From assembly GCA_034006575.1 (NCBI GenBank), contig JAVESN010000001.1:6233-70232 (forward strand): a stretch of 64,000 nucleotides of DNA. Reading direction: 5' to 3'. Numbering within the stretch: position 1 is the first letter of the stretch; the number at the start of each line of letters is the position of its first letter. Positions 1 to 64,000 of this stretch are shown piece by piece. The notes beneath the pieces were generated by a model, which saw only the letters and a program-made list of their open reading frames with translations, did no database searches and was not told the origin of the DNA. The translations under genes and the position numbers were made by a program. The DNA is from Methanimicrococcus sp. GTDB lineage: Archaea > Halobacteriota > Methanosarcinia > Methanosarcinales > Methanosarcinaceae.

Positions 1-334
1 GATATATTTTATTATAATATTCTTCACAAGCTTCATCATTTATTTTTATGAAATAATATTTTGCTCTATGCTCTCCATATTCTATTTTTTCACAAATTCG
101 AATAAGTGTTTTTGCAGTTTCAATTTCTTCATCTTCTTCAAATTCAATTTGCAAATACCACATTTCATTATCTTTATCAATTTCTTCAGAATAATCTATC
201 TGTTTTTCAACCCCATCTAATTCAAAAATAAATGAATTTTTTGTAACATTTGTAAATAACTTTTTAAAAAAAGATTCTGATGGTGATATGATTTCACCAT
301 CATTTTTTAACATAGATATGTATTCAACTTTCAT
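1..334 (-). CDS. Partial low-GC hypothetical protein (5' end only; possibly N-terminus of a HEPN/Swt1-like protein)
   Basis: Manually translated open frame from ATG at 334 running off the window edge (MKVEYISMLKNDGEIISPSESFFKKLF...INDEACEEYYNKIY); much more AT-rich than neighbouring por genes; not in the ORF track because it lacks a stop inside the window. Confidence 0.6.
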   Translation of the reverse strand, partial: MKVEYISMLKNDGEIISPSESFFKKLFTNVTKNSFIFELDGVEKQIDYSEEIDKDNEMWYLQIEFEEDEEIETAKTLIRICEKIEYGEHRAKYYFIKINDEACEEYYNKIY

Positions 335-419
335 TGTCTCATATCTCTTAATTTTTTAATATTTGATGAATATTATTAATTACTCAAAAAATAAAGAAAA
401 AAAAAGACAAGTTAAAAAA

Positions 420-1313
420 TTACTTGTCAAGTCCGTATTTCGCAATATTTTTATCGGCCAACTGCTGAATCTTTTCGACTTCCTTGTCGCCGCCTTCCAT
501 TTTGAAAAGATGTTTGAAACGGGATTGAGATTTCAAATATTCTTCAACCGGTTTCGGATCTTTGATTTTCTTAACGGAAGTGACTTCGCCGTTTTCAATT
601 TCGTAAAGCGGCCAAAGACAGCAATCTACGGCAAGCTTGGCGATTTCAATCGTCTTGGATGAATCAAAACCCCAACCGGTCGGGCAAGGCGCATGCGCGT
701 GAATGTAAGTGGAACCGACCGTGTCGGCTGCCTTTTTCACTTTTTTCATCATGTCGTTGGCGTATCCGATGGAAGTGGTTGCCACATACGGAGAGCCGTG
801 AGCGACCATGATGGCCGGCATGTCTTTTTTATTGGTGTTGTTCCCGTAAGATTTGCTTCCGGCAGGACTCGTTGTCGTGGACGCGCCAAACGGCGTTCCG
901 CTGCTGCGCTGAACACCTGTGTTCATGTACGCTTCGTTGTCGATACAAACGTATGTGATATCGTGATTGCGTTCAAAAGCGCCGGACAAAGCGCCGATAC
1001 CGATGTCCATGGTGGATCCGTCTCCGCCCATCCCGATGATTTTCGTATTTCCTTTTCGCCCCATCGCAATCAAAGCCGCTTCAACGCCGGACGCGACGGC
1101 GGCGCCGTTTTCAAAAAGCGAATGAATCCACGGAACGTTCCAAGCGGTTCTCGGAAACGGCGTGGTCATCACTTCCAAACAACCGGTCGGGTTGACAATA
1201 ATACAATCCGGACCGACAGCCATCAAAACATATTTGGCAGCCAACGCGTCACAGCAACCGGCACAGCCGTTGTGACCGGCCGTCAATAAATTAAACGGTT
1301 TATTGTCGCTCAC
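420..1313 (-). CDS. porB: Pyruvate:ferredoxin oxidoreductase beta subunit
   Basis: GHNGCAGC, TPP-binding GGDG...DNEAYMNTGVQRS, APCPTGW motifs; last gene of por operon. Confidence 0.95.
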   Translation of the reverse strand: MSDNKPFNLLTAGHNGCAGCCDALAAKYVLMAVGPDCIIVNPTGCLEVMTTPFPRTAWNVPWIHSLFENGAAVASGVEAALIAMGRKGNTKIIGMGGDGSTMDIGIGALSGAFERNHDITYVCIDNEAYMNTGVQRSSGTPFGASTTTSPAGSKSYGNNTNKKDMPAIMVAHGSPYVATTSIGYANDMMKKVKKAADTVGSTYIHAHAPCPTGWGFDSSKTIEIAKLAVDCCLWPLYEIENGEVTSVKKIKDPKPVEEYLKSQSRFKHLFKMEGGDKEVEKIQQLADKNIAKYGLDK

Positions 1314-2524
1314 AACAATTCCTCCTTCACTTCATTAAACTGAGACTCAACCTCAATCTTTCCTGTTTCTGCAACTTTCTTTGTCGCTTCAATAATTTCT
1401 TTGATGTGGCTCGGGCGAATATCGCGGCCGCCATGACCGACCATGTAACTGATAATCGGTGTTCTGGCCGGCGTGTTGTAAAGACCGGCTTTGATTTCCG
1501 TAAACAAAGCGCCTTCATTTCGACCGATGGAAATATCTTTTTCAACGACGACAACCGCTTTTGCATTTTTTAAAGCGTTTGCAATTGCTTCTGTCGGGAA
1601 CGGTCGGAATGCGCGGACTTTTAAAACACCGATTTTTTCACCGTTTGCACGGTATTCATCCACGACGTCTTTAATCGTTCCGAGAAGAGATCCGAACGAA
1701 ACAATGACGACTTCCGCATCTTCCAAAGAATATCCTTCAATCAAACCGCCGTAATATCTGCCGGTGACGGCTTTGAAATCGTCGGCCGCTTTTTCAATGA
1801 CAGTCAACGCGTTTTTCATGGCTTGCTCTTGAGAGTATCTGAATTCCGTATAAACGGACGGGTCACCCAGCGTACCAAACGACATCGGGTTTTTCGGGTC
1901 TAAATAAACATCCGGTTTAAACGGCGGCAAAAACTCATCCGCTTCTTTTTGGTCCATCAAAACGACCGGCTCATAAACGTGAGACAAAACAAAACCGTCC
2001 ATACAAACCATTATCGGTAAAAGAACGCTTTTGTCTTCGGCAATTTTAAACGCTTGAAGAACCATGTCGGCGGCTTCCTGCGTGTCTTCGGCATAAATCT
2101 GAATCCATCCGGAATCTCTTTGCGCAATCGAATCCTGCTGATCGTTCCAAATGTTAATCGGCGCGCCGACGGCTCTGTTAACAACCGTCATGACAATCGG
2201 AAGTCTCATGCCCGATGCGTTAAACAAAGCTTCGTGCATCAAAAAAAGACCTTGAGATGTGGTGGCAGAGTATGTTCTGGCGCCTGCTGCCGATGCTCCG
2301 ATCAATGCGGAAATTGCGGAGAATTCGGATTCGACGTTAATATATTCACAGCCGGGAATGTCGCCGTCGGCCATAAATTGAGACAATTCTTCGACAATAT
2401 GCGTTTGCGGTGTAATCGGATAAGCGGAAATCACTTGCGGTCTGGCAACTTTGGCGGCGTGCGCGCTTGCGTAAGAGCCTTCCACAACGGACATTTTTGA
2501 TTTATCGTTTGGATTGACGGCCAT
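1310..2524 (-). CDS. porA: Pyruvate:ferredoxin oxidoreductase alpha subunit
   Basis: AYPITPQT, VESEFSA, TSQGL, NRAVGAP motifs; start set at ATG 2524 (MAVNP), overlapping the porD stop. Confidence 0.95.
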   Translation of the reverse strand: MAVNPNDKSKMSVVEGSYASAHAAKVARPQVISAYPITPQTHIVEELSQFMADGDIPGCEYINVESEFSAISALIGASAAGARTYSATTSQGLFLMHEALFNASGMRLPIVMTVVNRAVGAPINIWNDQQDSIAQRDSGWIQIYAEDTQEAADMVLQAFKIAEDKSVLLPIMVCMDGFVLSHVYEPVVLMDQKEADEFLPPFKPDVYLDPKNPMSFGTLGDPSVYTEFRYSQEQAMKNALTVIEKAADDFKAVTGRYYGGLIEGYSLEDAEVVIVSFGSLLGTIKDVVDEYRANGEKIGVLKVRAFRPFPTEAIANALKNAKAVVVVEKDISIGRNEGALFTEIKAGLYNTPARTPIISYMVGHGGRDIRPSHIKEIIEATKKVAETGKIEVESQFNEVKEELL

Positions 2525-2805
2525 TATTTTTCCTCCAAGGTCATTGTAATCACATCTTTCGGACATTCGTTTGCGCAAATGCCGCATCCTTTACAATAAT
2601 CGTAATCGGCTTTGTACAAACATTTTCCTTTGTCGTTTGCGGTTGCCGGGTCCGGATGAATACACATGTCCGGGCAAGCCACTTCGCAAATGGCGCAGCG
2701 AATACATTTGTTGTAATCAAAGACGGGCATAAACGTTCTCCAGCCGCCGGTTTTATTTTCCATGGCGGTTCCGGGGTAACAATAAGCGCCGGGTGTAATT
2801 TTCAT
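2524..2805 (-). CDS. porD: Pyruvate:ferredoxin oxidoreductase delta subunit (2x[4Fe-4S])
   Basis: KTGGWR motif, two CxxCxxCxxxCP motifs, DYDYCKGCGICANECP. Confidence 0.95.
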   Translation of the reverse strand: MKITPGAYCYPGTAMENKTGGWRTFMPVFDYNKCIRCAICEVACPDMCIHPDPATANDKGKCLYKADYDYCKGCGICANECPKDVITMTLEEK

Positions 2806-3357
2806 TTATTCCATCTCCTCTTTTACAAAATCGTAAGCGGCGCGAATCGCTTCGGCATTCTTTTCGCCGACTCTTCCGGCAAACCTCTCTTTGACGGCGT
2901 CTTGGATGGACTCGACAGCGACTTCTCCGGTCGTTGCGGCAAAAGCGCCGAGTAAAATCGTATTGACAATCGGGAGTCCGATGACATCCATCGCGATTTT
3001 GGTCGCGTCAACCGTCATAATTTTGGCTTTTGTGTCCAAATGTTTAAAAGCGTCGACAGACTCTTTTGTGTTAATGATTAAAGCGCCGGTTTCTTTTAAA
3101 CCGCCGGTCACATCAACAACATCGAGAAGAGTCGGGTCTTGAACAATGACATAATCCGGTTCATAAATTTGGCTTCTGACACGAATCGGCACATCGTCCA
3201 AGCGCGTAAAGGCCTGGACCGGTGCACCACGTCTTTCCACACCGAAAGCCGGGAAGGCTTGACTGAATTTACCGTCGGCAAACGCAGCGATGGAAAGAAG
3301 TTCTGCGGCTGTGACGGAACCTTGTCCGCCGCGCCCGTGAATTCTGATTTCTTTCAT
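2806..3357 (-). CDS. porC: Pyruvate:ferredoxin oxidoreductase gamma subunit
   Basis: [21 protein letters not shown] motifs. Confidence 0.95.
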
Positions 3358-4057
3358 TATGGTAACCTCTAAAGTGATAACTCAAGCAGATTTTTGGTTT
3401 AAGCGCGAAAAAAGACGACCACAGGTCAATCGTTTGTTTCGCAAATGTTTTATTTTTAAAAATACGCCTTTTTTAATAAAAGAGCCGGTTTACATAAAAG
3501 GAAAGATCATTTCAGAAGATATCGGTTAGTCGAATCATGAAATCGGTCTGAAATCCTCATACATACAATTTCGTTTTTTCCTCTCTTCTTCGTATTTTCC
3601 AAAATATATTTAAGATATCCTTGTCAATTTTTGATATCTAATAATAATGACAAATCCCTTATCCTATATTTTGTTATTAAGCTTTTGGTAAAGGTTACCG
3701 TTTGATTATAAATATTCGGTTTACAATGACATATGATATTTCTCGTTTGGCGCTCCCAATCGCTTTGTTTTCCCGTTTCGTTTTTTCACATTTATCATTT
3801 TTTCACGTGATTTTGTTTTACCGTTTTTTTCACGTGATCTTATTTTGCGGTTCATGGAATTGCCGTCGCCATCGATGTCGTTTTAATATTCATCGGAAAA
3901 AACGAGGCCGGTCCAAACACAATCCAAACGGCAAGCGGCAAACGGCAAGCGGCAAACGGCAAATTCCGTAAAACAACGCCGCGCCAAACAGCGAAAATGT
4001 CCTCTCGTTTTCAAAAATAAAAATGAAAACGGAGGTCCGATTTTTCATATCTCTCTT

Positions 4058-6262
4058 TCACTCTGCCGGTTCGGGTTCGCGAATATATTTTGAGTGTCTC
4101 GGAAAAACAGCCACGCCTCGGGATGATTTATTCATTTCGATGCCGGACATTTTGGCTTTTCCGACACCGATGACATTTTCCCCGAGAATAATCACATCAT
4201 CGCCGGTTCGAATATTTGAGTCGGCCTCTATAATTCCCGGCGCCAGCAGAGAGCCTTTTGGCAGGAAATTGTTAATTTTTACCGTGTATTGTCCTGTATA
4301 CCGCTCCGATTTGATCAGTTTTTCAACGGCGGCGAGCGAGAGCGCGAATTGACCGAATTGAGGAACCAAAACGGCCAGCTGAGTTTTTTCGTCTAAAAGC
4401 ATGTATTTCGGGAAATTCCCTTTCACAATCGTCTCCTCCGTAAAAAGAGCGTCGGCAAGCGTTCCGAGTTGGTAGCGAAGAATCGCTTGGGATTGGTCTT
4501 CCTTGTCTTGCGTTCCGCTTCTTTTTAATAAATTCGGGCGCAGCATGTGTGTTTCAGATTCTTTTTGGGGGGTCGCTTCTTCGACGATTTGATCAACGGC
4601 GGCTCTTAAATTTTTCAAACTGATTTGAGAGGCCGGGCCTTTTCCTTCCTCGACCGTATACGTCATTGAAAGGCCGAGCCGAGCGGAAACGTCTTCGCAA
4701 ATTTCGCGATACGGTCCCTCCACATGCGCGACAATATGTTTGTAAAGGCTCTTATTTTTAATTAAATAATTTTCAAGCAAACCGCCGACAAAAGCGCGTT
4801 CTTCCAAATCCCAATGCCCGGTGACGGTCGTGTCGTAATGCGCCGCCGGATACGTCAATTCCAGCTCTCGCGGAATAATTCCCATCGGCGATGTCATAAT
4901 TAATTCATTGATATATTTTCGATTGCGTTCTATGGCTCGAATGAATTTTTGGTGCGACATCGATATCGAGTACGGTTTTTTTGAGGAGCACGGGAATATC
5001 ACCAATATCTCTTTTTTCGGGGCTTCATAATCGTCGGCGATTCGTTTCGCAAATCTTTGAATCTCGGCGCGGTTTTGAGATTCCGAGGTCGTCGCAAAAA
5101 TCGTTTCTCGTCGAAATGTCGGCGCCGTCTCTTCCGCCACCGGACTTCTGTCAAACAAACGCAAAAGACCGGTTAACCACGTTTTAACGCGGCATTGCCC
5201 CTCAACATATTCCCGAAGAGCGCTTTTTCTAATTTTTTCTCGAACCAAAGCGATTTCCGCGTCAAGCGCATTGATATTGTGTTCTTCAAGAAAAGCGTAT
5301 CTTTCAGCGGCCGGCATCTCTTTTACACATTGAGCCGTTTTTCCGGCGCAAGCCGTGCATCGGCAGGGTAATTCCGCTAAATCCTCCAAGAAAAAAGTCC
5401 CGGCGTTTGTCATATATTTATTCGAATAAGCGGCAACCTCCGCGCGTGTGGTATCTAAAATGTCCGCGCCCAAATAAATCAACATCGCCGCATTCTCGGG
5501 CGTCGCCAAATTCGAAAGCCAAAGAGCGGTATCCGCCGGAAGCCTTTCTTTGACATTCATCAAAGCTTCAAAAAAACCGACTGAATCGCCGTCAAAAGAC
5601 CCGGCGCTTTCCATTATGAAAACATCCGATCCGATTTTTTCAATCGGAAAATCGGAATCCGTTTTTACTTGTTTTTCCGATTCCGTTTCTATTTGTCTTT
5701 CGTCTTCCGTTTCTATTTGTCTTTCGTCTTCCGTTTCTATTTGTCTTTCGTCTTCCGTTTCTATTTGTCTTTCGTCTTCCGTTTTCAAATCGTTCCGGAT
5801 TTCCGAATCGCTGCAAACGAACTCGCTTTCTTCAACGGTTTTGGAGTATTTCATCGGGCGAATCATCGAAGCGGTCGGTCTTTTTCCGATGATTTCTGCC
5901 AAATTCATTTCATCGAATATTTTTTTCCGGCGTTTTTCATTGTCTTCGCTTGAATAGGTCAGCGTAAATTGATTTCTCGGCAAAATCAAAAGACGGCTTT
6001 CCGGCGTTTTTTGGATTTCTTCTTTCATTTCCGATATTTTTGATTCGTCCGTCCCTTTTCTCCAAAATGTTCCGAGATTTTTAATCGGCAACTCCCCGGC
6101 GGCGAGTTTTGAAGAATTCAACAGACATGGGGTTTGAATAAAAGAAGCCGCCGGCTTTTCAACAGGAGTATTCGACGCATCGCCGGAGTTTTTGCCTGAA
6201 ATATAAAGTTTACCGAGTCGAGCCGCCCCGTCTCGGTCATCGATTTCAAAGAATTTTGTCAT
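4058..6262 (-). CDS. arcS: Archaeosine synthase subunit alpha (TGT-like fold plus C-terminal PUA domain)
   Basis: RDGAARLGKL N-terminus, CxCxxC Zn site, PCSSKKPYSISMSH, YPAAHYDTTVTGHW, C-terminal PUA. Confidence 0.9.
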   Translation of the reverse strand: MTKFFEIDDRDGAARLGKLYISGKNSGDASNTPVEKPAASFIQTPCLLNSSKLAAGELPIKNLGTFWRKGTDESKISEMKEEIQKTPESRLLILPRNQFTLTYSSEDNEKRRKKIFDEMNLAEIIGKRPTASMIRPMKYSKTVEESEFVCSDSEIRNDLKTEDERQIETEDERQIETEDERQIETEDERQIETESEKQVKTDSDFPIEKIGSDVFIMESAGSFDGDSVGFFEALMNVKERLPADTALWLSNLATPENAAMLIYLGADILDTTRAEVAAYSNKYMTNAGTFFLEDLAELPCRCTACAGKTAQCVKEMPAAERYAFLEEHNINALDAEIALVREKIRKSALREYVEGQCRVKTWLTGLLRLFDRSPVAEETAPTFRRETIFATTSESQNRAEIQRFAKRIADDYEAPKKEILVIFPCSSKKPYSISMSHQKFIRAIERNRKYINELIMTSPMGIIPRELELTYPAAHYDTTVTGHWDLEERAFVGGLLENYLIKNKSLYKHIVAHVEGPYREICEDVSARLGLSMTYTVEEGKGPASQISLKNLRAAVDQIVEEATPQKESETHMLRPNLLKRSGTQDKEDQSQAILRYQLGTLADALFTEETIVKGNFPKYMLLDEKTQLAVLVPQFGQFALSLAAVEKLIKSERYTGQYTVKINNFLPKGSLLAPGIIEADSNIRTGDDVIILGENVIGVGKAKMSGIEMNKSSRGVAVFPRHSKYIREPEPAE
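5681..5785. repeat. 24-bp tandem repeat x4 inside arcS, encoding (ETEDERQI)n
   Basis: Unit cttccgtttctatttgtctttcgt repeated in frame. Confidence 0.95.
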
Positions 6263-6380
6263 GGACTCTAAACTTCGTCATAGAATTAAAAAACTATCCT
6301 TCAAAACCCGCTGTTTTTAAAATGAATGCAACGAATAATCATAATATAATTTAAAAAATAATTAAAAAATAACCAATACT

Positions 6381-6866
6381 CTATTTTATTTTCCAAATGT
6401 AATAAAAACGCATTAGTTCAGAAACTTTTTTCGGATTATATGACCGTATTTGTTCTTCGGTAAAATACGCGGGCGCATCACACCGACGCAAATTTTCTTT
6501 AATTTCATCCACCAGAGCGCTGTCAACGCTCGCTCCGCCGTAGTGAATTAATTTGTCAAGATCATTGAAATATTCCATAACATAATGGCAAGCCGGATTC
6601 GCGCACGAAGGAGCCGTAAACGGATATTGCGGCTCTATCGGAATCAATTCCGCGTCCGTTCGCTTAAAAAAAGTTTTTCTAAAAGTTTCGGCGGCCTTCT
6701 TGTTTTTCTTTTCGGTGGCTTTTGTAACATTGACCATCTACAACTCTTTTACAATATCGTCAAATCTTTTACTGACGACAATCATTAATCTGTTTTTGAG
6801 ATTTTTGGTTGTCCGATCACAATAATAAGGCGGCATATAATGGAGAACCTGCTTAATCTTGACCAT
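6381..6866 (-). CDS. Putative toxin (PemK/MazF-like) containing one in-frame TAG at 6738-6740; Pyl read-through product or nonsense pseudogene
   Basis: ATG at 6866 directly follows the antitoxin TAA; 42 codons (MVKIKQVLHYMPPYYCDRTTKNLKNRLMIVVSKRFDDIVKEL), TAG, then in frame with the 6737..6381 ORF; KNRLMIVVS...MVNVTK resembles the PemK KxRPxxVVS...VPxT pattern. Confidence 0.55.
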
Positions 6867-7379
6867 TTAATATCCCAACTCTTCTCGATATTTGTGGGCG
6901 TAAAGCAAATTCCTTATCATTTTCAATTCGATACCGAATTCCTCTTTGGGGATGATTTGTTTTTTGCGATTATAATCCACAACTTTTCCGTTTTCATCAA
7001 AAATTTGAGAGGCGTTATAGAATTTCTCCCACGCCGGAGATTCATGGCTTAAATCTATCAATTCATCACATCCGGCGTCGCCGAAAATGTCCGACGTTAA
7101 ATAAAACGTGTTCAGTTCTTCTGCGGTATAATTCGGAAGAAACACCGTATTAAATTCTTCCGTGCTTATATTATCCATATTGTATAAGACATCCCATACA
7201 ACCGGACCATATTCAAAAGCACAAAAATCATCTTCAAACAATGGTTTCTTATAATTATAAAAATGAATCAACCATGAGAAAAAGAGAAGCTTTTGAAGTC
7301 GGGCTTGATCAGACCACTCTTTTGATAATCCAGGTGTGTGGATGAACCAATGAGCGATATCCGTTGCCGTTCTTGACAT
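6867..7379 (-). CDS. Panacea/SocA (DUF4065) family antitoxin
   Basis: LQKLLFF...PLF..DFCAFEYGPVV...LSHESPAW matches the DUF4065 LQKLLYY / AWxxGPV / HxxxPW signature. Confidence 0.85.
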   Translation of the reverse strand: MSRTATDIAHWFIHTPGLSKEWSDQARLQKLLFFSWLIHFYNYKKPLFEDDFCAFEYGPVVWDVLYNMDNISTEEFNTVFLPNYTAEELNTFYLTSDIFGDAGCDELIDLSHESPAWEKFYNASQIFDENGKVVDYNRKKQIIPKEEFGIELKMIRNLLYAHKYREELGY

Positions 7380-7404
7380 ATTATTCTCCTCCTTTATATT
7401 TTTT

Positions 7405-7522
7405 GAATTATTTGAGAACTCGAATTATTTGAGAACTTGAATTATTTGAGAACTCGAATTATTTGAGAACTTGAATTATTTGAGAACTTGAATTATTTGG
7501 GAATTTGAATTATTCGGGAATT
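7405..7522. repeat. 17-bp tandem repeat x7 upstream of the antitoxin gene
   Basis: gaattatttgagaact(c/t) x5 plus two degenerate copies. Confidence 0.9.
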
Positions 7523-7678
7523 GAAAAACTTTACAATGTCAGTTTGTTTAATTTGTATATATAATCACAGCATATGGCGCGAAAGTAATGGTTTAAATGC
7601 AATGAGCTAAAAACGCAATTGTTCAAAGCGGTTGCTTTTTTACAAATTCGGTTTTTTACAAAAATCGCAACTCAATTT

Positions 7679-8239
7679 TTACAAAAATTTACAAAAACAG
7701 CCCTCCAAATGATCATCGACCATTCCGATCGCTTGCATATACGCGTAAATAATGGTCGAGCCGACGAACGTAAATCCAAGTTTTTTCAAATCTTTGCTGA
7801 TTCGATCCGACAGTTCCGTACGGGCGGGAATTTCACTCGGCGTTTTCGGATTGTTTTGAATCGGTTTGCCGTCTATGTATTTCCATAAAAATTCATTCAA
7901 TGAGCCGTGCTTTTCGACCAATTTAAAATAAGCGATGGAATTGGTCGTCGCCGCTTTGATTTTTAAGCGGTTTTTAATGATTCCTTCCGTTAAAAGAAGC
8001 TCTTCTCTTTTCTTGTCATCATAATTTTTCATAATATTCGGATCAAAATTGTCATACGCAATTCTCATCGCTTCTCTTTTTTTCAATATGATTGACCAGC
8101 TTAAACCGGCTTGCTGCCCTTCTAAAATCAGCATTTCAAAAAGTTTTCTCTCATCGTGAAGCGGTCTTCCCCATTCGTCGTCATGATATTTGCAGTCAAG
8201 CGGCGTTTTTGCCCACGCGCACCTTCTTTTTTCCGTCAT
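7679..8239 (-). CDS. tag: DNA-3-methyladenine glycosylase I
   Basis: RCAW...YHDDEWG, LEGQQAGLSW, NRLKI, FVGSTIIYAYMQAIGMVDDHLEGCF. Confidence 0.95.
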   Translation of the reverse strand: MTEKRRCAWAKTPLDCKYHDDEWGRPLHDERKLFEMLILEGQQAGLSWSIILKKREAMRIAYDNFDPNIMKNYDDKKREELLLTEGIIKNRLKIKAATTNSIAYFKLVEKHGSLNEFLWKYIDGKPIQNNPKTPSEIPARTELSDRISKDLKKLGFTFVGSTIIYAYMQAIGMVDDHLEGCFCKFL

Positions 8240-8590
8240 CCTCTTCGCTCTTTTCATATCTTCTTTTCATATCGTCTTTTGTTTCATGCTTTTTTAATTT
8301 TAAATAATTTACTTGATATTAGCTTGACATGAAACAAAACGAATTGATTTAAAAGAGTTTCAAAAACTCCGGTGAGAATTAAATTTTAATCGAAATGATA
8401 ATTCATCATTTATTTTTAAAACAATTCGATAGCCGCAGGAACAGCCGCTTTGCATTTTTCGTTTTTGTCGGCCTGTCATAAAAACATATATATAATGAAT
8501 CAACATGAAAAAGCACTCAGATTAAAGTTTGCGTATCGCACGCGTTTTTATTTTCTATTTTTACCGATTGAAAAAAACGGTCCATCCTTT

Positions 8591-9964
8591 ATGAATCATT
8601 ACGAGCAACTTAAAAATATTTGTCCGGACCGGGCGACGATTTCCCCGGCCGAGCTTTGCTGTTATTCCGCAGACGGCTCTCAAGTCAAGGGCGCCCCGGA
8701 AATCGTGGTTTTTCCGAAAAGCACGGAAGAAGTTTCAAAAATCATGAAATACGCCGATCAAAATTTGATTCCCGTCACCCCGCGCGGGGCCGGAACCGGA
8801 CTTGCGGGCGGCGCCGTTGCGCTTTGCGGCGGCATTTTAATGGACATGTCTTTGATGAATCAAATTCTTCACATCGACATTGACAACATTCAAGTCACGG
8901 CGGAAGCCGGCGTCATTCAAGACCAATTGAACGCGGCGCTTAAACCGTACGGCTTTTTCTTCCCCCCCAATCCCGGAAGCTCGGCAACGTGCACTCTTGG
9001 CGGGCAAATCGCCAACAACGCGAGCGGAATGCGTTGCGTTAAATACGGGACGACCAAAAATTACGTTTTGGATTTGGAAGTCGTTTTGGCAAACGGCGAT
9101 GTCATCAACACCGGATCAAATTGTTTGAAATCCTCGGCCGGATATGATTTATCCCGCCTTTATGTCGGCTCGGAAGGAACGCTTGGAATCATTACAAAAG
9201 CGGTTTTAAAAATCGCGCCGCTTCCCAAAGCCCGAAAATTAATTATGGTCTCCTTTCCGACACCCGAAGACGCCGGACTTTCGGTTTCTCGAATCTTTGC
9301 CGCCGGCGTTACGCCGTCCGCGTGTGAAATTATGGATAAGACGTCCGTCTCGGTTTTGACGACGCTGGATCCGAACATCATATTTCCCCGAGACGGAGAT
9401 GTCGTTTTGTTTGAAGTGGACGGCAGCAAAAACGCGGTGGACGAGTCGGCGGAATTGTTGGCCAAAGCCTGTGAAGACATCTCAAACAGTATTCTTATTA
9501 CGGACGATCCTGTCAAAATGAAAGAAATATGGGACGCAAGAAGCCTTCTCGGAGCGGCGGTTTCAAAAATCGATCCGACCAAAACGCGCATTTATGTCGG
9601 GGAAGACTTGGGCGTCCCGATTAAACAATTGCCGCAAATGATTTCAAAAATTTATGAAATTACGGGAGAAGCCGGCTTAACGCCGATGATTTACGGGCAC
9701 GTCGGCGACGGCACCCTTCATGTCGGTTTGTTCATCGATGTTTTGGATGAAAACGAGTGGAAAAAATTAGAAATTACGGCCGACAAACTGCATTTGGCCG
9801 CCATTTCTCTTGGCGGAACCGTCAGCTCCGAACACGGAATCGGCGCGGCGCGCGGACAGTACCTGGCGCAACAATGCGGACCGGCATTTGAATTGATGAA
9901 AACCATTAAAAAAGCGCTTGACCCTAAAGGCATTTTAAATCCCAAAAAGCTGGGATTAAATTGA
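8591..9964 (+). CDS. FAD-linked oxidoreductase, GlcD/D-lactate dehydrogenase family
   Basis: PRGAGTGLAGGA, PNPGSS...LGGQIANNASG, GSEGTLG, GHVGDGTLH, SEHGIG, DPKGILNP; start at ATG 8591. Confidence 0.9.
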   Translation: MNHYEQLKNICPDRATISPAELCCYSADGSQVKGAPEIVVFPKSTEEVSKIMKYADQNLIPVTPRGAGTGLAGGAVALCGGILMDMSLMNQILHIDIDNIQVTAEAGVIQDQLNAALKPYGFFFPPNPGSSATCTLGGQIANNASGMRCVKYGTTKNYVLDLEVVLANGDVINTGSNCLKSSAGYDLSRLYVGSEGTLGIITKAVLKIAPLPKARKLIMVSFPTPEDAGLSVSRIFAAGVTPSACEIMDKTSVSVLTTLDPNIIFPRDGDVVLFEVDGSKNAVDESAELLAKACEDISNSILITDDPVKMKEIWDARSLLGAAVSKIDPTKTRIYVGEDLGVPIKQLPQMISKIYEITGEAGLTPMIYGHVGDGTLHVGLFIDVLDENEWKKLEITADKLHLAAISLGGTVSSEHGIGAARGQYLAQQCGPAFELMKTIKKALDPKGILNPKKLGLN

Positions 9965-10089
9965 TGTTTTTGTTTTGAAGAGATTTAAAAAAGAAGTTTG
10001 TAGAGATTTAAAGAAGAAAATTGAAAAAATTAAAACGAAATTGAAGAAATTTAATTTAAAAGAAGTTTGAAGAGAAGGGTTTTAAAAAT

Positions 10090-11190
10090 ATGTCTTTTGA
10101 GAGGATGGATAAAAGGGATCTTTACCGTTGTGTCAGCTGCGGAAATTGCCGCTCCGTTTGCCCGGTGTTTGAGCTGACCGGCCGGGAATCCAAAAACACG
10201 CGCGGCCGTATTCTGATTATTCGAGATATTTATGAAGGAAAGCTTAAAGACGACTCCGTTTTTGACAGCATCAATACCTGTACGACGTGCGGCTATTGCG
10301 CCGTTTCCTGTCCGGCCGGCGTTCATCCCTCGAATTTGGTTGAAAGCGTACGCCGCGGTTTGGTTTCCTCAAATAAAATGACGCCGACGCAAAAAAAAAT
10401 TCGCGACACGGTTTTGGCGTGTTCAAACACGCTCGGAAACACAGAGCCGCGTTTAGGCTGGCTGGAAGGGTTGAATTTAGAAATTCCGAAAAACCCCAAA
10501 GCGGTTTATTTTGTCGGATGTTTGGACACTTACCGTTATCCGGAAAATGCGGTCAAAACTTATCAAATCCTTCATAAATTGGGCGTCGGATTGCTGGAAG
10601 ACGAAAAGTGCTGCACCTCTCCGCTCCTTCGTCTCGGTTTTGTAAACGAAGCCGATAAAATGAAACAACACAACCTTGAGCAAATCAAAAAAAGCGGCGC
10701 CGAAACCGTCATTGCCGGTTGCGCGGGTTGTTACAACACGCTCAAAAACGATTATTCGTTGGACAACATCCGAGTCGTGACGGTTTCGGAATATTTGATT
10801 TCCCATCTCGAAGATTTGAAAAACATCGTTCAAAAAACAAATTTAAAAGTGACTTATCATGACCCGTGCCATTCCGGCCGCCACAACAATATTTTTGACG
10901 AGCCCCGCGCGTTGATTTATGAAATCGTCGGCCAAGAAAACCTGATTGAAATGGCGACGAATCGAGAAAAAGCAAGGTGCTGCGGCGGCGGCGGCGGCGT
11001 TCGTTCCGGTTACGGCGAGCTTTCTTTGGCGATGGCCAAAAGACGGCTTCAAGATGTCCCCCAAGACGTTGATTACATCGTCACGACCTGTCCGCTTTGC
11101 GTCCGAAATTTAAGAGACGCGGGCGGCGATGTCCCGGTGATTGATTTGATTGAATTGCTCACCCTCTCTCAATCACTCTCTCCCCTTTAA
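10090..11190 (+). CDS. Fe-S oxidoreductase, GlcF/HdrD-like (2x[4Fe-4S] plus CCG domains)
   Basis: Two CxxCxxCxxxCP motifs, TYHDPCH, CCGGGGG, TCPLC; adjacent to the GlcD-like gene. Confidence 0.88.
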   Translation: MSFERMDKRDLYRCVSCGNCRSVCPVFELTGRESKNTRGRILIIRDIYEGKLKDDSVFDSINTCTTCGYCAVSCPAGVHPSNLVESVRRGLVSSNKMTPTQKKIRDTVLACSNTLGNTEPRLGWLEGLNLEIPKNPKAVYFVGCLDTYRYPENAVKTYQILHKLGVGLLEDEKCCTSPLLRLGFVNEADKMKQHNLEQIKKSGAETVIAGCAGCYNTLKNDYSLDNIRVVTVSEYLISHLEDLKNIVQKTNLKVTYHDPCHSGRHNNIFDEPRALIYEIVGQENLIEMATNREKARCCGGGGGVRSGYGELSLAMAKRRLQDVPQDVDYIVTTCPLCVRNLRDAGGDVPVIDLIELLTLSQSLSPL

Positions 11191-11314
11191 TCGCTCCTCC
11201 TCCCGGTCTCTCCTCCCTCTCGGTCGTTCTTCTCCCTCTCTGTCTCTTTTCTTCCTCTCTGTCTCTTTTCTTCCTCTTTCTTCTCCCCTTCAACCGCTTC
11301 CCCTTTTCAGTCGT

Positions 11315-13678
11315 TTACTCCTTCTCCATCCGATTAAATCTTCTCTCGTCTCTTTGAGAGTTTCGCGGAATCAAACAGTAAGGCGCGTTTCCGATTAAAT
11401 CTTCTCGATGAACCGTTTCCAGCGCGTTTTGAATCATTTCCCGATTGTCGGGATTTTTAAATTGAAGCAGACTGCGCTGCATCTTTTTTTCCGTTCGCGT
11501 CGCGGGAACGTAAATTTTTTCCATCGTAAACGGGTCAAGTCCCGTGTGAAACATGCACGTTGAAATCGTCATCGGGGTCGGGGTAAAATCCTGGACCTGC
11601 TCGGTGTATCGGTTGTTGTCGCGAATGTATTCCGCCATCTCCACGGCGTTTTCAAGCGTGCATCCGGGGTGCCCCGATATTTGAAACGTCACCAAAAACT
11701 GTTTTAAGCCGAGTTTTTGATTGACCTCTTTAAATTTCCTTTCAAACTTTTCAAAGGATTCCCGATTCGGTTTTCTCATGGCTTTTGTCACATTGTCGCA
11801 AAAATGTTCGGGCGCGACTTTTAATTGCCCGCCGACATGATATTTGCAAAGCGTTTCTAAATACTCATCTTCCGCCGTCGCCAAATCAAAACGAACTCCG
11901 TACCCTGTCAACACTTTTCTGACCCCTTCCATTTCCCGAAGCGTTTTTAAAAGATTTAACAATCTTTCATGGCTCGCGTTCAGCGACGGGCAGACGGTCG
12001 GAACCAAACAGTTTTTGTGCGTACAGGCGCCTTTTTTCTCCCAGACTTTGCAACTCATGCCGTACATGTTCGCGCTCGGACCGCCGATTCCGTTGATGAT
12101 GCCGTTGAAACCGGGGCTTTTGATGAGGATTTCGGCTTCTCTGAGGATGGATTCTTCGCTTCGGTTGCTGATGGCCCTTCCCTGGTGTTGGGTAATCGCG
12201 CAAAATGAGCAGCCTCCAAAGCAGCCGCGGTGGCTTGTGATTGAATTTTTGACAACTTCAAGACCGGGGACGGGTTCGTCATAAGAGGGGTGCTCCAACC
12301 TCAAATACGGCAATTCGTAAACGGTGTCCATTTCGCCTTGCGTTAATTCCCGCATCGGCGGATTTTGAATGACGGTCGTTTTCGGATGAGGCTGAACGAG
12401 TTTTTTTCCGGAAATCGGATTTTGATTTTCGTAAATCGTTTTAAAAGCGCGCGCGTATTGCTCCTTATCGCTTGAAACATCGTTGAAATCCGGCAATTCG
12501 ACGTAAGTTTCGCTTTTAAAAGACTCGGCATACTCGCTGTCCCGTCCTTCTTTTATATTTTTCCATTCGCGGACCGGCATTTTCCAAACGGTTCCGGGGA
12601 TGTCTCTCATGTCAGATATTTTTTCTCCCGCATTCATTCGATTCGCGATTTCTTTGATTTGAAGCTCGCCCATCCCGTAAACGATCAAATCAATCGGCGC
12701 GTCCGCTAACACGGATTGTCTGACATCGTTTGACAAATAATCAAATTCGGCGAACCTTCGAAGCGACGCTTCAATGCCGCCGGCCACAATCGGGGCATCC
12801 GGAAAAGCTTGCCTGAGCCGATTGGCGTACGCAATCACGGCGCGGTCGGGCCGCAATCCCGGGCGTCCGCCGGGGGAATACATATCGCTTTCTCGTTTGT
12901 AAAGGAGCGGTGTGTAATTGTTGACAAGAGAATCCGCGTTTCCGGCGCTGACGGAAAAAAAGAGTCTCGGCTTTCCCAAAACCTCAAACGCGTCTTTGCC
13001 GGTCCAATCGGGCTGCGCGATGATTCCGACGCGGTACCCTTCATGCTCCAAAACGCGGCCGATAATCGCCGTTCCGAATCCGGAGTGGTCCACATAAGCG
13101 TCTCCGGTCACCAAAATAATGTCAAGTTCGGACCACCCTTTTTTTTCGGCCTCTTTTAAACTCATCGGCAAAAATGCGCCGGCGTTTTTTAAAGCCTCTT
13201 CTCGGCGTTTTTCAAAAAAGTAATTTCTTTTCTTTTCAACGGTTTCGCTCATTTCGTTTTTTTTTTTATCGCCGTCTTTTCTTTCCCAACCCTGTTTTCC
13301 CCTTCTTTCCCACTCTTGTTTTTCTGTTCTTCCCCGTCTTCGTTTTTCTTTTCCGAAATCGAATTCGCCGTCTTCATCGGATTTCCTTTTGTCGTCGCTT
13401 TTCCAATCAAAACGTTTCGGTTCGGAATTTATCATATCCGTTTTTTTTACGCCCATCTTTCCGACGCTCGTTTTTGTTTCTTCCCCCGGCGCCCTTCTTT
13501 TTTCCTCGCTCGGAATCACAATTTTCGTTTCATCCGCGCCGACGGCTCCCACCGTTTTTTCAAGACCCCGCACCGTTCTTCGATTACCGGATTTTCCGAC
13601 TTCGACTTTGCCGGTCGTTCCCAGCGTTCCGGTGGTGCGGCGCTCTTTTTTTTCGCTCTCGTTCTTTTGGTTTGTCAT
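11315..13678 (-). CDS. YgiQ/UPF0313 family radical SAM protein with long charged N-terminal extension
   Basis: VTGDAYVDH, GGIEASLRR, HRGCFGGCSFCAITQHQG, VAPEH, QDFTPTPMT. Confidence 0.9.
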   Translation of the reverse strand: MTNQKNESEKKERRTTGTLGTTGKVEVGKSGNRRTVRGLEKTVGAVGADETKIVIPSEEKRRAPGEETKTSVGKMGVKKTDMINSEPKRFDWKSDDKRKSDEDGEFDFGKEKRRRGRTEKQEWERRGKQGWERKDGDKKKNEMSETVEKKRNYFFEKRREEALKNAGAFLPMSLKEAEKKGWSELDIILVTGDAYVDHSGFGTAIIGRVLEHEGYRVGIIAQPDWTGKDAFEVLGKPRLFFSVSAGNADSLVNNYTPLLYKRESDMYSPGGRPGLRPDRAVIAYANRLRQAFPDAPIVAGGIEASLRRFAEFDYLSNDVRQSVLADAPIDLIVYGMGELQIKEIANRMNAGEKISDMRDIPGTVWKMPVREWKNIKEGRDSEYAESFKSETYVELPDFNDVSSDKEQYARAFKTIYENQNPISGKKLVQPHPKTTVIQNPPMRELTQGEMDTVYELPYLRLEHPSYDEPVPGLEVVKNSITSHRGCFGGCSFCAITQHQGRAISNRSEESILREAEILIKSPGFNGIINGIGGPSANMYGMSCKVWEKKGACTHKNCLVPTVCPSLNASHERLLNLLKTLREMEGVRKVLTGYGVRFDLATAEDEYLETLCKYHVGGQLKVAPEHFCDNVTKAMRKPNRESFEKFERKFKEVNQKLGLKQFLVTFQISGHPGCTLENAVEMAEYIRDNNRYTEQVQDFTPTPMTISTCMFHTGLDPFTMEKIYVPATRTEKKMQRSLLQFKNPDNREMIQNALETVHREDLIGNAPYCLIPRNSQRDERRFNRMEKE

Positions 13679-13697
13679 CTCTTTTCCCGTCCTCTTT

Positions 13698-14351
13698 TTA
13701 GGGATTCATTCTCTCAGACATCATTTTTGAAAGTCCGATAGAGGCGTTTGCGTTTCCGACCGTCGGGCGCCCGTGTCCCGGGCACAAATATTCAACGTCT
13801 CTTTTTGTTAACTTTTCAATGGATTCCGTCATTTTTTCGGGCGCGGAAATCCTGAAATCCGTTCTCCCGATTCCGCCTTCCGAAAACACCGTGTCGCCGG
13901 TAAAAAGCGTTTTTGAATTTTTTTCATATAAACAAATACAACCGACCGTATGTCCCGGGGTGTGAATCACTTCTAAGTATTCGTTTTCCCCCTCGTCGTT
14001 TTTCCCGATCGGAATTTTTTCCCCGCCGCCGTAAAGAATATCGGGCATCGGGCACTTGCTTTTCTCACCAAAACTCAATGCGCTTGATGAATAATCATCA
14101 TTTAAATACGGCGCGTCCGCCTCATGAATCGCTAATTTCGCGCCGCTTCTTTGGACGATTTCTCCGGCGCAGCCGGTGTGGTCGTAATGCGCATGCGTTA
14201 AAATAATCAATTCAATTTTTTCAATCGGCACGATTTTTTCAATTTGTCTCACTATGTTTTTTGTCGTCATCCCCGTATCGACGAGGATTTTTTTATTGAC
14301 GATGTAAACATTGGAATCATAATTATCAGATATTATCGCTTCAAGCTGCAT
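13698..14351 (-). CDS. Metallo-beta-lactamase fold hydrolase (glyoxalase II-like)
   Basis: THAHYDH, HTPGHT, FTGD, PGHG motifs. Confidence 0.9.
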   Translation of the reverse strand: MQLEAIISDNYDSNVYIVNKKILVDTGMTTKNIVRQIEKIVPIEKIELIILTHAHYDHTGCAGEIVQRSGAKLAIHEADAPYLNDDYSSSALSFGEKSKCPMPDILYGGGEKIPIGKNDEGENEYLEVIHTPGHTVGCICLYEKNSKTLFTGDTVFSEGGIGRTDFRISAPEKMTESIEKLTKRDVEYLCPGHGRPTVGNANASIGLSKMMSERMNP

Positions 14352-14364
14352 TTTATCTCCTCTC

Positions 14365-15840
14365 TTATCCCTTAATCACGCCGATTGGAATCAAGCGCGC
14401 CACCCTTTGCGCGATTCCGAGGCTGTCGACCACATCGACCACGTCGTCGCTGTTTTTGTAAACGTCCGGCGCTTCTTCGGCAATGACGGAGTCCCTTTGC
14501 GCTCTGACCGTAATTCCTTGTTTGGCCAATTCTTCTCGGATATTTTCCCCGCTCATGTTGTCTTTTGCTTTTCCGCGCCCCATGACGCGTCCCGCTCCGT
14601 GGCAGGCGCTTCCAAAGGATAAGGACATGGACTTGGGCCCGCCTTTTAAAATAAAAGACGGCGTTCCCATGCTTCCCGGAATCAATACCGGTTGTCCGAC
14701 ATCTCTATATTGGAGCGGCACTTCGGGGTGTCCCGCCGGAAACGCGCGGGTTGCGCCTTTTCTGTGAACGTAGACATTTTGTTTTTTCCCGTCAACGACA
14801 TGCTCCTCAAATTTAGCGACATTGTGCGCCACGTCATACAAAAGTTCCATTCCAAGCGCGTCGGTATCTTTTTTATATTGTTTCTCAAAGACTTCTCGGG
14901 TCCAGTGCATAATGATTTGGCGGTTCGCCCAAGCGTAATTGGCGCCGCATTTCATCGCGTCAAAATAATCTTGCGCTTCTTTGGATTGGGCGGGCGCGCA
15001 GGCCAATTGCATGTCCGGGATATGTATTTTGTATTTTTTGACGGCTTGGTTGAGCGTTTGCAAATGATCCGTGCAGATTTGGTGGCCGGCGCCGCGAGAG
15101 CCGCAATGGATCATGACGGTCACCTGCCCGACCGACAGTCCGTAGGCGGCGGCGGCAACCGGATCATAAATCTTATCAATATATTGAATTTCTAAGAAAT
15201 GGTTTCCGCTTCCGAGCGTTCCAAATTGCGGGCGCCCTCTTTTTCGGGCTTTTGCTCCGACTTTATCGGGATTTCCGCCTTCCATAAATCCGTAGGACTC
15301 GCAATTTTCCGTGTCGCTTTTTATTCCGTATCCGGCCTCAACCGCCCACTGTGAGCCGTGTAAAAATGCTTCCGTTAATTCGGTGTCGGTGACTTTGAAT
15401 TCTCCTTTTGAGCCGACGCCGGACGGGATTTTTCGAAACAGATTTTCCGTCAGCGCTTTAATATCGGGTATGACGTCTTCTCTTTGAAGAGTCGTTTTCA
15501 TTAAACGAACGCCGCAGTTGATGTCAAAGCCGACGCCCCCCGGGCTGATGACGCCTTCTTCTTCGTCAAAAGCCGCAACGCCGCCGATGGTAAAACCGTA
15601 TCCGAGATGGACGTCCGGCATGGCCATGGAATATTCTAAAATGCCCGGCAATACGGAAACGTTGGCCACTTGATTGATGGTTTCATTGTCAATGCTTCCC
15701 ATCAGCTTTTCCGATAAGAAGAGGCGGCCGGGAACTCTCATCCCGCCGACCCGATTTTTGGGGATGTCCCAAATATAATCGTTGACGCGATGTAATTCGT
15801 TTGTAATCCCCGCTTCGTTTTTTTCCGTTTGATTTGACAT
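14365..15840 (-). CDS. rtcB: tRNA-splicing ligase RtcB
   Basis: MPDVHLGYG, GFDINCG, GTLGSGNHFLE, HCGSRG, HNVAK, HRKGAT, HGAGR. Confidence 0.97.
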   Translation of the reverse strand: MSNQTEKNEAGITNELHRVNDYIWDIPKNRVGGMRVPGRLFLSEKLMGSIDNETINQVANVSVLPGILEYSMAMPDVHLGYGFTIGGVAAFDEEEGVISPGGVGFDINCGVRLMKTTLQREDVIPDIKALTENLFRKIPSGVGSKGEFKVTDTELTEAFLHGSQWAVEAGYGIKSDTENCESYGFMEGGNPDKVGAKARKRGRPQFGTLGSGNHFLEIQYIDKIYDPVAAAAYGLSVGQVTVMIHCGSRGAGHQICTDHLQTLNQAVKKYKIHIPDMQLACAPAQSKEAQDYFDAMKCGANYAWANRQIIMHWTREVFEKQYKKDTDALGMELLYDVAHNVAKFEEHVVDGKKQNVYVHRKGATRAFPAGHPEVPLQYRDVGQPVLIPGSMGTPSFILKGGPKSMSLSFGSACHGAGRVMGRGKAKDNMSGENIREELAKQGITVRAQRDSVIAEEAPDVYKNSDDVVDVVDSLGIAQRVARLIPIGVIKG

Positions 15841-15900
15841 ATTTTTTCCTGTGTATTTATTTTAATGATGTCTCTTCTTTGGTTTACTTTGATTTAAAAT

Positions 15901-15984
15901 GTTTGATTCTTTATTTTTTCAAAGCGTTTGATTCTTTATTTTTTCAAAGCGTTTGATTCTTTATTTTTTCAAAACGTTTGATTC
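15901..15984. repeat. 25-bp tandem repeat x3.4 between archease and rtcB
   Basis: gtttgattctttattttttcaaa(g/a)c. Confidence 0.9.
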
Positions 15985-16079
15985 CGTGTTTTTAAAAATG
16001 TTGACTTTTTGTTTTCTTAAAAGTGTTCCATTCTTTGTTTCTTAAAAAAACGTATTTTGTTTTTTCGGATTTCATCTAT

Positions 16080-16532
16080 TTATAAATCCAAAACGACTTC
16101 GGTTTCAAAACCGTCTTTTGTTTTTTCGACGCGGATCCCGTTATATGTAATCGCCTTGACTTCGGTTTTGAAATTTTGTTTTTGAGAATCAATCGGCTCG
16201 CCCGAAACGGCGGCATTTATGGAATACATTTCTTTGCCGTCTTCATCCGTTTTTGCTCCGACTTCTTTGACGGTCACGTTTCCGAGAACCGTTTCTTCGG
16301 CGTCGAATAAAAACAAAAGCTCCGATAAAAAATCAACCATTAAGTTTTCTAAATCAATCGCTTCAAGTTCGATTTCAAATTCGATTTGCGATTGAATCGT
16401 TGAGATGTCGGCAATCACGGTAAGGGTCGCCAAGGCGGCATTTTCAAAGACCTTTTCAAGCGTTTCTCCGTATGCGATAAATCGAATATCGGCGACGTGA
16501 TCTATATATTTAAAATTCGAATTTTGAGACAT
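16080..16532 (-). CDS. Archease
   Basis: DHVADI...EVKAITY...VLDL; directly upstream of rtcB; start at ATG 16532. Confidence 0.92.
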   Translation of the reverse strand: MSQNSNFKYIDHVADIRFIAYGETLEKVFENAALATLTVIADISTIQSQIEFEIELEAIDLENLMVDFLSELLFLFDAEETVLGNVTVKEVGAKTDEDGKEMYSINAAVSGEPIDSQKQNFKTEVKAITYNGIRVEKTKDGFETEVVLDL

Positions 16533-16545
16533 TTTTGGGCCGGCT

Positions 16546-17226
16546 TTATTTTTCTTTTTTTGCGCTCTCTTCTTTCCCCAAAACTTTCCAAATATGGTAA
16601 ATTCGCTGAAACGCGGTGATGTGAGAGCCTGCGGCAATGAGAATCATGCTCCATCCGAGAAACGAAATTCCGCCGAATGCCGCGGATTGGCTGTAATAGG
16701 CGATGTAGCCGAAATCTAAAAAGGTGGCCGCTAATATTATGATTAAACGGTCGGCGCGCCCCATGATTCCGCCGTAATATCTTCCGATGTCCATGGCTTG
16801 AGCCTGGGTTCCGAGATAGCTGGTTAAAAGAACGCCGGCAAGGGCGATGACTCCGATTTGCCACGGGCAAAATCCGCCGAATATAATTCCGGAAATGATA
16901 AAAATATCCGCGTAGCGGTCAATGACGTGGTCTAAAAAGTCGCCTTTTTTTCCGGCAATCCCGCGAAGCCGGGCAACGGCGCCGTCAAGCGCGTCCAGTC
17001 CGGAATTGATTAAAACGCAAATGGCCGCGACCAACAAAAAATAATGCGGCGCGGATATGTCAAAATGCTGTTCTCCGGCGATGTAATAAAAAATGCCGGC
17101 AAATATCGAAAAGATAAATGAAATGATGGAAAGCGTATTTGGGGATACGCCGATTTTAATAAAAATTTTTGCAACCGGATCGATAATAATTCCCGCAACA
17201 TATGGTCTGAGCGAATTAGCGGCCAT
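16546..17226 (-). CDS. CDP-alcohol phosphatidyltransferase (archaetidyl-inositol/glycerol phosphate synthase)
   Basis: DALDGAVAR...G.FLDHVIDRYAD signature; hydrophobic helices. Confidence 0.9.
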   Translation of the reverse strand: MAANSLRPYVAGIIIDPVAKIFIKIGVSPNTLSIISFIFSIFAGIFYYIAGEQHFDISAPHYFLLVAAICVLINSGLDALDGAVARLRGIAGKKGDFLDHVIDRYADIFIISGIIFGGFCPWQIGVIALAGVLLTSYLGTQAQAMDIGRYYGGIMGRADRLIIILAATFLDFGYIAYYSQSAAFGGISFLGWSMILIAAGSHITAFQRIYHIWKVLGKEESAKKEK

Positions 17227-17301
17227 TGAGTGTCTGTTTCCTTTATTTTCGTTTGTTTTCGTTTTCTATAGTTATCTGTTTATCTATAAATAACAATTCG
17301 C

Positions 17302-17910
17302 TTAAAACGAATTTCTTGCGGCGGCGTACAGATATCCGATTTTAGCCGAATGTTCCAATTGCGCCGTAATATGATATGCTTCTTCCAACGTCTCCCCGAC
17401 GGCAATTGTTCCGTGTCCGAATATGATTGCCCCCCTCGCGCCGGTTTTAAAAAGAGTCGCCGCGTTTTCTGCCAGCTCTTCGCTTCCGATGTCCCCGAAT
17501 ATAATCGGAATTTCTTTTAAAAATAATTTTCCCTCGCTGTCCATCGGGAAAATCCCATCGTTTCCCCTCTCGTTTTCCAAAATCGACATCACAACCGAAT
17601 ACGGGCAATGCGCGTGAAGAATCGCGCCGGCATTTGTTTCTTGATATATCCTCCGATGAACGGGCGTCTCCGAAGACGCCGTTTTTTCGATGACGTCGGA
17701 AACCTCCGGCGCCGTTAACGTCTCGGTACCATCGTTCCAAATCGGAACTTCAATCACACCATCTCGTCCGATTTCATCCAGCGGCGTTTTTGTTTTCGTA
17801 ATTAAAAACGAATTTCCCGACCTCGAACGAATGCTGATGTTTCCGAAATTCGCCTCAACCAAACCCGCGGAAACGATTTTCTTTCCGATTTCCGACATTT
17901 TTCGCTGCAT
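17302..17910 (-). CDS. Class II aldolase/adducin family (fuculose-1-phosphate aldolase-like)
   Basis: GNISIR, SSETPVH, HAHCPY, GHG motifs. Confidence 0.85.
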   Translation of the reverse strand: MQRKMSEIGKKIVSAGLVEANFGNISIRSRSGNSFLITKTKTPLDEIGRDGVIEVPIWNDGTETLTAPEVSDVIEKTASSETPVHRRIYQETNAGAILHAHCPYSVVMSILENERGNDGIFPMDSEGKLFLKEIPIIFGDIGSEELAENAATLFKTGARGAIIFGHGTIAVGETLEEAYHITAQLEHSAKIGYLYAAARNSF

Positions 17911-18150
17911 TTTCCCTTTTCCTTTCTATTTTTTTATTCTCTTTTTTTTATTCTCTTTTTTCTTTGCTTTTTATTTCATCCTTTTTCCATTTTTCTTTTT
18001 TTAAAATTCATTTTTTAAATCCGAAATATGACGATTTTTTCTTTCTTTTCAAGATTAAACCGTTTCATCCTTTAAAAAAGCATCATTTTTTTGATTTTCT
18101 CCCATAATATTTATAAATTATAACTTGTATGTATGGGATACTTCAAAAGC

Positions 18151-18222
18151 GCCTCGTTGGCTTAGGGGTATAGCGGCTGACTTGTAATCAGCAGGTCGCG
18201 TGTTCAAATCACGCACGGGGCT
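18151..18222 (+). tRNA. tRNA-Thr(UGU)
   Basis: Cloverleaf: GCCTCGT/ACGGGGC acceptor, GCTGA-ctTGTaa-TCAGC anticodon arm, GCGTG-TTCAAAT-CACGC T arm. Confidence 0.95.
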
Positions 18223-18229
18223 TACAATG

Positions 18230-18266
18230 GAATATTCAAATCATTAACGGATTTGAATATTCTTTT
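18230..18266 (+). terminator. Perfect 13-bp inverted repeat plus T-run after tRNA-Thr
   Basis: gaatattcaaatc-attaacg-gatttgaatattc followed by tttt. Confidence 0.6.
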
Positions 18267-18391
18267 AAAACTTCTTTTTATTTTCTGTCTTTTTAATTGA
18301 TATTTCTTAAAAATGTGGTCTCACGTTTTAAATAATCACCTAAAATAAAATAAAGAACCATTTTTATACACCATTCTATATATTGTCGGTT

Positions 18392-18598
18392 ATGACATCT
18401 GAAATCGCTATTATGAACCGAAATGCTATTGCTTTGGCAGCAGATAGCATCGTTACTCTTCAAACAGAAACCGGCAACAAAACATATTCAACGGCTAACA
18501 AACTTTTTGCATTAAGTTACAACCATTCAATTGGATTAATGGTTAATAACAACGCCACTTTTCTTGGAATCCCTTGGGAAACGGCTATCACTCTTTAA
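18392..18598 (+). pseudogene. Internally deleted copy of the Ntn-hydrolase gene at 19010
   Basis: MTSEIAIMNRNAIALAADSIVT...PWETAITL aligns with the first ~68 aa of 19010..20200, then jumps to sequence resembling that gene's 3' end. Confidence 0.85.
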
Positions 18599-18612
18599 AG
18601 GGGAATATTAAA

Positions 18613-18744
18613 ATGAAAACATACAAATCATATGAAGAATTTGAAAGAGAATTTCTTCCAAACAGGCATAAAAGAAAAGTAACGGAATCTTCCAAAAGCT
18701 TTGGTCGATTATCGACTTTAATGAAAACAAAAAATCAATATTAA
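18613..18744 (+). CDS. 43-aa basic microprotein (copy 1)
   Basis: MKTYKSYEEFEREFLPNRHKRKVTESSKSFGRLSTLMKTKNQY; collinear paralog of 20197..20325. Confidence 0.6.
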   Translation: MKTYKSYEEFEREFLPNRHKRKVTESSKSFGRLSTLMKTKNQY

Positions 18745-19009
18745 TTTTTTTCTCTTCAATCAAGAAGTGCATATTGTAGGGCTTCAACGGAACTCGTTTC
18801 ATAAAAAATTTCCTTGGTTTATTTTCATCACATTTTCTCCCCAGGGTCACGCGTAGAATTGAGGATTTTCTCTTATAATTTTTAAGATATTTTGATATAA
18901 TATTTCATTTCTATAATTATGCCGGAATCACATTTTTTTAAATTTGATAATTATCGTATTTTATTATATTAAACAACATTTTTATATTATCTGTTCTATT
19001 CATGTTTTT

Positions 19010-20200
19010 ATGACCTCCGAAATAGTCATTATGAGTAAAAATGCGGTTGCTTTGGCGGCGGATAGCATTGCCACCTTATATACAAAAACCGGCGACAAGA
19101 CATATTCAACGGCGAGCAAAATTTTTGAATTAAATTGTCATCATTCCATCGGATTCATGGTTAACAACAACGCCGCTTTTCTCGGGGTTCCCTGGGAAAC
19201 GATTATGACTCTTTACAAAAAAGAATCCGCCGAAAAATCATATGCCGCGTTGGAAGATTGCGTCGATGATTTTATAAAGTTTTTAGAAACGTGTCATTTA
19301 TTTTCACACGAAAACCAATTAAAAATGGCTTTTGCAGAATTGAGGTATTTCCAAGAGTTTATTCTTTATCGGTTCGAAAAAGCGTTAATTGAAAAATTCG
19401 ATGAAACATCCTCCGAATTAAGTTATGACGAACAAATCGCTGTATTGCGATCCTGTTTAAATAATTTGATCGAATCGACAAAAAAGATAGACGATTACAT
19501 AGATTGCGATGATTCGTTTATTGAAAAATATTTTGATGAAATCGAAGAGATATTGAAACAATATTATGAGAATATTTATGACGATTTAAAAATTGAAATA
19601 ATTGAACTCAATAAATGCTATTTTAGAAAAAGTCTTGAGGAATATTATACCCGCGTCGTTGTTGCCGGTTTCGGATGTAATGATCTTTTCCCCAAAATAT
19701 GTCATATAAACATCGACCGTATGATTGAAAATAAACTTTATTACACGAAAGATTTCGTAGAATCAGGCGATAACGGACACGGGGCGGCTATTTTCCCCTT
19801 TTCTCAACAGGACACAATAGACACATTTGTTTGCGGGATTAACACTCATTTCAAAGAGTATATCAAAGAATTAATCGATGAATTCTGTCCCGAGCAATCA
19901 AAAAACATGTCGGATAAAATTGAAGATTTTTCAGAAAATAATTATGCGTGTCCTATTTTTAGTGCCTTCAATCATTTGCCAAAATCAGAATTGGCGACGA
20001 TGGCCGAAACCCTCATTCATTTAACGTTTTTTAATCCTAAAATCTCCGCACAACCGATGTCGATGAACGGCTCGACGGATGTGGCCGTCATCTCCAAAGA
20101 GGAAGGTTTTGTATGGATTAAACGCGAATATTATTTTGAGGCGAGTTTAAATTATCATTATATTGCAAAATATTATAATTTAATGGGAGTATTTAAATGA
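19010..20200 (+). CDS. Ntn-hydrolase / proteasome-beta-like protein with large helical insertion
   Basis: Start at ATG 19010 gives M-T1-SEIVIMSKNAVALAADS...KIF (Thr1 nucleophile, AADS, K33-like motifs); C-terminal DVAVISKEEGFVWIKR; TATA-like TTTTATA ~25 bp upstream. Confidence 0.75.
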   Translation: MTSEIVIMSKNAVALAADSIATLYTKTGDKTYSTASKIFELNCHHSIGFMVNNNAAFLGVPWETIMTLYKKESAEKSYAALEDCVDDFIKFLETCHLFSHENQLKMAFAELRYFQEFILYRFEKALIEKFDETSSELSYDEQIAVLRSCLNNLIESTKKIDDYIDCDDSFIEKYFDEIEEILKQYYENIYDDLKIEIIELNKCYFRKSLEEYYTRVVVAGFGCNDLFPKICHINIDRMIENKLYYTKDFVESGDNGHGAAIFPFSQQDTIDTFVCGINTHFKEYIKELIDEFCPEQSKNMSDKIEDFSENNYACPIFSAFNHLPKSELATMAETLIHLTFFNPKISAQPMSMNGSTDVAVISKEEGFVWIKREYYFEASLNYHYIAKYYNLMGVFK

Positions 20201-20325
20201 AAAAATACAAATCTTTTGAAGAATTTGAAAAAGAATTTCTTCCAAACAGGCACAAAAGAAAAACCACAGAACCCTCCCAAAACTTTGACCGATTCTTTGC
20301 TTCAATGAAAACAAAAAACCGATAA
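20197..20325 (+). CDS. 42-aa basic microprotein (copy 2), ATGA-coupled to the Ntn-hydrolase
   Basis: MKKYKSFEEFEKEFLPNRHKRKTTEPSQNFDRFFASMKTKNR; GGGAG RBS-like element upstream; start overlaps the upstream TGA. Confidence 0.65.
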   Translation: MKKYKSFEEFEKEFLPNRHKRKTTEPSQNFDRFFASMKTKNR

Positions 20326-20417
20326 CCTTTTTTATATTCCATTTTTTATTTTTATATCTCATTTTTTATTTATAATATATTTTTTATTTTGAATTCATTT
20401 TTTTATTTTTAATCTTC

Positions 20418-21170
20418 TCATTCCCGACATTTGCAATTCTCAATCAAACGCGGATACACTTTCTCAATTATGGTTTCCAAATTGACAATATCTTCGCGAT
20501 TGTATTCCAAAAGCGTATCTAAAGCCGCCTCGTCGCCGCGCCGGTATTTTCTCCACAAGCGAACGGCTTCCCACCCGTCGACATCTTTTACGTTGTCGCC
20601 GCGAACGATTCCGATTTCGCGCTCGATTTTTTTAAGACCGCCGCTGTAGCCGATTCTTTTGAGCGGATACATCAAATCCATATGCAAATGATTGAAACAA
20701 ATTTCCGGAAATTCGTGTTTGATAAAAGGCAAATCAAAGCGTGCGCCGTTAAATGTAATCAGCATTTTGTATTTTGAAAACTCATCGACGATGTCGTCCA
20801 AATCAATACCCTGAACGTACGTTTTGGCTTCTTTTCGATTGTAAATCCCGACAACCGTTATCGTATCGTATCCGGGGGACAAGCCGGTTGTTTCAATATC
20901 CACAAAAGCGACGTCCTTGCAAAATTCGGAATAAGCGCGCCAATGCTCGGCCGACGGCAATTTTTCGGCAAAAAAAGAATGATCTTTTTCTTTTAAACGG
21001 GACTCGGATTCCTCAATTCCGGCTTCAATCGCCTTTTGCTTCGCGCAGGAAATCGGCAAATCGGTTTTCTTCTCAAGAGCGTCGTCCCAAGATTGAATCC
21101 CAAAATCCCAAATCTTTTTTTCAACGGTTTTTCCGATGCCGTTCATTTGAATATAAGAATTTCTGAGCAT
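20418..21170 (-). CDS. YprB-like RNase H-superfamily (DEDD) exonuclease
   Basis: FVDIETTG, TFNGARFDLPF, GGLKKIE, LEYNREDIVNL. Confidence 0.88.
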   Translation of the reverse strand: MLRNSYIQMNGIGKTVEKKIWDFGIQSWDDALEKKTDLPISCAKQKAIEAGIEESESRLKEKDHSFFAEKLPSAEHWRAYSEFCKDVAFVDIETTGLSPGYDTITVVGIYNRKEAKTYVQGIDLDDIVDEFSKYKMLITFNGARFDLPFIKHEFPEICFNHLHMDLMYPLKRIGYSGGLKKIEREIGIVRGDNVKDVDGWEAVRLWRKYRRGDEAALDTLLEYNREDIVNLETIIEKVYPRLIENCKCRE

Positions 21171-21680
21171 AAACCGTAGATAGTTCTTTTCATTCTTTAA
21201 AGTTTATGAAAAAATCATTTTTTAAGGCTTTTTAAAACCAATTTAATCGGGCAAAAAAGCAAATCAAAATTAAATAAAAAACGCATCGAAAGTAATCGTC
21301 GTTTCAATTTTTGAAATATTTCCAACGCGTGTGTTTCAATCCTCTCATTGAAAAATCGGATTGATTTCTCCTTATCGACTTCTTATCTGAAATTTATTCT
21401 TATATCGCTATCGTTTTTTTCTTTCGCTTAAACCATTGTTTAAATCCGATTTTCATGAAACGATTCTTTTCGCAAATGGAACCGTTAATCCGTAATACGC
21501 GCTATCCGGCGGGCTTTTAAAACACACCTGTTTCATCCGATTTCTTCATTCATACGTCTATTGTTTTATTTTTATATTATCTCTGTTTTATATTTTGTCT
21601 CCTCTCTATATTGTTTAATTTTTATATTATTCAGTCCTTTTATATTATCCCCTCTGTTTTATTCCGGTTTTTTTATTTTT

Positions 21681-22079
21681 TCACATGATATCTTCTAATC
21701 TTTTTAACGCATTGGAATATCGTAACTCCCCGTTTGCATCTTTTATCACATAGTCTTCACGCCTGACCGTGCAAAAGAAATCTTTTCTTTCCTTATGAAT
21801 GTCGGCAACCATCGTTGTTACGATGTAAATCGTTCCATCTTTTTCAGGCGGCAGCTTTGTTTTTGTTTTGTCCGGTATGGATGAGAATATTTTTATTCCA
21901 TTGACGTAACACTATAAAATTTTTTTAACGTGAATCGTTACGATTTTATCTCCCAACGCGGCAGGATAAATGGACAATTCATTATCTTCATTCAATATGA
22001 CAACATTGTTTCGGGTGGTGTTTACAATCTTGTATCCGGAATATTCATACACGTCATTGTCTTCATTCGTTAAATTCAT
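21681..22079 (-). CDS. Hypothetical (phage-type) protein, 132 codons with one in-frame TAG at 21912-21914
   Basis: Manual translation: MNLTNED...KIVNTTRNNVVIL...VKKIL*CYVNGIKIF...KLPPEKDGTIYIVTTMVA...RKDFF...KDANGELRYSNALKRLEDIM; both halves fit one family pattern (NLTPH...LP..EG..YIVS...R.D...RD..G). Confidence 0.6.
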
Positions 22080-22085
22080 TAACAG

Positions 22086-22376
22086 TCACCACCCCGTTTG
22101 CGAAATGACGCCCTCTTCTTTTATGCTAATGCGGTCCGTGTCAACGTTTCCTTTAAATCTTAATATTTCCCAAAACTTTCTGACACGCATTGATTGTAAG
22201 TAAGGATGTTTTTTTCCGTCATAGAAAACATCATTTTTTATTTTCCCCGGATTTTCTCCTGTTTCTTGTTTAAACAACCCGGCGTATTCAATGTTGCAAC
22301 TCCGACCTCTTCCGGATGTATCGCCCCGACATATGCCATTCCCGCAACCGCATTTTTTTTTCGGTCTTTCTTTCAT
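22086..22376 (-). CDS. Hypothetical protein (possibly degenerate)
   Basis: ORF track only; stop lies 6 nt before the ATG of the 22079 gene, consistent with a small operon; no recognisable motif. Confidence 0.3.
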   Translation of the reverse strand: MKERPKKKCGCGNGICRGDTSGRGRSCNIEYAGLFKQETGENPGKIKNDVFYDGKKHPYLQSMRVRKFWEILRFKGNVDTDRISIKEEGVISQTGW

Positions 22377-22640
22377 TTTTAATCACTCTTTCCTATCCCT
22401 TCGCATTTTTATAAAACGATGGTTTTAACCCATCAAATTATATTTAAAAAAACAAACACTTATACGAATAGGTAACATAATAATCTATTCTGTAAAGTTT
22501 AAATTATAAAAAAGGTTTTGAATTTATCAAAAAATATCCGGTGTCATTCGATAAACTCAAGCCGATCTCCTAAACGTCGCCGGCGGCTCATTCATCTCTG
22601 TCTTTTGGAGTCATTTCATTCGATGACCCCTTTTGAGTTT

Positions 22641-23201
22641 TTAATATCTTTCATATCCCGTCGCTGTTTGTCTTTTTTCAAGAGCGAATGTCAGCGCGTT
22701 AATCTGTGTCGGAATCGCACCGATTGCCGTGCACGTTTCAAGAGAAATGCCTTTGGTTGTAATGTCCAAATGATATTGGGCTCTTTCAAAAAGGTCTTTT
22801 GGGAGTCCTTTTCGACCCAAACCGACTAAAAACATATAGGATTTCTTTTTCATATTTCCGGCGGCGACATCAAGCGGCGTCAACGTTTTTTGAGGGGACG
22901 GTTTGGAGGTGGTTGTGACAACCGAGCCGAAATGCGCGGGAAAGCCTTTTGGAGGCAAATCCGAGACAAACAAATGATGTTCTTGGTTTAACAAATCCAA
23001 ATATTTTCCGGATTCTCCGATTGTGGTTTTATCCATCACGAATTCAACCAGCTCATTTTTTTCCATTTTAAACGGAAAATCAAAAAGCGCAAGCGAAAAA
23101 CCGTAAGCGTAGCAAATCGGCGCGGCTCTCGCAATCGCTCGGTAATGCGCGTCAACGATTTTGATTTTATCATACATATTTACAATGCCCATTGTCAGCA
23201 T
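22641..23201 (-). CDS. DUF531 family protein (predicted SPOUT-class RNA methyltransferase)
   Basis: MLTMGIVNMYDK...AHYRAIARAAP...GLGRKGLP...HLDIT..GISLETCTAIG. Confidence 0.8.
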   Translation of the reverse strand: MLTMGIVNMYDKIKIVDAHYRAIARAAPICYAYGFSLALFDFPFKMEKNELVEFVMDKTTIGESGKYLDLLNQEHHLFVSDLPPKGFPAHFGSVVTTTSKPSPQKTLTPLDVAAGNMKKKSYMFLVGLGRKGLPKDLFERAQYHLDITTKGISLETCTAIGAIPTQINALTFALEKRQTATGYERY

Positions 23202-23373
23202 AAATCTCTCTCTTTGTTGGTTCTTCAAATTATTTTAAGGAATTTGGATTTTTGGTTTTTATTCTTCTTCAAAACTCGATAGCGCATTTTTATTTTTTCT
23301 GAAAACGTGACGACGGCAAAACAATAAATGCCGCGCGGCGCAAAAAGAGTCGAGTCCGATTTCTTTTGTATAT

Positions 23374-24474
23374 TCATGAAGACCGCTCATAAATCACATA
23401 CTGATGTTCTTGAAGGATTTGAATCGCTTTTTTCAACGCTTCTTCTTCATAAAATTCAATTTTTAAAACACCTTCTTCAAATTCTCTGTTATGAATAATT
23501 CCGATGTTTTTAATATTAATCTGATTGTTTGCCAAAACGGTCGCAATCGCTGCAATTCCGCCGGTCTCATCCGGAATGTCGCAATAGAAGGCAAAAGTTT
23601 TTTGAATCAATCCGGCAGCCGCATCCGGTACTGTTTGGCGGTAATCGTTGGCAGATGAAAACATATCATAAAGAGCTTGAGCCTCTTTTTTTTCAATTTT
23701 ATCTTTCGTTTGTTCTAAAAAAGAAATAAATTTTTCCAAAATGACTGTGATTTTTTCGCTGTTTTCAACACAAATCTGCTGCCACATAACGGGCGAAGAC
23801 GATGCGATTCGTGTCATATCTTTAAAGCCGCCGGCCGCCAATGTTTTCATCAATTCCTCGTCCGAATCATTTTCTTTGACATAATTGACAAGAGTTGTCG
23901 CCAATAAATGCGGCAGATGACTGATTGTTCCCGTAACGCAATCGTGCTGCTCATAATCCAAAACAATCGGAATCGCTTTTAAAGATTCGATAAAAGCGGT
24001 CATTTTTTCAACTTTTTCGGGCGAAACTTTTTCCGACAGCGTGAGAATGTAATAAGCGTTTTCAATCAATATCGCCTTGGAATTGGAATAACCCGATTTT
24101 TCCGAGCCGGCCATCGGGTGCCCACCGATAAAATTTTCTTCCATTCCGAGCGCGATGACTTCGTCATGAATCGGTTTTTTGACGCTGCCGACGTCCGTTA
24201 AAATACACATTTCGTCCACGATTTGTTTCAGTTGAGTTAAATAAGCGTTGTTAAAAGAGACCGGCGCGCACAAAAAGATGTAGTCGCAACGGCTGAAATT
24301 TTCATCCACGGAAGAGCAGGCGACATCGACAACCCCTTCCTTGACGGCAAGCGCTAAGGATTCTTCATTCTTATTAAAAGCCACAATCTCCGAATCCGGG
24401 TGGTATTGCCGAACGGCTTTTGCAATCGAGCCGCCGATTAATCCGAGACCGATAAAACCGATTTTGAGCGTCAT
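23374..24474 (-). CDS. tyrA: Prephenate dehydrogenase with C-terminal ACT domain (bacterial type)
   Basis: GLGLIGGS, TDVGSVK, GGHPMAGSE, SHLPH, GGFKDMTRIA; ACT-like DETGGIA tail. Confidence 0.92.
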   Translation of the reverse strand: MTLKIGFIGLGLIGGSIAKAVRQYHPDSEIVAFNKNEESLALAVKEGVVDVACSSVDENFSRCDYIFLCAPVSFNNAYLTQLKQIVDEMCILTDVGSVKKPIHDEVIALGMEENFIGGHPMAGSEKSGYSNSKAILIENAYYILTLSEKVSPEKVEKMTAFIESLKAIPIVLDYEQHDCVTGTISHLPHLLATTLVNYVKENDSDEELMKTLAAGGFKDMTRIASSSPVMWQQICVENSEKITVILEKFISFLEQTKDKIEKKEAQALYDMFSSANDYRQTVPDAAAGLIQKTFAFYCDIPDETGGIAAIATVLANNQINIKNIGIIHNREFEEGVLKIEFYEEEALKKAIQILQEHQYVIYERSS

Positions 24475-24510
24475 TTGCGTTCCTTTTTATTTTTAATTTA
24501 TTTTTTTAAT

Positions 24511-24987
24511 TTATGTCTCTATATTTTTAATAAGCACTGTTTGAGAACATATTTCTATTTTATTGCATAAAAAACACTCTTCCCACAATTCCGTTTTATC
24601 GGGAGTCGCTTTTTCAAAGCCGATGTGTTCAAAAAAATCGGGTGCGGTTGTTCGCGTGTAGATGGTTTTTAGGGTTTTTGACTCACTTGAAATTCGATTT
24701 TCAATTTCCGTTATCAATCGATTCAAAAGAAACTTTCCGATTCCTTTATTTCTGTAAGCCGGCAAAACGGCAATCGTATGAATTTCATAAAACCCCAAAT
24801 CTTCGTTTCGCGCTTTTATTTTTTCAAACACGGCGCAGCCGACAACTTTCTCTCCGGCGCGGGCGATATAAAAATCTTCATACGGAATTTCGTCGCGATC
24901 TAAAAAATAAGTTGAGAGAATAATGTCAATCGAGACAGCATCCTCTTTTTGGGCGCGGCATATTTTGATCTCTTCTTCTTTACCCAA
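24511..24987 (-). CDS. GNAT family N-acetyltransferase (ArgA-like)
   Basis: IAVLPAYRNKGIG acetyl-CoA motif; C-terminal WEECxxC. Confidence 0.85.
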   Translation of the reverse strand: MGKEEEIKICRAQKEDAVSIDIILSTYFLDRDEIPYEDFYIARAGEKVVGCAVFEKIKARNEDLGFYEIHTIAVLPAYRNKGIGKFLLNRLITEIENRISSESKTLKTIYTRTTAPDFFEHIGFEKATPDKTELWEECFLCNKIEICSQTVLIKNIET

Positions 24988-25016
24988 ATTTATTTTCCCG
25001 CCTTTCTTTTTCTCTT

Positions 25017-25886
25017 TTAAATATCCATGCTTCCGCTTTTAAACCCTTCCAAATCCAAAGTCACATAAGAAAATCCGTTTCGCTTTAAAAAATCAATCAA
25101 CTCATCCAGACACATTTGATTTTTCTTTTTTAAGAACAACTTCATTTCTTTTTTATCGACTTCAATTCGCGCGATTTTTCGGCCGGCGCCGTCGGCGTGG
25201 CAGCGAATTCGGATTTGTTTGGCGCCGATTCTTGCCGGGATTTTTTCTGCGTCCGCAATCCCTTTTAAAAGAGAGGGCGAAAGAGGCGTATCATATGAAA
25301 ACCGCGTTGCCAAACAGGACATGGACGGTTTGTCGGCAACAGACAGCTTTCTTTTTTTTGCCATTTTTCGGACTTCTTCTTTTTTTATTTTTAAATCCGC
25401 CAGAGGCGTTTTTACTTTCGCGCCCGCCTTTTCTTTTTCCTGTTTTCTTTTTTGCTCGGCGATAAATAAAAATCCGGGGCGCGGGATCTCATCGGATTCG
25501 CTCAACAATCGATCCGAATCATTCGTTCCCTCTACGACGGTTTCAAATCCGTTTTCATCGGCGTATTTCAAAAGGGCGGCGATGATTTCTTTTTTGCAGG
25601 CATAACAGCGATTTTTTTGATTCATGCGAATTTCGGGAATCTCCAATATCTTTTTTTCAAGAATGATGTGTTTGATTCCGATTTCTTTGGCCGTTTTTTT
25701 CGCGTTTTTGATTTCCGCTTCCGCTGTCAACTCCGTTTGAATCGTGACGGCAATCGCATCGGATCCCAATTTGTCAAAAGCGATCGCTGCCAAAAGTGAA
25801 CTGTCCGCACCACCCGAAAAAGCGACAACGACCCTTTTATTCTCTTTAAAAAATGTTTCCATTTTTTTTTCTTTTTTTGAAATCAT
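25017..25886 (-). CDS. larE: ATP-dependent sacrificial sulfur transferase LarE family
   Basis: AFSGGADS PP-loop, RCYACK, EGTNDSD, RPG, SCLATR, VTLDLEGFKSGSM. Confidence 0.88.
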   Translation of the reverse strand: MISKKEKKMETFFKENKRVVVAFSGGADSSLLAAIAFDKLGSDAIAVTIQTELTAEAEIKNAKKTAKEIGIKHIILEKKILEIPEIRMNQKNRCYACKKEIIAALLKYADENGFETVVEGTNDSDRLLSESDEIPRPGFLFIAEQKRKQEKEKAGAKVKTPLADLKIKKEEVRKMAKKRKLSVADKPSMSCLATRFSYDTPLSPSLLKGIADAEKIPARIGAKQIRIRCHADGAGRKIARIEVDKKEMKLFLKKKNQMCLDELIDFLKRNGFSYVTLDLEGFKSGSMDI

Positions 25887-25958
25887 TTTTTTAAAATCAC
25901 TTTTTTAAAATCATTTTTTAAAATCATTTTTTAAAATCATTTTTTAAAATCATTTTTT
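25878..25958. repeat. ~14-bp aaaatcattttt(t) tandem repeat x~6
   Basis: Direct inspection. Confidence 0.8.
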
Positions 25959-26125
25959 TTGTCTTCATTCTATTATTTATTGTTTTTATTAAATGATTTA
26001 ATGGAATTTAATTTCTCTGATAAATGACAATTCATTTTTTTAAATTCCCTTTGAGGAAAAATTAATAAACTATTTCGTTTTTCAAATAACCGTTTATTCA
26101 TTTCAAATTTAAAAAGTGTTTCAGT

Positions 26126-26620
26126 ATGGAAAATGCAACATATAAAGGAAAAACCTTTAAATTCGGTGACGATGTGGACACGGACGCTGTGATTCCCGGG
26201 ACGTATTTAATCTTTAACACGCCCGAAGAGTTATCCCGATATACATTTTGCGGGGTTCGGCCGGATTTTGTCACGCAAGTTCAGCCCGGGGATATCGTTG
26301 TCGGCGGAAGTAATTTTGGATGCGGCTCCTCAAGGGAACACGCGCCGCTGGCATTAATCGGCTCAAAGGTCAGTTGTGTCATTGCCAAATCTTTTGCGCG
26401 TATTTTTTATCGCAATTCCATTAACGTCGGCTTGCCGCTCATTGAATGCGCCGATGCCGATCGCATTTCTGAGGGCGACCTTTTAGAAGTGGACCTCGGC
26501 GCGGGAATTGTCAAAAACTTAACTCAAAACGAAGAGTATCAAACCGTGCCGTTTCCGGACTTCTTATTACAGATTGTTGACGACGGCGGGTTAATCAAAC
26601 ACACGCAGAAAAACCTGTAA
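26126..26620 (+). CDS. leuD: 3-isopropylmalate dehydratase small subunit (LeuD/DmdB type)
   Basis: FGDDVDTD, NFGCGSSREHAP, SFARIFYRN. Confidence 0.88.
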   Translation: MENATYKGKTFKFGDDVDTDAVIPGTYLIFNTPEELSRYTFCGVRPDFVTQVQPGDIVVGGSNFGCGSSREHAPLALIGSKVSCVIAKSFARIFYRNSINVGLPLIECADADRISEGDLLEVDLGAGIVKNLTQNEEYQTVPFPDFLLQIVDDGGLIKHTQKNL

Positions 26621-26768
26621 TTTTGGCGTGTTTGACAAAATTTTATTTTATTATTTTGTTACTTAATTATTTTATTATATTTTATTATATTATTATTTTA
26701 TTATTTTGTTATATTATTATTGAAAAACCGTTTCCTATTTTTTATTTTTTATCAAACAATGGAGAACT

Positions 26769-27911
26769 ATGAAAATGACTCAATACAAAGTGCCGGTAAT
26801 CGGCGGAGATGGCATCGGTCCCGAAATCGTTTCGGAAGGGCAAAAAGTAATCGACGCGGCCGGAGAAGTTTTCGGCTTTGACGTGGATTGGATTTCTTAT
26901 CCGCACGGCGCCGACCATTATTTGGAAACCGGAGAATTAATTTCCGAAGAAACGCTTCGCGAGCTCGGACAGCACAAGGCGATTTATCTCGGCGCGCTGG
27001 GCGACCCGAGGCTGACGCCGGGCATTTTGGAAAAAGGCATTCTTCTCAACCTTCGTTTCGCGTTTGACCAATACATCAATCTTCGCCCGATTAAACTTCT
27101 CAAAGGCATCGAAACCCCCCTCAAAGATAAAACGGCGGAAGATATTGATTTCGTCGTCGTTCGCGAAAATACGGAAGACTTTTACATCGGTATCGGCGGG
27201 CGCGCAACGAAAGGGCAAAAGAAAGACCTCTTGGAAGTCCAAAGGGCGCTGTATTCCGCAAAGTTCGGCCTTGACATTGAAACCGACAGCGAAGAAATCG
27301 CTTATCAAATCGGCATGATTTCAAAAGAAGGCACCAAACGCGTCATGGAATATTCTTTTGATTTGGCGGCCGGCCGAAAACAACACCTCTCATCGGTGGA
27401 CAAAGCCAACGTGTTGTCCGACATTTACGGTTTTTGGCGCGAAACTTTTGAAGAAGTCGGCAAAGGGTACCCGACGGTTCAAACGGATTTCAATTACGTG
27501 GACGCCGTTACCATGTGGTTCGTTAAAAATCCGGAATTCTTTGACGTCGTTGTCACGCCCAATATGTTCGGCGACATCATTACCGATCTCGGTGCCATGA
27601 TTCAAGGCGGACTCGGTTTGGCGCCCGGCGGCAATATCAACCCGAACGGCACCAGCATGTTTGAACCGATTCACGGTTCCGCTCCCAAATACAAAGACAT
27701 GGACCGCGCCAATCCGCTCGCAACCATTTGGGCCGGCGCGCTCATGTTAGAAACGCTCGGCGAAAAAGAAGCCGCCGATACCATCGTTTCGGCGATTGAG
27801 AAAAACATCTTGGAAAAGAAAGTCAACACCGTTGACATGGGCGGATCCGCCAAATGTTCCGAAGTCGGAACGGATGTCGCAAGAATCGTAAAAGAACTCG
27901 GTAAAAACTGA
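26769..27911 (+). CDS. leuB: 3-isopropylmalate/isocitrate dehydrogenase family
   Basis: [36 protein letters not shown]; adjacent to leuD. Confidence 0.8.
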
Positions 27912-27997
27912 GTTTTTTACTTTTTTATTTTTTTATTATTTTAAAAAACGGACGATAAAAAACGGACGATAAAAAAATATAAAAAAAGAAACGGGTT

Positions 27998-28903
27998 TTA
28001 CCCGTCATTTTCATCAAAAATCATGGTGCCGATTCCCGTATCTGTGAACAATTCGAGAAGGAGGGAATGCGGTGTGCTTCCGTTGATAATATGAACACCC
28101 TCAACGCCGCTTTTGACGGCCACTTCGGCGCCTTTGATTTTTGGGATCATTCCGCCCGTGATGATTTCATCTTTTATCAATCCGTCGATTTCGGAAAGTT
28201 TTATTTTTGAGATACGGCTATCGCTGTCTTTCATATCTCTTAAAACGCCGGAAATGTCGGTCATCATAATGAGTTTTTTAGCGCCCAAAGCCGCCGCGAT
28301 GTCGCCGGCGACCGTGTCGGCGTTAATATTGAGCGGGTGCCCGTTTTTATCAATCGCGATGGGAGAGATGACCGGAATATATCTGTTCTCAATCATGATT
28401 CGCAGAAGGCGCGGGTTGATGATTTCGGTTTCCCCGACCCATCCGATATCGATGTCTTCTTCGTTTCCGTCCACGATGATTTTTTGACTTTTCTTTTTAT
28501 TGGCCATAATCAAGTTGGCGTCAATGCCGTTTAACCCGATGCCTTTAGCACCGTGTTTGTTGATTAAAGAAACCATTTTCGTGTTGATGTTGCCGACCAA
28601 AACCATCGTGGCGATTTCAAGCGTGTCGTCGTCCGTGACCCGAAGCCCGCCGATAAATTTGGGTTTCATTCCCATGCGCTCCATTTTATCATTGATTTCC
28701 GGTCCGCCGCCGTGAATGACAATCGGATTGATACCGACATAATGAAGCAAAACAATGTCTTGGATTATTTTTTCCATAATCGTCGTGTCTTTCTCATGGT
28801 TTAACATAGCGTTTCCGCCGACTTTTATAACCATTGTCGTTTCCGAAAAATCTCGGATGTAGGGCAATGATTCAATTAAAACATCTTCCAATTTCAATGC
28901 CAT
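27998..28903 (-). CDS. argB: Acetylglutamate kinase
   Basis: KVGGNAM, HGGGPEI, GLRVTD, NINADTVA, GGMIPK, ELFTDTGIGT. Confidence 0.95.
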   Translation of the reverse strand: MALKLEDVLIESLPYIRDFSETTMVIKVGGNAMLNHEKDTTIMEKIIQDIVLLHYVGINPIVIHGGGPEINDKMERMGMKPKFIGGLRVTDDDTLEIATMVLVGNINTKMVSLINKHGAKGIGLNGIDANLIMANKKKSQKIIVDGNEEDIDIGWVGETEIINPRLLRIMIENRYIPVISPIAIDKNGHPLNINADTVAGDIAAALGAKKLIMMTDISGVLRDMKDSDSRISKIKLSEIDGLIKDEIITGGMIPKIKGAEVAVKSGVEGVHIINGSTPHSLLLELFTDTGIGTMIFDENDG

Positions 28904-28979
28904 TTTGTTTTCTTATCCTTTTATTGTTGGGTCCGTTTTTATTTATTCGTTTATATTTATTTTTGTTTTATAGTTTTAC

Positions 28980-29105
28980 GGTTTCCGGTTTATGGTTTCC
29001 GGTTTATGGTTTCCGGTTTATGGTTTCCGGTTTATGGTTTCCGGTTTATGGTTTCCGGTTTATGGTTTCCGGTTTATGATTTCCGATTTATGATTTCCGA
29101 TTTAT
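28980..29105. repeat. 14-bp tandem repeat x9
   Basis: ggtttccggtttat x7 then gatttccgatttat x2. Confidence 0.95.
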
Positions 29106-29655
29106 GGTTTATCGCTTACGTTTTTATGGTATTATCGGTTCTGCAGATTATAATTTTATGATTTTGCGGACTCGTATTTTTTTCGGCCGTTTTTTCGGCC
29201 GTTTTTTCGTTTTCACGGAAGCAAATTTGTTTTTTTCGAGTTTGTTTGTTATGCCTTATGTATTTGTGTGTTTAAAAGTTTTGTTTTCTTTTTTTGACAA
29301 AATTATCGACAATTCACGAAGTCGGTTCTAAATCCGCGCGTTTTTTGGCCGTGCTCGTTCGATTGCGTTTTTGTTATTCTTTTTTTTCGAATGTTTTGCT
29401 ACCTTTTGATATCATTTTTTCCTCTCTTCATGCCTCTTTTTTTATAAACGGTATCCGTCTCCTCTCTCCTCGTTTCCGTTTTTATATTTATTAGATACCA
29501 ATGTATATAATTATCTTGGCTCCGATATTGTTAAATTTATTTCGTCGAATCGGTGTCCATAGCGTCAATTTTTCGATAAAGTATTTATATGAGCTTCTAC
29601 AATTGCTTCTTAGCAATACAGTATCGTATTATAGTTATTGCGAAAGGTGATTAAG

Positions 29656-29946
29656 ATGGCAGAAACAAGAAACTTTGTTTTAAGAGATAAAAATGGTATC
29701 GAATCCGGTGTCTTTACCGGCAAACAACCCCGACAAGCCGCATTAAAAGTCGCAAACCGCGGCGCGGGCACAAAGAAAAAACCCGAAACCGTCATGCTCC
29801 GTGAAAGAGGAACTAAAAAAGTTCACGTCTTTAAAGCATGGAAAGAAACAGTCGACGCACCCAAAAACAGACCCGCATGGATGCCCGCAAAAATCAACAA
29901 ACCCTTTGTTGAGAAAGTCAAAATCGAAAAAATTGACGAAATTTAA
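29656..29946 (+). CDS. Non-histone chromosomal protein MC1
   Basis: RNFVLRD...GVFTGKQPRQAALK...LRERGTKKVHVF...PAWMP...KPFV; AGGTGA RBS. Confidence 0.95.
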   Translation: MAETRNFVLRDKNGIESGVFTGKQPRQAALKVANRGAGTKKKPETVMLRERGTKKVHVFKAWKETVDAPKNRPAWMPAKINKPFVEKVKIEKIDEI

Positions 29947-29976
29947 TTCTTATTTCCGTTTTTTTGTTATACTCAT

Positions 29977-30001
29977 AGGCAAAGCAACTTTTGCTTTGTC
30001 T
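29977..30001 (+). terminator. Hairpin downstream of MC1
   Basis: aggcaaagcaa-ctt-ttgctttgtct followed by T-rich tract. Confidence 0.5.
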
Positions 30002-30447
30002 GATCTTTTTTTAAATCCGTTCATCATTATTTTATCTGTTCGTTTTTATGATATTATCTCTCTGTTTTTATGATATTATCTCTCTGTTTTTATGATATTA
30101 TTTGCCGCATCCGTCGTTTTATCCCTATTCGTTTTTCTATAATTTCATTTGTTTATTTTTCATTATTTTATTGTTTTTATTTTTCATGATTTTATTGTTC
30201 ATTTTTTATGATATTATCATTTTTCGTTTTTCGTTTTGTCTTTTGAAAATCAAGCGCCGTTTCCGTTGTAGGGCGCGCCTTTATTGGGAGGCCGCCGCTT
30301 TTCTCCTTCTTGATAAATCCGGTTTTTACGGGTTGAATTAAATGAACAAAACCGCTTTAACAATATCATTTTTATATCAACAGATATTTGTTAGCGGTAT
30401 CATTCTGTAATTTTATTATACAAATTCGTTGTTGAGGTAAATAAAAA

Positions 30448-31401
30448 ATGTCAAAATGCCCGATTCTTCCGGATGTTCAGGCGAATCGTCCCAACGTTCC
30501 GATTAATCTGACGCGTGTCGGTGTGACCGATGTTAAAAAACTGATTGAAATCAAAAGAGAAAACAAAAGGCCGATTATTTTAATGTCCTCTTTTGATATT
30601 TTCGTCGATCTTCCTTCAGACCGGAAAGGCGCCAATCTCTCTCGAAACTTTGAAGCGATCGATGAGATTTTAACGAATATTTCCAATTCTCCGGTTTATG
30701 AAATCGAGAATTTATGCGGCGACATCGCCGAAAATTTAATCGGCCGCCATGAATACGCCTCTCGCGCCGAAGTTCGCATGAAAAGCGAATACATGATTCG
30801 CCGAAAATCTCCCGCGACCGGCGTTGATTGTCAGCAATTCGTCGATATTTTCGCAGACGCCGTCGCCGAAAGAACGGAAGGCGCATGCGCCGTTCAAATT
30901 AAAAAATTAATCGGCGCCGAAGTGATGGGAATGACGGCGTGTCCGTGCGCGCAATCCATGATGCAGGAAGAGGCGGAGAACAAATTAAAAGAACTCGGCT
31001 TGGCGGATGACAAAATCGCGCTGTTTTTTGACGCCGTTCCGATGGCGACGCACAATCAGCGCGGCCGCGGAATCATATCCATCCAAACGCTGGACACGAC
31101 CGGCGTTCGTTTGGAAAACATCATTCGAATCATCGAAGAGTCCATGAGCTCCAACGTTTATGAAATTCTTAAACGCGCCGATGAAAAGAAAGTCGTCGAA
31201 GAAGCGCACAAAAATCCGAAATTCGTCGAAGATTGTGTTCGAACGATGGCCAAAAAAGTGACCGAAACCTTCCCGCAGCTCCCCGACGACGCCATCATTA
31301 CGATTAAACAAATCAACGAAGAAAGCATTCACAAACACAACGCCTTTGCCGAACGCGTCGCCCGAATCGGCGACATTCGCTTTGAAATTAAGAACGGCTG
31401 A
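30448..31401 (+). CDS. mptA: GTP cyclohydrolase MptA (methanopterin biosynthesis)
   Basis: [43 protein letters not shown]. Confidence 0.93.
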
Positions 31402-31417
31402 ACGGTCGATTTGTTCA

Positions 31418-31533
31418 TTGACACTGTTATTGACATTGTTCATTGACATTGTTCTTGACATTGTTCTTGACACTGTATTGACACTGTTCTTGACATTGTT
31501 CTTGACGCTGTTATTGACATTCTTCATCGACAC
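31418..31533. repeat. ~12-bp degenerate tandem repeat ttgacattgttc x~9
   Basis: Direct inspection. Confidence 0.85.
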
Positions 31534-31681
31534 GGCCGGAATCGAGGAGGAAATATAATTCTCCTTTTTTTCTTTTTTTAAACACGTGCGATTAATTTGA
31601 TAAAAATAAACCGCGCCAAACAGCAAAAACACCCGGCCGATTTAAGAAAGGAGAAAACTTCGACATATCGTTGTTTTTTAT

Positions 31682-31728
31682 ATTCATTCACGTCATTCAT
31701 TCACGTCATTCATTCACGTCATTCATTC
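31682..31728. repeat. 13-bp tandem repeat attcattcacgtc x3.5
   Basis: Direct inspection. Confidence 0.85.
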
Positions 31729-31783
31729 AATTTTTCGTTGATTTAACAGAACGTTTTTATTCTTAGAAACATTCAAATAAATC

Positions 31784-32098
31784 ATGGAAGAGCTCAAAGT
31801 TTTTGATATTCGCGGTTTGGAGATTAAAATCGACGATTATGTCAAATACATTAACACAGGAACCATCGGCAAAGTGACCGAAATCATGGAAGACGAGGAG
31901 GGCGTATGGGTTTTTTTAGATTCAACGGAGCTTTATTACAAAGTTGAACTTTTAGAACTCACCGATGAAGTCGTCAAAGAAGAAATCAAACGCAGAGACT
32001 TAGAAGCCGATATCGAAGAAAAGATTCGCATTCGAGAACAAGCCATCGAATCCCTTCAAAACATAGAAAGCAGAGACGCTCCCGGAGGCGCCGGTTAA
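31784..32098 (+). CDS. DUF2098 family methanogen protein
   Basis: VKYINTGTIGKV...WVFLD..LYY pattern; C-terminal GGAG. Confidence 0.75.
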   Translation: MEELKVFDIRGLEIKIDDYVKYINTGTIGKVTEIMEDEEGVWVFLDSTELYYKVELLELTDEVVKEEIKRRDLEADIEEKIRIREQAIESLQNIESRDAPGGAG

Positions 32099-32251
32099 TT
32101 CCGCCGAAACGATCTCAAAAAGAATGCCGCAACAGGCGGTATCTTTTTCATTTCTTTATTTTTTAATTGTCGTCTTATCTTGTCTTTTATTTCTTGCCGC
32201 CGCCACCGCCACCGACTTTTCGTTTCATTGACACTTTACATCGGGATTTAA

Positions 32252-33640
32252 ATGTCGCTTGCCGTTTCGATTCTTTTTTTCGTTTTGCTGTTGATTATTG
32301 TTCGAAAAATCGGCCCGTATCATTTTCCAATGTGGGCGTCCATGACGTTTGGCGCGCTCGCCGTTCTTTTGTTCAAACAAATCTCTTTTTCAGAGGCTTT
32401 TGACGCGATTTCATGGGACGTTATTTTCTTCCTCTTTGGAATGTTTGTCGTCGGCGCCGCCATTGATCTTTCGGGTATTTTAAACCGTTTTGTCTCAAAG
32501 AGCGTTGAAAAGTATCCGTCGGCAAATTCTTTTCTTTTCTTTTTCATTTTTTTTGCCGGATTTCTATCCGCTCTGCTCATGAATGACACCGTCGCCGTGA
32601 TTCTCACGCCGTTTGCAATCCGTTGCGCCCGCCTTAACAAAATTCCGTCCAAAATTCTGCTGTTCGCGCTGGCGGCTTCCGTGACGACGGGATGTTTACT
32701 CTCCCCCGTCGGCGCGCCCCCAAACTTAATCATCGCAACGCACGCTTTTAACGGGTCGTTTATCCCGTTTTTCGTTTATTTGGCAGTTCCGGCCCTGTTG
32801 AGCCTTTTGGCTTTGTATTTTTATCTCAGGATGCGGATGAAATCCGACAAACGCAAAAATTTAAACAAAACCGATATTAACAAAACCAATAATTTAAACA
32901 AAACCGATATTAACAAAACCAATAATTTAAACAAAATCAATAATTTAAACAAAATCAATAATTTAAACAAAACAGAATATATAAAATCAAATCCAAACGA
33001 AACGGATTATTTTTCTCCCTGCCCCGTTTTGGAAACCGAGAAAGACCCGGCTCTTTGCCGACTCACCCTTCTTTCACTTTCGCTCATCGTTCTTTTAATC
33101 TTATCTTCCGTCTTTTTCTCCCTCTTTTGGAAACCGATTCCGCTCGTTTTGATTTCCTTTGCCGGCGCTTTTTTGCTTTTGTTTTTTTCCAAAAGAAGAA
33201 TGGAATTGCTTCAAAAAACAGATTGGAAAACGCTTTTGTTTTTCGTTTCCATGTTTGTTTTAATCAAAGCCGTCCACATAACCGGATTTTTCCAAAATCA
33301 CATCCCGGAAAGCTTTGATTCGTCTCTTCCCGTTTTGTATTCCGTAAGCCTGATTCTCAGCCAATTCATATCCAACGTGCCGTACGTTTCCTTAGCGCTC
33401 CCTTTTTTGGAAACGGCAGAGCCCGTATATTACATGACGTTGCTTGCCGGAAGCACGATTGCCGGCAATTTGACAATATTTGGCGCGGCCAGCAACGTTA
33501 TTATCATACAAAACGCCGAAAAATCCGGAGAAACGCTCACCTTCTTCGAGTTTTTTAAATTCGGGGCACCGATTGTTTTGATTCAATCTTTTATATTTTT
33601 AAGTTGGTTGCTTTTCATTTTTATATTAAGAGCGGTTTGA
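32252..33640 (+). CDS. ArsB/NhaD/SLC13-type anion permease
   Basis: SALLMNDT, SPVGAPPNL, ISNVP, AGNLTIFGAASNVII; many hydrophobic helices. Confidence 0.88.
   Translation: MSLAVSILFFVLLLIIVRKIGPYHFPMWASMTFGALAVLLFKQISFSEAFDAISWDVIFFLFGMFVVGAAIDLSGILNRFVSKSVEKYPSANSFLFFFIFFAGFLSALLMNDTVAVILTPFAIRCARLNKIPSKILLFALAASVTTGCLLSPVGAPPNLIIATHAFNGSFIPFFVYLAVPALLSLLALYFYLRMRMKSDKRKNLNKTDINKTNNLNKTDINKTNNLNKINNLNKINNLNKTEYIKSNPNETDYFSPCPVLETEKDPALCRLTLLSLSLIVLLILSSVFFSLFWKPIPLVLISFAGAFLLLFFSKRRMELLQKTDWKTLLFFVSMFVLIKAVHITGFFQNHIPESFDSSLPVLYSVSLILSQFISNVPYVSLALPFLETAEPVYYMTLLAGSTIAGNLTIFGAASNVIIIQNAEKSGETLTFFEFFKFGAPIVLIQSFIFLSWLLFIFILRAV
32857..32975. repeat. In-frame 33/18-bp repeats encoding an Asn/Lys-rich loop (NLNKTDINKTN, NLNKIN)
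   Basis: Direct inspection. Confidence 0.9.
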
Positions 33641-33705
33641 TTCGCGCAGCGTTAAACAACCGTTTCTCTCATCCCGATTTCTTGCTTTAAAAAGCGTTCG
33701 TTTTT

Positions 33706-35133
33706 TCACTCTTGCTTTTTATTTTGAAGCGCATGACGTTCTTTCATGATGCATTTCCCTCCGCGGCGACCGCCGATCGGGTTTTTCGGGCACCCCAACG
33801 AATTCATACACCGCGCCATGACCGCCGCGCCGCGCGCAAGTCCGTCTTCGGCGAAAATAATTCTCTTTTCGGGCTCTTCTAATATCTTTTGCTCTTTTAA
33901 TTTTTGAAAAGTCAATTCTTTTTTCATTCCCGAAATTCCGGCGCGACCGGTAATCCCGATGAGGGTTCCCTCTTTTAACAATTCTTCATCCCGAACACAT
34001 TTGATTAGCAAAACCGCGATATCCGACATGACTTCATCCGCCAGGCGCGAAACGGCCGCCTTTCCCCCCTTTTCATAAATCTCTTTTCCAATCTCGGAAA
34101 TCCTCTTTAAATCCGAACCGTCCTCCCCGACATCGCATCCGAAAAGAATCAAACCGTTTTCGGAATCGCTCGTTCTTTGAATATGAAACGGACCGAATCG
34201 CTTTCTATCCGCCGGGATTTTCATCACGGAAACGGATTTCATAATTTCATTTTTAGCATTTTTTAATTCCGTTTCCAATCCTTTCTCAAAAGTTTCATTC
34301 TCGGATGGAATAAATTCATAAGCGCTTTTTTTATCGTCGTCGATTTCTAAAACCAACGCGTCGGCCACGGCGCCGGCATACCCGCAAAAATTGGCAATGG
34401 TTTGGGCGTACGGGCCGCTCTCATCCGAAATTCGTCCCGAAAGCGTCGTTCCCATATCAATCGCAACGCACGGATTTCTAAAATCAATACAGCTGTGTTT
34501 TGCGGCTTCTTTTAATCCGGCCAAAGCCAACTCCCCCTCCATCTCATTGGCAATCACGCCGTTCTTTAAACTCTCGGGAGGGCGGACGCTCGCAACGGCG
34601 CCGTCAAAATAGACGCATTCCAAATAAGAATGCGGTCTTAATAAATCCGGCATATTTTTCAAGCTTAAATATCCGGTCATTTTCCGCGGCGGAAATCCGG
34701 CTTTTAAACAACCATCGGCCAACGCCAATATAATCATTTGAAGCTGCTCGCCCGTCTCAACGGTAACGCCGGTGGAACGGACCACGAAATGGACATCCTC
34801 TACGGTCAATCCCTTCTCATTCAGAGTTTGCTCAATCGTTTCTTTAACCAATTCCGACAACGTTTCTTTCGTCAATTCCGTTCCGCTCAACGTTTTTCCA
34901 AAAACCGCTGAAAGTTGACTCGGTTTTTGAATTTCCCGCGTCAAGCGGACATGTTTTCCGATGACTTCCGTCGTTCCGGTTTTCAAATCCGTGACCGTTA
35001 AAATACACTTTGTCGTCGTATTTCCGGCTTCAACGGACGCGACGACGAAAGAGGAATCGTTCAGTGTTGCTTTCTTTTGGTTGACTTCTTTGCCGAGAAA
35101 TCGGCTTCCTGCAAATTCATATTCCTTTGACAT
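33706..35133 (-). CDS. Methanogenesis marker protein 14 (DUF2114)
   Basis: VASVEAGNTTTKCILT, FVVRSTGV, NEMEGELA, DMGTTLSGRI, EDGLARGAAVMARCMNSLG. Confidence 0.88.
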   Translation of the reverse strand: MSKEYEFAGSRFLGKEVNQKKATLNDSSFVVASVEAGNTTTKCILTVTDLKTGTTEVIGKHVRLTREIQKPSQLSAVFGKTLSGTELTKETLSELVKETIEQTLNEKGLTVEDVHFVVRSTGVTVETGEQLQMIILALADGCLKAGFPPRKMTGYLSLKNMPDLLRPHSYLECVYFDGAVASVRPPESLKNGVIANEMEGELALAGLKEAAKHSCIDFRNPCVAIDMGTTLSGRISDESGPYAQTIANFCGYAGAVADALVLEIDDDKKSAYEFIPSENETFEKGLETELKNAKNEIMKSVSVMKIPADRKRFGPFHIQRTSDSENGLILFGCDVGEDGSDLKRISEIGKEIYEKGGKAAVSRLADEVMSDIAVLLIKCVRDEELLKEGTLIGITGRAGISGMKKELTFQKLKEQKILEEPEKRIIFAEDGLARGAAVMARCMNSLGCPKNPIGGRRGGKCIMKERHALQNKKQE

Positions 35134-35151
35134 TTTAATCCCCTTTTTTTG

Positions 35152-35225
35152 TTATTTTAAATATTTTGATTATTTTGATTATTTTGATTATTTTAATTAT
35201 TTTGAATATTTTAATTATTTTGATA
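35152..35225. repeat. 9-bp tandem repeat attttgatt x~8
   Basis: Direct inspection. Confidence 0.8.
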
Positions 35226-35366
35226 GATTATTTTGTTATTTTGACAAAACCTTCATGATTTATAATCTATTCTGTTTTTTAATTTTTTATTTCATAATGG
35301 TAGATTTTTTAAATAGGGTACACCGTTATAATCCGCATGAATATATTTGTGTTAAGGGGTAAATAA

Positions 35367-35648
35367 ATGATTCCGAATGAAAAAATAGCCGAAATCGCCT
35401 GGGCCGCGCGAATCGCGGTGGACGAAAAAGATCTTCCCGAATTTCAAAAAAAAATCAACGGCAAACTGGATTTTTATGCCGTCATTCAAGACGCACCGAC
35501 AGAAAATGTTAAAAAAACAGTCAACCCGTCGCGTTTGAATACGGTTCTTCGAAAAGATATCGTTTCACCGTCTATGAAAACGGAGGACGCTCTTAAAAAC
35601 GCGCCGGAAGTTCATGAAACGTCTTTTAAAATTCCAAAGATATTATAA
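35367..35648 (+). CDS. gatC: Asp/Glu-tRNA amidotransferase subunit C
   Basis: Size, position before gatA, LRKD...ALKNAP...FKIPKIL. Confidence 0.85.
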   Translation: MIPNEKIAEIAWAARIAVDEKDLPEFQKKINGKLDFYAVIQDAPTENVKKTVNPSRLNTVLRKDIVSPSMKTEDALKNAPEVHETSFKIPKIL

Positions 35649-35686
35649 GATGTCGGCAAAAATTAAATTTTATTTTGAGGGAAAAC

Positions 35687-37057
35687 ATGGTTCAAACAAT
35701 TAAAGATTTTCAAGCCGCCGGGGAAAAAGCGGTGGCAAAAAGTCTGAATAAAATGAAAAAAGAAGACTTCGGAATTTTTGCAACGATTTGCGAAAATGCA
35801 AAACCCGTCGGCTCCGGCTCTTTATCCGGCGTTCCGATTGTCCTTTCCGACAACATTTCTTTAAAAGATATTGAGACGACTTGCCGTTCTCAAATATTAA
35901 AAGGATACATTCCGCCCTTTGACGGAGCCGCCGTTGAAAAACTTAAAAACGCCGGCGCTGTTTTAATCGGTAAAACAAACATGGCGGAATTCGGCATTCT
36001 CGGCGCCGCAAGCACATGCGGTCCCGTTTCCAATCCGTTGGACAAAACGAAAAAAGGCGGACCGAGCGGATCGGCCGCCGCCGTATCTTCCGGAATCGTT
36101 CCGGCCGCCGTCTGTTCGGATGCCGGCGGTCTTTTAAGAGTTTCAGCGTCTTACTGCGGAACCGTTTCTTTTAAACCGAGTTACGGCGCCGTTTCCAGAT
36201 ACGGTTTGATTTATTACGCCGGCTCCTTGGAACAAATCGGCGTCACCGCGTCAACCGTCTCAGACGTTGTTGCCGTTTTAGACGTTCTTTCCGGACACGA
36301 TGCGCGCGACACGACTTCGTTGCCGGAAAAAATCAATTACTCGGCGAAAATCAAATCCGGCGACAAACCTTTAACCGGATTTAAAATCGGCATTCCGCTC
36401 GAATTCTTAGAAGATGTCGACACGAGTGTTTTAAGAACTTTTGAAGAATCCGTCGCCGTTTTTGAAAAACTCGGCGCGGTTTGTGAAAAAATATCCTTAA
36501 AAACCGCTTCATGGATGCAGCCCGTTCACGACATTATCGCCGCGGGCGAAAGTTCGGCCATGCTTTCTCGGTACGACGGCACACGATTCGGGCCGCGCGC
36601 AAAAGCCGACAACTGGCATGACATGGTTGCCCAAACAAGAGCGCTTTTCGGTCCCGTGGTTCAAAGACGAATCATGCTCGGCGTTCACTTGCTGACCACC
36701 GGGCAGTATCAGGATTATTATATGAAATCCCTTCAAATTCGAACATTGATTGTCGATGAATTCGATTCCGTTTTCAACAATTACGACCTCCTCATTTCTC
36801 CGACCACGAACACGGTCGCACCCGACTTAAACGGTGTTTGTGTCGGCGGATGCGGGTTTGAACTCAGCTCGTATTCGGCCGCGATGGCCGGAACCGATTT
36901 GGCGGGTCTGCCGGTCGCCACCGTTCCGTGCGGCAACATCGGACATCTTCCGGTCGGCCTTCAAATGATGAGCGGTTATTTGATGGATGAAAACGTGATT
37001 GCCGCGGCGGACGCGTTTGAAAAGGCGATCGATTTCGTTCTTCCGGAGGCGGTTTGA
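35687..37057 (+). CDS. gatA: Asp/Glu-tRNA amidotransferase subunit A (amidase-signature catalytic residues substituted)
   Basis: GKTNM.EF, KPSYGAVSRYGL, LSRYDG.RFG, RRIMLG; between gatC and gatB; KDNI->SDNI and DTGGSIR->DAGGLLR. Confidence 0.9.
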   Translation: MVQTIKDFQAAGEKAVAKSLNKMKKEDFGIFATICENAKPVGSGSLSGVPIVLSDNISLKDIETTCRSQILKGYIPPFDGAAVEKLKNAGAVLIGKTNMAEFGILGAASTCGPVSNPLDKTKKGGPSGSAAAVSSGIVPAAVCSDAGGLLRVSASYCGTVSFKPSYGAVSRYGLIYYAGSLEQIGVTASTVSDVVAVLDVLSGHDARDTTSLPEKINYSAKIKSGDKPLTGFKIGIPLEFLEDVDTSVLRTFEESVAVFEKLGAVCEKISLKTASWMQPVHDIIAAGESSAMLSRYDGTRFGPRAKADNWHDMVAQTRALFGPVVQRRIMLGVHLLTTGQYQDYYMKSLQIRTLIVDEFDSVFNNYDLLISPTTNTVAPDLNGVCVGGCGFELSSYSAAMAGTDLAGLPVATVPCGNIGHLPVGLQMMSGYLMDENVIAAADAFEKAIDFVLPEAV

Positions 37058-38503
37058 ATGGTTTATGAAAATCCGGACCAAGTCATGGTCGGCCTTGAGA
37101 TTCACGTTCAGTTGAACAAAGCGAACACCAAAATGTTTTGCGGATGCACGACCGATTACACGGACGAGGCCGCAAACACCTGCCTTTGCCCGAGCTGTAT
37201 GGCGCTTCCCGGAACGACGCCGGTTTTGAATGAGAAATGCGTCGATTACGCGATTAAAATCGGTTTGGCTTTAAATTCCGAAATCGAAAACGAAACCGAT
37301 TTTTTCATGAAAAATTATTTCTATCCCGACCTCGGAAACGGTTACCAGGTGACTCAATTTGATAAACCGATCGTGAAAGGCGGATATGTCGTCATCGAAG
37401 GAGAAGACGGGGAATTAAAAGTTCGAATCAACCGCGCGCACATGGAAGACGATCCCGGAAAAATGGTTCACATCGGGTCGATTGCCAAATCCGCCGGCAG
37501 CTTGATTGACTTTAACCGCTCCGGGATGCCGCTTGTTGAAATCGTCACGGAGCCCGATATGCGCTCGGCAAAAGAAGCGCGCCGCTTTTTGGACAAGCTT
37601 CGAAGCATTTTGGAATATTTGGACGTTTTTGACGGCTCGCGCGAAGGCGCAATGAAGGCGGACGCCAACATTTCCGTCAACAGCTTTAACGGCAAGCGCA
37701 TCAACGGAACGCGCGTTGAAGTGAAAAACATCTCCTCTCACAAAGCCGTTGAGAAAGCCATCAATTACGAAATCATGCGGCAAAAAGACGCGCTTCGAAA
37801 GGGCAAAACGCTGATTCAAGAGACGCGGCATTATGACGAAGACAGAAACGTGACAATCAGTCTGCGTGCCAAAGAAACGGCGGACGACTATCGTTATTTC
37901 CCGGACTTTGATTTGGTGCCGTATGTGGTCGGCGATCGCGTCAAAGGCATTCGCGCAACCCTGCCGGAACTTCCCGACGCCAAACGCGACCGTTTTGTCA
38001 AAGAATATGACATTTCAGACGCGCACGCGAAAAGTTTGGTGACGGAGCGGGCCTTTGCGGATCTCTTTGAAAATGTCGCATCCAAAGTCGATCCGAAATC
38101 GGCGGCTTCTTGGGTAGCCGATATCGTCAAAGGGGAATTGAATTATCGCGATTTGCCGGTCACAACGATTTCCGCAGAAGACATCGTCTCGGTCATTTTA
38201 ATGGTTTCTCAAAAAGAAATCAGTGAAGAGAGCGGAGTTTTCATCATCCGCACGCTTTTAGACGACGGCGGAAAACCGGCGGACATCGTTAAAGAAAAAG
38301 GGTTGGCCATGGTCGCCGATGACTTTATCGCCGCCGCCGCAAAAGAAGCGATTGCCGAAAACCCCGACGCCGTTTCGGATTATAAAGCCGGAACGGAAAA
38401 AGCCTTGAACTTCATCGTCGGAAAAGTGATGCAAAAGTCCAAAGGAAAAGCGGACGCGCGACTCGCGCGTGAAATGGTTCTCAAAGAGTTGGAAAATTCA
38501 TAA
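37058..38503 (+). CDS. gatB: Asp/Glu-tRNA amidotransferase subunit B
   Basis: GLEIHVQL, KNYFYPD, DFNRSG.PLVEIVTEPD, DANISV, EVKN, DYRYFP, YqeY tail. Confidence 0.95.
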   Translation: MVYENPDQVMVGLEIHVQLNKANTKMFCGCTTDYTDEAANTCLCPSCMALPGTTPVLNEKCVDYAIKIGLALNSEIENETDFFMKNYFYPDLGNGYQVTQFDKPIVKGGYVVIEGEDGELKVRINRAHMEDDPGKMVHIGSIAKSAGSLIDFNRSGMPLVEIVTEPDMRSAKEARRFLDKLRSILEYLDVFDGSREGAMKADANISVNSFNGKRINGTRVEVKNISSHKAVEKAINYEIMRQKDALRKGKTLIQETRHYDEDRNVTISLRAKETADDYRYFPDFDLVPYVVGDRVKGIRATLPELPDAKRDRFVKEYDISDAHAKSLVTERAFADLFENVASKVDPKSAASWVADIVKGELNYRDLPVTTISAEDIVSVILMVSQKEISEESGVFIIRTLLDDGGKPADIVKEKGLAMVADDFIAAAAKEAIAENPDAVSDYKAGTEKALNFIVGKVMQKSKGKADARLAREMVLKELENS

Positions 38504-38540
38504 CAACGGATTTTAATGAATAAATCGGCTCGACCGGTTT

Positions 38541-38735
38541 ATTTATTTTTTATTTTATTCCGGTTTCTTGTATTTTTTTCGTTTTTTTTTATTTTATTCC
38601 GGTTTTTTGTATTTTTTTCGTTTTTTTTATTTTATTCCGGTTTTTTGTATTTTTTTCGTTTTTTTTATTTTATTCCGGTTTCTTGTATTTTTTCGTTTTT
38701 TTTATTTTATTCCGGTTCTTGTATTTTTTTCGTTT
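38541..38735. repeat. ~37-39-bp T-rich tandem repeat x5
   Basis: ttattttattccggtt(t/c)ttgtatttttt(t)cgttttt units with no spacers. Confidence 0.85.
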
Positions 38736-38950
38736 TTTTGATTTATTTTTCTCTTTCAATTTCGTTTTTTATATTTTCATTTCTTTATTTTTTTTGATAT
38801 GATTTATTTATATAATCCCTCGTCTTTCTTTATTATGTTTCATAAACGCTGTTTATTTTATCGGCGTTTGGCGTTTATTTTTATTGTATTCTTACTTGTA
38901 ATGATTCTAATAATATTCATGTATATCTCAACTGTAAAGGAGTTAAAAAT

Positions 38951-39499
38951 ATGGATTTCTTTAAATCATGCAGAATCTTTCTGCTCCTTTCCGGTCTTTT
39001 AATGACCCTTTTAGGCATTGTTGTTATTTTTACGCCGTATGAAAGTTTGGTGGCGCTCACTCTTATCCTCGGGCTCTTGCTACTCTTTTCCGGCCTTTCC
39101 GAAATATTGATATTTATCGATCAAGGAAAAGACGAGCGTTCCGGTTGGTGGTTAGCCGGCGGCATTCTCTCTTTAATAATCGGTATTTGGATTTTGTTCG
39201 GGCGCGGCAGTGACGCTTTATTGGCTTTTATTCCGACCGTGTTCGCCGTTTGGGTTTTATTTTCCGGTATTTTGCGTGTCGTCGGTTCTTTATCCCTGCG
39301 CTCCTACGGTGTCAAATATTGGTGGCTTTCAACAATATTGGGCCTTCTTTATTCCATTGCCGGATTTGCTTTGTTGTTTATGCCCCTCTTATCTTCCATG
39401 CTTGTCGTTTACACGATTGCGATTTCATTGATTCTTTACGGCATTACCAATGTTGTGATTTATTGGAATTTAAGAAAAATTGTCAAAGCGCTTGAATAA
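38951..39499 (+). CDS. HdeD/DUF308 family membrane protein
   Basis: Six hydrophobic segments with repeated G..ll.G pattern and GWW/WW motifs. Confidence 0.8.
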   Translation: MDFFKSCRIFLLLSGLLMTLLGIVVIFTPYESLVALTLILGLLLLFSGLSEILIFIDQGKDERSGWWLAGGILSLIIGIWILFGRGSDALLAFIPTVFAVWVLFSGILRVVGSLSLRSYGVKYWWLSTILGLLYSIAGFALLFMPLLSSMLVVYTIAISLILYGITNVVIYWNLRKIVKALE

Positions 39500-40062
39500 T
39501 TTTATAACATTCCTTTTCGCTCTATTGACTCCTCTCGATTATTCATGCCGCGCAATGCCGTGAAAATCGGAGGGTTTTAATTTTTTAAAAAAACAGAAAA
39601 CAAATACATCCCCGTTATTTACTCCGGCAGAAGCCGTTTTTATTTTCTTGTTTAATTCGGCGCTGACGGTTTTTAATTTTATGAATGCCGGTTCTTTTCG
39701 TTTTTAAAAAGAGCGGTGAAAAAAGGGGTCGGAATTTATATGTTTTTTGACAGGCGAGCTTTTCATATTTTATATTTTAATTATTTTTTATGATTATTTA
39801 TTATATATTCTTTTTTTTCGCCCCGTTTTTTTTTGTTTTAAGGCGACTGTTCTTCCTTTTTTAATCCTTTTCAATTCTTTGAAAAATTCTCCCTTTCTTT
39901 TTTTCTTTTCTTTTATCATTATTTATCCATTTTCATCTTTCATTTTTATTTCCATTTTCTTTGAATAATACAATCTATTTGTCATCATATTACGATGTGT
40001 TAATCTAAATATACATTTTACATATTAATTCCTCATTATCGCTTTTTTTTGATTTTTAATCT

Positions 40063-40077
40063 CAAAAGATTTAAGTA
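40063..40077 (+). promoter_or_regulatory. BRE/TATA of the mcr operon promoter
   Basis: CAAAAGATTTAAGTA, matching the Methanosarcina mcrB promoter motif as I recall it, ~145 nt upstream of mcrB; AAGGAGG RBS at 40204-40210. Confidence 0.7.
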
Positions 40078-40219
40078 TAAACTTGCGAATTGGATAGATG
40101 ATTGGAATGATAAATTGAGTTCATTTGTCAATAGATCTATTTTAACAAAAAACTCAAACATCGGTTCGTATTTTTTTATCATCCCGATTTCGTTTTAAAT
40201 AATAAGGAGGACAATATCC

Positions 40220-41524
40220 GTGTCTGACACAGTAGATATCTACAGCGATAGAGGACAACTCTTAGAGAGCAATGTAAACATAAGAGACCTTGCTCCCGTC
40301 AAAAACAAGGCCATCCAAAAAATCATTATGGATACCAAACGTTCAGTTGCCGTTAACCTCGCCGGTATTGAGAAATCACTCGCAACCGGTAAAATGGGCG
40401 GCGCTGCAAAGCAAATTCTCGGACGCAAACTTGAGTACAACTTGGTTGAAAACTCAGGCGCAATCGTTGATGCCGTTAAAAAATTGGTTCAAGTCGACGA
40501 AGGCGACGACACCGTTGTCAAACCCTTGGCAGGCGGCAAACAAATTCTGATTCAAATCCCGACAGCACGTTTGATGTCCGGCGCAGAATCCACAGCTTCC
40601 ATGACAGTCAGCGCAGCAGCGATGACCCAAGCGATTCTTGACATATACAACACTGACATGTACGACTCCATGATCGTCAAAGCCGCCTGCTGGGGCAGCT
40701 ACCCGGTCACCGTCGGTATGGCAGGAAGTCCGATTAAAGGAATTCTCGACATCCCCCAAAACAACGAGGGTCTCGGTTATTCACTTCGAAACATCACATC
40801 CAACCACGTGGCAGCCATTACCAAAAGAAACGCGATGAACGCAGCCGCTTTGTCTTCAATTTATGAGCAAACCGGTATCTTTGAAATGGGCGGCGCAATC
40901 GGTGACTTTGAAAGACACCAGCTTCTCGGCTTGGCTTACCAAGGCTTAAACGCCAACAACATGGTCTACGAAATGGTTAAAGAGAACGGCAAAAGCGGAA
41001 CCGTCGGATCCGTTATCGAAACACTCGTCAACAAAGCCATCGAAGACAAAGTTATTCACGTTGATAAAACAGGCGCATCCGGCTACAACTTCTACAAAGC
41101 AGACGATGTCGCCAAATGGAACGCATACACAGCAGCCGGCACACTTGCGGCGACAATGGTGAACTGCGGCGCATCCCGCGCGGCACAAGACGTTGCGGCA
41201 ACAATGCTTTACTTCAACGACATCCTCGAAAAAGAAACAGGCCTTCCGGGCTGTGACTACGGTAAGCTCCAGGGCGCATCCGTCGGCTTCTCTTTCTTCA
41301 GCCACTCCATTTACGGCGGCGGCGGACCCGGTATCTTTAACGGAAACCACGTTGTTACAAGACACTCCAGAGGATTCGCTATTCCTTGTGTCGCAGCAGC
41401 CGTTTCTCTTGACGCAGGAACTCAAATGTTCACAATCGAATCGACCTCTGCAATTATCGGAGACGTTTTCGGAACCATCGAAGAGTTCAGAGAACCGATT
41501 AAAGCCGTTGCAGGAGCCCTCTAA
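40220..41524 (+). CDS. mcrB: Methyl-coenzyme M reductase beta subunit
   Basis: FFSHSIYGGGGPGIFNGNHVVTRHSRG; GTG start. Confidence 0.99.
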   Translation: MSDTVDIYSDRGQLLESNVNIRDLAPVKNKAIQKIIMDTKRSVAVNLAGIEKSLATGKMGGAAKQILGRKLEYNLVENSGAIVDAVKKLVQVDEGDDTVVKPLAGGKQILIQIPTARLMSGAESTASMTVSAAAMTQAILDIYNTDMYDSMIVKAACWGSYPVTVGMAGSPIKGILDIPQNNEGLGYSLRNITSNHVAAITKRNAMNAAALSSIYEQTGIFEMGGAIGDFERHQLLGLAYQGLNANNMVYEMVKENGKSGTVGSVIETLVNKAIEDKVIHVDKTGASGYNFYKADDVAKWNAYTAAGTLAATMVNCGASRAAQDVAATMLYFNDILEKETGLPGCDYGKLQGASVGFSFFSHSIYGGGGPGIFNGNHVVTRHSRGFAIPCVAAAVSLDAGTQMFTIESTSAIIGDVFGTIEEFREPIKAVAGAL

Positions 41525-41551
41525 ATATCCCGATGAAGGTCTGATGATACT

Positions 41552-42070
41552 ATGACATGTCCCACTGAATCAGGATGCCATTGTGAATCCGCAAGAAACA
41601 ATACGGTTCAAATCGAAATTGTTCCGCAGAGAATCTTAAGTCCCGAAACGACGGAAATCCTTCTCGGAAAAGTTTACGATTGCGACGGTATTATTCGGGT
41701 ACTGGTCCAGGGGTCTCGTTTGCCCGACAAAGTCGGCTATGGTCCGGGTACCGGTGAAAAAGTCAACCATCCGCTTAAGAAATCTATCGAAGTGGAAGGA
41801 CAGCAAGTGAACATGCGCGTCACGTTAAGTCGTCTTTTGATTGAAGTTGACAGTGACGAAACGGCTGATCAAATCAAGAAAATATGCGACGAAATATTTC
41901 GTTTCCCCTTTGAGTTTTACAAAGGCGTATTTTTCAAAAAATATTCAACCGTTGTTGACTATGCGAAAATGGGGCCCGCCCCCGACGAACGTTTGCTCGG
42001 CATGACCGATCCGAAAGGAAAACTCGATCAAATCGTCTTTATCGAAAAAAATGAAAAAGGCAGCGAATAA
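41552..42070 (+). CDS. mcrD: MCR operon protein D
   Basis: IEIVPQRIL, GPGTGEKVNH, TVVDYAK; operon position. Confidence 0.95.
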   Translation: MTCPTESGCHCESARNNTVQIEIVPQRILSPETTEILLGKVYDCDGIIRVLVQGSRLPDKVGYGPGTGEKVNHPLKKSIEVEGQQVNMRVTLSRLLIEVDSDETADQIKKICDEIFRFPFEFYKGVFFKKYSTVVDYAKMGPAPDERLLGMTDPKGKLDQIVFIEKNEKGSE

Positions 42071-42105
42071 AAATAATAACCGTACGGACCAAAGAGGTTA
42101 AAAAA

Positions 42106-42708
42106 ATGATGAACTTCGATCGAAACACTCAAGTCGTTGACTGCCGCCTCGGCATCAGTCATGGCAAAGGCGGAAGTCTTGCGCGCGCGGGAACGCTTTC
42201 TCAAGCCGGAAAGCTTGATGTCGTTGTCGTCGCGATGGGTTCGGGCAGAAGGCACGTTACAAAACCGATTTGTGAAATTACATACGCGATTCGCAGAGAA
42301 AATATTCAAACAGGCGTTTTGGTTCTTTATGCCGGAACGGGTTATCCCGATTCGGGTACTATGGGTTCTTTCGGGATTGATCCCAAAGAAATCGATCAAA
42401 TTAATATGCACAAAATGGCGATTATTCACTTCGGTAATGTCAGAAACCATTTTGTTAAAAAAGCCAGAGATATTTTCAGCGGCGTTCGTATTCCCGCAGT
42501 TATTATCAGTCAAGCGCTTGTCGACTTTGAAGATTTCGCTAAAGTCGGTATTAAAACCCGCTACGTTAAACCCCGAGAAAAAGATCAGATTTCAGATGGC
42601 GTTATTATGAATCTCGTCAACGGCGTTTCCAGAGGAGACGCTGCGTCGCGCGAGAAACTCAGTGAGATTATTGTTAAAGTAAAGGAAACATTAGGCCAAA
42701 TCCAATAA
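42106..42708 (+). CDS. mcrC: MCR operon protein C
   Basis: TQVVDCR.G...GGSLAR.GTLS, RRHVTKPICEIT, VDFEDFA. Confidence 0.95.
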   Translation: MMNFDRNTQVVDCRLGISHGKGGSLARAGTLSQAGKLDVVVVAMGSGRRHVTKPICEITYAIRRENIQTGVLVLYAGTGYPDSGTMGSFGIDPKEIDQINMHKMAIIHFGNVRNHFVKKARDIFSGVRIPAVIISQALVDFEDFAKVGIKTRYVKPREKDQISDGVIMNLVNGVSRGDAASREKLSEIIVKVKETLGQIQ

Positions 42709-42721
42709 AGGAGTTAAGAAT

Positions 42722-43483
42722 ATGGCATATAAAGCACAATATTATCCAGGTACAACCTCTGTTGCAGAAAACAGAAGAAAACACATGGGTCACAAAGTGG
42801 AAAAATTAAGGGAAATTTCCGACGAAGATTTAACGGCGATTCTCGGCCACCGCGCACCCGGTCAGGACTACCCCAGCACGCACCCGCCGCTTGCGGAAAT
42901 GGAAGAACCGCCGTGCCCGATCAGAGAATTGGTCGAACCGACGCCCGGCGCAAAAGCAGGCGACCGTATCAGATACGTTCAGTTCGTTGACTCTATGTAC
43001 AACGCCCCGTCCGTTCCGTACGTTCGATCCTACTACGCCGCCATCAACTTCAGAGGCGTTGACCCCGGTACACTTTCCGGTCGTCAAATCGTTGAAGCAC
43101 GTGAAAGAGATATGGAAATTGTCGCAAAAGATCAACTCGAATCCGAGATGACTTGTCCGGCACGCAGCGGTATCCGCGGCGCAACTGTTCACGGTCACTC
43201 TGTCCGTCTCCAAGAAGACGGCGTTATGTTTGACATGCTTGACAGAAGAAGACTCGAAGGCGATGTCATCATTATGGACAAAGACCAAGTGGCTATTCCG
43301 CTTGACAGAAAAGTCAACCTCGGAAAACCCATGTCCGAAGACGAATTAGCCAAGAGGACCACCATCTACCGTGTGGACAACGTTCCGTTCAGATCCGATG
43401 CGGAAGCAGTTGAATGGGTTCAGAGAGTTTACTTACAGAGAACTCAGTACGGCTTCAGACCCGGTGTGGAGAAAGCACAGTAA
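42722..43483 (+). CDS. mcrG: Methyl-coenzyme M reductase gamma subunit
   Basis: LGHRAPG..YPSTHPPL, GTLSGRQIVEARERD, RGATVHGHS. Confidence 0.99.
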   Translation: MAYKAQYYPGTTSVAENRRKHMGHKVEKLREISDEDLTAILGHRAPGQDYPSTHPPLAEMEEPPCPIRELVEPTPGAKAGDRIRYVQFVDSMYNAPSVPYVRSYYAAINFRGVDPGTLSGRQIVEARERDMEIVAKDQLESEMTCPARSGIRGATVHGHSVRLQEDGVMFDMLDRRRLEGDVIIMDKDQVAIPLDRKVNLGKPMSEDELAKRTTIYRVDNVPFRSDAEAVEWVQRVYLQRTQYGFRPGVEKAQ

Positions 43484-43495
43484 GGAGTGACAAAA

Positions 43496-45214
43496 ATGGC
43501 ACGAGAAGATATTTTTGAAAGATTTAAGAGATCCATGGAAATCAAGTTCGCTGAGGACTATGGTGACAACAGACAGGGCGGTACCGATATTACCTCAAAG
43601 ACCGAGAAATTCTACAGACTCGGTCCGGAACAGAGCCCCAGAAAAAGAGACATGATTAAAGCCGGTAAAGAAATCGCAAAGAAAAGAGGTCTTGTCGGCT
43701 ACAACCCCATGATGCACACCGGCGCGCCGCTCGGTCAAAGAGCGATTACGCCGTACAGAATTTCAGGCACAGACCTTGTTTGTGACCCGGACGACTTACA
43801 CTATGTCAACAACGCCGCAATGCAGCAAATGGTTGACGATATCAAGAGAACCAACATTGTCGGTCTCGACATGGCTCACGACACTCTCGAAAAGAGATTG
43901 GGCAAAGAAGTGACGCCTGAGACCATCAACAACTACCTTGAAAACCTCAACCACTCCCTTCCGGGCGGCGCGGTCGTTCAGGAAATGATGGTTGAATGTC
44001 ACCCGGGGCTTGTCGACGACTGTTTCGTTAAGATGTTTACCGGAAACGATGACCTCGCAGACGAAATCGACAAACAGTTCTTAATTGACATCAACAAAAT
44101 GTTCCCGGCCGAACAAGCGGAACAATTAAAAGCAGCGATTGGAAACACCTCGTGGCAGGCGCTTCACATCCCGACGATTGTCATCCGATCGACTGACGGC
44201 GGTCAAACCAGCAGATGGTCTGCCATGCAAATCGGTATGTCCTTCATCTCCGCATACAACATGTGCGCCGGTGAAGCAGCTGTCGCTGATTTGTCCTATG
44301 CCGCAAAACACGCCGGTTCCATCAACATGGGTGAAATGCTCCCCGCAAGACGTGTCAGAGCGCCCAACGAACCCGGAGGCGTTTCATTCGGTCACTTGTC
44401 CGATATTATCCAAACAAGCCGTGTCAATGTCGACGATCCCGCAAAGGTCGCCCTTGAAGTGGTCGGCGCAGGCTGTGTCATGTACGACCAGATTTGGCTC
44501 GGTTCATACATGTCCGGCGGTGTCGGTTTCACACAATACGCAACCGCCGCTTACACGGACGACATTTTGGACAACAACTTGTACTACAACGTCGATTACA
44601 TCAACAAGAAGTACAACAACGCGGCCAAAACCGGAACCACAAACAAAGTGAGAGCGACAAACGAAGTCATTGAAGACATCGCGACCGAATCCACCCTCTA
44701 CGGTATTGAAGAATACGAAAGATACCCGTCTGCTCTTGAAGACCACTTCGGCGGTTCACAGAGAGCGACTTCCCTTGCGGCAGCGGCCGGTTGTGCGGTT
44801 TCTATCGCAACAGGAAACGGTAACGCAGGTCTTTCCGGCTGGTACCTCTCCATGTACCTCCACAAGGAAGCATGGGGCCGTCTCGGCTTCTACGGCTACG
44901 ACTTGCAGGACCAGTGCGGTGCTTCTAACGTTTGTTCCTACCAAGGCGATGAAGGTGCTCCCGCAGAACTTCGCGGTCCCAACTACCCCAACTACGCTAT
45001 GAACGTCGGTCACCAGGGCGGTTATGCCGGTATCACAATGGCTGCGCACTCCACAAGAGGCGATGCCTACACCGTCAACCCGTTGATCAAAGTCTGTTTC
45101 GCAGACGACCTTTTGCCGTTCGACTTCACCAGACCGAGATACGAATTCGGTCGCGGCGCGCTCAGAGAATTCGAGCCTGCCGGTGAAAGAACATTAATCA
45201 TTCCGGCAAAATAA
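43496..45214 (+). CDS. mcrA: Methyl-coenzyme M reductase alpha subunit
   Basis: [54 protein letters not shown]; alternative GTG start at 43487. Confidence 0.99.
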
Positions 45215-45237
45215 TTCCGCCGAATGTAAAATTCGCA

Positions 45238-45279
45238 AATTGTCGGACGTTTTGTCCGGCAATTCTTTTTCTTTTTTTT
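45238..45279 (+). terminator. mcr operon terminator
   Basis: aattgtcggac-gtttt-gtccggcaatt hairpin followed by long T-run. Confidence 0.7.
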
Positions 45280-45451
45280 CAATCTCTTTTTTAAATATTT
45301 GAAAAATTGATTTTTTAAGTTTGACACCTATTTGAAAAAATCCAACATATGAACTATTAATATACAAAATACGGAACAATTTGCATATTGCTCAAAAATT
45401 TTGAAAATCTGTTCCTCAAACCTTATAATCTTTCAATTCCTACGAAAAGGT

Positions 45452-46990
45452 ATGATTGTTTCCGTTCAAAAATCCCGCCTTTTTGGCGAAATCGATGCGC
45501 CCGGCTCCAAAAGTTATACGCACCGCGCGATATTTGCGGCGTCCCTTGGGGAAAGTGAATGTCGGTTGTTTCATTGTTTGATGTCGGCGGACACGATATC
45601 AACCTTGGAAGCTTGCCGAATGTTTGGCGCCCGAATTAAAGAAACAACCGAAAACGGCAAACCGGTTCTCATCGTTTGCGGTTTCGGGGGCAAACCCGTC
45701 GTTCCTTCAAACGTAATCGATGTCGGCAATTCGGGAACGACGCTTCGTTTGATGACCGCTTTTTCCGGGCTTTTAGACGGGGATGTCACGTTGACGGGGG
45801 ATGATTCCATTCAAAAAAGACCCAACACCCCCCTGATTCGAACGCTTCAACAAATGGGCGCTCAAGTTCAATCGAAAAACAACAACGATTGCGCGCCTTT
45901 AACCGTCAAGGGACCGATTCGCCCGGGAGCGTATTCCATTGACGGCGGCATGAGTTCGCAATTCATTTCCGCGCTTCTTCTGACTTGTCCGCTTTTAGAC
46001 GGCGATTCCGTCATTCGCATCGACGGCGAATTGAAATCAAAACCGTATGTCGACATCACTTTAGAAATCGCGAAAAAAGCGGGCATTGAAATTCAAGAAA
46101 CTTTCTCAGAAAGGATGCAAACGAATGAAGCGGCGGCAGATACGGCAGACTCTGCAGACGCGGCAGACTCTGCAGACGCGGCAATAAATACAGTCGCAGA
46201 TGCGGAACTTGCTGCGGCAGACGCGGCAATAAATCCTGTTTCTTATACGGAACTTGCAGCGGCCAACGCCATACTAAATATGGTTGCAAATGCGAAACTT
46301 GCCGCAGCCGGCACCGCGGCAAATGAAAATACTCCCGCTTCTCTTTCTTATTTCATTTCCGGCAATCAAACTTATTCGCTGCCGGACTACGCCGTTCCCG
46401 GCGATTTTTCTTCCGTTTCCTACATTTTGGCCGCGGGGGCGTTGATTCCAAACGCCGAAATCAAAGTTCAAAATATTTTTGATTCCGCGCAGGGCGACAG
46501 CGCCATCGTTGATGTTTTAAAAGAAATGGGCGCCGACGTTTCGTGGGACAAAAAGGCCGGCGTCATTCGCGTTTCCAATCGTGGAAGACGGTTAAAAGGA
46601 ATCGTTTACGACGCCGGAAAAACGCCGGATTTGGTTCCGACGCTTGCGGTTCTCGGCGCATTTTCGGACGGCGAAATGGAAATTATAAATGCCGCTCACG
46701 TTCGCTTAAAAGAAACGGACCGCCTAAAAGCGATGGCGGTTGAATTAAAAAAAGCCGGCGTTTTCATTGAAGAAACAGAAGACGGTTTAATTATTTCCGG
46801 TGAAAAAAGTAAAAACAAACTCATCGGCGCTGATTTTCACGGGTGGGACGATCACCGCATTGTCATGTCTTTATTCGTTGCCGGAATGCTTCTTGGAAAC
46901 ACCACAATCGATACTGCCGATTCCGTTTCAATTTCATATCCTCATTTCTTTGAAGACATGAAAAAAGTCGGCGCCGTTTTTGAAAAATGA
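45452..46990 (+). CDS. aroA: 3-phosphoshikimate 1-carboxyvinyltransferase with ~80-aa Ala-rich insertion
   Basis: PGSKSYTHR, GNSGTTLR, SSQFISAL, SKPYVDIT, PGDFSS, KETDR, DDHRIVM, SYP.FF. Confidence 0.95.
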   Translation: MIVSVQKSRLFGEIDAPGSKSYTHRAIFAASLGESECRLFHCLMSADTISTLEACRMFGARIKETTENGKPVLIVCGFGGKPVVPSNVIDVGNSGTTLRLMTAFSGLLDGDVTLTGDDSIQKRPNTPLIRTLQQMGAQVQSKNNNDCAPLTVKGPIRPGAYSIDGGMSSQFISALLLTCPLLDGDSVIRIDGELKSKPYVDITLEIAKKAGIEIQETFSERMQTNEAAADTADSADAADSADAAINTVADAELAAADAAINPVSYTELAAANAILNMVANAKLAAAGTAANENTPASLSYFISGNQTYSLPDYAVPGDFSSVSYILAAGALIPNAEIKVQNIFDSAQGDSAIVDVLKEMGADVSWDKKAGVIRVSNRGRRLKGIVYDAGKTPDLVPTLAVLGAFSDGEMEIINAAHVRLKETDRLKAMAVELKKAGVFIEETEDGLIISGEKSKNKLIGADFHGWDDHRIVMSLFVAGMLLGNTTIDTADSVSISYPHFFEDMKKVGAVFEK

Positions 46991-47011
46991 ATAAATTCGC
47001 AAAAACACGAC

Positions 47012-47620
47012 CGGCATTTCAACAAAAATCACGCGCGCCAAACAGCGAAACCGTCTGATAAATTTTAAAAAATGAAAATGGAAAAAACAGGGAGTAATTT
47101 TTCATTTTATATTTTTGGTGTGAATCCGCAAATTTCCGATTTTATTTGTTCGCTTCGCTCACAAATAAAATCGAAAATTAGCGGTCGTATTTGGGATTTT
47201 CAAACATTCCTCAAATACAGCCCGGAAATGTTTTTCCGCGGATGCCCTGTCCGATTCCAAAAGGAAATTCACGAAAAATTAGAAATTCCGTTTTTGAAAA
47301 CATTTTGTTATAGATACAAACTGCAAAACAAAAACGCTGACAAAGTTGAAAAATAAAAATGCGATACGGCATTTCAACAAAATCACGCCGCGCCAAACAG
47401 CGAAATCGTTCCGCAATTTTTCAAAAACTAAAAACGAAAAAAGCAGATGTTATTTTTATTTGATTTTTCTTGGTCGAATCCGCTCATTTCCGATTATTTT
47501 TTGCTCGCTATCGCTCACAAAAAAAATCGAAAATTAGCGGTCGTATTTGGGATTTTCAAACATTCCTCAAATACAGCCCGGAAATGTTTTTCCGCGGATG
47601 CCCTGTCCGATTCCAAAAGG
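47012..47620. repeat. Two copies (~253 bp; 47012-47264 and 47367-47620) of a structured non-coding repeat
   Basis: Last 98 bp identical (47167-47264 = 47523-47620); internal inverted repeats; 5' motif gcgccaaacagc(g)aaa also at ~3981 and ~31613. Confidence 0.9.
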
Positions 47621-47779
47621 GATGCGATGAGAAACCGGGATAAATGAAGATAAATAGGCAAGTATTCCGTTTTTCACTTTTTGGAATTGCCGGAATTTGG
47701 TTTCTTATCCTATGACAAAATGATAAAATGATGCACTTCGCGATTGAAGGCAGGCATTTTATTTTTTATTTCAATTCTT

Positions 47780-49015
47780 TTATTTCGGCGGCAGTCCGAG
47801 TGTGTTTATTTGGTGAATCAATTCAGTAAATGCTTGAACCTCAAAATCCAGCACTTCTTCTTTGGTCATGCTTGCCGACATTTCGCCGTCAATTGAGAGC
47901 GTATCGGGACCGCGGCGGACGATGCGTTTGGATTTTTCGGGAATTAAAATCTCTTTGAGCTCTTTTTCGTGAACAAAACAGCGGCCGGGGACGAAAACGG
48001 TATCTTTTAATTCGGTCGGGTTGATTTCTCTTAAATCATCCGCCGTAATCAGGCACGCGATGTCTTTTTTCGCGGCGACCACGTTGACCGTTCCCCCGAG
48101 TTTTTCAAAAATTTCCGACAAGCGCGGCTCGGCCGAAAGGCTTGTGATGATTGTCGCTTCTTTATCGATTTTGGGAAGTTTTGCCAAAGAATCGGAATCG
48201 TTTCGAATCGCGAAAGGGGAATCCAAAAGCGGGTCTTCAAGCGGTGTTCCCGAGATTCTTAGATTCGGGTGATTTTTTGAAGCGGTCCGAACAATATTTG
48301 CAAATTCTTCAATCGTGTGAGAAACGACACCCGGAATCACCGGCGCATTTCCCAAAATCAAACCGTTTTCCGTTTTGTTGGCAAAACGCATCAACAGAGC
48401 GCCTTTGGCGCCGACTTCTTCCAGCCAAGATAAGGTTTTTTCCAAAACGGTGCCGTCGTTTGCACCCGGAACGAGAACAATGGCCGCGTAAACATGACAA
48501 AAATCGCAAAGCTCTTCAAAAACTTTCAACGACATCTCCGGCGTCGAGTCGCCCATGTACTCCTTTCGAAGCGCCGGGTCCGACGCAAAAAGCGTGAAAT
48601 TCACTTCCCGAATGCCCGCTTCTTTTAAACGCGGCGCTTCCGACCCGTCAAAACCCTTGCCGCTGGTATATCCGATTTTAACGGGCAGACCGAATTCGGA
48701 TAAAAAGGATAAAAGCGGCAAAAATTCCGGATAACAACTGACATCCCCGCCGCCCGTTATAACAAATCCCGAAATGTCGGAGCCGGAGCGACTGTAAATC
48801 TTAGCGGCCGTCTCGTCCAAGACTTGTTTCATCGGCTTAAAACCATGATGGGATTCAAAGACGCTTCGCACGCAATAATCGCACCCTTTTATAAACGGCG
48901 GGCAATATTTACATCCCAAAGGCTCCGTTTTTTTGACATTTTTAAAATAACAATATTTACAAAATCCGCGGCAATCTCTTCCCGGATTTCCGCCGACATC
49001 CACCAAAATTTCCAT
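47780..49015 (-). CDS. mmp10: Methanogenesis marker protein 10 (McrA arginine methyltransferase, radical SAM)
   Basis: [23 protein letters not shown]...CDYC iron loop, [17 protein letters not shown]. Confidence 0.92.
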
Positions 49016-49074
49016 GAGGATTAAAAGAAGATTTGATATTAATAAATTATCAAAATCCCGGTTTTTAAATTTAT

Positions 49075-49821
49075 TTAATCCTCCGTTTTCAAACTTTCCG
49101 GAAGCATTAACAAAAATGGCAAAACACGGCCGTCGTCAATGCCGGCATAAGTTGAGCCGAGAAGCGTGTTGATGTCGTATCTTTTTTTATTTTCAAAATA
49201 ATATTTTTCGGAGGGGAGCCGGATGTACGTTTTTTCGAGTTTCTCTGCCAAAAACCATTTTTCGATTAAAATCGCCGCTTTTATATTGTTTTTCACAAAC
49301 GGATGAATCCAAAATAATTTTAAATGAATCAAAGAAGCATGATAAAATATTTCCGGCAGCGACATCTCCTCTTGGATTAACGATTGAATTTGTTGGAAAA
49401 AAGAGATCATCAAAGCTTTTACATACTCCGGCTCCGGAGGCTTATAAATCCGTCTCCCGCACTCGTTAAAAATCGCGACCTGAACTCTTCGATAAGAAAC
49501 GGCCGCCGTTTTCTTATTCGGTCCTTTTAAAATTTCGGACAAATAGTACATGACCTCGTGAAAATTTTGTTCGTTGAGTTCTTTTTGAAACATCAAACGA
49601 TACGCTAAAATTCCGCGAACGACTTCATCCTCTCCGGTTTCTTTAAGCGGCGTTTTTCTCTCCGTTTCCCAAAGATGCCACGACAAATCCTGAAATATCT
49701 CCTCTTCTTCCTCCTCCGATAAATTCTTATTTTTTTCCAAAAATGAATTTGTCAATCCTCTTAGTTTGCGGCCGGTTGAGTCATTGTATTTCATAAAATA
49801 CTTTTTATCCGTTATTTCCAT
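49075..49821 (-). CDS. Fic-domain protein with degenerate catalytic motif
   Basis: YRRVQV...[25 protein letters not shown] (canonical HPFxDGNGRxxR); AGGAG RBS before ATG 49821. Confidence 0.75.
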
Positions 49822-49832
49822 TTTTCCTCTCC

Positions 49833-51305
49833 TTATAATAGCGGCGAAATCAAACGGCAAAACCCTTCTTTAATTCGGACAACCAAAGAGCGATTGTTGT
49901 ATTTTTCAACCGTTACCTGCTCGCAATCCGTTTCCAGCTCTTTTAATATGATTCGGTTCATTTGCTCTCCGAACTCTTTGTCATAAATAAAAGCGTTGGT
50001 TTCAAAATTTAATTTAAAACTTCGAATATCCCAATTGGCGGTTCCGATTGTCGTCGCTTCTCCGTCAAAAACGGCCGTTTTGCTGTGAATAAATCCGTGC
50101 TCGTACGTATATCCTTTTGCGCCGAGCCGAATCAAATCCCCCAAATACGAATAAGACGCCCAATACACAAACGGATGGTCCGGCTTATTCGGAATGATGA
50201 TTCGAACGTCTATTCCGGACAAGCAGGCGACTCGAAGCGCCTCGAAAATACTTTGATCCGGAATGAAATACGGGGTTTGAATGTAAATGGATTTTTTGGC
50301 GTGCCCGATTAAGCTTAAAAAACCGCTGTAAATGGCAGCACCCGGTGTGTCCGGTCCGGAAGAGGCGATTTGAACGGCTTTTCCTTCTCTTGGGGTGATT
50401 ATTTTATCGGAATAGTATGTCGTATCGTCTTTGATTCTTTTTTCTTTGGCGGCGTAATTCCAATCCAATATGAATCGGCGCTGAAGGCCGGCAACGCCGC
50501 CGCCGCAAATTTTTAAATGCGTGTCGCGCCAATACCCAAGCGGTCCTTTTCCCAGGTATTCCGCTCCGATGTTAAAGCCGCCGATAAATCCGACTTCTCC
50601 GTCCACCACCAATATTTTTCGGTGATTTCGATAATTGATGCGTGTGTTAATGAAAGGAACCAAGAGGGGAAACGCGATTTGAACGTCACCGCCGTTTTTT
50701 TTAACTTTTTTGTAAAAAGAGGACGGAACTTTATGAACGCCGACGGCGTCAAACAAAAGTCTGACTTTAACGCCGGACGCCGCTTTTTCGGCCAGCAAAT
50801 CCATGATCTCTTTTCCAAGCGCATCGTTTCGGATGATGTAATATTCCATATGAATGTGTTTTTTCGCGTTTTGAATCGCTTCTTTCATGGCTTTGAATTT
50901 ATCTTCTCCGCGAATGTAAACCTCAATTTCGTTATTGCCGGTATATATCGCTTGATCTTGATTCAAAAGAAGCGTAATGGTCGGCTCAAACATTTCTTCG
51001 GGCACTGTTTTTAAGTCTTTTTTTCCCAGTGACGCCAACTGACGGAATGAAAATTTTTCAAACTCTTTATCCGCTTCCAATTTTTTTCCGTATTTGTATT
51101 TTCCGTAAAGGTGCCGCCCGAAAAAAATATAGACGATGAATCCGACGACCGGAAGAAAAACCAGCAAAAGAATCCAAGCGGCTGCCACTTGCGGACTTCG
51201 GCGCTCATAAAATACAATGACAAGCGCCGCAATCAAATTTGTCAAAACGACAATCGCCCAAAGAAAAAAGTACACGTTTTGAATAACCATGCCACCGATT
51301 GCCAC
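49833..51305 (-). CDS. cls: Cardiolipin synthase
   Basis: N-terminal TM pair, two HKD motifs (NHRKILVVDG, HSKTAVFDG), WRDTHL, TPYFIPD, RSFKLNFE. Confidence 0.95.
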   Translation of the reverse strand: MAIGGMVIQNVYFFLWAIVVLTNLIAALVIVFYERRSPQVAAAWILLLVFLPVVGFIVYIFFGRHLYGKYKYGKKLEADKEFEKFSFRQLASLGKKDLKTVPEEMFEPTITLLLNQDQAIYTGNNEIEVYIRGEDKFKAMKEAIQNAKKHIHMEYYIIRNDALGKEIMDLLAEKAASGVKVRLLFDAVGVHKVPSSFYKKVKKNGGDVQIAFPLLVPFINTRINYRNHRKILVVDGEVGFIGGFNIGAEYLGKGPLGYWRDTHLKICGGGVAGLQRRFILDWNYAAKEKRIKDDTTYYSDKIITPREGKAVQIASSGPDTPGAAIYSGFLSLIGHAKKSIYIQTPYFIPDQSIFEALRVACLSGIDVRIIIPNKPDHPFVYWASYSYLGDLIRLGAKGYTYEHGFIHSKTAVFDGEATTIGTANWDIRSFKLNFETNAFIYDKEFGEQMNRIILKELETDCEQVTVEKYNNRSLVVRIKEGFCRLISPLL

Positions 51306-51504
51306 TTTTTTCCCTCTTTTATGTTTAGGCGGATTCCGCTTTAATGTTGCCTTCTTTTGTTTTTTATCATTTTATTTTTATTTTTTGTTCTTTTTTTTAT
51401 TTTTTTATTCAAATTTATAAGAAGACAAACGCTCTGTTAATTTTAAGAGTTTATGCCGTTTCGGTTGATTTCGGTCCGTAAACGAAATTATTTTCATCCG
51501 TCGT

Positions 51505-51600
51505 CAAATTTTTTCCTTTAAAAAATGAAATCTTTTCATCAATCAAATTTTTTCCTTTAAAAAATGAAATCTTTTCATCAATCAAATTTTTTCCTTTAAA
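51505..51600. repeat. 39-bp tandem repeat x2.5
   Basis: tcaaattttttcctttaaaaaatgaaatcttttcatcaa. Confidence 0.8.
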
Positions 51601-51703
51601 GAGTCAATTTTTTCCCGTCAACTCAAACTCTTTCCTTTAAATGGAGTCCATCCTTTCTTTTAAAAAATTAAAAAAAGAAAACCGTTTTGTTCAACGGTTT
51701 ATT

Positions 51704-52474
51704 TTATTCTTTATCCATCAAACCGATTCGTTTCAAACGGCGATTGATTTTGTCAGCCGCTTCTTTTTCGGCATCCGCTTTTGTTCTTCCGGTTCCTTTG
51801 CAGGAAATGGTTGTTTTAAGCGCGGTAATTTCTTTGGGAAGCGTGAATCCCATGATAAACGTTTTATCATGCGGCGGGCCTTCTTCTAAAATCAGTTCCG
51901 GTTCGGGGCGAAATCCTTTGTAGTGTTGTTGGCAAAACTCATAAAGTTTGACTTTGGGAGAAACCAAGGATTTGAGAGATTTATCCGTTTCTTTTTTATC
52001 GATGATGAATTGCCGGACAAAAGTTTCTGTCGGTTTTAGCCCCCCGTCTAAATATATCGCGCCGACGACGGCTTCTAAGAAGGTTGAGTTCATCTTCTTC
52101 GATTTTTCAAAAACGCATCTTTCAATGATTAAATAATCGTCCCACTCGTTTTTCTTTATAATATTTTCCAATTTTTCATCGCAGACCAAAAGAGATCTCA
52201 AATTGGTCAGTTGTCCCCGTTCCAATTCCGTATAATTCTTAAACAAAAATTCCGAGACGATAAAATCTAAGATCGCGTCACCGAAAAAAGCGTTTTTTTT
52301 GTTGGCGGACTGAGTTCGCGATTCTTGCAATAAGGAAATATCATTGAATGAGTAACCGATTTCCGTTTCAAATTCCGTCAGCATGTCCGACGAATCATTT
52401 CGTCTCGTATCTTCTTCTGTTTCTTGTCGAGGGTCTTTGGGATACACGCCGTCTTCCTTTTTATCCTCCATCAT
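51704..52474 (-). CDS. rnc: Ribonuclease III family protein (RNase III domain plus dsRBD) with altered signature
   Basis: IGYSFND..LL, FGDAILDFIVSE.LF, G.LT.LRS.LV, EAVVGAIYLDGG, PK..L.E, GPPHDK.F, G.G.TK.DAE..AA. Confidence 0.85.
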   Translation of the reverse strand: MMEDKKEDGVYPKDPRQETEEDTRRNDSSDMLTEFETEIGYSFNDISLLQESRTQSANKKNAFFGDAILDFIVSEFLFKNYTELERGQLTNLRSLLVCDEKLENIIKKNEWDDYLIIERCVFEKSKKMNSTFLEAVVGAIYLDGGLKPTETFVRQFIIDKKETDKSLKSLVSPKVKLYEFCQQHYKGFRPEPELILEEGPPHDKTFIMGFTLPKEITALKTTISCKGTGRTKADAEKEAADKINRRLKRIGLMDKE

Positions 52475-52823
52475 ATCCTCAACTCCTCTCGTTTTTTACG
52501 GCGGGTTTTTCATTTTTCTTCCGCCGTTTTTTGTCTTCCCATCTAATACTTTTATCGGTTAATAATACTCTGTCCGTAACTTATTTTTAAAAATTCACAA
52601 CATCTTTATGATTATTCATGATATATATTAGGACATTCGTGTTCTTAATATTTTCTATTATATCTTTTTATGTTTTATATATTGCTGTAAATTTATTCCG
52701 CGTTAAATTTGCCTTGCCGAATACTTTCTTTTTTATTGGCCGTGCCCTTTTAAGAATTAACCTTTATATACTAATTCATTACATATTGCATAATTATTGT
52801 TATGATATTTGTCGAGAATTGTT

Positions 52824-53642
52824 ATGCGCGAATTCTTTCATCAGACTTACAGTATAATTTTAGAACGACTCCGGTACGCGGAAACGAAAAACACAATCTT
52901 ATTGACAATTTTGGGCGTTTTGGTTATCGGTTCCTTTCGTATTTACAATGAAACCCCGTATAGACCGTTAGTAGCCACTATTTATTTTTGGATTTTTCTT
53001 GTCTTTTCCTTTTTGGCGATGGTGACGGTATTGACATCGTTTATGCCAAACATCAAGCTTCAATATTTGTATAAGACAAAAGATCCGCTTCCCACGGACA
53101 GTTTGATTTATTACGAGCATATCGCCAAATTTGACGACGCAAAACAATACGTTTCCGCCGTCAACAAAGTTTATTTCAATAACGAAGGCGTTCCGACAAA
53201 TCTGGATTACGACTTGGCCGCTCAAATTATATTAAACTCCAGATCCACTTACAGAAAATCCGTCATCTCCTACTACGCCATCGTCTTAACGATTTGCTCT
53301 TTATTAACGCCTGTTGTCGGCGGCGTTTATCTGTTTTTCTCCACTTATTTCTATTGGAGTTCGGAAAGCGGCCGAACAAGGCTGAAATTCGGAAGACGAA
53401 AACAAAAGAAAGAAGAAATCAAAGAAATTCGAAACAATCCGTTTCAAGAAATCAGCCGCCGTCTTCATCGTCCGTATTCCTCCAAAAATTTTCGAAAAAT
53501 AACTCCCGTTGAAAATCTCGAAAATCCGGGAGGCCCTGAAAATCCGAAACACGTTGAAAATGCGGGAAGTGTCGAAAATCCGAAACACGTTGAAAATGCG
53601 GGAAGTGTCGAAAATCCGAAACACGTTGAAAATATGAAATGA
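52824..53642 (+). CDS. Pycsar-effector-family (PycTM/DUF5706-like) membrane protein with repeat tail
   Basis: YAETKN..LL TM1, TM2 ending SF.P, SLIYY.HIA, DLAAQI..NS....RK then TM3; C-terminal (ENAGSVENPKHV)n. Confidence 0.75.
   Translation: MREFFHQTYSIILERLRYAETKNTILLTILGVLVIGSFRIYNETPYRPLVATIYFWIFLVFSFLAMVTVLTSFMPNIKLQYLYKTKDPLPTDSLIYYEHIAKFDDAKQYVSAVNKVYFNNEGVPTNLDYDLAAQIILNSRSTYRKSVISYYAIVLTICSLLTPVVGGVYLFFSTYFYWSSESGRTRLKFGRRKQKKEEIKEIRNNPFQEISRRLHRPYSSKNFRKITPVENLENPGGPENPKHVENAGSVENPKHVENAGSVENPKHVENMK
53509..53635. repeat. In-frame 36-bp (18-bp subunit) repeats at the 3' end of the Pycsar-type gene
   Basis: gaaaatccgaaacacgtt-gaaaatgcgggaagtgtc repeated. Confidence 0.85.
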
Positions 53643-53863
53643 TTTAAAAATACGGGAAGCGCTGAAAACTCAAAATGCGTTGAAATCGTGGAATGAGTCG
53701 ATAAGAAAAATATTTCCAAAAAGTGCTGATTTCTCGGAAGTGGCGCCGAATAAGTAATAATAATAGAAAATATGTTGGATAACGGACCGGCAATGTGTTT
53801 GAATTCCATGTCACTCTTCAGGTCATGGAATCATGGACTTCTTGATTGAAAACGGGACGTGTT

Positions 53864-54146
53864 GAAAACCCGAATGTGTTAAAAAATCGGAATGAATTAA
53901 AAATACGGATATTCTGAAAATCCGAAACCTGTTGAAATATGGAATTCGCTGAAAACCTGAATGTGTTAAAAATTCGGAATGAATTAAAAATACGGATATT
54001 CTGAAAATCCGAAATATGCTGAAATACGGAATTCGTTAAAAACCCGAATGTGTTAAAAAATCGGAATGAATTAAAAATACGGATATGCTGAAAATCCGAA
54101 ACCTGCTGAAATACGGAATTCGCTGAAAACCCGAAACGCGTTGAAA
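53864..54146. repeat. Higher-order repeat: 87-bp unit x3.2, each made of five 17-18-bp related monomers
   Basis: Units start at 53864, 53951, 54038, 54125; monomers gaaaacccgaatgtgtt / aaaaaatcggaatgaatt / aaaaatacggatattct / gaaaatccgaaacctgtt / gaaatacggaattcgct. Confidence 0.9.
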
Positions 54147-54659
54147 TTAAAATGAAATCAGCCTTTTTTTGTTATTTTTCCTCGGTCTTTTTTGGGAATA
54201 CCTTTAAATATAATATGTCCTATTTCTCGTTCGTCTTACTTATTAACAAGACGGAGAAATCCGCTTGTCTAATATTAATCCGGTGAGAACTGTAGGAACA
54301 ACATAAGTGTCAGGGCCAATTCACGAATGCCCGATTTCCGTTTATTGGAAAAACACGAAAATGTTAGAATTAATATTTTTCGTTGTCGATGTTGTGGATG
54401 GATTAAATGAGATGCGTAACTGAAATCGTCATGAATCTGAGCGGACTTTGCTCTTTTTCGCCGATTTGTCCGTCTTATTATAGTTGATATCAGAGTGACT
54501 TTTTACGGGGGCCGAGGAAAAATTGCCGCCCAAATCACTTTTATTGACTGTTTTACGGCTTAACGAATCGCGGTTTTTAGGTTTTAATCTTCTTCCATAG
54601 CTTCTGACCTGTTGTCTGAACTCCCGGTATTTCGACAGTATAACCAAAGGAGTCAAAAA

Positions 54660-55673
54660 ATGTCAAGCATACACAGACCCGTCAGAGGTTCCAGAGCTTA
54701 CAGCCCTCGAAAGAGAGCAAAAAGCCATATCCCCAGATTCAGATCCTGGCCGGAAGCCTCGGGCGAACCTAAATTACAGGCATTTGCAGGATACAAAGCA
54801 GGTATGACTCATGTCATTATGGTGGATGACATCAAAAACAGTCTTACCAACGGCGCGGAAATTTCAGTTCCGGTAACGATTATTGAAACGCCCGCCATTC
54901 GAATCGCTGCGATTCGCGCCTATGTAAAAAACACATTCGGTGAAGTTGCCGCCGCAGAAGCCTGGACAACAACGCTTGAGCCGGAATTGGAGCGCAGATT
55001 GCGTGTCCCCAAATCCGACAAAACAGCGGAAGCATTTGCAAAAATTGAAAAATTAATTGCAAACGGCGAAGTGACCGACATTCGTGTCATCACGTACACG
55101 CAACCCAAGGCCATCGCAAGCGTTCCCAAAAAAGTTCCCGACGTCATGGAAACAGGAATCAGCGGAACCGACATGAGCGCAAAATTCGAGTACGCCAAGT
55201 CTATTCTCGGCACGGAAATCAAATTCACCGACGTCTTTAAAAACGGCGCCATCGTCGACACGGCCGCCATTACGACCGGTAAAGGAACTCAAGGTCCCGT
55301 TAAAAGATGGGGCATCTCCTTGATGAAAGGAAAACACTCCCGTCAAGGCAGCTTGAGACAGGTCGGCACACTCGGTCCGTTCCGTCCGGCACACGTTCAG
55401 TGGCAGGTCCCCGCAATGGGTCAAACCGGTTACCACCAAAGAACCGAATACAACAAACGCATTTTAAAAATCGGCGAAAACGGCGCGGAAGTCACACCCG
55501 CAGGCGGCATCGTCAACTACGGTCTTGTCAGCGGCGAATACATCCTCATCAAAGGAAGCGTCCCCGGACCGTCCAAACGATTAATCCGCATCCGAGACCC
55601 GATCCGATTCAACAAAGCACAGCCCGGCGAACCGCAAATCGTTCATGTCAGCGTGCAGTCTCAGCAGGGGTGA
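54660..55673 (+). CDS. rpl3: 50S ribosomal protein L3
   Basis: [42 protein letters not shown]. Confidence 0.98.
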
Positions 55674-55679
55674 AATAAA

Positions 55680-56453
55680 ATGGCAACAGCAAAAATTTTA
55701 GATTTATCCGGCAACCCGGTCGGCGAAGTCGAACTTCCAATCGTTTTTTCGGAAGATTACCGCCCCGACCTGATTAAAAAAGCCGTTTTGGCCGCTCAAG
55801 CCAACAGAAGACACCCGTACGGCCCGACGCTCTATTCCGGTATGCAGACCTCTGCGACAGGATGGGGTTCCGGTCGCGGCGCTTCTCACGTTCCGAGAAT
55901 CGTCAATGGCTCTCGCGCCGCACGTATCCCCCACGCAAAAGGAGGACGCCGCGCGCACCCGCCAAAACCCGAAACGGATTACTCCGAAAAAGTCAACAAA
56001 AAGGAAAGGCGCATGGCTGTCCGGTCCGCGATTGCGGCAACCTGCAGCGAAGATCTCGTCATCTCACGCGGCCACATCTTCCTGACCGAAGAACTTCCGA
56101 TTGTTGCCGACAACGCTTTTGAAGCACTTTCCAAAACAAAAGATGTCGTTTCTTTCTTTGAAGCCATCGGCGTTTACGAAGACGTCGTCCGCGCAAAAGA
56201 AGGCCGAAACATTCGTGCCGGCCGCGGTAAAATGAGAGGAAGAAAATACAAGAACAAAAAGAGTCTCTTGGTCGTCACAGGTCAAAACGCAGCCGTTTCC
56301 AAAGCCGCAAGAAACTTATCCGGTGTCGATATCGCAACCGTTGCGGAACTCAACGCCGAGCTTCTCGCGCCCGGAACGCACGCCGGCCGTTTAACGGTTT
56401 GGACCAAAGCCGCCATTGAGGAATTGACGCAAAAGGAAGGTGTTTTGGAATGA
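55680..56453 (+). CDS. rpl4: 50S ribosomal protein L4
   Basis: [31 protein letters not shown]. Confidence 0.98.
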
Positions 56454-56698
56454 TGTCCGTAAAATATCCGTTCATTACAGAAAAGGCCATGCTCCACATG
56501 GAAAACAGTAAGCTCCAAGTCATCGTCGATTTCCGTGCCAACAAGCACCAAATCAGAGCCGACATCGAAGAGCTTTATGGTTTTAAGGTGACGAATGTCA
56601 GAACCATGACCACCATGAAAGGGCAGAAAAAAGCAATCATTACTTTCGAAAAGCCGGATGCTGCAAGCGAAATCGCAACCAGGCTCGGATTGGCATAA
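56450..56698 (+). CDS. rpl23: 50S ribosomal protein L23
   Basis: P.ITEKA, KKAIIT, IATRLG. Confidence 0.97.
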
Positions 56699-56708
56699 GG
56701 TGGTATAA

Positions 56709-57425
56709 ATGGGTAAACGAATTATCGCACAGAGAAGAGGTAAAGGCAGCCCGATCTTCCGCGCCCCTTCTCACAAATTTAAAGCAGAATTAATGCATCC
56801 CGAAACGGAAGCCGGAGCAACTTTAAACGGCACCGTTATCGATGTCGAACACGACCCGGCAAGAGCGGCTCCCATTATTAAAGTCTTCTTTGATAACGGG
56901 CACTCTCAGCTTCTCATGGCTTGCGAGGGCGTCGCCGTCGGACAAACCGTTTCCTGCGGACCGGATGCCGAAATAAAAGCCGGAAACATTCTTCCGCTCG
57001 GAAAAATTCCGGAAGGAGTTTTAATTTGCAATGTGGAAGGAAAACCCGGAGACGGCGGAAAATTCACCCGATCTTCGGGAACTTACGCAACCGTTGTTTC
57101 TCACGAAGAGAAAAGAACCTCCATTCAAATGCCCTCGGGTGTTTTGAAATGGTTCAACCCCGAATGCCGCGCATTAATCGGGGTGGTCGCGGGCGGAGGG
57201 CGTATTGAAAAACCGTTCCTTAAAGCCGGTAAAAAATTCCACAAAATGAACGTTCGTGCAACAAGATTCCCGCGTGTCAGAGGTGTCGCTATGAACCCCA
57301 GAGACCATCCGTTTGGCGGAGGTAACACACAGCACCCCTGCCGTTCGACAACCGTCAGCAGAAACGCACCCCCGGGAGCCAAAGTCGGTCACATTGCCGC
57401 ACGCAGAACCGGAAAGAAACGTTAA
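56709..57425 (+). CDS. rpl2: 50S ribosomal protein L2
   Basis: [23 protein letters not shown]. Confidence 0.98.
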
Positions 57426-57434
57426 GGTGATATC

Positions 57435-57863
57435 ATGGCAGTTAAAAAAGCAGGCGCTACCAAAGGCGCATCCAGATTACCAAAGCGTAAGGGTGAGTTT
57501 ACTTACCGCGGAAAAACAATCGCTGAGCTTCAAGCTTTAAGCATTGACGAATTCGCAGAACTTCTCCCTTCACGCGAGAGAAGAACAATTAAAAGAGGTT
57601 TCTCAGAAGTCCAAAAGAAAGCCCTTGCGGACATGAGAGAAGGAAAAGATGTCAGAACCCACACACGCGGTATGATTATTTTGCCGGAAATGGTCGGCCA
57701 GACAATTTCTGTCTACAACGGCAAAAAATTCGTCGACATCGAAATCCAGCCGGAAATGGTGGCTCATCGCTTCGGTGAGTTCGCTCCGACAAGAAACAGA
57801 GTTTCCCACGGCAGTGCCGGTGTCGGCGCAACCCGTTCCAGTAAATTCGTTCCGTTGAAATGA
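57435..57863 (+). CDS. rps19: 30S ribosomal protein S19
   Basis: [25 protein letters not shown]. Confidence 0.98.
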
Positions 57864-57872
57864 GGTGTAATA

Positions 57873-58325
57873 ATGGGAAGACTTAACTATGCAGTAACAG
57901 CCGATCCGGAGACATCCTCAAAAGCAACGGCTTCCGAACTTCACATCTCTTTTAAGAAAACAAGAGAGATTTGCCATTTCATCCAGGGAATGAAATTGCC
58001 GCAAGCGCAATCCTTTTTAAACGATGTCGCGGACATGAAAAAAGCCGTTCCGTTTAAAAGGCATACCGACGGCGCCGGCCACAAAAAAGGCATGGCCGCC
58101 GGCCGATATCCCGTCAACGCTTCGGTGGAAGTGTTGAAAGTTTTGAAGAATGCGGAAAGCAACGCCGAGTACAAAGGACTTGAACCCTCTCGCATGTATG
58201 TCAAAAGCATTCGCGCCAACCGAGGACGAGTCATTCGCGGATATTCTCCCAGAGCTCGCGGACGCGCCTCTCCGAAAAACACCACCACGGTGAATATTGA
58301 AATCATTTTAAGCGAGGTGCTCTAA
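57873..58325 (+). CDS. rpl22: 50S ribosomal protein L22
   Basis: [25 protein letters not shown]. Confidence 0.97.
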
Positions 58326-58326
58326 T

Positions 58327-59286
58327 ATGGCAGTTGAGAAAAAATTCGTAAAAGACGGGTATACCAAAGCTTCTTTGGATGAACACTTCGCAAAGCAGCT
58401 CGGCAGATCCGGCTACGGCGGAATGAACATGAGCCGAACGCCGCTGGGGACTCAGATTACCATTTACTCCGAAAAACCGGGTATGGTCATCGGTAAAGCC
58501 GGCAAGGTGATTCGCAAATTAACGCAGGACGTCGTCGATATCTATGGTGTCGACAACCCCCAAATTGACGCTCAGGAAGTTAAAAAATCCGAGCTCAATG
58601 CACAGATTATGGCCAACCGTTTGGCTTCCTCAATTGAAAGAGGATGGTACTTCAGAAAAGCCGGTACCAACACCATCCGCGCAATCATGTCGGCGGGTGC
58701 TCTCGGCTGCGAAGTCATCATCTCCGGTAAATTGACAGGCGCTCGTGCCCGTACCGAGAAATTTATTGACGGATATGTGAAACACGCCGGTCATCCCGCA
58801 GACGAAATCGTCGACACGGGATACGCCGTTGCCGTCAAGAAGCTCGGAACACTCGGCTGCCGCGTAAAAATCGTTCAACCCGGTGCGGTTTTACCGGACA
58901 CTTTCAAAATCAAAGAAGGTGTCGTTGACGCTCCGGCCAAAGACGATTCAAAACCGGCCGCAGAAGACGCTTCCGAAACGGTCGTTGCGGAAACAAAAAC
59001 CGTTTCAGAAGAAGCGGCATGCGAGCCCGAAACTGTCGTGGTTGAAGAAGTGACCGTCACAACGGTCGTTGACAAAGAAGGCGAAATTATCGCTGCCGAA
59101 GTTGTTGAAACTGTTACGGAAGCGGAAGTTTGCATTGAATCAAACGCTGACTCTGAAGAAATCGTTGTGGAAGATTCCGAGATCAACGAAATCCGAAGAT
59201 TGGTGGATGATGTTTGGCAACACAAACACGACGAGTACGACTACTGGCATCCGATGGCGCGCGTTCACAAGGAGGCTAAGAAATAA
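58327..59286 (+). CDS. rps3: 30S ribosomal protein S3 with acidic C-terminal extension
   Basis: [24 protein letters not shown]. Confidence 0.97.
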
Positions 59287-59492
59287 TGGCAATCTTAAGA
59301 ACAGGCGACATTCGCAAAATGTCGGCAGATGAAAGAATTGATGAAATCAAAAAGTTGAACGACGAGTTGATCCGCGAACGCGCTTTGACTTCCGCCGGCG
59401 GCGCTCCCGAAAATCCGGGACGCATCGGCGAAATCCGAAGAACAATCGCACGCATCAAAACGATTCAAGTTGAGATGAAAGATAATTCATAA
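59286..59492 (+). CDS. rpl29: 50S ribosomal protein L29
   Basis: [17 protein letters not shown]. Confidence 0.97.
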
Positions 59493-59495
59493 CGA

Positions 59496-59972
59496 ATGAC
59501 ACAAATTGAGATCACACCTGCAGAACTCCCTTTTCATGAATGGATCGGGCTGTTTGTTAAGGTGGACAGTTCTTGCGACCCGACAATCAACGGTCTTTCC
59601 GGCTTCGTCATTGACGAAACCCGAAATACGATTCGAATTGAGACGGACATTTCGTCCCGTCTCAAAACCGATTCCAAAACCGACCCCGACGCCGATTTAA
59701 AATCCGACCCTGACGCCGATTTAAAATTCGATTCCGACATCGCTTTAAATTTCGACGTTCCGGTTGACTTTAAAGCGCATTTGCGTCTGAAATCGGCCGA
59801 ACCGTCGCGTTTTCGCGCGGTCACGGTTCCCAAAGCGGGGGCGGTGTTCGTATTTACGATTCCGGAAAGGATCTCTCAAACAGGCCGTCAAGTATCCGTA
59901 AAAATCGATGGAAACATCATGCTCTCACAACCCCAAAATCGGATAAAGAACTTAAAGAAATCAAAAATATGA
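59496..59972 (+). CDS. rnp1: RNase P protein component 1 (Rpp29/Pop4) with internal repeat insertion
   Basis: HEWIGL.V.V, G.VIDETRN, VPK...VFVF, IDG; operon position. Confidence 0.88.
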
Positions 59973-59982
59973 GGCTAAATTT

Positions 59983-60315
59983 ATGGCAAGAGATATTGGA
60001 TTAGACGTTCCGGAACCGTCCGCGGTTTGCGATGACGTTCACTGTCCGTTCCATGGAAAACTCCCCGTTCGAGGGCAAATCCTGGTCGGCACCGTCATCA
60101 GCACAAAGATGGACAAATCCGTCGTTATCGAAAGAAGTTACGAAAAAATCGTACCAAAGTATCAGAGATATGAAAAGCGCCGCACAATTATGCACGCCCA
60201 CAATCCGCATTGCTTAAACGCAAAAGTCGGAGACGTCGTCACGATTGCGGAGTGCCGTCCCATCAGCAAGACAAAGTCATTTGTCGTTGTCAAAGTCGAG
60301 GAGGTTAAAGAATGA
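59983..60315 (+). CDS. rps17: 30S ribosomal protein S17
   Basis: [27 protein letters not shown]. Confidence 0.98.
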
Positions 60316-60710
60316 AAGCCATTCGCTCCAACATTCCCAGAGCTTTAAACGCCGGCGCGCGCATTGATTGCGTTGACAATACCGGCGCAAAAGTCCTTGA
60401 AATTATCTCCGTTAAAAAGTATCGCGGTGTCAAAAACAGATTCCCGCGCGCCGGTGTCGGCGACTTGTGCGTTGTTTCCGTTAAAAAGGGAACGCCCGAA
60501 ATGAGAAAACAGATTTTTCTCGCCGTCGTCGTCCGCCAAAAGAAGGAAATCAGAAGACCCGACGGGCTTCGCATTTGTTTTGAAGACAACGCGATGGTTC
60601 TTGTCGATGATTCCGGTGTTCCGAAAGGCACAGACATTAAAGGTCCGGTTGCCAGAGAAGTGGCTGAACGTTTCCCCAAAGTCGGGACAACCGCATCTAT
60701 TGTTGTCTGA
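60312..60710 (+). CDS. rpl14: 50S ribosomal protein L14
   Basis: [19 protein letters not shown]. Confidence 0.98.
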
Positions 60711-60715
60711 GGTGA

Positions 60716-64000: not shown

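Follow-up and report, generated by a model that had tools for sequence, protein, structure and literature searches.

The window, by which the whole 64,000-nt stretch of analysed DNA is meant, comes from a gut methanogen and carries next to a tRNA-Thr gene a variable region in which a gene for a proteasome-like hydrolase is followed by a micro-ORF. The unit is present as one intact module (copy 2, 19010-20325) and as an internally deleted copy (copy 1). The features of the region are as follows.

18151-18222, + strand: tRNA-Thr (anticodon UGU), located with ARAGORN, identical in sequence in four congeners; left anchor of the variable region
18230-18266, + strand: perfect 13-bp hairpin (GAATATTCAAATC / GATTTGAATATTC), then a T-run
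18361-18368, + strand: TTTTTATA, TATA-box-like, about 27 nt 5' of the copy-1 ATG
18392-18598, + strand: copy 1 hydrolase remnant, 68 aa, N-terminal (Thr1, Asp17, Lys33 region), with its stop at the deletion junction
18613-18744, + strand: copy 1 micro-ORF, intact (43 aa), preceded at 9-13 nt by a GGGG Shine-Dalgarno-like element and followed by a T7 run
18979-18986, + strand: TTTTTATA, TATA-box-like, about 27 nt 5' of the copy-2 ATG
19010-20200, + strand: copy 2 hydrolase, 396 aa, proteasome-beta-fold, PMI type, with helical insertions at about 81-206 and 279-346
20197-20325, + strand: copy 2 micro-ORF, 42 aa, its start overlapping the hydrolase stop (ATGA), with the motif K-S-F-E-E-F-E-K-E-F-L-P
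20326-20417, + strand: T-rich sequence repeated about every 19 nt, between the module and a convergent RNase_H_2 gene; right edge of the variable region

The variable region on the 3' side of tRNA-Thr measures 2.15 kb and is AT-rich. Both the tRNA-Thr(UGU) directly upstream and the AT-rich stretch had been described in the original prediction; ARAGORN and a GC content of 0.30-0.35 across 18-20 kb, against 0.42-0.50 upstream, agree with that description. The hairpin and the TATA-box-like elements were read from the sequence. The hairpin, probably the terminator of tRNA-Thr, is the final conserved sequence ahead of the variable region, and its equivalent, with changed stem bases, occurs in three of four congeners. 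Upstream of the two copies an CATTTTTATA element is common to both, the rest of the 60 nt upstream being just 52% identical. The TATA-box-like elements are putative promoters, and the spacing at copy 1 suggests a leaderless or short-leader transcript. At the right edge, the T-rich repeats may act as stacked oligo-T terminators.

Comparison of the interval between tRNA-Thr and the RNase_H_2 gene in related genomes demonstrates that it is a variable cargo site. In strain At1 hardly anything lies there (659 nt), two congeners carry Abi_2 genes, and a third has an S8 peptidase, an AAA ATPase and IS1595; this synteny supports the tRNA hotspot proposed at the outset. The cassette itself was found in 3 of 10 congeners searched. 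Within the interval of the window, a search for an integrase found none, and a search for att-like repeats of the tRNA 3' end returned just a chance-level match of 16 nt that belongs to the terminator hairpin.

With regard to the two copies, the region 18390-18597 matches 19008-19215 (78% nt) and, directly abutting it, 18595-18749 matches 20179-20333 (81% nt). Since the copy-1 blocks match the two ends of copy 2 only, about 963 nt of the hydrolase gene are missing, and the junction displays a 'ttta' microhomology. Judged from these alignments, copy 1 is an internally deleted remnant with an intact micro-ORF, so that of the two whole units originally described one stands and the second does not. 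The remnant shares 69% amino acid identity with residues 1-71 of copy 2 and matches the family consensus at four positions from which copy 2 departs (N9, N36, S42 and I66). The two micro-proteins are likewise 69% identical, with a dN/dS of 0.24 across the first 22 codons. Over the 68 codons shared by the enzymes, dS is 0.90 and dN/dS 0.17; because of this dS the two copies are read as old paralogues or separate acquisitions, a recent duplication being ruled out on the same sequence divergence.

The hydrolase of copy 2

The large gene begins M-T-S-E-I and encodes 396 aa, as had been noted earlier. Its frame is open back to a TTG at 18944; the homologues all start M-T, which supports the ATG at 19010. 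There is no propeptide and the sequence starts M-T, thus removal of the Met would expose a predicted N-terminal Thr1. Across the 258 full-length members of the family, the residue after the initiator is Thr in 257 and Ser in one, an Asp always stands exactly 16 residues after that Thr (or Ser), and a Lys of the Lys33 type is present in all 258; D18 and K37 of the copy-2 protein are invariant in the family alignment. The Thr1 nucleophile and Lys33 motif of the original prediction thus correspond to positions that are nearly invariant to invariant. Alignment by hhalign with the PsmB of the same genome places T2, D18 and K37 on Thr1, Glu17 and Lys33, at low probability and with a single-sequence template. 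At the Gly47 position of the oxyanion hole the family consensus is Gly; the copy-2 protein carries Asn (NNN), a residue shared by about 15% of members. In the support network of Ser129, Asp166 and Ser169-Gly170, the Ser129 motif of the family is GFG in place of GSG. The E-T-V-G-G-P loop of the family plausibly corresponds to D166-S-A-S-G-G, the proteasome Asp166...Gly170 segment.

The AlphaFold (AF2) model of the 396-aa protein (pLDDT 85.4, pTM 0.83) displays the alpha-beta-beta-alpha sandwich with strands S1-S11 and helices H1-H4. In VIA-align its best matches are 20S beta subunits (Z 15.0-15.7, 181-186 residues aligned, rmsd 3.4-3.7); Anbu scores Z 15.2, BPH 12.0, HslV 11.6 and connectase 10.7. 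The best of these alignments (Z 15.7, 186 residues, rmsd 3.7) spans model residues 1-371, and in the alignment to 20S beta model residues 1-2 lie on chain residues 1-2. Foldseek with the same model gave E 5e-6. The modelled structure therefore presents the proteasome-beta Ntn fold on which the original prediction depended. Helices 62-73 and 81-94 of the model represent H1/H2. Further helices occupy residues 100-206 between H2 and S6 and residues 279-346 between H3 and S10, and a short hairpin alone separates strands 21-25 and 28-32 (S3/S4). Residues 81-206, the first insertion, form an acidic helical segment (31 D/E vs 14 K/R), in accordance with the long acidic helical insert described before. 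Weak helical-repeat matches of this insertion to Cullin-3 (profile vs PDB, E ~1e-3) were regarded as noise of helical composition.

The protein is not a canonical PsmB, as had also been recognised: it gives no match to PF00227 at E up to 10 and is 396 aa long, vs about 200-240 aa. Separate canonical PsmA and PsmB are encoded by the genome (PF00227 at 209 and 196 bits). Neither the hydrolase nor the micro-protein has a meaningful match in Pfam or NCBIfam, and phmmer of the hydrolase against PDB sequences returned nothing meaningful. A profile match aligns the GGPIDVAVISKGDGF strand to the Thermoplasma beta subunit (E 0.017).

The mini-protein partner and the spread of the cassette

The Lys/Arg-rich ORF of 42 aa that had been reported to overlap the hydrolase stop is present as described, with ATGA at 20197 and 12 K/R in its 42 residues. 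A GGGAG Shine-Dalgarno-like element precedes it at 20185-20189, and the partner is predicted to be translationally coupled to the enzyme gene. Pairing was scored where an ORF of 40-90 aa on the same strand started between -60 and +30 nt from the hydrolase stop. Of the 81 homologous loci, 75 have such an ORF, compared with 97 of 425 neighbouring control genes (23%), demonstrating a pairing far beyond chance. The original prediction required that homologues elsewhere be followed by a comparable micro-protein, and this is observed in bacteria, archaea, phages and satellites alike. Among the exceptions, locus L098 has no evident partner, and at locus L065 the ORF next to the stop is just 35 aa long and lacks the motif. 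What the two genes are, and that they form a pair, is regarded as highly probable.

Members of the partner family are basic, 42-85 aa long, and share the motif [FY]xSxxE[FY]x[KR]x[FY][FL]P, usually ending in an amphipathic helix about 35 residues later. The partner HMM recognises 45 distinct loci, and in 34 of 36 loci the C-terminus lies 32-41 residues beyond the motif Pro. Outside the motif the partner evolves fast, and faster than the enzyme; in Bacteroidota and Gammaproteobacteria even the motif is beyond recognition. One natural in-frame fusion of enzyme and partner (P0235) was found, and its AF2 model is uninformative, the partner part being undocked with pLDDT < 50 in the motif region and 65-73 in the C-terminal helix. 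A search for long fused forms of 773-2205 aa found none, which is weak evidence. Clustering of 753 neighbouring ORFs from the 81 loci revealed no third gene with a constant position and none shared by over 7 loci. Co-variation of a short H3/H4 insertion in the methanogen clade with a shortened partner tail was considered and dropped (Spearman rho 0.17, p 0.32), Methanolapillus combining a short insertion with a normal tail.

Prediction of the enzyme-partner complex, using our own alignments, gave an ipSAE of 0.60 (runs 0.57, 0.61, 0.60), vs 0.00 for the best control. Contacts agree between the runs to at least 84%, and the partner has a pLDDT of 69 or more. Of 80 solved complexes in the calibration, 58 reached the mark, as did 2 of 110 mismatches; scores up to 0.60 came from just 7 of the 80 and from both mismatches. 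The modelling of hydrolase with peptide that the original prediction had called for thus lends weak support to an association, at ipSAE 0.60 and with no interface returned.

The enzyme family, with lengths of 390-440 aa, comprises 4375 clusters at 50% identity and occurs in at least 517 species genomes, and the enzyme matches PHROG 5990. The cassette was found in 13 of 50,697 phage or satellite records. In a lambdoid Providencia phage it lies, with its small ORF, between Q and the lysis genes, in Streptococcus satellites at the outer end, each with a small ORF, and in a Porphyromonas phage among head-neck genes. Plasmid carriage is rare (10 of 72,556 records). The two-gene cassette is self-contained and moves horizontally. 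Among 122 immediate neighbours scanned, there were three N6_N4_Mtase genes, the top restriction-modification methylase family, two integrases and two AbiEii-like AAA_21 genes; most neighbours are housekeeping genes, and most chromosomal loci have no prophage genes. With so few neighbours of defence type, the association with defence islands is modest at best. PADLOC (PADLOC-DB 2.0, library of 2023), suggested originally as a check for a defence system, returned no match of either protein to any model at E up to 10.

Possible roles of the cassette

Proteasome-type threonine proteases are normally made safe by enclosure in rings. The insertions of the present family lie at sites expected to block ring assembly, so the family needs another way of controlling its active site. 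The reading that we prefer is of a mobile conflict cassette with a mini-protein-gated threonine protease. The cassette would serve in conflict, by excluding phages or by abortive infection. The mini-protein would bind the enzyme 1:1 and, acting as gate, inhibitor or sensor, regulate entry to the unshielded Thr1 site, possibly being cleaved at or near its aromatic-Pro motif. The threonine protease would be the effector and, once released, would cut host or phage proteins. Taken whole, with its inferred mechanism, this reading is tentative, standing somewhat below an even chance. The hot-spot neighbours in the sister species count against its firmness, since they amount to guilt by association, and so do the missing PADLOC match, the small number of defence-type neighbours, the rarity on plasmids, the weak complex score and the undocked partner part of the fusion. 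A broader form is put forward with more reserve. It would see the PMI-type hydrolase and its obligate micro-protein as a previously undescribed two-component conflict class, a non-compartmentalised proteasome-like threonine protease, or a connectase-like transpeptidase, that the micro-protein gates or that acts on the micro-protein, spread on phages, satellites and islands in both prokaryotic domains, with the window showing its decay, the enzyme being inactivated first and the micro-protein kept.

Whatever the family does elsewhere, the locus in this genome may be decaying cargo without current function, a reading that we consider rather unlikely, although several observations lean towards it. 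Apart from the approximately 963 nt missing from copy 1, the conserved ETVGGP loop of copy 2 is replaced by MSMNGS, which is unique among 265 members, and 17 of 82 conserved columns are altered in copy 2, vs 0-9 in other members; P0128, its closest relative at 74% identity, still has ETVGGP, PFAQ and SFK. From the unique loss of the loop, copy 2 may be decaying, and the cassette looks attenuated in this genome; in 7 of the 10 congeners searched it was not found. However, copy 2 retains a full open frame with Thr1, Asp17 and Lys33 intact, and the identical protein occurs on 13 contigs in public data. The dN/dS of 0.17 between the copies over the shared N-terminus and the retained promoter-like and Shine-Dalgarno-like elements likewise oppose simple decay, and the changes in copy 2 could equally mean altered specificity. 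Both micro-protein ORFs are intact, while the copy-1 enzyme lost about 963 nt and the copy-2 enzyme its ETVGGP loop. This order, enzyme damaged and partner kept, is a single case; in genome G029 an IS element cost the broken copy both its 3' end and the partner, and orphan partner ORFs as a general pattern of decay were dropped for that reason.

An unlikely alternative is a connectase-like enzyme with a dedicated peptide substrate. Here the motif of the mini-protein would be recognised and cleaved or transpeptidated, for example at the aromatic-Pro bond, either maturing a small effector or regulatory peptide or ligating a peptide to a protein, and phage conflict would not be primary. The near-invariant Pro in the conserved motif of the partner, at a fixed distance from the C-terminus, and the essentially invariant catalytic residues are in keeping with this, as are the structural match (Z 10.7) to connectase, itself monomeric, with one short motif cut before Pro (PMC7980362), and the insertion sites argued to prevent ring and double-ring assembly (PMC8665760). 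On the other hand, the stop/start overlap and the one natural fusion suggest a stoichiometric complex rather than substrate turnover, and connectase's defining S3/S4 helical insertion is absent from the family, which keeps H1/H2. Furthermore, the partner diverges fast beyond a motif that is itself unrecognisable in Bacteroidota and Gammaproteobacteria, and accessory positions on phages and satellites fit cargo better than housekeeping genes.

Somewhat less probable still is a toxin-antitoxin or addiction module, where the unshielded protease would be toxic to its own cell and the mini-protein a labile antidote, persistence resulting from post-segregational killing instead of phage protection. 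A two-gene, translationally coupled and self-contained cassette in variable contexts resembles such modules. The partner also evolves faster than the enzyme, and two damaged enzymes beside two intact partner ORFs in the window represent the decay order expected if the enzyme is harmful. Against this, plasmid carriage is very rare (10 of 72,556 records), neither a DNA-binding antitoxin domain nor a Pfam match is recognisable in the partner, the broken copy in G029 lost its partner, and L098 has no evident partner and L065 only its motif-less ORF. Finally, a function serving the phage or satellite, through processing of virion or host proteins or through counter-defence, with chromosomal copies as leftovers of mobile elements, appears very improbable: PHROG 5990, the late-gene and head-neck positions in the Providencia and Porphyromonas phages and the marking of PMI-4 in phages in Table 1 of Fuchs et al. 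(PMC8665760) favour it, but just 13 of 50,697 phage records stand against at least 517 cellular species, chromosomal loci lie mostly amid housekeeping genes without prophage genes, and the position varies among phages, as is usual for morons and not for core phage functions.

If the cassette is a defence system, as in the preferred reading of a mini-protein-gated conflict module, it would provide new effector chemistry for prokaryotic immunity; a connectase-like ligase that brings its own tag, if that is what it is, could serve as a tool for protein engineering. In either case, a conserved, coupled mini-protein offers an immediate, testable hypothesis for control of the enzyme. Gene callers readily overlook the partner ORF. 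The interest for this one genome is more limited, the locus being probably attenuated; what it does record is a cargo site at tRNA-Thr in Methanimicrococcus-type methanogens and an order in which decay may proceed.

Comparison with known systems

The nearest structural relatives of the hydrolase are 20S beta, HslV, Anbu and BPH (Z 11.6-15.7), with the catalytic triad in register, and we take its C-terminal strand GGPIDVAVISKGDGF to resemble GGMIDVAVITRKDGY of the Thermoplasma beta subunit. In contrast to these proteins, the window enzyme has no PF00227 match and about 200 extra residues in two helical insertions, and its family has GFG for GSG (Ser129). The cassette includes no alpha subunit, HslU or other ATPase partner. 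Connectase (MJ0548 / M. mazei) is a monomeric proteasome homologue with one short motif, KDPGA, cut before Pro (PMC7980362). The present family is similarly stand-alone, predicted not to form rings, matched in structure (Z 10.7) and, like connectase, found in methanogens. However, connectase lacks H1/H2, has a two-helix lid at S3/S4 and often a C-terminal beta-barrel, whereas in the model the present family keeps H1/H2, has a short S3/S4 hairpin and carries its insertions elsewhere. Moreover, the substrate of connectase (MtrA) is not encoded beside it.

The Pup-proteasome cluster of Actinobacteria encodes, next to a protease of the proteasome type, a small protein that is mostly disordered and becomes helical when bound. 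The mini-protein differs from Pup in having no conserved C-terminal Gly-Gly-Gln/Glu, and the cassette in having no ligase or deamidase (PafA/Dop) and no ATPase. The termini of the partner are variable, so that a conjugated tag is unlikely.

The published group that the window hydrolase fits is PMI-3/PMI-4, the 'Proteasome homologs with Multiple Insertions' catalogued computationally, with function unknown, by Fuchs, Alva & Lupas in 2021 with HDY66466.1 and OGZ26396.1 as representatives (PMC8665760), the match being to the published description. An insertion after H1/H2 together with one between H3/H4 is given for PMI-3 and PMI-4 only, and insertions at those sites should, by the argument of Fuchs et al., prevent proteasome-like ring and double-ring assembly (PMC8665760). 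In its model the window enzyme has both, a long one after H1/H2 and one between H3/H4, and shares the proteasome-like fold, Thr1, Asp17, Lys33 and the absence of a propeptide. PMI-4, the largest PMI group, is listed in Proteobacteria, Firmicutes, Actinobacteria, Bacteroidetes, PVC, Cyanobacteria, Euryarchaeota and phages (PMC8665760), and the large size and broad, patchy spread of the present family over bacterial phyla, archaea and phages agree with that Table 1. The original statement that no such system had been described thus fails for the hydrolase family, catalogued in 2021 and represented by PHROG 5990, and stands for the partner and the two-gene architecture, which are absent from the literature searched. 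That literature also yielded no characterised defence system with a proteasome-like component and no follow-up work on PMI-4. The catalogue, the only one of PMI proteins found there, reports no genomic context or co-occurring gene (PMC8665760); here the small ORF supplies that context, a coupled mini-protein being present in about 93% of loci.

Organization of the tRNA-Thr locus and its two module copies

The window contains a single tRNA gene, tRNA-Thr(UGU), as identified with ARAGORN, and the GC content across 18-20 kb is 0.30-0.35 vs 0.42-0.50 upstream. Both copies of the two-gene module, consisting of a large hydrolase and a small partner ORF, are located 3' of the tRNA.

14365-17910, minus strand: housekeeping flank (RtcB, archease, CDP-alcohol phosphatidyltransferase, class II aldolase)
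18151-18222, plus strand: tRNA-Thr(UGU)
18392-18744: copy 1, upstream remnant
19010-20325: copy 2, intact module; enzyme ORF of 396 aa from its best start, ATG 19010, N-terminus M-T-S-E-I
20197-20325: copy 2 micro-ORF, 42 aa, its ATG overlapping the enzyme TGA stop as ATGA
21912-22079: small ORF, 55 aa, no Pfam match
22086-22376: small ORF, 96 aa, Cys-rich N-terminus, no Pfam match
22641-23228: DUF531 gene, downstream of both small ORFs

A longer TTG start of the copy 2 enzyme is unsupported because all homologues begin with M-T. A GGGAG element is located 8-12 nt upstream of the copy 2 micro-ORF, while the element CATTTTTATA, a putative archaeal TATA box, is kept in both copies approximately 27 nt before the ATG. 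Directly 3' of the tRNA, at 18230-18266, a perfect 13-bp hairpin with a T-run can be observed, the equivalent of which is present in three of four congeners with compensatory changes in the stem; it probably acts as terminator of the tRNA gene, and it marks the left border of the variable region. T-rich repeats (20326-20417; period approximately 19 nt) separate the module from the convergent RNase_H_2 gene and look like stacked archaeal oligo-T terminators. The AT-rich stretch goes on at 21200-23300. Within the housekeeping flank, the archease (16080-16637) and phosphatidyltransferase (16546-17226) ORFs overlap by approximately 90 nt as called, and the true archease start is therefore probably further downstream.

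Regarding the original prediction that the same two-gene unit occurs twice, copy 2 is indeed complete, but the upstream copy is partial. The segment 18390-18597 matches 19008-19215 at 78% and abuts a second segment, 18595-18749, that matches 20179-20333 at 81%, indicating that approximately 963 nt of the copy 1 hydrolase gene were deleted. The deletion sits at a 'ttta' microhomology and leaves a 68-aa N-terminal ORF with a stop at the junction, together with an intact 43-aa micro-ORF that has its own GGGG element. Over the 68 shared codons, dS between the copies is 0.90 and dN/dS is 0.17; judged from these codons, both copies are old, with purifying selection on both genes during most of their separation. 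The N-terminus of copy 1 is nearer the family consensus than that of copy 2. No additional cassette copies were found in the genome (1.68 Mb, 82% complete), which encodes canonical proteasome alpha and beta subunits elsewhere. A second hydrolase copy in the related genome G029 (locus L100, 1483-2105) is also broken, consisting of 52-aa and 122-aa pieces truncated beside an IS-like ORF, so that broken copies recur.

The genome groups with Methanimicrococcus, and the gene is present in only three of ten other genomes of the genus searched. Strain At1 carries it elsewhere, adjoining tRNA-Asp. The interval from the class II aldolase gene with tRNA-Thr to the convergent RNase_H_2 gene was compared as follows.

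Table. Length and content of the interval at the tRNA-Thr site
Window: 2508 nt; two cassette copies
At1 (G008): 659 nt; nearly empty
G009 (L112): 1711 nt; Abi_2 and YbjQ
G001 (L113): 2945 nt; two Abi_2 and YbjQ
G004 (L114): 6951 nt; S8 peptidase, AAA ATPase, 488-aa protein, IS1595 transposase

Congener alignments display identity through the tRNA and hairpin, followed by full divergence to the 3' end of RNase_H_2. As all similarity is lost between these two edges, the cassette is located in a cargo hot spot. The proposed tRNA hotspot was thereby corroborated, its content differing between species from near-empty to Abi_2 or other cargo. No integrase or att repeat was found at this site. At L113 (995-3325) and L112 (955-2246), one or two abortive-infection-type Abi_2 genes (PF07751; E 1e-51 to 1e-53 in G001) accompany a YbjQ_1 protein. 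At L114 (1290-7505), a 776-aa Peptidase_S8 lies beside a 376-aa AAA ATPase, the 488-aa protein, without Pfam match, and the transposase; the peptidase and the ATPase may together constitute a separate conflict system.

Fold and active site of the large protein

The large protein is an Ntn hydrolase of the proteasome fold with conserved catalytic residues. Scans with Pfam, NCBIfam and PADLOC gave no real match, and likewise a PDB sequence search. The AF2 model of the copy 2 enzyme is confident (pLDDT 85.4, pTM 0.83) and, as had been predicted, its top structural matches are proteasome beta subunits (VIA-align Z 15.0-15.7, 181-186 residues aligned, rmsd 3.4-3.7), the first model residues pairing with the first residues of the mature beta chains. 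Foldseek concurs (E 5e-6). Z was 15.2 for Anbu, 12.0 for BPH, 11.6 for HslV and 10.7 for connectase, with further Ntn hydrolases below 10. By hhalign against the genome's own PsmB, T2, D18 and K37 fall on Thr1, Glu17 and Lys33. Among 265 family members, 258 are full-length, of which 257 have Thr and one has Ser after the initiator; Asp follows exactly 16 residues after the N-terminal Thr, and the Lys33-type Lys is always present. An alignment of 36 members displays nearly invariant M1 and T2, invariant D18, S19, K37, G48, W62-E63, G220-F-G222 and F264, nearly invariant P263, A265 and Q266 of the PFAQ motif, and, in the G353-G-P-x-D-V-A-V block, invariant G354 and D357-V-A359. In the model, the 200 additional residues fold into two helical insertions, an acidic one after H1/H2 (approximately 81-206; 31 D/E vs 14 K/R) and one between H3 and H4 (approximately 279-346).

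The first search gave 346 homologous proteins; the family comprises 4375 clusters at 50% identity, 1557 of them at E 1e-30 or better, in at least 517 species genomes of many bacterial phyla and Euryarchaeota. It corresponds to PHROG 5990, a group without assigned function. A search for long multidomain forms of the enzyme found none.

Of 82 columns with conservation of 85% or more, copy 2 deviates at 17, compared with 0-9 for every other member of the alignment and 3-8 for its near relatives. The most striking change affects the E-T-V-G-G-P loop, which precedes the DVAV strand and apparently corresponds to Asp166 to Gly170 of the proteasome. In copy 2 this loop reads M-S-M-N-G-S; its first position among the 265 members is otherwise E, rarely Q or D. 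P0128, the closest available relative (74% identity over residues 212-389), retains ETVGGP, PFAQ and SFK, implying that the changes are recent in copy 2's own lineage, and the identical copy 2 protein on 13 public contigs argues against an assembly error. Both enzyme genes of this genome are compromised or altered, and both micro-ORFs are intact. That the locus is functionless here, independently of how the mechanism is read, is possible and somewhat unlikely.

The coupled partner mini-protein

The enzyme is almost obligatorily accompanied by a translationally coupled mini-protein. At 75 of 81 non-redundant loci with room downstream, an ORF on the strand of the enzyme gene, 40-90 aa long (median 64), starts -60 to +30 nt from the stop, vs 97 of 425 neighbouring genes used as controls (200 aa or longer; odds ratio 42, related genomes not being independent), so the comparable microprotein expected downstream of homologues is present. 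Downstream of the homologue in Methanimicrococcus hacksteinii At1 (45% identity) lies a 43-aa ORF that shares the motif of the partner in the window. The ORF in this position has 45 aa in a metagenomic sequence related to the methanogen clade, and 57 and 60 aa next to two distant homologues, one from a Pyrohabitans archaeon and one from a bacterium of the Aminicenantes. No other recurring neighbour gene was found at the 81 loci.

An HMM built from motif-bearing partners recognises 45 distinct partners, in which a basic N-terminus precedes the motif [FY]xSxxE[FY]x[KR]x[FY][FL]P, its Pro being nearly invariant, and a charged linker leads to a helix G..LA.E.L..I+..L. From the Pro to the C-terminus there are 32-41 residues in 34 of 36 cases, and 25-27 in the window and its closest relatives. 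Partners missed by the HMM, mostly from Bacteroidota and Gammaproteobacteria, are equally placed, and most have a similar C-terminal amphipathic helix with a different N-terminal half. In the congener G002 (L096, 2682-2939), the called partner ORF has 85 aa, and an internal Met gives a 63-aa form with H-K-T-F-K-D-V-F-P, so that the start of the partner is uncertain at several loci.

In P0235 (478 aa), enzyme and partner are fused in frame as a single protein. Complex prediction for enzyme and partner, run on our own alignments, gave a score without an interface, ipSAE 0.60 vs 0.00 for the best control, graded as weak support. In calibration, 58 of the 80 solved complexes reached the mark, as did 2 of the 110 mismatches, but only 7 of these 80 complexes, together with both mismatches, scored 0.60 or lower. 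Contact agreement between runs was at least 84% and partner pLDDT at least 69. The active site is probably unshielded by a ring, so the partner would most likely control it or be the enzyme's target. Connectase-like processing or ligation of the partner is regarded as unlikely.

Mobility, possible function and catalogued relatives

The cassette is horizontally mobile, occurring on 10 plasmids and in 13 phage records, three of which were opened, the small ORF following the enzyme in all three. A lambdoid Providencia phage carries it between Q and the lysis genes, a Porphyromonas phage among head-neck genes, and a Streptococcus satellite at its outer end, match coordinates indicating the same for other satellites. 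Immediate neighbours across the 81 loci are mostly housekeeping genes; a few are restriction-modification methylases, integrases or AbiEii-like ATPases. This accessory, patchy, phage- and satellite-borne distribution suggests a conflict function, and the tentatively favored reading is a protease that is gated by its partner and serves phage exclusion or abortive infection. An addiction-type toxin-antitoxin module is quite improbable, and a function serving the phages or satellites themselves highly so.

A literature search found no described defence system with a comparable proteasome-like component and no follow-up on PMI-4, one of the groups of Proteasome homologs with Multiple Insertions (PMI). 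The catalogue of Fuchs, Alva and Lupas (2021, PMC8665760) lists 22 new proteasome homologues. Its authors found neither a genomic context nor a co-occurrence pattern for any member, and argued that insertions of this kind should prevent ring and double-ring assembly. H3/H4 insertions were found in PMI-2 to PMI-6 (PMC8665760), and their combination with an insertion after H1/H2 corresponds to PMI-3 or PMI-4. On the basis of the model, the copy 2 enzyme family appears to have this PMI-3/PMI-4 pattern, as judged by the published description. PMI-4 is the largest PMI group, and its listed distribution agrees with that of the family here (PMC8665760).

What the first reader, a model, noticed from the sequence alone, without database searches (positions are those of the whole stretch)
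35687..37057. GatA pseudo-enzyme: amidase catalytic residues lost in an intact gatCAB operon
Seen: PIVLSDNI (TCC at 35846) where GatA has P.xxKDN; GGPSGS where GatA has GGSSGGS; SDAGGLLR (CTT at 36131) where GatA has SDTGGSIR; also TNMAEF for TNMDEF. Established: amidase-signature enzymes need the Lys-cisSer-Ser triad in exactly these motifs to release ammonia from Gln/Asn. The frame is full length and structural motifs (KPSYGAVSRYGL, RYDG.RFG, RRIMLG) are kept, so this is selective active-site loss rather than decay. Inference: Asn-tRNA formation here may rely on free ammonia (plausible in an ammonium-rich gut) or another donor, with GatA kept as a scaffold.
Basis: partly seen in the sequence, partly recalled or inferred. 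Interest (0 to 1): 0.75.

Follow-up and report, generated by a model that had tools for sequence, protein, structure and literature searches.

The report
Glutaminase-dead GatA in archaeal gatCAB
A group of methane-making archaea, including strains grown in pure culture, has only one way to make asparagine for protein synthesis, and the subunit of that enzyme that should split glutamine for nitrogen has lost its whole active site yet is kept under selection, so the enzyme probably takes up ammonia directly.

Summary
Aligned with S. aureus GatA, the protein encoded at 35687-37057 has Ser for Lys79, Pro for cis-Ser154 and Leu for the nucleophile Ser178. It also lacks the glutamine-binding Tyr309 and Asp425. 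It is not decay or an assembly error. The same losses are fixed in all 28 relatives aligned: Methanimicrococcus, Methanolapillus and a deeper Methanosarcinaceae lineage. dN/dS is about 0.08-0.16, and contigs from RNA libraries carry two of the three changed codons. GatB, GatC, GatD, GatE and the non-discriminating AspRS look intact.

In this MAG and four closed genomes I found one amidase-family gene (this one), one asparaginase-family gene (GatD), no AsnRS, no AsnA and no real AsnB. So gatCAB is the only visible route to Asn-tRNA(Asn).

The best reading, which is inferred and not shown: GatB amidates Asp-tRNA(Asn) with free ammonia, and GatA/GatC are kept as scaffold. A foreign glutaminase or a new site in GatA is not excluded.

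"Gut" does not fit this genome. Its DNA turns up in wastewater, landfill and sludge metagenomes.

I found no paper describing this. Earlier notes of this scan report dead GatAs in gut Clostridia, Dethiobacteria and a second copy in Lokiarchaeia. Here it is the sole GatA, in isolates with closed genomes, which makes it directly testable.

The parts
35134..35366 (.). AT-rich divergent intergenic region between the DUF2114 (methanogenesis marker 14) gene and gatC. It holds GATTATTTT-type tandem repeats, and GGGG lies upstream of the gatC ATG.
   Evidence: Sequence read; ORFs; Pfam.
35367..35648 (+). gatC (93 aa)
   Evidence: Pfam GatC 48 bits. NCBIfam TIGR00135 59.4 bits against a cut-off of 47.1. 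64% of the columns invariant in normal genera are changed in the clade.
35687..37057 (+). gatA (456 aa), glutaminase-dead. ATG at 35687 with GAGGG 6 nt upstream. The TTG at 35675 is only the longest frame.
   Evidence: The N-termini of relatives align with the ATG. NCBIfam gatA equivalog 383.6 bits, below the cut-off of 481.1.
35846..35848 (+). Codon TCC, Ser54, in place of the catalytic Lys79 (S. aureus numbering)
   Evidence: Ser in 27 of 28 clade members, Ala in one.
35984..35986 (+). Codon GCG, Ala100, in place of Asp125 of the NMDEF motif
36062..36064 (+). Codon CCG, Pro126, in place of cis-Ser154. Invariant in the clade.
   Evidence: Covered unchanged by RNA-library contigs.
36131..36133 (+). 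Codon CTT, Leu149, in place of the nucleophile Ser178. Leu, Ile or Ala in the clade.
   Evidence: Covered unchanged by RNA-library contigs.
36527..36532 (+). His281-Asp282 in place of Tyr309-Tyr310 (glutamine pocket). His281 is invariant in the clade.
36839..36871 (+). Remodelled segment C-V-G-G-C...S-S-Y-S that replaces the loop carrying the glutamine-binding Asp425. Cys385 and Cys389 are kept in at least 90% of clade members but are absent from the deepest branch.
37058..38503 (+). gatB (481 aa), apparently intact. It starts directly after the gatA stop codon.
   Evidence: Pfam GatB_N 345 bits and GatB_Yqey 128 bits. NCBIfam equivalogs 596 and 538 bits, over their cut-offs. Motifs GLEIHVQL, HMEDDPGK, EIVTEPD, DANISV and DYRYFP are kept. 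dN/dS 0.02-0.05 in the four closest pairs, up to 0.08 overall.
38515..38547 (+). Hairpin followed by a T run, terminator-like, just after gatB
   Evidence: This is a consensus match only.

Best explanation
This is the gatCAB operon of a Methanimicrococcus species (Methanosarcinaceae). Its GatA is a conserved pseudo-glutaminase. In the common ancestor of Methanimicrococcus, Methanolapillus and a deeper sister lineage, the Ser-cisSer-Lys triad and most of the glutamine pocket were replaced. After that, GatA evolved about twice as fast relative to GatB as it does in other genera, but it stayed under purifying selection. These organisms have a non-discriminating AspRS and tRNA-Asn. I found no AsnRS, no asparagine synthetase and no other amidase-family gene in them. 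So GatB must still convert Asp-tRNA(Asn) to Asn-tRNA(Asn).

The most likely mechanism is inferred, not shown. GatB phosphorylates the aspartyl side chain as usual and amidates it with free ammonia or ammonium taken from the cytoplasm, either directly or through the former glutamine pocket and tunnel. GatA and GatC are kept because GatB needs them to fold, assemble and bind tRNA.
For: Shown:
- Triad and pocket substitutions.
- The same substitutions are fixed in 28 relatives.
- The clade is monophyletic in both the GatA and GatB trees, at 100 SH-aLRT.
- dN/dS is 0.08-0.16 for gatA against 0.02-0.08 for gatB in pairs with dS of 0.6-1.2.
- The ratio of GatA to GatB amino-acid divergence is about 2.1 in the clade against about 1.0 in eight normal genera. 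Against GatD it is 1.23 versus 0.77.
- 48% of the GatA columns invariant in normal genera are changed, against 19% for GatB and 30% for GatD.
- In this MAG and four closed genomes there is one PF01425 gene, one asparaginase-family gene (GatD, with catalytic motifs kept), no AsnA and only weak PP-loop hits to the Asn_synthase model. The hit in this window, the only one I checked, is LarE.
- No AsnRS scored over the cut-off in 81 Methanosarcinaceae genomes. The single class-IIb hit in this genome is a non-discriminating AspRS (630 bits).
- There are two tRNA-Asn(GUU) genes.
- GatB passes its equivalog models and keeps the ATP and Mg motifs.
- RNA-library contigs cover parts of gatC, gatA and gatB.

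From the literature:
- Ammonium chloride bypasses the glutaminase step of GatFAB in vitro (PMC4027206).
- M. blatticola has lost nitrogenase, the P-II regulators and asnB (PMC9723798).
- M. stummii, M. hongohii and the Methanolapillus species are pure-culture isolates (PMC11362671).
Against: No biochemical data exist.
- GatD, the other tRNA-dependent glutaminase of the same cells, keeps its catalytic residues, and glutamine synthetase is present. So there was no general move away from glutamine as nitrogen donor.
- The former active-site loops are not drifting. They are fixed in a new form (Pro126 and His281 invariant, Cys385/Cys389 nearly so). That could mean a new function rather than a mere scaffold.
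- GatB carries clade-specific changes in the loop next to RKNYFYPD (R to M, P to G, K to N or S), and I could not evaluate their meaning.
- I could not read the papers that list the tunnel residues.
- The ammonia affinity of canonical GatCAB is, from my general knowledge, low.
Confidence: 0.55

Rival explanations
1. Another ammonia-releasing protein has taken over GatA's job. It would dock on the dead GatA-GatB-GatC complex and feed ammonia into GatB. Candidates are GatD or a class-I glutamine amidotransferase subunit.
For: GatD is intact in every dead-GatA genome. The dead GatA surface and GatC changed a great deal (48% and 64% of invariant columns), as would be expected if a new partner were accommodated. 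Earlier notes of this scan propose asparaginase-like partners next to bacterial dead GatAs (unchecked).
Against: There is only one asparaginase-family gene per genome, and it is the GatD equivalog (485 bits), whose known partner is GatE. No extra gene sits in or beside the gatCAB operon in this window or in the relatives' loci. I found no second amidase.
Confidence: 0.15
2. GatA is not dead but re-tooled. The remodelled pocket (His281, Asp282, Ser153, Cys385-x3-Cys389, Ser127) would form a new catalytic or ligand-binding site that releases or captures ammonia from a different donor or by different chemistry.
For: The replaced positions are themselves strongly conserved within the clade: Pro126, His281, Gly287, Ala291 and Met292 are invariant, and Cys385/Cys389 are kept in at least 90%. 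A burst of change on the stem branch (length about 1.3) was followed by purifying selection.
Against: No candidate nucleophile is universal. Cys385/Cys389 are missing in the deepest branch (P0032, P0033) and Cys143 is found only in Methanimicrococcus. The general base Lys has no conserved replacement nearby. The residues that hold the substrate's amino group and side chain are gone. Overall constraint on GatA dropped about two-fold, which fits loss of function rather than a change of function.
Confidence: 0.1
3. GatCAB no longer makes Asn-tRNA in these archaea. Either Asn-tRNA is made by some unrecognised route, or Asn codons are read with Asp, and the operon has another role.
For: None directly. 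It rests only on the fact that the glutaminase is gone.
Against: GatB, including its tRNA-binding tail, is the most conserved of the proteins compared (dN/dS 0.02-0.05 in the closest pairs; 84-88% identity within the genus). I found no AsnRS-like gene of any kind in the closed genomes. Asn is encoded normally in the proteins read here.
Confidence: 0.04
4. Artefact: a decaying pseudogene, a mis-assembly or a contaminating contig.
For: The genome is a MAG of 132 contigs rated 82% complete.
Against: The identical protein was seen on 18 contigs. The same state occurs in four closed genomes of isolates (PMC11362671). The frame is intact, with dN/dS about 0.1. Closed genomes of this group also score only 80-82% complete, so that figure reflects the lineage and not missing DNA.
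Confidence: 0.01

Closest known systems
[quoted passage not shown]
   Same: Same operon (gatC-gatA-gatB), same folds, and GatB with all kinase and transamidase motifs. Same cellular context as archaeal GatCAB: ND-AspRS, tRNA-Asn, no AsnRS, and GatDE for Gln.
   Different: GatA lacks Lys79, cis-Ser154, Ser178, Tyr309 and Asp425, and scores under the GatA equivalog cut-off. It therefore cannot be the glutamine- or asparagine-hydrolysing subunit that defines the known enzyme.
Transamidation with ammonium chloride by GatCAB/GatFAB in vitro (for example yeast GatFAB, PMC4027206)
   Same: It shows that GatB chemistry can run on free ammonia when the glutaminase step is bypassed or impaired. That is the proposed natural mode here.
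   Different: That is a laboratory bypass of an enzyme with a working glutaminase. Here the bypass would be the only, evolutionarily fixed, mode.
Ammonia-dependent relatives of glutamine amidotransferases (for example ammonia-dependent NAD+ synthetase NadE versus the glutamine-dependent form; AsnA versus AsnB). This comes from general knowledge and was not tested here.
   Same: A synthetase that works with free ammonia instead of a coupled glutaminase.
   Different: Those enzymes simply lack the glutaminase domain. Here the glutaminase subunit is kept, full length and under selection, as a catalytically empty partner.
Glutaminase-dead GatA families noted earlier by this scan (gut Clostridia aspS-gatCAB operons, Dethiobacteria, a second GatAB pair in Lokiarchaeia). 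These are unpublished AI notes.
   Same: Loss of the amidase triad in a conserved GatA beside an intact GatB, with the same inferred dependence on ammonia.
   Different: The origin here is independent. The nearest relatives outside the clade are normal Methanosarcinales GatAs at 40-48% identity, and the substitution pattern differs. Here it is the sole GatA of an archaeal lineage, documented in closed genomes of pure-culture isolates.
Tse8, the amidase-signature type VI effector of P. aeruginosa (PDB 6TE4 among the hits). That it acts on the transamidosome is from my memory.
   Same: A GatA-like amidase-signature protein whose relevance lies in binding rather than in glutamine hydrolysis.
   Different: Tse8 is a toxin from another cell. 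It is only distantly similar (E 1e-8) and is not encoded in a gatCAB operon.

Membership tests
GatCAB tRNA-dependent amidotransferase (complex) | gatC, gatA and gatB homologues encoded together | tested here: met
   Contiguous genes at 35367-38503 with Pfam GatC, Amidase, GatB_N and GatB_Yqey. The same order holds in 19 relatives' loci.
GatCAB tRNA-dependent amidotransferase (complex) | GatB with an intact kinase/transamidase site (Glu/His of GLExH, the Mg-binding Glu residues, the DANIS ATP motif) and the YqeY tail | tested here: met
   NCBIfam GatB equivalogs 596 and 538 bits, over their cut-offs. Motifs are kept in all clade members. Residue roles are taken from PMC4027206 and PMC2330236.
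GatCAB tRNA-dependent amidotransferase (complex) | Cellular need: ND-AspRS and tRNA-Asn present, AsnRS absent | tested here: met
   ND-AspRS equivalog at 630 bits. No AsnRS over the cut-off in 81 family genomes, including four closed ones. Two tRNA-Asn(GUU) genes.
GatCAB tRNA-dependent amidotransferase (complex) | Glutamine- or asparagine-dependent transamidation activity | not testable with these tools
   Needs an enzyme assay. The sequence predicts it is absent.
GatA (glutaminase subunit; NCBIfam TIGR00132 equivalog) | Score over the curated equivalog cut-off | tested here: not met
   383.6 bits against a cut-off of 481.1. NCBI names several orthologues only 'amidase family protein'.
GatA (glutaminase subunit; NCBIfam TIGR00132 equivalog) | Glutamine-binding residues Tyr309, Arg358, Asp425 (S. 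aureus numbering) | tested here: not met
   Tyr309 is His and no Asp stands at the Asp425 site. Arg358 is kept here but is Lys or Glu in some clade members.
Amidase-signature (AS) enzymes | AS fold | tested here: met
   Pfam Amidase 295.7 bits over residues 43-437. The AlphaFold model (pTM 0.80, mean pLDDT 71) matches GatA structures at TM 0.78-0.82.
Amidase-signature (AS) enzymes | Ser-cisSer-Lys catalytic triad | tested here: not met
   Ser54, Pro126 and Leu149 stand at the three positions, and the same holds across the clade.
Conserved pseudoenzyme (catalytically dead homologue kept by selection) | Catalytic residues lost, frame intact, purifying selection, conserved across species | tested here: met
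   dN/dS 0.08-0.16. 28 orthologues at 45-73% identity all lack the triad. The clade is monophyletic.

The most novel reading that the evidence does not exclude
The dead GatA is not a passive scaffold. Its rebuilt pocket (invariant Pro126 and His281; Ser153 at all 12 members compared; nearly invariant Cys385-x3-Cys389) would be a new functional site. It might capture or gate ammonium, bind a metal, or act as a catalytic site for a different nitrogen donor. That would make this a natural re-engineering of the entry of an ammonia tunnel in an essential translation enzyme.
Probability: 0.12. Interest if true: 0.85.

Novelty: new variant of a known kind. Interest (0 to 1): 0.7.

Why it matters
GatCAB is described in reviews as a glutamine-dependent enzyme in which a glutaminase is coupled through a gated tunnel to a tRNA-dependent kinase (PMC2330236). 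Here an entire archaeal lineage appears to live with a GatCAB that cannot hydrolyse glutamine, while depending on it for every asparagine residue it makes. The lineage includes strains in pure culture with closed genomes.

If the enzyme runs on free ammonia, three things follow:
- It is a natural experiment on what the GatA subunit and the tunnel do apart from catalysis.
- It links translation directly to ammonium supply in these methanogens.
- It gives a culturable system for testing the same phenomenon that this scan has noted in uncultured bacteria.

It also affects annotation. Automated pipelines label some of these proteins GatA and others 'amidase family protein'.

Tried and rejected
- **Second gatA, asnS, asnA, asnB or an extra asparaginase.** I searched for these in the MAG and in closed relatives and found none. 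The weak Asn_synthase hit in this window (about 25659-25838), the only one I checked, is LarE.
- **Lack of glutamine as the reason.** Rejected, because glutamine synthetase is present in all five genomes.
- **General acceleration of the lineage as the reason.** Only partly true. GatD also changed (30% of invariant columns), but GatA changed more (48%) and GatB less (19%).
- **Horizontal acquisition from bacterial dead-GatA families.** Rejected. The best matches outside the clade are normal archaeal GatAs.
- **Tunnel residue lists.** The two papers that give them could not be read, and other papers gave no residue list. I therefore did no residue-level tunnel analysis.
- **Careful maximum-likelihood tree.** It did not finish within the time limit, so only the quick tree is reported.
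- **Structure model.** It was built from a shallow alignment of 28 sequences.
- **Read laying.** The DNA run X2 covered almost none of the stretch in the laid contigs. Codon 54 was not covered by any RNA-library contig. RNA-library contigs do not prove transcription.
- **MAG G026.** This 65%-complete member of the deepest genus shows no archaeal gatCAB. It has a bacterial-type operon and a separate intact amidase, and I could not tell contamination from gene transfer.

Full report
**What is there.** The window lies on contig C44 of a 1.68-Mb MAG (132 contigs). The stretch 35367-38503 holds three adjacent genes on the + strand.
- gatC, 35367-35648: Pfam GatC.
- gatA, 35687-37057: Pfam Amidase, 296 bits.
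- gatB, 37058-38503: Pfam GatB_N and GatB_Yqey.

The gatA ATG at 35687 follows GAGGG, and the N-termini of the relatives align with it. gatB starts right after the gatA stop codon, and a hairpin with a T run follows gatB. Upstream and divergent is a DUF2114 (methanogenesis marker 14) gene. The mcr operon starts at 40220. The best GatA matches, at 66-72% identity, are from Methanimicrococcus stummii, M. hongohii and related MAGs, so the organism is a Methanimicrococcus (Methanosarcinaceae).

**The observation.** I aligned the protein to S. aureus GatA (2df4_A, E 1e-84, nearly full length). The changes are listed below.

| S. aureus residue | Role | Here | Codon |
|---|---|---|---|
| Lys79 | catalytic | Ser54 | TCC at 35846 |
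| cis-Ser154 | catalytic | Pro126, in GGPSGS (one residue shorter than GGSSGGS) | CCG at 36062 |
| Ser178 | nucleophile | Leu149 | CTT at 36131 |
| Asp125 | NMDEF motif | Ala100 | GCG at 35984 |
| Tyr309 | glutamine pocket | His281 | CAC at 36527 |
| Asp425 | glutamine binding | lost; the loop is replaced by a segment two residues longer than in other archaeal GatAs, holding C-x-G-G-C | 36839-36871 |

Arg358 is kept here. The NCBIfam GatA equivalog scores 383.6 bits against a cut-off of 481.1, whereas GatB, GatC, GatD, GatE and the AspRS all pass theirs.

**It is a lineage trait, not an error.**
- In an alignment of 24 sequences, and then of 28 clade members, every Methanimicrococcus, Methanolapillus and 'Methanosarcinaceae archaeon Ag5' protein has Ser (once Ala) for Lys79, Pro for cis-Ser154 and Leu, Ile or Ala for Ser178. 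So do two deeper MAG proteins, P0032 and P0033.
- Methanococcoides, Methanohalophilus, Methanolobus, Methanohalobium, Methanoperedens, Methanothrix and Archaeoglobi have the normal triad.
- One genome from each of the other sampled genera of the family also has the normal motifs.
- The dead-GatA sequences form one clade in the GatA tree (100 SH-aLRT; the two branch segments between them and the normal GatAs sum to about 1.3 changes per site). Their genomes form one clade in the GatB tree (100). So the change happened once, in place.
- The nearest relatives outside the clade are normal archaeal GatAs at 40-48% identity. Acquisition from a bacterial dead-GatA family is therefore not supported.
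- The identical protein was seen on 18 contigs.
- Contigs from two metatranscriptome libraries cover codons 126 and 149 without any difference. Contigs from an RNA library do not prove transcription.

**Selection.** For pairs with dS of 0.6-1.2, dN/dS of gatA is 0.08-0.16, of gatB 0.02-0.08 and of gatC 0.07-0.17. The other comparisons are in the table.

| Measure | Dead-GatA clade | Eight normal genera |
|---|---|---|
| GatA / GatB amino-acid divergence | about 2.1 | about 1.0 |
| GatA / GatD amino-acid divergence | 1.23 | 0.77 |

| Protein | Columns invariant in normal genera that are changed in the clade |
|---|---|
| GatA | 48% |
| GatB | 19% |
| GatD | 30% |
| GatC | 64% |

So constraint on GatA and GatC was relaxed or redirected, while GatB stayed tightly constrained. 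Within the clade the new residues are themselves fixed: Pro126, His281, Gly287, Ala291 and Met292 are invariant, and Cys385/Cys389 are kept in at least 90%.

**No alternative route in the genome.** I searched this MAG and four closed genomes: two Methanimicrococcus and two Methanolapillus, one contig each.
- There is exactly one amidase-family gene, the dead GatA.
- There is one asparaginase-family gene, GatD (equivalog 485 bits, with the TGGTIA and HGTDT motifs kept).
- There is no AsnA.
- The Asn_synthase model gives only weak PP-loop hits. The one in this window, the only one I checked, is LarE.
- None of 81 Methanosarcinaceae genomes has an AsnRS over the cut-off. The single class-IIb synthetase of this genome is a non-discriminating AspRS (630 bits).
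- Two tRNA-Asn(GUU) genes are present.
- Glutamine synthetase is present in all five genomes, and an ammonium transporter in four of them.
- The closed genomes score only 80-82% 'complete'. The 82% of this MAG therefore reflects the lineage rather than missing DNA.
- According to PMC11362671, M. stummii, M. hongohii and the Methanolapillus species are pure-culture isolates.
- According to PMC9723798, M. blatticola has lost asnB, nitrogenase and the P-II regulators.
- Neither paper mentions GatA. No paper in the library holds 'Methanimicrococcus' with 'amidotransferase', or 'GatCAB' with 'pseudoenzyme'.

**Mechanism.** Two things are shown: GatA cannot be an amidase-signature glutaminase, and GatB looks fully functional and is the only visible route to Asn-tRNA(Asn). 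The rest is inferred.

My preferred reading is that GatB amidates phosphoryl-Asp-tRNA(Asn) with free ammonia. Ammonium chloride is known to bypass the glutaminase step in vitro (PMC4027206). GatA and GatC would be kept because GatB needs them for folding and assembly (their roles are described in PMC2330236).

Replacing cis-Ser154 with Pro, a residue that readily adopts a cis peptide bond, would preserve the backbone of the signature loop. This is my inference.

GatB has clade-specific changes in the loop next to RKNYFYPD (R to M, P to G, K to N or S). From memory, this region lies at the GatA-GatB interface. I could not read the papers that list the tunnel residues.

Some points argue against a simple 'ammonia is plentiful, so the glutaminase was lost' story. 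GatD keeps its glutaminase site and glutamine synthetase is present. The strict conservation of the rebuilt pocket also leaves room for a new function. The rivals are a foreign glutaminase partner (0.15), a re-tooled GatA site (0.10), loss of the Asn-tRNA function (0.04) and artefact (0.01).

**Habitat.** At least 97% of the sampled words of this stretch occur in landfill, wastewater and activated-sludge metagenomes from at least nine studies. Contigs from digester and wastewater RNA libraries hold parts of it. So 'gut' is not established for this species, although its named relatives come from arthropod guts. These habitats are generally rich in ammonium; that is general knowledge and was not measured here.

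**Relation to earlier notes of this scan.** Glutaminase-dead GatAs were noted before in gut Clostridia, in Dethiobacteria and as a second copy in Lokiarchaeia. One of those notes was later doubted because 'the only set' rested on metagenome bins. Here that weakness is removed by closed genomes of isolates. The lead of an asparaginase-like replacement partner was tested and not found: the only asparaginase-family gene is GatD. Among the 150 best representatives found with the clade profile, about 22 other proteins carry different triad substitutions. Such losses therefore seem to recur independently.

**Verdict.** This is a new variant of a known system: a GatCAB with a selected, catalytically empty GatA as the sole Asn-tRNA route in an archaeal lineage. 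The ammonia-dependent mechanism is probable but unproven, and it can be tested directly in available pure cultures.

Noticed in passing
window 35150-35245: Tandem GATTATTTT-type repeats fill the divergent intergenic region between the DUF2114/marker-14 gene and gatC. Similar F/Y-rich, low-complexity frames follow gatB (38516-39000).
   Followed up: no
L039 / L043 (G026:C162): A 65%-complete MAG of the deepest dead-GatA genus carries a bacterial-type operon: bacterial AspRS, a 400-aa GatA-like protein without the triad motifs, and a GatB only 37% identical to this one. This resembles the bacterial dead-GatA operons noted earlier by the scan. I could not tell contamination from gene transfer.
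   Followed up: partly
L020:2497-4500 (G026:C53): A 667-aa amidase with intact Lys/Ser/Ser motifs, an N-terminal extension that looks GatC-like to the eye (untested; Pfam matched only Amidase), and a KENGM tandem repeat inserted in the middle. It lies next to a TtuA-like gene. No counterpart was found in Methanimicrococcus or Methanolapillus.
   Followed up: partly
window 35300-38600 (runs X1-X20): This Methanimicrococcus species is held nearly complete by landfill, wastewater and activated-sludge metagenomes of at least nine studies. It is therefore not restricted to animal guts as its named relatives are.
   Followed up: partly
window 32252-33640: A membrane transporter-like ORF carries an internal Asn-rich repeat (NLNKTDINKTN...) in a cytoplasmic loop. 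This is notable in an organism whose Asn supply depends on the enzyme discussed here.
   Followed up: no
window 25659-25838 (-), ORF of about 295 aa: The only Asn_synthase-like hit near the operon is a LarE-type sacrificial sulfur transferase (233 bits). Weak hits of the same kind lie a similar distance (about 8-11 kb) from gatA in all four closed relatives.
   Followed up: partly
proteins P0135-P0263: About 22 of the 150 best 50%-identity cluster representatives carry other combinations of triad substitutions (for example ADVFC / GGASGGS / DAGGAVR). These point to further independent dead GatA-like lineages. Their taxa and contexts are unknown.
   Followed up: no
genome G000, contig list: A tRNA-Pyl(CUA) gene is present, as expected for a methylamine-using member of the Methanosarcinaceae.
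   Followed up: no
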